From: an uncultured virus (IMG/VR IMGVR_UViG_3300048503_000017)
Taxonomy: Duplodnaviria; Heunggongvirae; Uroviricota; Caudoviricetes
DNA: 30,670 nucleotides
IMG/VR virus record: IMGVR_UViG_3300048503_000017
Reading direction: 5' to 3' (one strand)
The notes under the pieces are model-generated. The model worked only from the letters and a program-made list of their open reading frames with translations, was not told where the DNA came from and did not search any database. A program made the translations under genes and the position numbers. Shown here piece after piece: positions 1 through 30,670 of the stretch (position 1 is the first letter of the stretch; each line of letters starts with the position of its first letter).

Positions 1-101
1 TCCCGGTTGATGCGACCATCGTTACCGCTTGCCTTCACTGCCATACGGGCAAACGTAGACTTCCCGCTTGCGGGAAGCCCTTTGAGCATTGTCAGTTTCA
101 A
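1..101 (-). CDS. Polynucleotide kinase / AAA_33-type P-loop kinase, N-terminus only (runs off the window)
   Basis: Not in the ORF track. Manual translation from TTG at 101, with GGAGG SD upstream, gives MKLTMLKGLPASGKSTFARMAVKASGNDGRINRD. This has a Walker A GxPxSGKST followed by an RxNRD motif, as in T4 PseT-like kinases. Confidence 0.8.
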   Translation of the reverse strand, partial: MKLTMLKGLPASGKSTFARMAVKASGNDGRINR

Positions 102-211
102 GTCTTTCCCCTCCACACCGAGAATATCACCGATGTAGGCAGAATAGGGAATGAGCACTTCGGAACAGCCTCAAATGATTATCCGGCATCCTATTGGAGT
201 GAGGTACTCCT

Positions 212-382
212 ATGCTCAATATCATCTTGGTGATTCTGATGTTCCTCTGCGGCTTTGGCGGATATGCTATCCCAGCAACGCAGCCAGCCGGTTTCCGGTA
301 TGGTGTCGGACTTCTCGGCGCTGTGTTGTTTATCCTGTTCTGCCTCATCAACCTGGGGATAATTCATCCCGGTACGCTTTAG
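212..382 (+). CDS. Small two-helix membrane protein (56 aa), antisense to the main transcription direction
   Basis: Manual translation: MLNIILVILMFLCGFGGYAIPATQPAGFRYGVGLLGAVLFILFCLINLGIIHPGTL. Two hydrophobic stretches; GGAGTGAGGT SD at 196-205; stop overlaps the stop of the convergent tail gene. Confidence 0.7.
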   Translation: MLNIILVILMFLCGFGGYAIPATQPAGFRYGVGLLGAVLFILFCLINLGIIHPGTL

Positions 383-3300
383 TTTTCCACGATCAAGACT
401 TTCTCATAGCCGCGACCTTGGCAGAGAAATTTGGTCCAAAGACAAGTATCTTGCCACCACATGAAGTCGCCTGTTGAGGTTGCCACGAGCCTTATGGTGC
501 GGAATTGAATCCCAGGTAGACGCTGCCTGAGCGGGTTCCTGATGCCACCAGCCGTGGGCATAGTGAAGGTGAATGCTGCGGTTGGATTGCTGTCGTAATA
601 CACGCTTACAGTGATCGGGGCCGTGGCACTGTATTGGGCAAAAAAGTCTCGGCATATCTTGGAATCTGCCCCGCCGCAGTTCATATCGTAAGAATCTAGT
701 GTTTTGCGCGTCCTCGGCAGCACAAGGGCTTCCACGGCTGCCTGGAACAGGTAACTCCATGCGCTTACGTTCCCCGCAATCAAGAGCGAAATCTTGTACG
801 CTTGCTGCCCGAGTCCGGCATTCACTGGCAGGTTGATCTTGCCTCTCTGTGTGTTGTTGATCGTCCCGAGCGGAACCGTGATCTCCCCATCGTTGAAGAG
901 CACCGATACGTTGAGGGTTTGCCCTCCGGTGTTGCAGTCGATCTGCACCGCATTGTACTGCTTCTGGTTGGCAGGACTGCCTTGGAAACTGTACGCGGTC
1001 TGCAAATTGATTGCGATTGGGTTTGCGACGAGTACCCCCCCAGACGCTCCCTGATCGGTGGGCAGGTTTTGCCTGTCGATGTGGACGAGTCCGTTTGAGT
1101 CACCATAGAGCAACTGATTGGTGTCGGCTTCCAAGTAGATGCTCTGCGCGTCCGCATCGTCATTCCGCCAGCGATTCGCGTATTGCGTATGCATGATCAG
1201 TCTGTGGCGGTTTCCGTCCGTGCCGATGTACGAAAAGAAGAGCATCGAATTCCAGTAAGCTGCGACCGTCTGATTCAATAGACTCAGGTTCGCTTCTACG
1301 ATAGGGGAAGAGCCAACGGACTGTAGGAGAAACTCAATCGCCAAACTCAAATACTCTGAGTCTCCCCCCGCAAAGTCCCTGATACCGTCCACGGCCATGT
1401 AGTAGATGGCCTTCTCCGTGACGATATAACCGAACGGAGCGATGCACCCAAACTTACACTTTGTCGGATAAGGCGGCTGAGTTGCCGGAGAGTCTGGAGG
1501 AATCATCCACCATCCGCTCTTGACGCAGCTCACGAACACGTTCCCGGCATACGGCACCACCGCCGTAATGTAGTCATCCGGCGTCGAGACAATGACGTTG
1601 TTCGCCTCTCCCACGTACTGCGGCGCGTTTCCCGTTGAGAAGTAGAGCGTCGACGGGTTGTTTGGATCTCCCCAATACCAAGCCTTGTTGAAGGCAATCA
1701 CCATCCCGTAAACCGGCTGGCCTACCTTGATGCTCGCCTGGACTTGCTCTCCGATTGCATGAGTGTTCTGCACAAAAGCTGTAAAACCCACAATCTCTCT
1801 ATTGCCGAAGCCGCCAAAAATCACAGACAGAACCGTTACGGTTTCGAAGTTGTTAGAAATGGCCGTTGGGCTCCCCAGTGTTACCTGCTGGCGAACGACT
1901 ATTGGGATTGGAATAACGAAAACAGAAAGCGGCGTCCCCAGAGTCACAGTCGCAACTTGATTGGTGGTGTTGATTGCCATTCCAACCGTATTGTTTACCG
2001 GGACAGGAAGCAGACTCGGCACCGGAACGTCATTCGTAAACGAGACAAAATCCGCTCCGGCAAGCTGGTAGTCCGGCGTGGTTTCGGTGTACTGTACTAT
2101 CCCGCCGGCCGATATGGTGACCGGGATTTCATCCAGTCTCCTGAAGTTGTCTCCGAGCGTTCCCCCTCGTCTGTAGATTCTCAAATACCCGATCTGACCG
2201 TCCTGTAATTGCCCTGCGGGTCCGTAGGTAGTCACGTTCATGTTTAACAACACCGGCTGGCGCCGTGGGTAGACCCAGTTCGTCTGGTTTGGAGGATTCT
2301 GGTTCGTCATGATCGGTGACGGGTTCGATTCCGTTCCGTCGACCGGATTCAAGAACGTCCAAACGTAGTCGTAACCCACCCCACCAAGCGTGTCCGGGCC
2401 TGCCCCTCCGACGAGAAGCAGAGAAGCCATTTCAATGAGAACCGGAGCGGCGTTGTCGTTGGTGACAATTGTGATCTGATAGCCGGTGATGTTTGACCAG
2501 TTATCAGTGAGAGAGTTGAAGTCCGCATTTCCAGACCCTGCGAAGTCCGACAATTGAAGTAGAAACGCCGTCCATCCGCCTCCTGTATTCAATTGAGCGA
2601 TTCCACCTGACCCTGGGTTATAAAGCCCTAGAGAATCGTCAAGCAGTGCGTCTGTAGCGGCTGTCGTAGCGTCCGTGGAGTTTGATGAAGCTGTCGTCAG
2701 AAGATTCTGTAACGGGCCTTGAGCGATGACTTTGTAGAACGTTGATCCATCTCCCAGGGTAAAAGACAACTGGATCGATTGAACTTGGGTTGGATCGCTC
2801 ACGTAGAGTTGAAAACTGATGTAATCGGCCTGTTGAAGAGTCGTCGGCCAAGCCGACACAGGAGTTCCAGTAAAAGCAAGAGCAACCGTACCCGTTGTGG
2901 AAGCCGCTACGGTTCCAGACCACCCATATTGCTCTACCAGTGCCCCCGTCAAATGGGTCTTCGTGAAATTAGCAATGAACCCCGTTGTGGTTAATCCGAC
3001 AACAAGTACAGTTTCCTGACTCGCTCCGGTATCAACTATCAGAGAAGCGTACAACGTTACCGGAGCTATACTTCCATTGGAAAATGGAACCGCTTGAAGC
3101 CCAGGAACCGTGATTGCCGCTGTGGTGTTTCCCGTGATCCCAACATTGTAGTTTCCAGTAAAAGCACCCATTCCAGAAGTTGTATAAGAGGATGATATTG
3201 ATGGGTCGAGAACGATGGAATCTGGCTCTTGTACGGATGCTTGCACGGGGAACTGCGGGGGAAAAATACCGTTTTGTTGCGGCGCTGAAAAGGTTCCGTT

Positions 3301-3735
3301 GTCCTTGAACATGCCAAGGCTGTCGCTGATGAAGGCATAATTGCTTGAAGTCCAGTCGGTGTTGGTGTAAGACGCGAACGAGCACGGCTTCCCACTCAGA
3401 GACGATGAAATCTTTGTGTATGCGCCCGGTGCGGTCCCGCTCCGTCTCCAGAGGTTCCCCGCCGAATCAACAGCGTACCTATACGCCGCCCCAAAAAGCC
3501 CCCCGAGCTTAAAAAGGCTGACAATCTTCCCCGATAATGGGTAGACAGGACTTCCCACGGTCCCGCCGCTATTGTTTACAAGGCTACCTAATCTTTGTGC
3601 CCATGCTCCTTCGGCCAACTCTTCGCAATTATCGGCGTTAAGCATAGAGTTGGGCGGGAGCAAATCATCGACCGCTCTCGCTGCTATGCCAACAGAATTG
3701 AAAATCAGAGGAAATTCCCGGTACTGGCTGTCCAT
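379..3735 (-). CDS. Large virion tail protein, probably tail nozzle / DNA-stabilisation type (P22 gp10 / T7 gp12-like) with inserted beta-rich domains
   Basis: 1118 aa, Thr/Ser/Gly-rich. Has beta-propeller-like segments (AWYWGDPNNPSTLYFS, FGCIAPFG, IYYMAVDGIRDF), a GTESNPSP...LRIYRRGG motif, and lies downstream of adaptor-like genes. Confidence 0.65.
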   Translation of the reverse strand: MDSQYREFPLIFNSVGIAARAVDDLLPPNSMLNADNCEELAEGAWAQRLGSLVNNSGGTVGSPVYPLSGKIVSLFKLGGLFGAAYRYAVDSAGNLWRRSGTAPGAYTKISSSLSGKPCSFASYTNTDWTSSNYAFISDSLGMFKDNGTFSAPQQNGIFPPQFPVQASVQEPDSIVLDPSISSSYTTSGMGAFTGNYNVGITGNTTAAITVPGLQAVPFSNGSIAPVTLYASLIVDTGASQETVLVVGLTTTGFIANFTKTHLTGALVEQYGWSGTVAASTTGTVALAFTGTPVSAWPTTLQQADYISFQLYVSDPTQVQSIQLSFTLGDGSTFYKVIAQGPLQNLLTTASSNSTDATTAATDALLDDSLGLYNPGSGGIAQLNTGGGWTAFLLQLSDFAGSGNADFNSLTDNWSNITGYQITIVTNDNAAPVLIEMASLLLVGGAGPDTLGGVGYDYVWTFLNPVDGTESNPSPIMTNQNPPNQTNWVYPRRQPVLLNMNVTTYGPAGQLQDGQIGYLRIYRRGGTLGDNFRRLDEIPVTISAGGIVQYTETTPDYQLAGADFVSFTNDVPVPSLLPVPVNNTVGMAINTTNQVATVTLGTPLSVFVIPIPIVVRQQVTLGSPTAISNNFETVTVLSVIFGGFGNREIVGFTAFVQNTHAIGEQVQASIKVGQPVYGMVIAFNKAWYWGDPNNPSTLYFSTGNAPQYVGEANNVIVSTPDDYITAVVPYAGNVFVSCVKSGWWMIPPDSPATQPPYPTKCKFGCIAPFGYIVTEKAIYYMAVDGIRDFAGGDSEYLSLAIEFLLQSVGSSPIVEANLSLLNQTVAAYWNSMLFFSYIGTDGNRHRLIMHTQYANRWRNDDADAQSIYLEADTNQLLYGDSNGLVHIDRQNLPTDQGASGGVLVANPIAINLQTAYSFQGSPANQKQYNAVQIDCNTGGQTLNVSVLFNDGEITVPLGTINNTQRGKINLPVNAGLGQQAYKISLLIAGNVSAWSYLFQAAVEALVLPRTRKTLDSYDMNCGGADSKICRDFFAQYSATAPITVSVYYDSNPTAAFTFTMPTAGGIRNPLRQRLPGIQFRTIRLVATSTGDFMWWQDTCLWTKFLCQGRGYEKVLIVEN

Positions 3736-3747
3736 ATCGAAAGAGTA
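3736..3747 (-). promoter_or_regulatory. Putative -10 element for leaderless transcript of tail gene
   Basis: TACTCT, 6 nt, then ATG; no SD upstream. Confidence 0.45.
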
Positions 3748-3823
3748 CCGCTAAGAGGTTTGGTTTTCTAGGGGAATATATAGGCACTCTTCCAAACAGA
3801 CTTAACCACCAACTCGTCGTCGC

Positions 3824-4003
3824 TCACGCCTCCTGCCTAACCAGCGGCCTTCTGCTGGCCTCCTGCATCCGTCTGACAATCTCGTTCAAGCACTGCTCCT
3901 CACGCCGCTTCGCGTAGCCGTTCTGCGGGTCTTGAGTGAAAGACTCCATTGCGTCTGTCCACTCTTCGTAAAGACGATTATTGCTCAAGCTCTGAAGGTT
4001 CAC
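3824..4003 (-). CDS. Hypothetical protein (59 aa)
   Basis: Manual translation from GTG: MNLQSLSNNRLYEEWTDAMESFTQDPQNGYAKRREEQCLNEIVRRMQEASRRPLVRQEA. AAGGT SD upstream; fills the gap co-directionally. Confidence 0.6.
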   Translation of the reverse strand: MNLQSLSNNRLYEEWTDAMESFTQDPQNGYAKRREEQCLNEIVRRMQEASRRPLVRQEA

Positions 4004-4012
4004 TGACTACCT

Positions 4013-4027
4013 TTCCAAATTTTGGAA
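4013..4027. repeat. Dispersed palindrome copy 1 (TTCCAAA-T-TTTGGAA)
   Basis: Perfect dyad directly after the stop of 4028..4474. Confidence 0.9.
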
Positions 4028-4474
4028 TTACTTGCGGTCGATTCCGAACAACTCGGGAGCGAACATCGCATCGTAAGATGGACCGCCGTGGTCCGTAAGG
4101 CCCCACTTGGCCTCAATAATTTCTCCATCTCTAGGGCCTCTCCTGATTCTCTCAAGTTCCTCTTCCGGCCCCAAGCGGATTATCGAGGATAGCCACGAAG
4201 CATTCAGAATAAAGAGAATGATTCCGGGTTGCTTTCCGGCGAAGTCGAGCCACGTTCGCGGCAGTTCTGGGATTTTCCAATTGTCCGGGTTGGAAAGAAC
4301 ATACTGCTGCCAGGGAAAGACGCGGCTTGTGTTTCCGCCATATCCCAGTGTTCCTAAACGGAACACGTCTGATAGGTCTTGGTGAATGCGGATGCAAAGC
4401 TCACGCCCTATACGACCCAAACCTGTAGGGGAAGTAACTGCATCGGAAATGACGAGAAACGGTATCTGTGACAT
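4028..4474 (-). CDS. Glycosyltransferase (GT-B/GT4-like) N-terminal fragment with unrelated C-terminal tail; possible pseudogene
   Basis: FLVISDAVTSPTGLGRIGREL resembles the first strand-loop-helix of GT-B enzymes. Only 148 aa, with no C-terminal nucleotide-sugar-binding domain. Confidence 0.5.
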   Translation of the reverse strand: MSQIPFLVISDAVTSPTGLGRIGRELCIRIHQDLSDVFRLGTLGYGGNTSRVFPWQQYVLSNPDNWKIPELPRTWLDFAGKQPGIILFILNASWLSSIIRLGPEEELERIRRGPRDGEIIEAKWGLTDHGGPSYDAMFAPELFGIDRK

Positions 4475-4480
4475 TCTTAC

Positions 4481-4493
4481 TCCAAAATTTGGA
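4481..4493. repeat. Dispersed palindrome copy 2 (TCCAAA-A-TTTGGA)
   Basis: Lies between the stop at 4497 and the ATG at 4474; its end supplies the GGAG SD. Confidence 0.9.
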
Positions 4494-4496
4494 ATC

Positions 4497-4979
4497 CTAC
4501 AACTGTTTCAGGCTGATCTTGCCGCCGTTCTTGTTGATGAGTCCAGCCTTCCACAACTGACTTACAACTCCAGCCACGCTCCCCTGAGCGCACTTTGCAT
4601 GAAGCCGCAACTGTGTTTGAGATAGTTCTCCGTGGAGCATAAGAGCGTCGATGAATCGAGCAGGAATACCCGGCATTTTCCTCTTCCAATCTTCCCACAC
4701 TGCGGCTTTGCGAGGATCAAGTCCCGAGGCAGATGCCATCTCTCCCTGCACACCTGTAGCCTCAATCTCTCCAAAGATCATTTGCAAGCCACTGTAGACA
4801 GGCGTGAGAGCTTCACGTAAACGAGAAACCCCACGCTCCATCGTTGCGGTTTTCTGCCGCTCCTTGCGTAGATCGTCCTGCGCGTCCTCAAGTTGATTCC
4901 GTAGATCATCAATCTCTTGCTGAAGTTGATGGACTCTCTTAAGCGGGTCCGGTAGCGAACTAAGAATGGACAGACTCAC
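4497..4979 (-). CDS. Coiled-coil protein with C-terminal winged-helix-like DNA-binding domain
   Basis: Start moved to GTG 4979 (GGAGGT SD). Heptad-rich N-half; C-terminal FIDALMLHGELSQTQL...SVAGVVSQLWKAGLINKNGGKISL fits a wHTH pattern. Confidence 0.6.
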   Translation of the reverse strand: MSLSILSSLPDPLKRVHQLQQEIDDLRNQLEDAQDDLRKERQKTATMERGVSRLREALTPVYSGLQMIFGEIEATGVQGEMASASGLDPRKAAVWEDWKRKMPGIPARFIDALMLHGELSQTQLRLHAKCAQGSVAGVVSQLWKAGLINKNGGKISLKQL

Positions 4980-5574
4980 TGGAACCTCCTGTAAGTTTTG
5001 CTCTGAATGCGCCAAGGGTTTGCGTGAGGATTGCAGGTGCCCCAACTCGTTCAAGGCCGCGAATATAAGAGAATGCCAGCCGCAGAGCGCAAAGATTCAA
5101 CCGCGCCTCCGTGTACTGGTCAATCGCCATCACATACTCGTGTCGATGATCGTGCGTTCCAAGAATCCATGCCTTCGCCTGTTGACGCCACTCGGACAGC
5201 TTCTTAAACAATGCAGGATCGCCGCCACCTGGGGAGTCGGGGTGGGCCTTCCTTGCGCGGTCGCGGAATGCCTCGTCAATCTCAGCCAGCGTCGGCGCAG
5301 GGCTTTCGAGTCCCAACCCCTGCTGCCAAGAGAAGTCCTCCTTCTTCATTGACCACCATACCGACACGCCAGGGTCGAGACGATCACCCTCAGAGCGGCA
5401 GACGAGGATTGACGTTGCTTCCATCTTGTCAAGTTCGCTGGCAAGCATATCTCGGTATTGACCCCACGACTTCTTCCATGAGTGTTGCGGTTTGCGCTCC
5501 TTGATGCGCGTTCGTTCGCATCCATCCGGCCACTTCAACTTACATTCCTCAATCAGATCGACTTTCTTAGGCAT
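4960..5574 (-). CDS. Phage J-domain (DnaJ-like) protein
   Basis: LGLESPAPTLAEIDEAFRDRARKAHPDSPGGGDPALFKKL is a J-domain with the HPD motif; N-terminal LKWPDGCERT resembles phage J-domain families. Confidence 0.8.
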   Translation of the reverse strand: MPKKVDLIEECKLKWPDGCERTRIKERKPQHSWKKSWGQYRDMLASELDKMEATSILVCRSEGDRLDPGVSVWWSMKKEDFSWQQGLGLESPAPTLAEIDEAFRDRARKAHPDSPGGGDPALFKKLSEWRQQAKAWILGTHDHRHEYVMAIDQYTEARLNLCALRLAFSYIRGLERVGAPAILTQTLGAFRAKLTGGSSESVHS

Positions 5575-5737
5575 CCTCTTCCCCCTCTACAAACCGCTCC
5601 CCGCAGTCCTCGCAAACGTACTGTCCCTCACCAACAATGGTCAGATCGTCGCTGCCACATTCAGGGCACACGGGAATATCTTCTGGCCCCTCGTCAAGAT
5701 CATCGTCGAACTCGTCATACTCAAACGCGCCTCTCAC
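5567..5737 (-). CDS. Small acidic zinc-ribbon protein
   Basis: CPECGS...YVCEDCG; likely GTG start at 5737 overlapping the upstream TGA. Confidence 0.6.
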   Translation of the reverse strand: MRGAFEYDEFDDDLDEGPEDIPVCPECGSDDLTIVGEGQYVCEDCGERFVEGEEDA

Positions 5738-5853
5738 TTGACCACCGGAACTCTCTTGCAACGCACACAGGCCAGATGAAGCCGGTACGGATTGTGCCGG
5801 TCCCTCACTGGCCTTGGCTTGCAGCCGAATAGTTTGCAAATCAATCGCTTCAT
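5734..5853 (-). CDS. Small Cys-rich protein (39 aa), DUF1660-like, probably leaderless
   Basis: Manual translation: MKRLICKLFGCKPRPVRDRHNPYRLHLACVRCKRVPVVK. Preceded by TATTCT, 6 nt, then ATG. Confidence 0.55.
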   Translation of the reverse strand: MKRLICKLFGCKPRPVRDRHNPYRLHLACVRCKRVPVVK

Positions 5854-5869
5854 GTAGGCAGAATACACC

Positions 5870-6628
5870 TTAAACCGTTTCTGTGGGGAACTCGTGAATC
5901 AGCAAGTGAGCGGGGATCAAAGCAGCACCTTCCGCTGACGTTCTTGCGCCCATCTGCTTCATCCAAAACTTACTGCCGTTGGCTTTGCACTCTCTCTGCA
6001 CATCCTCGGCCCACTTCTGTTCCATCGGTCTGCGTCCGGCTCCGCTCTCTGCTCCGCATATCACCCAATCCGGCACAATCGCCCACTGACCCATCCCGTT
6101 TATTTGCAGCGGCCCAAGAGCTGGTTCATAGCTGATGAATGTTGTCAGGTCGCGTCCGAGAGCAGCCCGGTACAGATACGGCCAGCGAAGATCATAGTTT
6201 TTCTGATCCTCTGTCGACGTTCCGAGCCACACGTTGCCGTGCTTGAATTCTTGCGGCAGGTACTTAGCATACCGTTGTGGTCGCTTTGTGAGGAGTTGCC
6301 AGATGAGGTTCGGCGTGTTGTCGATCAACCCCCAAAGTCGCTCACGCTGACCGGCCGGTGCCTCGTCATCCATCACATCTGCCATCGAAGCGCAGAACAC
6401 CCTCCACGGATTCCCTGACTTCTTGGCAAGCCGATCCCATTTCAACGGCTCTTTCCAGTAAGCGTCACTCATCACCTTACGAGGAACTCCCTTACCCCAA
6501 TGCGGATCTCCAAACCGTTTGTCGAGTGTCTCCGCGTAGCAGTTGTCACACCCTGGAGAAATTTTTGTACATCCATGCCACGAATTAAAAGTTGAGTGGC
6601 ACCAAGAAATACCTGTTTCCTGTCCCAT
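5870..6628 (-). CDS. Phage Gp37Gp68 / DUF5131 family protein (radical-SAM-like Fe-S fold)
   Basis: TGISW...TFNSWHGCTKISPGCDNCYAE, RVFCASMAD, QLLTKRP, NVWLGTS, FISYEPALG, DWVICGAESG, FWMKQMG. Confidence 0.92.
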   Translation of the reverse strand: MGQETGISWCHSTFNSWHGCTKISPGCDNCYAETLDKRFGDPHWGKGVPRKVMSDAYWKEPLKWDRLAKKSGNPWRVFCASMADVMDDEAPAGQRERLWGLIDNTPNLIWQLLTKRPQRYAKYLPQEFKHGNVWLGTSTEDQKNYDLRWPYLYRAALGRDLTTFISYEPALGPLQINGMGQWAIVPDWVICGAESGAGRRPMEQKWAEDVQRECKANGSKFWMKQMGARTSAEGAALIPAHLLIHEFPTETV

Positions 6629-6652
6629 AAACCCTCCATATTAGGAACTGTA

Positions 6653-6922
6653 TCATGTTGGCAGATTCGTGTTGTCAGGCCAGATTACCCTCCCGCAAGG
6701 CATCGTAAACTCCCTCGGGTCGGAAACCGACTTCTCAACCGTAACCAGAGCCCAGGCCGGACAGGTCTCACACTCGATCTTGTACGAGCCTCGGTCTGGA
6801 GCCTCTGGCAGCTTCACCGTACACTCGGTTCCTGAGCACGTACTCTTCGGTCGTTCGCGGCCTAGCCAACTCTTCCGGTCTGGGGAGGTAGCGCCGATGA
6901 AGTAGAGTTTGTGGTCATTCAT
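6653..6922 (-). CDS. Hypothetical Cys-containing protein (89 aa)
   Basis: Start moved to ATG 6922 (ATGA overlap with upstream stop); contains CETC and further Cys. Confidence 0.55.
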   Translation of the reverse strand: MNDHKLYFIGATSPDRKSWLGRERPKSTCSGTECTVKLPEAPDRGSYKIECETCPAWALVTVEKSVSDPREFTMPCGRVIWPDNTNLPT

Positions 6923-7305
6923 TGGGACCGTTCTCCCGCGTATACAAACTCGTGCGATAGAGCCACAATGTCGTCCTCTTCTCCATCTAAGGAAACTCTC
7001 ATGCGAGCTACGTCTCGCGTAATGATGTTTACCAACTGCGGATGATGTGGGCACTCCGCGCCTTCGGTCCTGCCGAAAATCTCGCACAAGGCTGGCCGCA
7101 CCGGATACACCGCGCATGTCCAATTCCGCGTGTCCACAAAAGCGCAAGTCAACTTCCCTCTCTTTTGCGCCTTTAGCACCGCGTACTCTTCAGCCGGTAC
7201 GCTCGCCAGATGTTTTTCAATTGCCGCGAGACGATGCGCCGACAAAGGGACTATGCCGCAACAGTCGGCATGGCAAGTCGAGCATGGCAATTTATCACTC
7301 ATCAT
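6919..7305 (-). CDS. YkgJ / CxxCxxCC (flagellin N-methylase-like) Fe-S cluster protein
   Basis: CSTCHADCC...CAFVD....CAVYPVRPALCEIFG; start at ATG 7305 behind GGAG. Confidence 0.85.
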   Translation of the reverse strand: MMSDKLPCSTCHADCCGIVPLSAHRLAAIEKHLASVPAEEYAVLKAQKRGKLTCAFVDTRNWTCAVYPVRPALCEIFGRTEGAECPHHPQLVNIITRDVARMRVSLDGEEDDIVALSHEFVYAGERSQ

Positions 7306-7505
7306 TGGTTCTCCAAATTTTGGAGTCGGCTTGCCGCGTCCTTCCAAGCCTCTTCATCGGTCCAGTGGATGCCGCTTAGGAACACGTAGCCAACCAATGC
7401 AGGCGGGTCCGACTGCTCCCGTGGACGGCGTATCTCGACACGCGACCTGCGCCAATATAAATACGCTGTCGGGTATTTACTAAAGACCTTTTCCTGATAT
7501 GTCAT
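7302..7505 (-). CDS. Hypothetical protein (67 aa)
   Basis: GAGG SD, ATGA overlap with the next gene, C-terminal TDEEAWKDAASRL. Confidence 0.6.
   Translation of the reverse strand: MTYQEKVFSKYPTAYLYWRRSRVEIRRPREQSDPPALVGYVFLSGIHWTDEEAWKDAASRLQNLENQ
7311..7325. repeat. Dispersed palindrome copy 3 (CTCCAAA-T-TTTGGAG)
   Basis: Overlaps the SD of the YkgJ-like gene. Confidence 0.9.
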
Positions 7506-7594
7506 GGTTCCTCGCGTATTCCACTACTCTTGCTTTTACGGTCGCTGCGCTAGGCTTACAAGGCTCGCTACTGCGTAGCGGCCTTGTGGGGAAT

Positions 7595-7704
7595 GTTTCT
7601 GCTTCTGTCATTTGCCTCTGCCTCTGTAATGTGCATCTGCTTTCTGCCTCTGCTTTCTGCTATGTGTGATGTTACGGTAACGTAACGCTACGTAACGCCG
7701 TTAC
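7595..7704. repeat. Iteron-like short repeats (GTAAC/GTTAC and RCAGAR hexamers); candidate replication origin or relic
   Basis: gttacg-gtaacgtaacg-ctacgtaacgccgttacg at 7671-7704, and tandem GCAGAA/GCAGAG/ACAGAG hexamers on the minus strand at 7595-7660. Confidence 0.55.
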
Positions 7705-8131
7705 GATATTGCTTCCTTCGCTCTCGAAGTTTTCTTTGTCGGTCAGCGGCAGTATGGTCTTTGTCCCTATATTTCATGAAGTTAAGGATTAAAAAGCCGC
7801 CGTCAGTACGAATCATTCGCCTGCCATCGAACTCCGTTGATCGGCTTTCAATCTCAGGTTCCCCCAACCTTCGAAGAGCATCTAAGCCAGCATCTTTGTC
7901 GACGCCGGCCCGGTTAATGATTCCAAGGCTTGCGGCTGGTACGAAGCCGTACCAACCTGGGGGAGCCTCGAAGTCGGTGAATTCCAACTGACCAACCTCA
8001 ATTTGTCGAGTGGGATCTTTGAACTCTCTTGGTTCTGCCATTAGAAGAGCTGTGATGAAGATTTCTCTGAGGTCGCGTTCAATCCAGAGCGTAGAATCGA
8101 GGATTTTGGTGTCGAGTTTTACGAATGCCAT
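7688..8131 (-). CDS. Phage replication-initiator / replisome-organiser-like N-terminal domain, apparently truncated
   Basis: MAFVKLDTKILDSTLW...FITALLMA...EPEIESRSTEFDGRRMIRTDGGFLILNFMKYR...ADRQRKLRER matches the typical phage initiator N-terminus. The ORF stops at TAG within the VT-repeat linker. Confidence 0.7.
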   Translation of the reverse strand: MAFVKLDTKILDSTLWIERDLREIFITALLMAEPREFKDPTRQIEVGQLEFTDFEAPPGWYGFVPAASLGIINRAGVDKDAGLDALRRLGEPEIESRSTEFDGRRMIRTDGGFLILNFMKYRDKDHTAADRQRKLRERRKQYRNGVT

Positions 8132-8166
8132 TCGCACAAAGTAACACCTGTCACTCCGTTACGCAA
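8132..8166 (-). promoter_or_regulatory. Sigma70-type leaderless promoter of rep-like gene, overlaid by three GTNAC boxes
   Basis: TTGCGT (8161-8166), 17 nt, TACTTT (8138-8143) with extended TG, 6 nt, ATG. GTAAC, GTGAC and GTTAC overlap the -35, spacer and -10. Confidence 0.65.
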
Positions 8167-8173
8167 GACATTT

Positions 8174-8202
8174 TTGCAGCATTTGTGGAAGTCTGGTATG
8201 AT
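8174..8202 (+). promoter_or_regulatory. Sigma70-type promoter, divergent from rep promoter
   Basis: TTGCAG (8174-8179), 17 nt, TATGAT (8197-8202) with extended -10 TGn. Confidence 0.7.
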
Positions 8203-8208
8203 TCTTTT

Positions 8209-8302
8209 GTGATAGGGGCGTACCGCGCCCACACCTTTTGGTTGCCTCCATTTGCTGTTTCACTTACCTCCAGCCCCGGCCTCAAAGCCGGGGTTCCTTT
8301 TT
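8209..8302 (+). ncRNA. Putative ~95-nt small RNA
   Basis: Promoter directly upstream, 5' hairpin GGGCG/CGCCC, pyrimidine-rich middle with CCTCC (8245) and ACCTCC (8266), intrinsic terminator at the end, no SD-led ORF. Confidence 0.55.
8272..8302 (+). terminator. Intrinsic terminator
   Basis: AGCCCCGGC-ctcaaa-GCCGGGGTT followed by CCTTTTT. Confidence 0.75.
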
Positions 8303-8344
8303 GCCTGTTTCCCACTTTTACACAATCCGGTGTATCCTGCCTAC

Positions 8345-8554
8345 ATGGACACGATTTCCACATGCGATCTGTGCAAATACTGGCAGTGGCGGCTGAGAGA
8401 TGTAAGCCGATCTAAAGAAAAAGCTATCGAAGCCAACACTCAGCGCCAGTTGAACGGATGCTCAACCGAATCAATCGGCGGCTTCCATGATGATTTCCTC
8501 TCAGTGAGACACGCTCTTGTGCGGCATAGACTCTCCGCGCATGGTACGGCATAA
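8345..8554 (+). CDS. Small plus-strand protein (69 aa), possible CxxC...HxxxxH metal binder, leaderless
   Basis: MDTISTCDLCKYW...VRHRLSAHGTA; TATCCT, 6 nt, then ATG. Confidence 0.55.
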   Translation: MDTISTCDLCKYWQWRLRDVSRSKEKAIEANTQRQLNGCSTESIGGFHDDFLSVRHALVRHRLSAHGTA

Positions 8555-8679
8555 TGATTGTCGAAGTCTGGAGCCTCAAGAGAGGTATCATCGACCCACC
8601 AGAGCCGCTGGAACCTGAGCACAGCGCATGGGTTGAAGACCTCTGGTGGAGGCAAAACAACCCCGAAGAGTCTGAGTGA
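8554..8679 (+). CDS. Small acidic protein (41 aa)
   Basis: TAATG coupling to the upstream ORF; MIVEVWSLKRGIIDPPEPLEPEHSAWVEDLWWRQNNPEESE. Confidence 0.5.
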   Translation: MIVEVWSLKRGIIDPPEPLEPEHSAWVEDLWWRQNNPEESE

Positions 8680-8713
8680 ATAAGCTATTGGGGAACGCTG
8701 CGGAGAGAACTTC

Positions 8714-9607
8714 CTATTGCATCTGGGGATCGTTAATTATGTCACTCAGCATCTTGCAGACCTTTACCCCGAACTGGTAGCGGCTTGCAAAGTATTTCGC
8801 TAAACCTGGGTTCCTGGCTTCACCGTCCTTGGAGAACGCGAAACTGAGGGTTCTGTAGAGGATGTACTGAGTTAGGCAGTCCGGCACGATGAAGCCGTCT
8901 CCCCACCCCATAGTCTGCGCCTGCCGCTGCGCGTAGACACACTCCAAGCTAAGATTGTTCCCCATCCTCGGCCAGATGCCGACGTTCTGGATGCCGATTT
9001 TATCCCTAAACCAAACCCTCGGCTGGCTCAACGCCTGCTGGCTCCATCCGTAGAACATCGAATCGAGATTGCTTTGTGAAGTCTCCCTCAGCGGATACGA
9101 CTCGTAAGCCACCCTCACCGGAAACAGCGAATCGGCCGACAGAGCCGTATTCTGAGTCGTTGGGGCCACAACCAAATCCGCGATGTTGTACGCCAGCGGA
9201 ACGTCCGTGTAGAAATCCGAAGTGGCGCTGCTGATGTATGCGATCATCTCCGACTGAGTAAAGAGCGGATCTGTCGGATACCGCACCGGGAACGTGCTTC
9301 CGTTTATCCATTCTCCTGCCGCGTGAGCATTCGCAAAGTTCGCAGTGAAGCTCACACCCACGTTGACAGCCGTAACCGTAACAACTTCGAGGTTCCCCCC
9401 AGTCACTCCGCACACCAACTGAGCGCCGACGTAGAAGCAGACCGTGGGAACCCACACTGCCGGATTGCTGATGGGAATCGTTTGAGAACCGGCTGTGATC
9501 GCGGCAGGAAATTGCTCGTTGACGACAGGCTGGATCAGCGCGTAGCTCGCGTCCTGGAGCCTATCGATCACGCGAAGATAACCTGCTCCAACTGTCGGGG
9601 ATGACAT
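8714..9607 (-). CDS. Head-tail adaptor / tail ring-like virion protein with inserted beta domain
   Basis: FTQSEMIAYISSA helix, IGIQNVGIWP, and C-terminal VPDCLTQYILYRTLSFAFSKDGE...AKYFASRY resemble podovirus adaptor proteins. Confidence 0.65.
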   Translation of the reverse strand: MSSPTVGAGYLRVIDRLQDASYALIQPVVNEQFPAAITAGSQTIPISNPAVWVPTVCFYVGAQLVCGVTGGNLEVVTVTAVNVGVSFTANFANAHAAGEWINGSTFPVRYPTDPLFTQSEMIAYISSATSDFYTDVPLAYNIADLVVAPTTQNTALSADSLFPVRVAYESYPLRETSQSNLDSMFYGWSQQALSQPRVWFRDKIGIQNVGIWPRMGNNLSLECVYAQRQAQTMGWGDGFIVPDCLTQYILYRTLSFAFSKDGEARNPGLAKYFASRYQFGVKVCKMLSDIINDPQMQ

Positions 9608-9909
9608 CAGTCCTCCCAGTCCGACAAATCAACGGTTTGATTTACGAGAGCGTGCGTGCAGTCTCCGAGAAATTGAATCTTGCCGTCTTTTACGAAAGAG
9701 TGACACCGAACATCTTTCCCGTCGCTATCAGTTGCTGAAAAGTTAATGCTCGGCATAACTGTTGGGAGATCTTCATTGCCGTTCCAGTCCCATACGGGCT
9801 CAGGGAGAAGCGCCTGACCGTTGATTTTCACGCGAATGCGGTGGTGGTATCCACACCCAGGGCAACTGAATCCAGCATAGCCCTTATCTGACACGCTCAA
9901 CTTCGCCAT
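9607..9909 (-). CDS. DUF6527-like Cys/His protein
   Basis: FSCPGCGYHH...WDWNGN...PTVMPSI...RCHSFVKDGKIQFLGDCTHAL...TVDL. Confidence 0.8.
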   Translation of the reverse strand: MAKLSVSDKGYAGFSCPGCGYHHRIRVKINGQALLPEPVWDWNGNEDLPTVMPSINFSATDSDGKDVRCHSFVKDGKIQFLGDCTHALVNQTVDLSDWED

Positions 9910-9924
9910 GGAATCATTTTCAAC

Positions 9925-10275
9925 CTAGCGGCTTGTGGAGTCTACTGGAATCGGCCAGAGACCGCGTTCTGTGAGAATTTCCACGTACTCGGCATAGTTC
10001 TTCGGATGGAGACAGGCTTCCATATAGAAGGCGCTGCGCACCAACCTGTAAGCCGCCAAGTATCCGATGTAGTCCTTCTCGTCTAAAAGCCGGTTGAAGG
10101 GGCGAATGGCATCGTAGAACTCTCGCTCACGCTTTTCCTCTGCCCTGCCAGTCTCTTCCAGATTTGCCAAAGCATTCTGCAACATCTCAAGAGTTATAAC
10201 GCAGCAACCAGCCCCCGAATAATAAGGCAGTGATGTTGAAGACCGCGTGATGCCGCCGTAGGTTTCGTTGCTCAT
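9925..10275 (-). CDS. Hypothetical protein, probably leaderless
   Basis: 116-aa co-directional ORF; TATGAT, 6 nt, then ATG. Confidence 0.55.
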   Translation of the reverse strand: MSNETYGGITRSSTSLPYYSGAGCCVITLEMLQNALANLEETGRAEEKREREFYDAIRPFNRLLDEKDYIGYLAAYRLVRSAFYMEACLHPKNYAEYVEILTERGLWPIPVDSTSR

Positions 10276-10339
10276 GCCTACATCATATCGCTATTCTATT
10301 GTTTTGGGGTTCACCTGGCTGCGGCCGCCGTAGGCCGAA

Positions 10340-11035
10340 CTATGCGACCCGAGCAAATGCTCCGTGAAACTCACTAGCAGCCTTGCAGTAAGCAGCATAG
10401 GCCAATTCAGGGGTCGGGAATAGTCCAAGATACACTTTCTTTCCGTTGACGCTAATTTGTGCAGTCCACTTCCCCGTAGCTTTATGCCACGAGACGCCTT
10501 TATAACCACTTTTGTTTGTAACCGGCTTCTTTGTATTCTGCATATTTTGGGCGGAAGATGCAGGTCGGACATTATCCCTTCGGTTGTCGAGAGTATTGCG
10601 ATTCTTGTGATCTGGCTTAATAATTCCAGCAACTTCTCTGTGCATGTAAATATGGGCTTTATGGTTGCCGTCCGCGTGACGAACCGCATAGTAGCAATTT
10701 CCCTTTTTGTCCTGTTTCGCAAACCATTTTGACCTCATCAGCCAGATGTAATCAACCTCATCAACTATGGTCCAGAGTCCGCGAGTGAGAGGGATGAGGC
10801 GGCAATACACTCCGTCTATCTTGAAGGGAAGGGCATCTACAATTATCGGCCTGATTTTGCTTTGATGACCTAGCACGTAGCGGCACGGATAGCCCTGTTT
10901 GACGCCGAATTTACGGCTTGTCATTGTGCAGATTTTCGTCTGCTCGCCACACTCGCAATGGCAGTTGCCGTAACCAACTTTGCAATTAGTTCCGCAAAAT
11001 ATGCATGTTGGTACAATTGCTTCGAGGGGTGTCAT
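10340..11035 (-). CDS. HNH homing endonuclease with C-terminal AP2 DNA-binding domain
   Basis: IYMHRE...DHKNRNTLDNRRDNVRPASSAQN (HNH); SGYKGVSW...WTAQI...KVYLGLF.TPELAYAAY..AA...HGAFA (AP2); N-terminal CHCECG...YVLGH. Start likely ATG 11035 (GGAG SD). Confidence 0.93.
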   Translation of the reverse strand: MTPLEAIVPTCIFCGTNCKVGYGNCHCECGEQTKICTMTSRKFGVKQGYPCRYVLGHQSKIRPIIVDALPFKIDGVYCRLIPLTRGLWTIVDEVDYIWLMRSKWFAKQDKKGNCYYAVRHADGNHKAHIYMHREVAGIIKPDHKNRNTLDNRRDNVRPASSAQNMQNTKKPVTNKSGYKGVSWHKATGKWTAQISVNGKKVYLGLFPTPELAYAAYCKAASEFHGAFARVA

Positions 11036-11095
11036 AGTCGCTCCAATCCAGCGATGAGGCTTGCCGGGAGGTCGCACTCCCTGACACCCTTTATT

Positions 11096-11827
11096 CTACT
11101 CCACGGTCTTAGAATTTACTGCCGATCTTGCCCCATACGCAGACGAGAAAACCAGCGAGTCTAAGCGGTTTTGGAAGAGGCTGAGGGCCTTAACTTCGGC
11201 GAGATATTCCTCGAAAACCACAGACGCCTCTTCTGCTTCTTGACCGCCTTCTTTAGCTCTGAGTTGTGCCGCCGCGTACTTGGACAGCAAATCGGAGAAC
11301 TCACTTTGCAATGGAATGGTCTCATTGCCTGTTAGCGGCCTTGGGGTGTTGATCGGGCAAGCGATGAAGTCAATGACCACGTTAGCCTCCGCGACCAATT
11401 GCGGATAGATGAAGAACCCCGAAACACCCAACGGCCCCCAACCGATGATCTGTGTCCCCGGTGTCATCTGGCCCCAGCCGGGGTTCATCTGATCCAAGCC
11501 ACTCAGAGAGGTCTTCCTAATGGGATATGGCGCTTTCATCCTCAACGGCGCCACAATGCCCACAGGGACCGTAGGGCTCGCGTAGAGGCCCCCTCCTGAC
11601 GCCTGAAGGCTGAACCACGTCGTATTCGCTGCCAAGGTCACCTGGACGCTCACAAGCTGCACTACGCCGGTTATGAGAGACGCTTCGAAGATCCCGTCAA
11701 CCATCGCCGGATAGACCTCGCCGGTCAGCGACCAGAAAATTGGTCCAGATGGAGTAGCCGAAGGCAGGGCCTCCTCAACTCTGGACAGCACATCCGGCAA
11801 CAAATCCGAGAGTACCAGTAGCGCCAC
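11096..11827 (-). CDS. Head-tail adaptor / tail ring-like virion protein
   Basis: DVLSRVEE...FWS, LDQMNPGW, FFIYP, and C-terminal IPLQSEFSDLLSKYAAAQLRAKEGGQE...FEEYL. Confidence 0.65.
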   Translation of the reverse strand: MALLVLSDLLPDVLSRVEEALPSATPSGPIFWSLTGEVYPAMVDGIFEASLITGVVQLVSVQVTLAANTTWFSLQASGGGLYASPTVPVGIVAPLRMKAPYPIRKTSLSGLDQMNPGWGQMTPGTQIIGWGPLGVSGFFIYPQLVAEANVVIDFIACPINTPRPLTGNETIPLQSEFSDLLSKYAAAQLRAKEGGQEAEEASVVFEEYLAEVKALSLFQNRLDSLVFSSAYGARSAVNSKTVE

Positions 11828-11838
11828 GGTTCCCTTTC

Positions 11839-11869
11839 AAAAGCAAAGCCGCCCAATGAGAGCGGCCTT
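11839..11869 (-). terminator. Intrinsic terminator
   Basis: AAGGCCGCTC-tcatt-GGGCGGCTTT followed by GCTTTT. Confidence 0.65.
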
Positions 11870-11875
11870 GACTTG

Positions 11876-11894
11876 GATTCCAAAATTTGGAATC
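11876..11894. repeat. Dispersed palindrome copy 4 (GATTCCAAA-A-TTTGGAATC)
   Basis: 19-bp perfect dyad between a stop codon and a terminator. Confidence 0.92.
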
Positions 11895-12420
11895 AGATGA
11901 TGATTGCCGCCGCACCCATCTTGTCATTTAGCGTCCCGGCAACCCACATATCACTTGTCCTGATGGCGTTCCATTGTTCGACACCGAAATTGTCAGACCC
12001 ACTAACTAAAATCTCTTGAAAAGCACTGCCTCCACCTACATTCGTAACAGTGCTGTCAGAGCCTTCCCAGATGCTCCCTGAATTATTCGTGATGTTGTTC
12101 ATCCTGAGAACAGCGCAAGCAATACTCAGAACGATCTGCGTCCCACTCGGCCAGTTCGATACCGGAGCATCGCCTTCAGATATGCAAGAGAGAACGTTGG
12201 TGCTGGTATTGACTGCATTGACCATCAAGCAGTTCGTCGGACTCGATCCACCAAAACCGAGAACGATGCGGTCGCCTATTTGGTACTGGGAGGCTTTCGC
12301 AACCGGCACGAAGTAGAATCCGTTCGGCTGCTTCAAGTTCTTGAAAGCCGCAGTCAGCTTGTCTCCGAAGAGAGGCTGTGCGGCTCCGGTGATAGTTTGT
12401 AGTCCCCAACTTCTGATCAT
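11893..12420 (-). CDS. Putative virion structural protein (beta-rich)
   Basis: 175 aa, Gly/Ser/Thr/Asn-rich, within the morphogenesis cluster. Confidence 0.6.
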   Translation of the reverse strand: MIRSWGLQTITGAAQPLFGDKLTAAFKNLKQPNGFYFVPVAKASQYQIGDRIVLGFGGSSPTNCLMVNAVNTSTNVLSCISEGDAPVSNWPSGTQIVLSIACAVLRMNNITNNSGSIWEGSDSTVTNVGGGSAFQEILVSGSDNFGVEQWNAIRTSDMWVAGTLNDKMGAAAIII

Positions 12421-12614
12421 GGCCGGTCCTTTTCATCCCACATTGCGTTCCCTGCCTTCGGAGAGAAGAACGAGCACTCTCCTCCACGTGGGTCTGGAAT
12501 CAAATCGAACTCCGTTGACCTGGGGATGGCAGTTGATGGACTGATCTCCGATTCCGGCTGCACAAACCGCCTCTGCACCGTTGCCTGCATGTCTGTCGAT
12601 TGATTCTTCTTCAT
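12417..12614 (-). CDS. Hypothetical protein (65 aa)
   Basis: GGAGGT SD; ATGA overlaps at both ends. Confidence 0.6.
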   Translation of the reverse strand: MKKNQSTDMQATVQRRFVQPESEISPSTAIPRSTEFDLIPDPRGGECSFFSPKAGNAMWDEKDRP

Positions 12615-12985
12615 CTGCGTACCTCCCCTACCGTTACACCGTGAGGCAAAACCTGTCCTGGCGGCGTTTGCCAATTCTCTCGCGGCATCCTCGGCTGGTC
12701 CCAGTTCGACCTGTTCTCATTCAAGACTACACTCGAACATCCGTGATCTTTCTCAAGCCGCTGAAGATGCTGCATACTCTCGACGTGAACCGGCTTCCCT
12801 GTGATCGTTGTCGTCACGAAATCAAATGCGCTCTTGGCTACGTTCGGCAATACTTGGCCACGGCCGTAGAAGCAGTCCGTACAGAGGAAGGCTTGTCTTT
12901 CAGCGGAATACACGAACCCGCCGCCGCTATATACGGTATGCTTCAAGCATCCTTCGTTAGCACAGTAGTTCTTCTTGTATGCCAA
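12611..12985 (-). CDS. Cys-containing (zinc-ribbon-like) protein
   Basis: CANEGC...CTDC; likely TTG start at 12985 behind GAGG. Confidence 0.55.
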   Translation of the reverse strand: MAYKKNYCANEGCLKHTVYSGGGFVYSAERQAFLCTDCFYGRGQVLPNVAKSAFDFVTTTITGKPVHVESMQHLQRLEKDHGCSSVVLNENRSNWDQPRMPRENWQTPPGQVLPHGVTVGEVRR

Positions 12986-13044
12986 ATTCAGTTCCTCGAA
13001 AATCATTATGCGCTGTAGGACCAAGCGGCTTCAATTGAAAACCG

Positions 13045-14028
13045 TTAGCGGTGCATCTGACCCCAAAGCGAGTTGTCGCCGCCTACATTCACTTCGTCGT
13101 TGTAATCCCACTGCACAGCTTGCTGTTCCAGACCCTCGTCGGCGTTCTCCATCTCAAGAAGGTCTTTCTCGAATTGCTTCTCCTTGTTGGCCGCAACCGT
13201 AATCGCCGTCATTGGGTCGTAGTAAGTGTTCTGCTTGGGTCGATACTGAAGAGCATCCGCAATCGCCCCGGTCACCACAAGGTCTGACCTGATCCACGCC
13301 TGCGGTGAGTCGCTATCGAGAATCATGTTCGGCGGTTGTGTGTAAGCCTCAAATGGGAAGGTCTGAGCCGCATACGGAGAAGGCCACACTTCGACCTGAA
13401 ACTGTCCGTCTGGGGTCGGAGGCCGCGTAGCCATCGTTGTAGCCCAACCCATAGACGCTCGCCATTGGTCACGAGCTTCAAGTACCTGGACAGGGACACC
13501 AATCTCTAAGGGCCAACCGAACAAGGCGTTTGACGCCCATTTCAGCCTCTTAACATTTGCCCCGAAACTTATGTAAACCTCTAAAATGTAATACGCGCCA
13601 CTGAAGCTCGGTCCTGGGTATGGAGTGTCTAGCGTCAACTGCTGCAACCCTGGATTGACGAAGACGATGGTTTGGTAAGGCTGTGTGAACGTCTGCCGGA
13701 ACTGAAGCCCAACAAGAGCAGGAGTCCATGCGGTCCCGATCCCCTGAACGATGTTGCTGTTGTAGGTGACCGTGCAGGTTCCCGTGGTCTGGATGTTGGG
13801 GACATTCGCTACGCCGCGTACCTTGGTCGCATACCACGATCTGCGGTCGATGATCTGCCGCATCCGGTTATTCACCATGCGGCCAGCTACTTCGGAGTCT
13901 ACGTTCGAATTCCAGTTCGTGACTTCACGAAGCATGGTGCCAAAATTTGACTGCACCGAAAACGCTTGGCTGTACGGGCTACTTCCGACTTGGAAGGGAA
14001 ATAACGGCGATGTCAGGACTACAGGCAT
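13045..14028 (-). CDS. Head-tail adaptor-like virion protein with inserted beta domain
   Basis: FGTMLREV...RMVNNRMRQI.....W start, insert TGTCTVTYNSNIVQGIGTAW, VEVWPSP, DLVVTGAIADAL...FEKDLLEM. Confidence 0.65.
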   Translation of the reverse strand: MPVVLTSPLFPFQVGSSPYSQAFSVQSNFGTMLREVTNWNSNVDSEVAGRMVNNRMRQIIDRRSWYATKVRGVANVPNIQTTGTCTVTYNSNIVQGIGTAWTPALVGLQFRQTFTQPYQTIVFVNPGLQQLTLDTPYPGPSFSGAYYILEVYISFGANVKRLKWASNALFGWPLEIGVPVQVLEARDQWRASMGWATTMATRPPTPDGQFQVEVWPSPYAAQTFPFEAYTQPPNMILDSDSPQAWIRSDLVVTGAIADALQYRPKQNTYYDPMTAITVAANKEKQFEKDLLEMENADEGLEQQAVQWDYNDEVNVGGDNSLWGQMHR

Positions 14029-14036
14029 CTAGGCTC

Positions 14037-14264
14037 CTAGCGCCCGCTGGAGCGAGCCTTCTTCTTGCGCCATGTTTGATCTGCGACCTTGCCGCGAGGA
14101 AGGGTCTTACCGGGCGCTCCACTGTCATACCGCTTATTGTTGGCCCTTACCGTCTCGTTGTAGTTTGTATTGCGAGGACCGTCTTTCTCAATCTGATGGA
14201 GTTCTGTACCAAACGGCTTCAAGGCTCTCATCTTCGGACTCGCGCTGATTGTTTGGGTCGCCAT
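14037..14264 (-). CDS. Basic microprotein (75 aa)
   Basis: Tightly packed ORF ending WRKKKARSSGR. Confidence 0.7.
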   Translation of the reverse strand: MATQTISASPKMRALKPFGTELHQIEKDGPRNTNYNETVRANNKRYDSGAPGKTLPRGKVADQTWRKKKARSSGR

Positions 14265-14266
14265 GA

Positions 14267-14374
14267 CTACGACCGTCCCTTCTTCATCCCACGCATCATC
14301 TTTCCGGTTGGCTTCTTCTCGCCCCGCATGATCTTCGAACCGCGTGAACCCTTATTCTCGCTGCAACGCTTCAT
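14267..14374 (-). CDS. Basic microprotein (35 aa)
   Basis: Manual translation: MKRCSENKGSRGSKIMRGEKKPTGKMMRGMKKGRS; GAGGAG SD. Confidence 0.7.
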   Translation of the reverse strand: MKRCSENKGSRGSKIMRGEKKPTGKMMRGMKKGRS

Positions 14375-14376
14375 GG

Positions 14377-14559
14377 TTAGCTCCTCGCTTTCATTCTCTT
14401 CTTCGAACGGACCTTCCCGCCCTTCCGCAAACTGGCAAGGTTGGTGATCGGGCTAAGCACTCTTAGCCATGTCGGGACTCAACCACCACTCTTTTTTCCC
14501 TGCTTGCCTTGTGGTGATTTCATCCTATCGTTGTCGCTCCAATTGCCGCTGTCTGCCAT
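14377..14559 (-). pseudogene. Basic microprotein interrupted by in-frame TGA (readthrough, pseudogene or sequence error)
   Basis: MADSGNWSDNDRMKSPQGKQGKKSGG*VPTWLRVLSPITNLASLRKGGKVRSKKRMKARS; GAGGT SD; TGA at 14479-14481. Confidence 0.55.
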
Positions 14560-14561
14560 GA

Positions 14562-14711
14562 CTACCTCGATTCCTTGCCGCGCTTCTTGTTTGTCAAAGT
14601 CATTCCCGACCGCTTCATCAACCGCTCTACAGGCTTACGCTTGTTCGCCGGTATAACCCTTTCATTCTCATGGGCGACAATCAACACCGGCTTGTTCTTT
14701 CTCGTCGCCAT
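14562..14711 (-). CDS. Basic microprotein (49 aa)
   Basis: Manual translation: MATRKNKPVLIVAHENERVIPANKRKPVERLMKRSGMTLTNKKRGKESR; TAATG coupled to the upstream ORF. Confidence 0.7.
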   Translation of the reverse strand: MATRKNKPVLIVAHENERVIPANKRKPVERLMKRSGMTLTNKKRGKESR

Positions 14712-14935
14712 TACTTCCTCGGCTTTACTCTTGACTTCCGTGCCTTGACACGCCCACCCTTTTTGAAACTTACGGGCGTGATCCTGTCACTGGCAGACCT
14801 ATCCATGAGGCTACTTCCTTCTGAACTCAGAGTCCGTCCAGCCGCCTTCAAACCTTCTTTCCACTTTCGATCTTGTTTTGAAGCAGGGCTTGTACTTGCA
14901 TTGCCTGGATTTACTCCATCGCCGCCATCAGGCAT
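14711..14935 (-). CDS. Basic microprotein (74 aa)
   Basis: GAGGAG SD; ends SFKKGGRVKARKSRVKPRK. Confidence 0.7.
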   Translation of the reverse strand: MPDGGDGVNPGNASTSPASKQDRKWKEGLKAAGRTLSSEGSSLMDRSASDRITPVSFKKGGRVKARKSRVKPRK

Positions 14936-14949
14936 ATCGTGCTCCTCTC

Positions 14950-14986
14950 AAAACGAAAGGGGCAGGGCCTAAACCCCGCCCCTTCG
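14950..14986 (-). terminator. Intrinsic terminator after capsid-associated genes
   Basis: GAAGGGGCGGGG-tttag-GCCCTGCCCCTTTC followed by GTTTT. Confidence 0.7.
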
Positions 14987-15007
14987 GTTAATCGCCCATA
15001 GAGGGCC

Positions 15008-15364
15008 TTACAGACCGGCAACTAGCAGATCAAACGAGTAACTGGCAAGGTTGGTCCCAGGACCGATTTCTCCCAATGGAGCGTTGGCGCCAGAATCCTG
15101 AAAAATCTGCAACTTCTGAGTCGCGGTATTCCACTGGGGGAAGTAAGCCGAACTTGGCTCAGGTCCGACAGTTCCTCCAACCGGAACGACAAACAACACC
15201 TTGGTCAAACCAACGTCGCCTCCGGTAAGAGGATTCCCACCGATTCCCTCGATGAGATACCCGCCCGAAGCATAGTCGGAGATATCAGGTTGCAGGGTGA
15301 CAAGCTCCCCCCTCAGATTTCCAAGAGAGAGATCGCCGTCCGGGTTCTTCTTGATTGTTGCCAT
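15008..15364 (-). CDS. Putative capsid-associated / decoration protein
   Basis: DYASGGY...PQWNTATQKLQIF...LGEI..GTNL pattern; GGAGG SD; second gene after the capsid gene. Confidence 0.6.
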   Translation of the reverse strand: MATIKKNPDGDLSLGNLRGELVTLQPDISDYASGGYLIEGIGGNPLTGGDVGLTKVLFVVPVGGTVGPEPSSAYFPQWNTATQKLQIFQDSGANAPLGEIGPGTNLASYSFDLLVAGL

Positions 15365-15376
15365 GAACGGCCTCCC

Positions 15377-16033
15377 TTAGATGATGTCGCAGCCAACGAG
15401 CACGTCGACCAAGCCGGCTGTGAGAGCCGACAAAACCGATGCCTGTCTGCCGAACGGTTGATAGGTTGCCGAGCTTCCGGCCGCGATTGAGTTCATGCTG
15501 AGAGTTCCTGCAACCGGAACTAGCCATGAGCCAATTCCAGCGGCAGACGAACCAGAGCAATACGCCTGCGACAAGAAGCCGGCGACTTGGATCATGATGT
15601 AGGAACCGACAAGTTGCGCCGCCGTCAAAGACGTGAGCGAAGTCGTGTTCAACATCATGAATCCGGCCGGGAAATTCAACCCGAGGGTCGTCCCTCCCAA
15701 TGCCTCAGTCGTGATTCCGGTGACTGTCGTGTAGGTTTCGTCCGTCCAGTAGACCGGAGCCGGAGCCGCAGCGGTCGTCAGGTTCCCCGTGGTGATTGCC
15801 GAAGTCGACAAATACTGGACGAGCATGAAGATTGCCGGAGAACCGCTTGGATTCGCCTGCAAACTCGTAGCGCCAGTGGTTGTACTGGTTACGCCGAAAT
15901 ACCTCTGACCGAGCACTTGGTTCTCGCCCAATCCCTTCCACGGAGCAAATGCGGTCGTGGGGTTGTAGAGATAGGTACGAGTTAAGCCTGTGTCGATCTG
16001 AAGAAGTTGATTGCTTACACCGAAAATTGCCAT
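15377..16033 (-). CDS. Putative capsid cement / decoration protein
   Basis: Ala/Thr/Gly-rich, directly downstream of the capsid gene, AAGGAG SD, YIMIQVAG motif. Confidence 0.6.
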   Translation of the reverse strand: MAIFGVSNQLLQIDTGLTRTYLYNPTTAFAPWKGLGENQVLGQRYFGVTSTTTGATSLQANPSGSPAIFMLVQYLSTSAITTGNLTTAAAPAPVYWTDETYTTVTGITTEALGGTTLGLNFPAGFMMLNTTSLTSLTAAQLVGSYIMIQVAGFLSQAYCSGSSAAGIGSWLVPVAGTLSMNSIAAGSSATYQPFGRQASVLSALTAGLVDVLVGCDII

Positions 16034-16048
16034 GTCATTCTCCTTTTC

Positions 16049-17029
16049 TCACAGGCCGCTAAAGTTCAGATTAAACATGAGCCTTGGCGCATCGAACACC
16101 AAGTCGCCGTCATAGAAATACTGGCCGGCCACGTCGTCAGTGTTCTGCGCTTCCTTCCACCCCGAGAACCCGAAAGCGTACTTCGGAATCGTCGACACGT
16201 AGAAGAAGATGTAGTTGGTGTTGAAGCCGTACATCTGGTAGGCACCGCCCAGCGTACTCAGGTACTGGTCGACAACCACCTGGCCTCCATTCCAGAAGAA
16301 CGAGCGGAATCCAACGTGAACGTCGGAGGTCTCGTCATTGAACCGCTGTTGCGGCTGGAGCTTGTTCCACATAGCATCCCACACCGGCTGTGTGGTCGTA
16401 ATCATGTCGACCTTCTCCTGGCCGAACCATGACGCACCGTAAGCCGTCTGCACAGCGCCCAGCGAGAATGCCGATGGAGCCAAGTAGTAAGCGTTGATGC
16501 CAGTGTTAGCCGCCGATGCGATGTCGGTTCTGGTGACACCGCCATACGTCGGATAGTTGGCCGGGATATTGATGGCCGCTGCCGCGCCGTCCAGATCGGT
16601 CGTAGAGTTCAACGAAGTCGAACCGTCTAGGCCGCCGTCTCCGTACAGGTTAATCGCAAGCAACTGCGCCATCGTACCGGAAGCGTTAATCATCTTCGAG
16701 CCGATGAAACTCAAAGCGCCTTCGGGACCACGGTTCAAAACCTGATCGGACCCATACAATGTGACGTTTACATAATATTGCTTCACATTGAAATAGAGCG
16801 CCGTGTCGGTCTGCACTGCGGATATGTCGAAGGCTTGGCCGCGCTGGTAGGAGCCGCCCTTGAGGGGCGCGTACATGATGTTGTGGCGGATCGTTAGACC
16901 GCCCTCGAACTGGAAGCGTCTTTTGTTCTTGAGCCGAGTCAGGACCGGCGAGTTCTTGAACACGGAGTCCACGATTCTCGGTACGATCTTGTCAACGGTT
17001 TTGCTCGTGAGGTCATTATAAGTGAGCAC
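16049..17029 (-). CDS. Major capsid protein (HK97 fold)
   Basis: 326 aa; IVDSVFKNSPVL..L, EGGLTI..NI.Y, LYGDG, TYGGVTR, QQRF...GFRSF...VVVD, YGFNTNYI; follows portal and scaffold. Confidence 0.9.
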   Translation of the reverse strand: MLTYNDLTSKTVDKIVPRIVDSVFKNSPVLTRLKNKRRFQFEGGLTIRHNIMYAPLKGGSYQRGQAFDISAVQTDTALYFNVKQYYVNVTLYGSDQVLNRGPEGALSFIGSKMINASGTMAQLLAINLYGDGGLDGSTSLNSTTDLDGAAAAINIPANYPTYGGVTRTDIASAANTGINAYYLAPSAFSLGAVQTAYGASWFGQEKVDMITTTQPVWDAMWNKLQPQQRFNDETSDVHVGFRSFFWNGGQVVVDQYLSTLGGAYQMYGFNTNYIFFYVSTIPKYAFGFSGWKEAQNTDDVAGQYFYDGDLVFDAPRLMFNLNFSGL

Positions 17030-17207
17030 GTTAAAGCCTCGATTCCGCCCATTCGGGCCTGAGATGCTGACAACTCGGCTTTCGCCGCTTCATCGTTCAA
17101 CAGGCTCTGCTAACGCTTCCTGTTGACTCATCCCTGCCAATCCCGAGTGGGTTCTGCACGAGGCTTCCCGCTTACAGATTGCAGTTGCGGTTTTGAAAGA
17201 ACCGCAA
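17030..17207 (-). promoter_or_regulatory. Structured 5' leader of major capsid gene
   Basis: Nested inverted repeats 17034-17041/17159-17166, 17047-17058, 17076-17087 (GAAA loop), 17097-17104/17119-17126 and 17185-17207. Confidence 0.6.
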
Positions 17208-17211
17208 AACT

Positions 17212-18138
17212 CTAAACCTTGCCGGCCTGGATCAATTCCTTTGCTCCCTCGACAACTCCTGCTTGTACGAGATCGCGTACATCAACCGGACCCTTGTCGC
17301 TGCCTGCGCTGTCATCCAACGCCTTTTGCAAAAGTCCCTTGGCATCACCGCCAAACTGTTGCGGAATGAAACGCTCCCCGCCGCCCGCCGGCATTCCACG
17401 ATCCGCAAGCCGCTTGTTGACTTCAGCTTCGATGTCGGCCTCACGCTGCTTCTTGGCCTTCACTGGCTCCATCAGTTTGTCTTCGAGAGCGTAAGGGTCA
17501 AACTTGTTCTCCTTACTCATCATCTCGAAAAACTCTTTCTGCTTGTCCGGCGTCCACTTCTCCCCGGATTCCTTCTCGTATCGTAGCGCCACAACTCCAT
17601 TGGCTGCGGCAAATCCAGCTACAAACGGGATGGTCTCCGAGTTGAACTTCGCTTCACGGGCCGTGAATCCATCCTCTACGGCCTTCTTCGTCTCGGCTGC
17701 GTAGAGTGCGGTTGCTTCTTCCCGCGTCAAACCGCCAGCTTGCTTGGCGATCTCCTGAACTTTCTTCGTAACCAGTTCGTCCAACTGCTTCGGGTCCATG
17801 TCTCCTCCAAGAGCTTTTGCCGCTTCAATCTGCCGTTCGAGTTCTGCCTTCTGGTCAGTCCAAAGGACTTTCCCTTCAGAATCGAGAACGCCTGCCTCTT
17901 CCAGAGCATGAAGTCTGTCGTAGGCTTCCTGCGACCAAGGCTCCATCTTTGCCTTGTACGCCACGGCTTCCTCGTACACAGTCTCTTTCGACTTCAACTC
18001 GTTCTGCTTGCGGCTGTAGTCGTCTTGGCGAAGCCACCCGCCTTTTAGTTCGGGTTCCTTTGCAAAAAGGTTGTCAATGAGCGTCTTCTCTTGGGCACTG
18101 AGCGCAGAGTAAATCCCTTCAAAGGTCTTGACTGCCAT
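17212..18138 (-). CDS. Capsid scaffolding protein
   Basis: Charged and helical; GWLRQDDYSRKQNEL resembles the QxDYT/SRK scaffold motif; directly upstream of the capsid gene. Confidence 0.8.
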   Translation of the reverse strand: MAVKTFEGIYSALSAQEKTLIDNLFAKEPELKGGWLRQDDYSRKQNELKSKETVYEEAVAYKAKMEPWSQEAYDRLHALEEAGVLDSEGKVLWTDQKAELERQIEAAKALGGDMDPKQLDELVTKKVQEIAKQAGGLTREEATALYAAETKKAVEDGFTAREAKFNSETIPFVAGFAAANGVVALRYEKESGEKWTPDKQKEFFEMMSKENKFDPYALEDKLMEPVKAKKQREADIEAEVNKRLADRGMPAGGGERFIPQQFGGDAKGLLQKALDDSAGSDKGPVDVRDLVQAGVVEGAKELIQAGKV

Positions 18139-18204
18139 CTCCCTTGTCCTTCCTCGCTTCCCTCATCGGGCTCCGTCGAGGCTACGGGCTGCGGGTGTTA
18201 ATGA

Positions 18205-18558
18205 TTATCCGGGCATCTGCCCCGGCATCGGAGGTAACTGAGGTTGCGGTGGGGGTGCGCCTGCTCCAGCCGCCGGAGGAGGACCTGCCATTCCCCCTGG
18301 CTGAGATTGAGGCCCCTTTTGCTGCGCCATTGCCGCTCCGGTCTTCAAGATGGCGATGGCTCTTGTTGCATAGGTGCGGAACGTGTCGTCGTTCACACCC
18401 ATTGCAATTTTCTCGATTGTCGAAACAGCCAAATCGATTTGGTTCTTGCCCACTTGCTCTTGAGCTTGCCCAATTGCTGAACCGAACCCGCTGCCGCCTG
18501 GAGGCCCCATTTGGGCCTGGGCTTGTGGTGACATCGGCGGTCTGTCGATTGGAGGCAT
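18205..18558 (-). CDS. Pro/Gln/Gly-rich hypothetical protein (head morphogenesis region)
   Basis: TGATG coupling; low-complexity termini around a helical core. Confidence 0.65.
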   Translation of the reverse strand: MPPIDRPPMSPQAQAQMGPPGGSGFGSAIGQAQEQVGKNQIDLAVSTIEKIAMGVNDDTFRTYATRAIAILKTGAAMAQQKGPQSQPGGMAGPPPAAGAGAPPPQPQLPPMPGQMPG

Positions 18559-18758
18559 CAGAATTCCGAGTTCCCAACCTGCGTTTTGCCGGTCTTCACG
18601 TTGACACTCGTGCCACGCGGTTCAACCGTGGTCATATCGCCTTCGTCAATGAAGGTTCCAACGGCTGCGAACTCGCCCTTCTTCATCTTCGGCGCCGAAG
18701 TCGCATCATAGTGACCGCCTACTGCAATGGGTGCGGCCATGCCCTTTCCATCTTTCAT
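18558..18758 (-). CDS. Hypothetical protein (66 aa)
   Basis: GAGGA SD; coupled to the downstream gene. Confidence 0.65.
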   Translation of the reverse strand: MKDGKGMAAPIAVGGHYDATSAPKMKKGEFAAVGTFIDEGDMTTVEPRGTSVNVKTGKTQVGNSEF

Positions 18759-18787
18759 GTGATTCCTCGTCGGATGGTTTGCTTGAG

Positions 18788-18815
18788 TTAAGGGGAGAGC
18801 TTTTGGCCCTCCCCC
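18788..18815 (-). terminator. Terminator-like hairpin
   Basis: GGGGAGGGC-caaaa-GCTCTCCCC followed by TTAA (weak U tract). Confidence 0.45.
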
Positions 18816-18847
18816 ACTTGCTGCCGGTCAAAACCGGCTAGCTCCGA

Positions 18848-18901
18848 TTAGCGCCGTACGTGCTTGACACGGGCCTTCTTGCCACGCTTGGTCTCGAACA
18901 T
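18848..18901 (-). CDS. 17-aa basic peptide
   Basis: Manual translation: MFETKRGKKARVKHVRR; strong AAGGAG SD 6 nt upstream. Confidence 0.6.
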   Translation of the reverse strand: MFETKRGKKARVKHVRR

Positions 18902-19096
18902 GGGATGCTCCTTTCCGGGTAGTTCGCCCTGGGTTTTATTTCGCCGGTGTTCTGGTTGCGGCCTCTCACCGCTGTACTGCTGGCGATCCCCGGAATGGAT
19001 ACCGGAGGTCTAATGCAGCAAGTAGTTAACTTGCCTCATTGAGCAAATGATTAAACAATTGTCCGAATGATTTCAAGCGAAATCGTAAAGAGAAAA

Positions 19097-20959
19097 TTAT
19101 TTATGGTGTGCCGCTCCCGGCTTTATGCCAGCAGCAGCCGCCGCAAGCGCCATCTGCTTTGCCTCTTCCGCAAGCTCTTCATCGTTCTCTTTCTGGTCTA
19201 TATTCCAATCTGGAACAGCGATGGCAAAAAACTTCTTGCGGCTCAAATCTCGATTCTTTCTCAGTCCGGCCGCAATCGAAATACGGTCCTGGCGCTGGAA
19301 TCCGAACAACGATCCCTGCTCGCATTCAAAGCCGAACTTACGGACGTGCGATTCAGAGTTCACACCTTCAGGTATCAAACTTCCCGGCCTATCGTCGATG
19401 TCCTCTTTCGTTAGTCCATCCATACCGAGAGTTTCAACGCGCCTTGCAGCGTCATAGAACTGTAGTGCTGTTCCGGTCCACAATTCTCCAACTTCATTCA
19501 CGCCCGTCTCAACGTTTGCGGCTTTGAACCTGATTGGTGTTGTCTTCGAGAACTGAATCTTTTCGAGTGTGTCTCCACCTGGAACCTGCTTCTTCCCGAG
19601 AGCTTGATTAACAGCATCGGTCCCTGAGTTCTCCTTGATCGTCCTTCTGAGCATCTCAAGCACTGGCAGTGGGTAGTTTCCAATATTTGGAGGAGCCTGC
19701 CACGTCGGACCTGTAATGGCATTCGAGTTGAAAGAGATTTTCAGGTTTGGCTTGTTGGCGTCTATAGCCTTCAATGCGTCTGGGTGAATAGCCGATTTTG
19801 GAGCCATCAAAGCCGGTGCTAGTGCTCTCTTCACAGCCAACAACAATCCCGACATAATCTGGTTCATGATGTCGTTTGTGTCCATCCACGGCTTCAATAC
19901 ACTCAAAGCGTACTGCTGCCACGGGACCGAGTGAAGACCCATCAAAACGAATGGCCTCTTGCGGTGGTAGTAGGGGTTGGGCTCATCGTATAGGGTCACT
20001 TTGTTCGAACGAATCACAAGCCTCCCACGAGGATAGAGCTTCTCTTCTGGTTTAACCCAGTATCCCCACGGTGCGCTGTTTGGGCTCTTTCCATCCCCAG
20101 GCCCCATCCATAATGTGTTGCGGCTTTCATTGATCGAATCGTCGTTCATCCAGAACTCGACTACTTCTGCCTCTGGATACTTGCTTCTCGCGCTCGACGC
20201 CTCAGACCCTCCCATAATACGTTTCCAGCCGGAATTCAACTGCTCAAACAATTGCGGCATGACCGTTGGAGGAACCTGTGGCTCAACACCGTAGGTGCTG
20301 TAATCTTCCTGCGGACGAACGTGCTTGCCCATATTCGGATAGGCTCTCTTGATCCAGTCGAGCGTCTCCCGGCGCCGGTAGATCACCATCTCGTCTTCTT
20401 GAAGATCATGAGGTCTTGTAGGCCCAAGCCGCATCAGGGCCTTGGGGTTCAAATGCTTCATGGAGATGTCGGCGTCACACGCATCCCCGCTCGTCCCTCT
20501 GGCAAACCGATTCCAGTAGAGGAGGACCGGCGAAGTCGTGAACATTCCGAACATTGTCCAGAACGCAAGCGTTTGATTGAATTTGTCCCTGCGAGCCCAA
20601 CCCTTGACCATCGCATTCAGAATCTTTGCGGTCTTCGAATAATCACCAGCAAACCCAACTTCCGAGATATGGAAGATCGGCCTTACATCGGTGAGCAGTC
20701 CTATCGTCTCCCAAAAATTCGAGAGAACCTCGTTCGACACCGGCTTTGGCCTGTAATTGGGGAGTTTCTCGCGCCATTGGATTCCGGCCAGATAATCGAT
20801 AGCCTCATCCATTGCCTTCAGTTCTGGAGTGGTCTTTTGGCGCGCAATTCCCTCGCTGAAACAGCCGTCAAGGAAATCGGCCATCTTGGAATAATATTCC
20901 AACAGATAGCGGTCTTCTACTTCAGGAGTCTTAGGAATGGGAGCTTGAAAGTCTGCCAT
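19097..20959 (-). CDS. Portal protein (P22-like)
   Basis: 620 aa; AIDYLAGIQW, PKPVSN, GLLTDVRP, VTLYDEPNPYYH.KRPFV, DIMNQIMS, IKENSG; lies between TerL and scaffold. Confidence 0.88.
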   Translation of the reverse strand: MADFQAPIPKTPEVEDRYLLEYYSKMADFLDGCFSEGIARQKTTPELKAMDEAIDYLAGIQWREKLPNYRPKPVSNEVLSNFWETIGLLTDVRPIFHISEVGFAGDYSKTAKILNAMVKGWARRDKFNQTLAFWTMFGMFTTSPVLLYWNRFARGTSGDACDADISMKHLNPKALMRLGPTRPHDLQEDEMVIYRRRETLDWIKRAYPNMGKHVRPQEDYSTYGVEPQVPPTVMPQLFEQLNSGWKRIMGGSEASSARSKYPEAEVVEFWMNDDSINESRNTLWMGPGDGKSPNSAPWGYWVKPEEKLYPRGRLVIRSNKVTLYDEPNPYYHRKRPFVLMGLHSVPWQQYALSVLKPWMDTNDIMNQIMSGLLLAVKRALAPALMAPKSAIHPDALKAIDANKPNLKISFNSNAITGPTWQAPPNIGNYPLPVLEMLRRTIKENSGTDAVNQALGKKQVPGGDTLEKIQFSKTTPIRFKAANVETGVNEVGELWTGTALQFYDAARRVETLGMDGLTKEDIDDRPGSLIPEGVNSESHVRKFGFECEQGSLFGFQRQDRISIAAGLRKNRDLSRKKFFAIAVPDWNIDQKENDEELAEEAKQMALAAAAAGIKPGAAHHK

Positions 20960-20968
20960 GTCGTTTTA

Positions 20969-20997
20969 ATCGTATCTCTCAACAGTTCAGTTTGCTA
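20969..20997 (-). promoter_or_regulatory. Putative promoter of portal gene (very short leader)
   Basis: TAGCAA, 17 nt, TACGAT, 9 nt before ATG; no SD. Confidence 0.35.
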
Positions 20998-21003
20998 CGA
21001 AAA

Positions 21004-21609
21004 TCAGAGCCAGTTGTTCTCAACCACATGCTTGATTACGCGCTCTGCCCACAACTTTGCGGTCTCCCCCTGGTCGCGGGCCTTCTCGACTACGGCACCG
21101 TAAAGACTTCCCAAGTTGATTAGTACGGCCCCCGGATTGCGCCCCTCGTAAATCGCAACGTCCTTCTTCGCTTCATCTGCAATCAACTTGGCGGTTTCAA
21201 GTTCCATCGAGAGGTTGTAGACCAACCCAAACAACTCAGATGCGCTTTCAGGCCGCTTTCCCAATAGTTCCTTCATCCGTTGGAGATCCGCTTCGGGAAC
21301 GATCACTACCTCCCCCTCAGCCAGCATTTGAATCAATCCAGAGACCGTTGCGTTTCCCCTGTCTCCAAACTTAGCTTCAAACTTTGTCTTCGCGGTCGGC
21401 GGTACAACCACTTCCATCTTGACGTGGTTCGGCTGGACCATCACTGGCGGCTTAGACTCTTCGTACTTCACTTGCGGGTTCAATCCAAGGAACGCTGCGG
21501 TGTCGTTCCATGAATGGCTACTGTTGGCCGAGCACACTAGCTTGCGATGTTCGGCGTTGACCTGTGCTCCGCATTGCGGGCAGGCATAACGGGTTTTTAC
21601 GATTGGCAC
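21004..21609 (-). CDS. Hypothetical protein with N-terminal zinc ribbon
   Basis: Start moved to GTG 21609 (GAGGAGG SD); YACPQCG...LVCSANSSH. Confidence 0.65.
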   Translation of the reverse strand: MPIVKTRYACPQCGAQVNAEHRKLVCSANSSHSWNDTAAFLGLNPQVKYEESKPPVMVQPNHVKMEVVVPPTAKTKFEAKFGDRGNATVSGLIQMLAEGEVVIVPEADLQRMKELLGKRPESASELFGLVYNLSMELETAKLIADEAKKDVAIYEGRNPGAVLINLGSLYGAVVEKARDQGETAKLWAERVIKHVVENNWL

Positions 21610-21624
21610 TTTCTTTCCCTCCTC

Positions 21625-21641
21625 ATTCCAAATTTTAGAAT
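21625..21641. repeat. Dispersed palindrome copy 5 (ATTCCAAA-T-TTTAGAAT, one mismatch)
   Basis: Between a stop codon and the SD of the next gene. Confidence 0.75.
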
Positions 21642-22075
21642 TAGTGTTTCGTCGTTTTGTGATAAGGGCAGCGGCAATGAAATCCCAATCGACAACTGCA
21701 ATCTGGTTCGGCGTAGAGATCGAGGATTCTCTCCTGTTCCGCAACCTTGCCTTTCACTTTGTCAGACCAATCTTTATCCACACATCTTTCAAGATCGGAT
21801 ACCGTGATGTTCCGGTAGTAGTAGTTTCCATCCCGCATACGGATTCCACCCTTGACGCAGATGCACCACTGAGCGGAGCAGCCTAAATCGTTAGGGTTCT
21901 CCCTAAAGCCAGTAAATTCCTTCCAAGTCACTTCGCCGGGGCCATTGCCTTGGAAGTAGTTCTTCCAATCGGTTTGCTTGCAGGTTCTCCAAAATCCACG
22001 TAGCCGGTAGAGCATTAAACCGAACCAGCCAACCTCAACTTCTTCGCCGTCATGATAAATCACAGATGCTTCCAT
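21641..22075 (-). CDS. Hypothetical Cys-rich protein
   Basis: GAGGAGG SD; C-terminal CSCRLGFHCRCPYH. Confidence 0.65.
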   Translation of the reverse strand: MEASVIYHDGEEVEVGWFGLMLYRLRGFWRTCKQTDWKNYFQGNGPGEVTWKEFTGFRENPNDLGCSAQWCICVKGGIRMRDGNYYYRNITVSDLERCVDKDWSDKVKGKVAEQERILDLYAEPDCSCRLGFHCRCPYHKTTKH

Positions 22076-22084
22076 ATTTCCTCC

Positions 22085-24331
22085 TCACTGGTATTTCCAA
22101 GCCTCCGCATCGTTCATCACTTCTTCGCCGTCATGCCGCGACTCGTATTCCGCTACGCTTTCGGCATTAATCAATTCAGTAGGAATGCCTTCCTCAAACA
22201 TCTGCTGCTGTGTGCCAGGGCGATCATGAATCGGACTAAATCGACTATTCTGAAAGTCTGATGGCACTCGAACAGTCTTCTCAACCAACTCACCCTTTTC
22301 ATTTCTCCGCTTCAAAACCAAATCCGCCATCGCTCCGTGTTCGTTGACGATGTAAGAGCCGATCATCCTCTTTGAAAACTTCTCGGCCTCGAATGGAGAG
22401 CTTGATCGGTACTGCTCAACTTGAACAGGCATTCCCTCGAATATGACCCTCTTGTAGACGATGTAATTGTTTTCGTCCTTCTTGCCTTCTACTGGCCGTT
22501 GTCGCCGCTCTTCGAACTCACCTTCATGGCCGCAGTAAAGAGCGATTATAAATGCCATCACAATATCGTCATGGGCACCTTCTCCCTCCGCGCCATCCTC
22601 AGTGAAGTCTCTCAACTCATCGATCAAATACTTGTTACGGATGAGCACCTGATTGTCGAGCATCATCTTCGACATGTGCGCTATCAGAGTCCGCTTAGAT
22701 TTGTAGTCGGTCCACCATCCAACGATGTCAGTCATGAAGTGCTTGAGGCGGTCCATGCGCTTGAACCGATAAATGTTTTCGTATTCGTAGTCACGCATCA
22801 GACGAGTGTTGGTTGCCATGCCAAAGGAATTGACTTCGACAGCCGCAAGAGCTTCGTTGTAGTACCAGCAAAGAGCAAGCACAATGTCTGTAAGGTTGTA
22901 CGGGTCCATGTACCCATGCCAACTTGCAACCTGTTCATCGAGTTGATGGCCGTCACCGATCTTGATTACTTCACAGCAGGAATAATCCGCACCTTTCTGC
23001 CCTAAAGCAACATCGGCGGATACGACGTATCTAGCCCCTGGAATCCGCTTCTCCCACATGTGCAAGCGGTTTTCGTTCTCCGGGTATGACGCCTTTTTAA
23101 CAAGTCCAAGCAATTCCCCTTTATCGTCACGCGGATTTATTTCCGTCATGTGGAGATGCGGCAACCACTGAGTAAAATCAAAACTGATTTCTCCAATCCA
23201 TCTTGGTTCTTCAGTCAATTTGCTGTAGCGGTTGATGACCCCTCTAGGAATTGCGGAGATGATTGCGTTTTGGAATGACACTTCAGCGGTGACCGGATAC
23301 TCTTGGTCGAAAATCATATCGTCGCCGTCAGTGGCGATGAATTCCTCCTTCGTCTTTCGCATCCAGTTGATCGTTTCATTCGATATAGTGATGCCATCTT
23401 TCTTCTTTATCTGCTCAACCATATCTTTCTCTTCGAGAGTCAGTGTAAATGCTTCTCCCTTTGGGATTGGTAGTGAGTAGGTCTTCGGTCTCCGATAGAA
23501 CGGAATGAAGATCGGATGCCAATCAACCGATCCAGCCTCTGCGCGTCTCCACAGGTTATGCCACGCATCGTTACGTCCATTGGCTGTTGATCCCATGACG
23601 TAGAATCCGTCTTTAGCAAGAAAGGTACGAATGAGCGACTTTGAAAGCTGTGACGAATCCTTCCAGTGAGCCAACTCGTCCAGCATCGCGCATCGAAAAC
23701 CCTTACCTCGACCAACACCTGAAGGTCTGTTGGCATTGTCTGCGTACACCCAGTTCTTCAATCCTGGGCGGCTTGTTCTTAAATTTTCATCTGGCTCGTC
23801 AAAGCAGTACACCTTTCCATTCTCGTGCTTCATGACTCTTGGCTGCATCCACCACGGCAGGAATGAGAAAGCGGACTCGTACATCTCCATGTTGTACTTT
23901 GCGCCGTCTTCATCCTGAGACACAAAAACTGTGTTGGTGTGCTTATACCGAATTACTGTCTTGTGAAGGAACTCGCCAACCATATAGGTCGTGTATCCCA
24001 TGCGGCGAGCTTTATCGACAATTGCACGAACACGCCCATACTTCTTCTCCAGTTTTCTCAATTCATCATGGAGAATTTCTTGGCTGTCAAAAAATGGGTA
24101 GAGACCTTGGAAGCCTTTGTCTTCAGTTCGGACGGCGTAGTAGTTAGAGAGAAAATATCGAGTGTCAATCAGGGAGTGGTAGCATTCACCATCGATCCAT
24201 TCATTATCGGCAGAGGAAAGCGAGGCTCGGGCTTCATCATCCCCTATGTTGCCGGCCCGGTACTTCTGCCGGTGCATGTCGAGGATTTCTATGATCTCTC
24301 CAAGGTACTTGTTCGCCCGAATGATCGACAT
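22085..24331 (-). CDS. terL: Terminase large subunit
   Basis: Q motif (FFDSQ), Walker A-like DKARRMGYTT, Walker B CAMLDE, coupling motif GSTANG, nuclease SADVALG..DYS, AVEVN, HDDIVMA. Confidence 0.93.
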   Translation of the reverse strand: MSIIRANKYLGEIIEILDMHRQKYRAGNIGDDEARASLSSADNEWIDGECYHSLIDTRYFLSNYYAVRTEDKGFQGLYPFFDSQEILHDELRKLEKKYGRVRAIVDKARRMGYTTYMVGEFLHKTVIRYKHTNTVFVSQDEDGAKYNMEMYESAFSFLPWWMQPRVMKHENGKVYCFDEPDENLRTSRPGLKNWVYADNANRPSGVGRGKGFRCAMLDELAHWKDSSQLSKSLIRTFLAKDGFYVMGSTANGRNDAWHNLWRRAEAGSVDWHPIFIPFYRRPKTYSLPIPKGEAFTLTLEEKDMVEQIKKKDGITISNETINWMRKTKEEFIATDGDDMIFDQEYPVTAEVSFQNAIISAIPRGVINRYSKLTEEPRWIGEISFDFTQWLPHLHMTEINPRDDKGELLGLVKKASYPENENRLHMWEKRIPGARYVVSADVALGQKGADYSCCEVIKIGDGHQLDEQVASWHGYMDPYNLTDIVLALCWYYNEALAAVEVNSFGMATNTRLMRDYEYENIYRFKRMDRLKHFMTDIVGWWTDYKSKRTLIAHMSKMMLDNQVLIRNKYLIDELRDFTEDGAEGEGAHDDIVMAFIIALYCGHEGEFEERRQRPVEGKKDENNYIVYKRVIFEGMPVQVEQYRSSSPFEAEKFSKRMIGSYIVNEHGAMADLVLKRRNEKGELVEKTVRVPSDFQNSRFSPIHDRPGTQQQMFEEGIPTELINAESVAEYESRHDGEEVMNDAEAWKYQ

Positions 24332-24332
24332 A

Positions 24333-24764
24333 CTAGAGCCACCCGTCGAAAGCGCCAGCGTTCATCAATCGTCGCATTTCTTTTTTCCAGTTTTTTCCTT
24401 CCCCCATGCTGCGACCGAATTTGCTATTCACTTTCATGTGGGCCATTTCATGAAGTAGGGACAGTCTGGTTTCATTGACATTGAGGTCATCCGGCAAGAG
24501 TATTGCCTTTGGGCACGGATGCCCTGCAACCTTACCCCCATAGCAGCAGAGTCCGTCTACGTCGTCATAGCCGCCAAGTCGGGTTATTTCACGCCTCGGA
24601 AGAAACATGAGCAATACTTCTTCAGTTGGAGGAATGGTGTTTCCAAAATGCCTATTGCGAAGGACTCGATAGTCCCGCATCAAGTCGATGATTCGCAACT
24701 CTGCGATGGTTGGAGTCACCATCTTGATGCGTTCTACTTCCGACTTGGAGAGTTTGGATACCAC
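24333..24764 (-). CDS. SprT-like zinc metalloprotease-domain protein
   Basis: YRVLRNRHFGN, LLHEMAH (HExxH), GEGKNWKKEMRRL. Confidence 0.75.
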   Translation of the reverse strand: MVSKLSKSEVERIKMVTPTIAELRIIDLMRDYRVLRNRHFGNTIPPTEEVLLMFLPRREITRLGGYDDVDGLCCYGGKVAGHPCPKAILLPDDLNVNETRLSLLHEMAHMKVNSKFGRSMGEGKNWKKEMRRLMNAGAFDGWL

Positions 24765-25378
24765 TATTCTCCCTCTTCGTCTTCGCCGTCTTCATCGTCG
24801 CTGCTAGGAGGATCTTCATCGCGGTCCAGATACCCAGGCACAGCCGCTACTTCGGCAGGGAGCAAGTTCTCTTCTGCGGCCCTCTTTCTCAGCCGGTCCA
24901 TCCTCTCTTCTGTGGTCTCCGCTGTGCTCAGATTGGCTACCTGATTCGTCTGGTTCACGTTGATCTCCGCAATCGGCTGCTTTGGTTGCTTGGCGACAAT
25001 AATGTCCTTTACGATGCGGCTGGCCTCAAGGCGCGTGGTCTTGTCGTCCTGCTTGACGATCTTCTTCTTCCCAGTGTTTGCGTCGTTGATCTCGACCAAC
25101 TCAGTCGCCTCCAAGAGTCCGACCATGCTGTTTTCGAATGCCGGCATCACCCTGAGAATTGATTCGTTAAGACGAAGCTCAACTCTCCCAGATTCATTCT
25201 GCCTGTTGTAGCTTTCGATCTGGCGCACGGAATCCTTGACGGTCTCGACGCTCACGCTCTCAGACTTGGCGATAGCCTTCAACCTTTCAGGCTCGGTCCC
25301 GGTGAGCGCCTGGAACTTCACAAACCGCATCAAGTGACGCGGGTCGCGCATGTTGTGCTTAGAAAATGCAGTCGCCAT
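24764..25378 (-). CDS. Probable terminase small subunit
   Basis: N-terminal HTH-like LKAIAKSESVSVETVKDSV, TRLEASRIV helix, INVNQTNQ strand; two genes upstream of TerL. Confidence 0.55.
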   Translation of the reverse strand: MATAFSKHNMRDPRHLMRFVKFQALTGTEPERLKAIAKSESVSVETVKDSVRQIESYNRQNESGRVELRLNESILRVMPAFENSMVGLLEATELVEINDANTGKKKIVKQDDKTTRLEASRIVKDIIVAKQPKQPIAEINVNQTNQVANLSTAETTEERMDRLRKRAAEENLLPAEVAAVPGYLDRDEDPPSSDDEDGEDEEGE

Positions 25379-25884
25379 TACTTGCCCTCCGGTTCACCGC
25401 TCAAGTCAGCAAGCTCCTTGAGTCGCGCATGATCTGCTTCGCGGGTTGCGGCCTTCATCCTCTCCTGAGTTTCAAAGTCCGCAGCCTGGGTGTCTCTTTC
25501 TTGTTCGAGCACTTCCTCATCGGTCGCCGTCACGTCCACTTCTCGGGCAGATTCAGCGGGCGCATCCTCCTCCACAACTTTGATTGGGAACCTACCCAAA
25601 TACGGGTCCGGCATTCTCGATCCGTACTGCTCCTGCTTGGGAATGATCGACTCCGGTTCGTCTCCCGGAGTTGCAACCGGCGCCGACTGTGCGATCTGCC
25701 GAAGAATGGAAAGGTCTTCGCGGTAGGACCTCGCTATCTCTGTAGCGTCCTTTAGGGTACTGGTAAGGTCGTTGGCGACACTCATAATTCGCTTGGAGCC
25801 CGTCACAACCCAGCGCACGAATGTCCATACGCCGAGACAAGCGAAAAATCCACCGACAATACAGAGCCAGATTATGCCTGTCAT
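25378..25884 (-). CDS. Membrane-anchored hypothetical protein
   Basis: N-terminal TM helix (IIWLCIVGGFFACLGVWTFV) and charged C-terminus. Confidence 0.65.
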   Translation of the reverse strand: MTGIIWLCIVGGFFACLGVWTFVRWVVTGSKRIMSVANDLTSTLKDATEIARSYREDLSILRQIAQSAPVATPGDEPESIIPKQEQYGSRMPDPYLGRFPIKVVEEDAPAESAREVDVTATDEEVLEQERDTQAADFETQERMKAATREADHARLKELADLSGEPEGK

Positions 25885-26129
25885 TCCGCAATCCTCACTT
25901 CACTTCCGTCATCACGCAACGCAACTATCTGCGACGAAGAATCGGTCATTACTGTTGAGTGGACCTTGTAGTTGCATCCAGTTTCTTTGTTCTTGCAGAC
26001 GTACTCCAGATGATCGACAACCTGTTTCTGTCCCCTGCGGCCCATCACTACCTTCGGCTTCAAGACGGTTCCGCAACTATGACACACGAGATTGGCCGCG
26101 ACTAACGGCGAAAGGTCCGGTATTGACAT
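25881..26129 (-). CDS. Zinc-ribbon protein
   Basis: CHSCG...YVCKNKETGC; start near 26129 behind GAGGAG. Confidence 0.65.
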   Translation of the reverse strand: MSIPDLSPLVAANLVCHSCGTVLKPKVVMGRRGQKQVVDHLEYVCKNKETGCNYKVHSTVMTDSSSQIVALRDDGSEVRIAE

Positions 26130-26691
26130 GCCCATTCTCCTCATTCCTTCTTGTTTGTGCTCTGCGCATTGCTTTCCAATTGTGAAATCGTTCCAGAACC
26201 TCTTTCCTGCGCCGCTCTGGAACCCTGTCAACGAAAAATGTTCCCGTCAGATGATCGAGTTCATGTTGAACGATTCTCGCCACCGATCCCCTAAACGTCA
26301 ACTTCTTTCGCTCGTATGGAGTTTCTGCTAGAGAAGCCTCAACGTCGACGATTTCAAGCCGTGGCACCATGCACTCATTTCCCGAAGGCGGCAAACTTAA
26401 ACAGCCCTCCGGTTCCTTAATCTCTTTTCCGTACAACCTAGTGATCTCCGGGTTCACTAAACCAATGACTATTCCGTGACTCCTGCCGATCAATACGAAT
26501 TGCTTGAAGCATCCTATCTGCGGAGCCGCCAATCCCAATCCATCTGCCTTTCGCATCACTTCGATCATGTACTCGAATAATTTCGGAATCTCCGGCCACT
26601 CAGCCTCTTCGACAGGCTTCGCAAGGATGTTGTTCATCTCTGGCCCATAAATAGAGAGCCTAAAATTCCTCTGAAAGTACATTTCCCTCAC
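26077..26691 (-). CDS. def: Peptide deformylase
   Basis: All three PDF motifs: GLGLAAPQIG, EGCLS, QHELDHL.G. Confidence 0.95.
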   Translation of the reverse strand: MREMYFQRNFRLSIYGPEMNNILAKPVEEAEWPEIPKLFEYMIEVMRKADGLGLAAPQIGCFKQFVLIGRSHGIVIGLVNPEITRLYGKEIKEPEGCLSLPPSGNECMVPRLEIVDVEASLAETPYERKKLTFRGSVARIVQHELDHLTGTFFVDRVPERRRKEVLERFHNWKAMRRAQTRRNEENGHVNTGPFAVSRGQSRVS

Positions 26692-27155
26692 CTGGGTACA
26701 ACAATACTCCCAGCAGCCCTCGACCGTTCGGCCTTGAACATGATCTCAATTGCTTCAGGGATAGCCGAGTTGCCAATCAATTCAAGACGATCTGTGTCCG
26801 CCCTCAACCATTGAGGCATATACATCTTATGCGTAGTACACCGCGTCCCCCTGGCACACTCGCAACCAAGCCAAGTGTCAAGCCGCTCTCGCGCTTTCGC
26901 GGTCCAGTCAAAATGTTCGGGGTAGATTTGCGGCAGAAAATAATCGGCGCAGAAGCATAGACCGTCAGACCTCAACCCAACGGCTCTGCCGGTCACTATC
27001 GGTCCAGCGTTGCTCGGAACCAAGACAATCATGTAGCCGACGTTTTTCCACGATGACGTGTCGGCTGCGGGTTGACTTTCTGGAACCGCAATTACTTCCG
27101 TGGTTGGCGATTCCTGCTTCTCTTTGCGCCGGTCAATTACCTCAAAATTCGACAA
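26688..27155 (-). CDS. Hypothetical protein
   Basis: Co-directional with overlapping junctions; CEC....CTTH. Confidence 0.65.
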   Translation of the reverse strand: MSNFEVIDRRKEKQESPTTEVIAVPESQPAADTSSWKNVGYMIVLVPSNAGPIVTGRAVGLRSDGLCFCADYFLPQIYPEHFDWTAKARERLDTWLGCECARGTRCTTHKMYMPQWLRADTDRLELIGNSAIPEAIEIMFKAERSRAAGSIVVPR

Positions 27156-27330
27156 TGTAATCTTCCCCCTCGCTGGTTATGGTTTCACCCGGCAGTAGGC
27201 AGTACGCGAACGCTACGCGGCTATCATTCTTCGCAACGATCTCTCGAAGGACTACGCATGATCCTTCTATCTCGACGTAGCCTTTAGCTACCGAACGCTT
27301 TCCCCCGTTCTTTATTTTCAGACTTGCCAT
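27142..27330 (-). CDS. Hypothetical protein (62 aa)
   Basis: AAGGAG SD. Confidence 0.65.
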   Translation of the reverse strand: MASLKIKNGGKRSVAKGYVEIEGSCVVLREIVAKNDSRVAFAYCLLPGETITSEGEDYIVEF

Positions 27331-27340
27331 TGCTCACTCC

Positions 27341-27628
27341 TTAGTTCGGCTTTGGTTTGTTTTGATCGATGGCATCCTTGATGTTCGACACCATCATTTG
27401 ATTCTCTCCGGTTTTGAATCCCTCACGCGCCTGTTGCTCAAAAGCAATAGACGTTGTTTTTGATGCAACCTTTAGAACCCCAATCTGGAGCGCAAAGTCT
27501 ATGAAGTTAACCTGCATCTCCAAACCCATAGGAGAATGCACGATCACGATAATCGGACACCCCTCGCGCTCCTTCAAATGGTTCTGGACCGCCTGCATGA
27601 ATCCTTCGTGGGTCATAGGGGACTCCAT
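27341..27628 (-). CDS. Hypothetical protein
   Basis: TAATG coupling. Confidence 0.6.
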   Translation of the reverse strand: MESPMTHEGFMQAVQNHLKEREGCPIIVIVHSPMGLEMQVNFIDFALQIGVLKVASKTTSIAFEQQAREGFKTGENQMMVSNIKDAIDQNKPKPN

Positions 27629-27882
27629 TAGTTCACCGCCGCTCTGTGTGTGATAATCGTTCGGTCCTGAGAGTAAATCTCAGTGATCTTTGGGTGGCAA
27701 GCGCAGTCACGCCCCAAGTTGTGAACCCCAAAGTTCAACCGCTGCGGGTCCGGCTCCTCTTTGAAGGGAACAATATGAGCCACGTTGTCGTAGCGAGGGT
27801 CTTCAGGATCGAAGTCTGTCGACGGAGTAATAATCTCCAATGCTCCGCTCTCCACGTTCTTGACTACGACCAGCCAGCGCAT
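27628..27882 (-). CDS. Hypothetical protein with H..P...H....C.C.P...H motif
   Basis: TAATG coupling; AHIVP...HNLGRDCACHP...ITH. Confidence 0.65.
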   Translation of the reverse strand: MRWLVVVKNVESGALEIITPSTDFDPEDPRYDNVAHIVPFKEEPDPQRLNFGVHNLGRDCACHPKITEIYSQDRTIITHRAAVN

Positions 27883-28202
27883 TACTTCTTTCCCTTCCCA
27901 AAGAATTCCGCGATCTTGGCTTCAATCGCCAGCACTCGCGGGTCGGCAGGGCGCCGCTTGATGCGGATCTCAAGATAGTACGTGTTCGGAATCTTGTCCG
28001 GGTTCGGGTTGTCGTTCTGGTGGAAGTCCCACTCAAACACCCCGGTATCCCACTCGTAGGTCGTTGAGCCCCACTGAACCTTCGACTGGTTCTGCTGAAT
28101 CGGAAGCCGGAACGCCTGATGCAGCAGCGTCTTTAGTTCGGCCCACTCCTCAACCGTGACGTTCTCGTACTTTGTTACTTCGTTTGCGAATTTCTCTTTC
28201 AT
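27882..28202 (-). CDS. Hypothetical protein
   Basis: Start moved to ATG 28202 (AAGGAG SD). Confidence 0.6.
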   Translation of the reverse strand: MKEKFANEVTKYENVTVEEWAELKTLLHQAFRLPIQQNQSKVQWGSTTYEWDTGVFEWDFHQNDNPNPDKIPNTYYLEIRIKRRPADPRVLAIEAKIAEFFGKGKK

Positions 28203-28405
28203 GCTGTCTGTTCTCCTTCTTTGTTCTCTGGTGCGTGATTCTCGAACGGCAGAACCGGATTCTTTGCCGCTCGCTTTCCATGCCCTCGCGTCCACGGCCA
28301 GATGTAGCGGCCGGCGAACCAAATGCTCAATCCGGGGTTCAAACTCTGCGGCTTTCCCCAATACACCCCGAACACCAAATCCTTTTGCGTCAGTCGGACT
28401 TTCAT
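28199..28405 (-). CDS. Hypothetical protein (68 aa)
   Basis: GGGAG SD; ATGA overlap. Confidence 0.55.
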   Translation of the reverse strand: MKVRLTQKDLVFGVYWGKPQSLNPGLSIWFAGRYIWPWTRGHGKRAAKNPVLPFENHAPENKEGEQTA

Positions 28406-28408
28406 GGA

Positions 28409-28594
28409 CTACTCCCTCTTCCATTGGTAGCCGCGAAGAACTAACTCCTGAAGCGCTAAATACCTCGCCTCTGTTGGCGTTGGCATCGTGTCTTCGTTGT
28501 TGTCGAGAAGGATTTCCACCAACCGCTTGTCGCTCGGCGCCTTGCGCTTGATTGCCGCCCTCGCTTCATCCGTCAGTACGATTGTCTTTTTCAT
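28409..28594 (-). CDS. Hypothetical protein
   Basis: Start at ATG 28594 behind a GGAG supplied by the palindrome. Confidence 0.6.
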   Translation of the reverse strand: MKKTIVLTDEARAAIKRKAPSDKRLVEILLDNNEDTMPTPTEARYLALQELVLRGYQWKRE

Positions 28595-28600
28595 CGCCAC

Positions 28601-28613
28601 TCCAAATTTTGGA
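28601..28613. repeat. Dispersed palindrome copy 6 (TCCAAA-T-TTTGGA)
   Basis: Intergenic; overlaps the SD. Confidence 0.9.
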
Positions 28614-28634
28614 ATCCAAAACCGCTCAGTCGTC

Positions 28635-28841
28635 CTATCGCCGCGTGATGACATCCTTCAAAATTAAGGTCTTCGCCATCTCCAGCATCCCCAACCGCGT
28701 CGACAAAACCGATGTCGATCCGAGTGTGATGATGTCGCCGCCGGCTTCAGTCATAATCACAAGACACTCGACCGCATCGCCAACCTCTTCCATCGCCTTG
28801 ACCAGCGTCTCTGTCGGAGTCCTCTTGATTACATCGCCCAT
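28635..28841 (-). CDS. Hypothetical protein
   Basis: Start at ATG 28841; RLGMLEMAK motif. Confidence 0.6.
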   Translation of the reverse strand: MGDVIKRTPTETLVKAMEEVGDAVECLVIMTEAGGDIITLGSTSVLSTRLGMLEMAKTLILKDVITRR

Positions 28842-28846
28842 TCTTA

Positions 28847-29090
28847 CCCTTCCAAAAACCGCTAGACTTTTCTCCATCGGTCCCTGCCGCCGACATATAT
28901 ATCGCGGACGCGCTCAACGTAAATCACTGCCTCCGGATTCATCCCCCGCGCTCGCTCAATGGCTTTGGCTTGGGTTGGGAGAATCGCGCTGGCCCGTTCC
29001 GAACCCGGCCTCCGTATCGCATACTCGCCGGTCCTTGTCTTCTCGATGTACAGTTCAGACTTTGCCATTCGACCCCTTCCAAAAACCGCT
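28847..29090. repeat. 17-bp direct repeats CCCTTCCAAAAACCGCT flanking DUF2188 gene
   Basis: Identical copies at 28847-28863 and 29074-29090; partial copy at 28615-28626. Confidence 0.85.
28862..29068 (-). CDS. DUF2188 family protein
   Basis: GEYAIRRPGSERASAILPTQAKAIERAR...IYVERVR. Confidence 0.8.
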   Translation of the reverse strand: MAKSELYIEKTRTGEYAIRRPGSERASAILPTQAKAIERARGMNPEAVIYVERVRDIYVGGRDRWRKV

Positions 29091-29134
29091 CGAAAACCGC
29101 CAGCCCGCGCCAGCGGGCACCGTCGTGCCACGCA

Positions 29135-29368
29135 TTACACTAACTCTTCAACTCGACTCACATTCGACAACGCAGCGAACTGAATCAACTTACCATCCTC
29201 CACGCGGAACAAATCCACATATTCTGTCCCGCACGACCAGAAGTGACACTGCCACTCCTCCGGTGCATTATTGTGAAATGTCACCTTCAACCTGATCGGT
29301 CTCACCGCTTCCGTATTCAATATCCCTCCAACCTTTCTGCCTACATCCACATCATTGCACATCTTCAC
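29135..29368 (-). CDS. Hypothetical protein (start uncertain, possibly TTG near 29320)
   Basis: Co-directional ORF; internal GGAGG near 29325. Confidence 0.5.
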   Translation of the reverse strand: MKMCNDVDVGRKVGGILNTEAVRPIRLKVTFHNNAPEEWQCHFWSCGTEYVDLFRVEDGKLIQFAALSNVSRVEELV

Positions 29369-29482
29369 GCTTTTGTGTTGACCAACTCAAATACACAACT
29401 TTTCAAAACTTCAAAACTGCTTACATCATTTCAACTTCTTGGATTTTGAAAATCTGTTCGCTGGACCAGTCGCGTAGCGACC

Positions 29483-29595
29483 GGACCCCCACCCCACCCC
29501 CTTGCGCCGGGTCCGTTGCGGCGTGCGTGCTGGGCGGTGGGCGCTGGCCGTGGCAGGGCGGCGGGGCAGGGGCAGGGCAGGCGGGAGGGGCTGGG
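29483..29595. other. Non-coding C-tract plus G-run array (potential G-quadruplex; candidate packaging/terminus region)
   Basis: CCCCCACCCCACCCCC at 29486-29501; nine runs of 3 or more G at 29532-29595. Confidence 0.5.
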
Positions 29596-29796
29596 CCAAG
29601 CTGCGGAAGGCGAAGCAGAGGCAGGGTACCGGGACCGATGGAAGGCTCAAGAATGGCACCGGGTGGCGTCAATCATTAGAAGTGGGCGCGGTGAAGCTGG
29701 TACAGGGTGCCATGAGGCAGGCGAAACTGCCATGCTGTAGTATGTCCAGCTTGGCTGCGATGCGTCCTAGAGGCGCTGGTCAGGCCGTTTCAGGAC

Positions 29797-29825
29797 ACAA
29801 CAAAGCCCCAGACGTATCTGGGGCC
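29797..29825 (-). terminator. Intrinsic terminator
   Basis: GCCCCAGA-tacg-TCTGGGGC followed by TTTGTTG. Confidence 0.7.
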
Positions 29826-29844
29826 AGTGTTGCCGATCCTGCCG

Positions 29845-30027
29845 CTAGTCGAGGTAGAGCCGGGTATTGATGTTCTTGAACTGGTCTTTGCCGTTGTAGG
29901 TTCCCATGTACATCCAGCCTCCGGCGTAGTTCCATTCCCCATCTTTGCCGCTGAGCCTGCCTGCTGCTATCGCCTCTTCAAATGCCTGCCTGCTGTCCTT
30001 GAATACTGGTGCTGTAGTGGTTGCCAT
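29845..30027 (-). CDS. Small phage protein (60 aa)
   Basis: AGGAGG SD; AFEEAIAAGRLS...NYAGGWMYMGT...DQFKNINTRLY. Confidence 0.75.
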   Translation of the reverse strand: MATTTAPVFKDSRQAFEEAIAAGRLSGKDGEWNYAGGWMYMGTYNGKDQFKNINTRLYLD

Positions 30028-30078
30028 GTTCCCTCCTGCGGCTTTGGCCGCATCCCCAATATCTCACCGCTGCCAGAC

Positions 30079-30107
30079 AAAGAAAAGGCCCCACCAGAGG
30101 CAGGGCC
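30079..30107 (-). terminator. Intrinsic terminator
   Basis: GGCCCTGCC-tct-GGTGGGGCC followed by TTTTCTTT. Confidence 0.75.
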
Positions 30108-30109
30108 GA

Positions 30110-30124
30110 TTCCAAAGTTTGGAA
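30110..30124. repeat. Dispersed palindrome copy 7 (TTCCAAA-G-TTTGGAA)
   Basis: Between a stop codon and a terminator, the same arrangement as copy 4. Confidence 0.88.
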
Positions 30125-30129
30125 AGTTT

Positions 30130-30438
30130 CTACTGTATGACGTGCTGCCGCTTGCCGTTCTGCTCGATCACCGTATCTCTGTTGAGGTAGCCGATTATGC
30201 TGCTCTCTGAGAGTGGAGCCGTCGCCCTGGTGTGAAACTCTCCATAGCTCAGCGCGAACCCTGGCAGGGCGCGTACTGCGTTGTAGGCCGTCGCTACCAG
30301 ACAATCAACCACATACAGATAGTCGCTCATGCCGCCGCGCTGCGCGTGGTCAAGCTCCTGAATACCGTTCGTGCGGATCGTGCCGGAAACTTCCGCGATG
30401 ACTCGATCAATGATCTTTGATGCTTCCAAATGGTTCAT
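30130..30438 (-). CDS. Hypothetical protein
   Basis: Start at ATG 30438 (GGAGG SD). Confidence 0.65.
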   Translation of the reverse strand: MNHLEASKIIDRVIAEVSGTIRTNGIQELDHAQRGGMSDYLYVVDCLVATAYNAVRALPGFALSYGEFHTRATAPLSESSIIGYLNRDTVIEQNGKRQHVIQ

Positions 30439-30442
30439 GGTT

Positions 30443-30658
30443 CTACCCTCCAAACAGCGTCGGGTTAACCTTGCCGAAGAACAGAGGAGAATCATTCTCC
30501 ATGCTCCCGGCTCGGTGGTTGATGTCGGCGAGGGGCTTTAGCATCTCTGCGGTTAGCTCCTCGGCTTGCATTGCGGCTGCGGCCTGGGACTGCAACTCAA
30601 CTGCGGTCTCCATGCCGGCGAAGGTGTGAGACTCTACCGGCTTAACCATGCGCTTCAT
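30443..30658 (-). CDS. Hypothetical protein (71 aa)
   Basis: GAGGTG SD. Confidence 0.65.
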   Translation of the reverse strand: MKRMVKPVESHTFAGMETAVELQSQAAAAMQAEELTAEMLKPLADINHRAGSMENDSPLFFGKVNPTLFGG

Positions 30659-30670
30659 GGTTCACCTCTT

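Follow-up and report, generated by a model that had tools for sequence, protein, structure and literature searches.

The 182-nt gap between a scaffold-like open reading frame and the major capsid gene of an uncultured tailed virus (IMG/VR record IMGVR_UViG_3300048503_000017) encodes a conserved multi-stem RNA family on the mRNA strand. The whole 30,670-nt stretch of this record that was analysed is referred to here as the window. The element is probably a cis-acting structured leader of the major capsid gene, about 140 nt in length, and in several lineages part of it is complementary to the ribosome-binding site and start codon of that gene.

The genes of this region all lie on the minus strand, in the order portal, 308-aa scaffold-like ORF, gap, and major capsid gene. 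The portal gene (19097-20959) is assigned by phrog_156 (E 1.5e-14), and its product resembles the P22 portal by a weak Pfam match (24.9 bits, under the 26.1-bit cut-off). The ORF between portal and capsid (17212..18138, TAG stop at 17214-17212) encodes a helical, E/K/A-rich product that has no Pfam or PHROG match, and a protein atlas returned viral hypotheticals only, with Phage-scaffold as a weak lead (0.86). From position and composition we infer that this ORF encodes the scaffold; no firm name came from PHROGs, Pfam, or the protein atlas. The major capsid protein gene (326 aa, 16049..17029) matches the major head protein family phrog_9953 (E 4.6e-39). Small ORFs only, with no family match, occur in the approximately 960 nt between the portal and the scaffold-like gene (18139-19096), among them ORFs of 117 aa (18205-18558) and 43 aa (18838-18969). 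Elsewhere on the minus strand, the window encodes a peptide deformylase (26077-26691; PF01327, E 1.1e-28) upstream of the terminase and portal genes, an AP2-domain protein (10340-11077, E 9.9e-11), a DUF5131 protein (5870-6628, E 5.2e-62), a DUF6527 protein (9607-9909, E 2.5e-13), and a 90-aa zinc-ribbon protein (5567-5839, E 1.9e-6).

An earlier sequence-only reading of this DNA had placed a GAGG 7 nt before a GUG start, and this arrangement was confirmed. The capsid start is the GUG at 17029-17027; related capsid proteins begin M-(A)-L-T-[Y/W/F]-[N/D] at the same position with AUG, GUG, or UUG, so the GUG is correct. The translation-initiation region (17027..17044, minus strand) contains, besides this codon, the Shine-Dalgarno (SD) sequence GAGG (17040-17037), 7 nt ahead of it, and the segment CGAGGCUU (17041-17034), the 3' strand of the ribosome-binding-site lock discussed below. 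Non-AUG capsid starts are common in the related loci (designated here by L numbers), with GUG in the window, L008, L011, L012, L026, L052, and L111, and UUG in L009, L036, and L113.

The capsid-sense strand from 17215 to 17020 has a minimum free energy (MFE) of -74.7 kcal/mol, compared to a shuffle mean of -60.2 (sd 4.0; z -3.65), and none of 200 shuffles was as stable. To compare the region among viruses, 70 related contigs were gathered via the capsid protein (53-100% identity). In most of these loci a gap of 150-233 nt separates a scaffold-like ORF (300-337 aa) from the capsid gene, and the upstream sequences share blocks with the window. A starting structure derived by hand from the sequences was used for model R1, which was built on 6 close sequences and found 21 matches among 43 sources. 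Model R2, built from the R1 matches, yielded 28 matches at E <= 1 and 23 distinct sequences at E <= 4e-4, the latter constituting alignment A7. Standard pairs occupy 93.1% of 768 cells in A7 versus 78.7% in shuffles, and double-sided changes are found in 29 of 37 pairs (shuffle mean 12.6, with 29 reached in 0 of 500 shuffles). These covariation counts come from model-fitted alignments, a dependence that is partly offset by slid controls, a held-out set, and RNAalifold. When the 3' partners in A7 were slid by 1-3 columns, pairing fell to 34-44% (maximum 43.5%). In the held-out set, consisting of 12 metagenome sequences less than 90% similar to any training sequence, 323 of 366 cells are paired (88.3%), compared to 64.8 +/- 1.7 (maximum 70.2) in shuffles. 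RNAalifold alone on A7 recovers domain 1 and module 2 of the fold described below, with compensatory changes in 16 of 20 pairs. A plain MAFFT alignment of 13 leaders followed by RNAalifold gave P0, P2a, module 2, P2c, and P4, with 13 compensatory pairs. The covariation among capsid-upstream regions of relatives that the sequence-only reading had named as a check is present both in the 23 sequences of A7 and in the held-out set.

The aligned pairs include 82 G-U cells and 9 A-C cells, and this strong excess of G-U indicates that the folded RNA is the capsid-sense strand. The plus strand folds well too (z -4.21), but an RNA transcribed from the opposite strand is ruled out by the same counts. 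Identity of the core to the window ranges from 0.51 to 0.70 among relatives, whereas the capsid genes are 0.33-0.52 identical at four-fold degenerate third positions, which is indicative of purifying selection on the core. A small protein-coding ORF within the gap was considered and rejected, since the 20-codon AUG ORF of the window (17093-17031) has only 6 codons in L013 (judged by eye). Core lengths among the relatives are 141, 142, 143, 144, 147, 151, and 153 nt, which differ by non-multiples of three. The same 20-codon ORF stops 1 nt before the GUG, as might suit translational coupling from an upstream ORF, yet by eye it is not conserved.

The conserved core spans 141 nt of the minus strand (17046..17186) and is matched by both models (R2: 147.1 bits, E 4.6e-30). 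On its 5' side lies P0 (17185..17207), a hairpin of 8 bp with a 7-nt loop formed by UUGCGGUU and AACCGCAA. It begins 5 nt past the TAG, where the sequence-only reading had noticed a hairpin after the scaffold stop. Compensatory changes preserve P0 in the MAFFT alignment of 13 leaders, with 5 double-sided changes at each of two pairs, and since it is followed by CUGCAAUCUG and lacks a U-tract, it is not terminator-like. Domain 1 (D1, 17134..17184) is a long irregular hairpin composed of P1a, in which CUGC (17184-17181) pairs with GCAG (17137-17134), and P1b, in which AAUCU (17180-17176) pairs with GGAUU (17143-17139). Across P1a and P1b, 7 of 9 pairs have double-sided changes and 98.3% of the A7 cells are paired. 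D1 encloses module 1 (17149..17169), with the form GGG-AA-GC(loop)GC-AGAA-CCC, in which GGAAG is invariant and the apical part is degenerate in the window (2 bp). The 5' half of this module (17167-17159) is the anti-SD strand of the lock.

Domain 2 (D2, 17062..17133) is joined to D1 without a linker and forms a three-way junction that holds module 2 and the P2c hairpin. It is closed by P2a, the pairing of GGAUG (17133-17129) with CAUCU (17066-17062), where all 5 pairs have a double-sided change and 84.8% of A7 cells are paired. Module 2 (17097..17126), UCAACAGG-AA-GC(GUUA)GC-AGAG-CCUGUUGA, is recovered by RNAalifold and has compensatory changes in 8 of 8 outer pairs in A7. The P2c hairpin CGGC-GAAA-GCCG (17076..17087) varies little (95.7% of A7 cells paired), and its tetraloop is GAAA, GCAA, GUAA, or GAAG in relatives. 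P4 (17047..17058), a small GCCC-GAAU-GGGC hairpin 3' of D2, has a double-sided change in 4 of 4 pairs and 95.8% of cells paired, and some subgroups lack it. D1 and module 2 are the universal parts of the element; P2a, P2c, and P4 are absent or rebuilt in the L015/L017/L024/L037 subgroup.

All pairings listed by the sequence-only reading exist at their positions, namely AAGCCUCG/CGAGGCUU, UCAACAGG/CCUGUUGA within 17126-17097, CGGC-GAAA-GCCG, GCCC-GAAU-GGGC, and ACUCGG/CCGAGU. The last of these (17148-17143 with 17078-17073), which had been proposed as an alternative competing with the P2c stem, can form in the window but is not conserved, each pair being possible in 8-15 of 26 sequences.

The two modules are alike. 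In each, an outer stem ending in G-G is followed by an invariant AA bulge, generating the GGAAG motif, and then by a short hairpin variable in length and sequence; on the 3' side a variable 4-nt loop precedes C-C, so that the two-A bulge faces the 4-nt loop. A kink-turn, taken as a three-nucleotide bulge with tandem sheared G-A pairs, was considered and, judging by sequence, does not fit, as the modules have a 2-nt AA bulge between G-C pairs with a variable 4-nt loop opposite, and neither module conserves G-A dinucleotides where a kink-turn needs them.

Known RNA families do not account for the element. A search of window positions 16700-17600 with Rfam 15 (4227 models) at E <= 10 returned only RAGATH-33 (12.9 bits versus a threshold of 120.4, E 9.8) and sR30 (E 5.8). 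Among 11 relatives nothing was found at the element at E <= 1, and a gathering-threshold scan of nine sources including the window gave no matches. Resemblances to CsrA-type GGA sites, tetraloop receptors, and SRP and rRNA segments were considered and rejected, as their topology differs and no model matches. Literature searches found no description of this element. The sequence-only reading of an uncatalogued multi-stem RNA on the mRNA strand is thus borne out by the compensatory changes and the lack of an Rfam match. Scans of 16800-17500 detected no sigma-70-like promoter and no terminator-like sites, suggesting that the scaffold-like and capsid genes are probably co-transcribed. No RNA-binding protein family was identified in the window by Pfam, the zinc-ribbon ORF being the only faint candidate.

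The sequence-only reading also held that a closing stem locks the capsid ribosome-binding site. In the window, AAGCCUCG (17166->17159) is complementary to CGAGGCUU (17041->17034) over 8 Watson-Crick base pairs. Shuffling the start region produced a match of this length to the element in 38 of 2000 cases, and the duplex energy relative to shuffled start regions is unremarkable (z -0.93 in the window, -2.0 to +1.2 in relatives). The unconstrained MFE fold of the window (-73.3 kcal/mol) has the SD paired: GAAGCCUCG of module 1 pairs with the SD-containing CGAGGCUUU, GCG pairs with CGU over the first bases of the start codon, and D1 and P4 are broken. When the conserved pairs are enforced, the energy is -62.7 kcal/mol and the SD is largely free. 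GAGG in the window has a predicted pairing probability of 1.0, and the predicted cost of exposing the capsid start region is 8.8 kcal/mol (MFE) or 11.4 kcal/mol (ensemble energy), all of these being thermodynamic predictions that leave out tertiary structure and pseudoknots. By opening energy the capsid start region ranks 7th of 34 window ORFs (upper quartile), with the start codons of the other ORFs taken as the first in frame, and few start regions in the window open as easily as that of the scaffold-like gene (4.9 kcal/mol). The locked fold breaks D1, and the closing stem therefore competes with the covariation-supported domain, although the lock could form as a pseudoknot without full melting of D1. 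The proposed lock is thus predicted for this lineage, but it is not part of the conserved architecture.

Pairing of the start region with module 1 in the MFE fold is predicted for the window group, L013, L018, L025, L027, and L028, in each case with a different sequence. The partner is the variable apical part of module 1, with perfect pairing over 9 bp in L027, 11 bp in L028, and 7 bp in L013, where the AUG is covered. In the L015 subgroup the start-region partner is the module 2 region. Mutually exclusive pairing is clear in the window group, L013, L018, L027, L028, L090, and L138, and perfect helices of at least 7 bp are present in only 7 of 29 lineages. Predicted SD pairing among relatives ranges from 0.22 to 0.99, and the L054-type group has a strong AAGGAGG, apparently free, after a U-rich tract.

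In a swap test, the pairing of each start region with its own element was compared to its pairing with elements taken from different lineages. Cognate pairs are favored by 1.4-1.5 kcal/mol on average (p 0.00095 with 17 lineages, 0.00045 with 18), and the signal sits in D1 (p 0.0018), less so in the remaining element (p 0.07). Three mock coding segments gave p values of 0.26, 0.64, and 0.81. When repeated on 11 unused sequences, the test returned p 0.029 (mock segments, 0.99 and 0.54). Of 29 cognate pairs, 7 contain a perfect helix of 7 bp or longer, compared to 53 of the 812 non-cognate ones, and a permutation test of mean helix length gave p 0.0012. Judging from these comparisons, complementarity between start region and element is maintained in evolution. 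Given that it is cognate-specific and that long helices occur in only 7 of 29 lineages, the lock appears to be recurrent and compensatorily evolved, yet not universal, and to lie outside the conserved core. Of the cis-regulatory switch suggested by the sequence-only reading, the covarying leader domain and the cognate complementarity have been found, whereas this scarcity of long perfect helices speaks against a lock common to the family.

Wherever it occurs, the element sits between the scaffold-like gene and the start of a capsid gene of this family. R2 found 37 matches in 68 metagenome loci, and 36 of these end within 70 nt of the capsid start. An exact three-block pattern had 14 matches in IMG/VR, of which 12 are capsid loci and 2 are not the element according to R2. 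The nearest phage record contains one copy of the element, and blastn of 16000-18200 found no match among deposited phage genomes. Within the window, a strict GGAAG-module pattern matched the two leader copies and one site inside a gene, and a loose structural scan gave 6 matches where 3.1 were expected by chance (maximum 7); these near-chance numbers provide no sign of further operator sites. The most distant leaders, of the L054 type, were not detected by R2 even with filters off, and thus their homology to the element is uncertain. By eye and MFE they contain two hairpins with an AA bulge, and their overall fold is no better than shuffles (z -1.21). Leaders of L054-L065 (e.g., L054:2308-2500) have a 6-bp hairpin, then a variable U-rich tract, then a strong AAGGAGG, an arrangement that resembles a weak terminator or a U-rich translational enhancer; a scan found no terminator on the sense strand.

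In a species-representative genome collection, the capsid family matched only three short Acidobacteriota MAG contigs (L071, L072, and L073), one of them labelled Terracidiphilus. These contigs hint at the host phylum, though they could be binned phage DNA. No host-chromosome copies were found in 151 genomes of the family of the MAG holding L071 (a candidate host), a search in which the model had no positive control.

In several relatives (L052, L016, and, upstream of the capsid match, L035, L066, and L069) the capsid gene is interrupted, either close to its 5' end or deeper within the gene. In L052 (1364-2515) the capsid frame reads VALTYDDLTSKTNKFN followed by a stop codon and resumes about 1.1 kb later, the insert encoding a LAGLIDADG endonuclease (PF00961, E 8e-6). 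Matches to group I introns were obtained in L066 (1744-2451; sub-threshold, 28.1 bits versus 50, E 0.0012) and, more weakly, in L069 (E 0.092). In L016 (1947-2477), a LAGLIDADG-like ORF of 176 aa (E 6e-4, below the cut-off) separates the RNA element from a capsid frame that lacks an ordinary start codon at the homologous position. The 5' region of the capsid gene looks like a hot spot for insertion of introns and homing endonucleases. In the interrupted genes of L052 and L069, the element adjoins the first exon and its start codon.

We lean, by a little, towards a cis-acting two-state switch on capsid translation in which an effector sets the balance. The conserved fold would be the ON state, with the start region free. 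The alternative fold would be the OFF state, with the SD and start codon paired to the element (in the window, to the 5' half of module 1) and D1 excluded. The balance between them would be set by a putative effector that recognizes both GGAAG modules, and a protein, such as a host factor or the free form of scaffold or capsid protein, would be a likelier candidate than a small ligand. Such a switch might set the scaffold:capsid ratio, as the sequence-only reading proposed. The duplication of the module and the similar distance of both copies from the D1/D2 hinge suggest a dimeric protein, or two loops docking into one site. Scaffold or capsid protein in its free form would be a biologically sensible effector, and with an assembly protein in this role capsid synthesis would be tied to the state of head assembly. 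A more specific and rather unlikely version is that the element represents a new class of sensor RNA, in which the two near-identical GGAAG modules side by side at the D1/D2 hinge jointly bind the effector and thereby expose or conceal the capsid ribosome-binding site. The most attractive effector would be unassembled scaffold or capsid protein, failing which an ion or a metabolite, and the element would amount to an assembly-coupled checkpoint written into a dsDNA-phage mRNA.

The element could instead serve constitutively in mRNA stability or processing, by blocking host ribonucleases or being their target, and so give the scaffold and capsid segments of the late transcript different lifetimes with neither switch nor effector. 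Its position exactly between two cistrons that are probably co-transcribed (the gap having no promoter or terminator consensus), with P0 directly after the upstream stop and D1 a long irregular hairpin, is consistent with such a role, as is the lack of the lock in most lineages. However, generic barriers need neither invariant unpaired nucleotides nor two identical internal-loop modules, and cognate-specific complementarity to the start region is not expected of them, so we regard this explanation as quite unlikely. Control at the level of transcription, in which the nascent RNA acts on RNA polymerase or a downstream terminator (processive antitermination or attenuation) and so sets transcription into the capsid and later genes, would suit two adjacent stem-loop domains without a linker and the L054 leader, which ends in a hairpin, a U-rich tract, and a strong SD. 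It is nevertheless improbable, given that no terminator-like site is present in the window gap or on the L054 sense strand, that L054-type leaders are missed by R2 and are of uncertain homology, and that the start-region complementarity would be left unexplained.

We give similarly little credence to a stand-alone trans-acting RNA released from the late transcript, serving as a head-assembly or packaging cofactor or as a decoy for a host factor. The compact multi-domain fold with strongly conserved loops and the single copy per genome, within the head-morphogenesis block, would be compatible with this, but there is no flanking promoter or terminator, Rfam scans over all library families found nothing, and the element always adjoins the capsid start region and co-varies with it. 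A self-cleaving ribozyme that separates the scaffold and capsid parts of the late transcript is very improbable. Although the loop nucleotides are invariant and the two helix/internal-loop/helix domains, at similar distances from the hinge, could dock, no self-cleaving ribozyme class in Rfam matches the element in the window or 11 relatives at permissive thresholds, and no conserved candidate cleavage site was identified in it. The ribozyme-like RNA or processing site contemplated by the sequence-only reading thus gains nothing from these searches, in which no other family matched either. That the gap is functionless, a chance structure or a decaying remnant, is barely credible: GC-rich sequence folds readily, but nothing beyond this favors the idea, and the folding z-score, the compensatory changes in A7, the held-out set, and conservation above synonymous sites are all against it.

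The proposed two-state switch belongs to a well-known class of mechanisms, as translational riboswitches and other RNA switches hide the SD sequence within a leader RNA that conceals the ribosome-binding site. As in translational riboswitches, a covarying, sensor-like fold is located in the 5' leader, a segment of it is predicted in some lineages to pair instead with the SD and start codon, and the sequence that links fold and start region differs from lineage to lineage. Unlike them, the element matches none of the 4227 Rfam models, is confined to one phage capsid clade, and has no known ligand, and only roughly one lineage in four has a detectable lock. Protein-dependent translational operators in phages include those of Mu Com on mom mRNA, T4 gene 32, RegA, and gp43, and the coat-protein operator of ssRNA phages. 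The element shares with these the (here proposed) principle that RNA structure at or near the ribosome-binding site decides translation of a phage gene, and by analogy its repeated recognition module would suit a dimeric protein. However, the Mu Com, T4, and ssRNA-phage operators are single small hairpins or pseudoknots, whereas the element is multi-domain, about 140 nt long, and known without a cognate protein. In phage P22 the scaffolding protein is autoregulated post-transcriptionally, its synthesis being tuned to the unassembled pool, and we know of no defined RNA element for this regulation. The element likewise belongs to a scaffold-capsid gene pair, in a phage with a P22-like portal by a weak Pfam match, but the gene regulated in P22 is that of the scaffold, whereas here the element adjoins the capsid start.

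Structured RNAs are predicted to be numerous in uncultivated viruses. A catalogue of 10,006 candidate structured RNAs is reported from IMG/VR viruses, with cis-regulatory leaders predicted by covariation (Fremin et al. 2023, PMC10690425), and 5 of the candidates are upstream of another capsid family (PHA00201). The element and, as described there, those candidates both come from IMG/VR contigs. In the searchable supplement files of PMC10690425, none of five contig sample numbers tried was found. As far as checked, the RNA family and its two-module architecture are new with respect to Rfam and the literature, and the candidates of PMC10690425 may already include the element.

To our knowledge, the balance of scaffold and capsid protein in tailed phages has been worked out for few model phages, mostly at the protein level. 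The finding described here is a covariation-supported RNA located where the capsid gene starts, throughout a clade of uncultivated phages from soil and peat, with a multi-domain architecture and a repeated invariant internal loop that is absent from Rfam, and it provides a concrete handle on post-transcriptional control of head assembly. If no effector is involved, the element would be one more structured phage leader among thousands of predicted candidates. If the effector is an assembly protein or a small molecule, it would represent a new regulatory principle for dsDNA phages.
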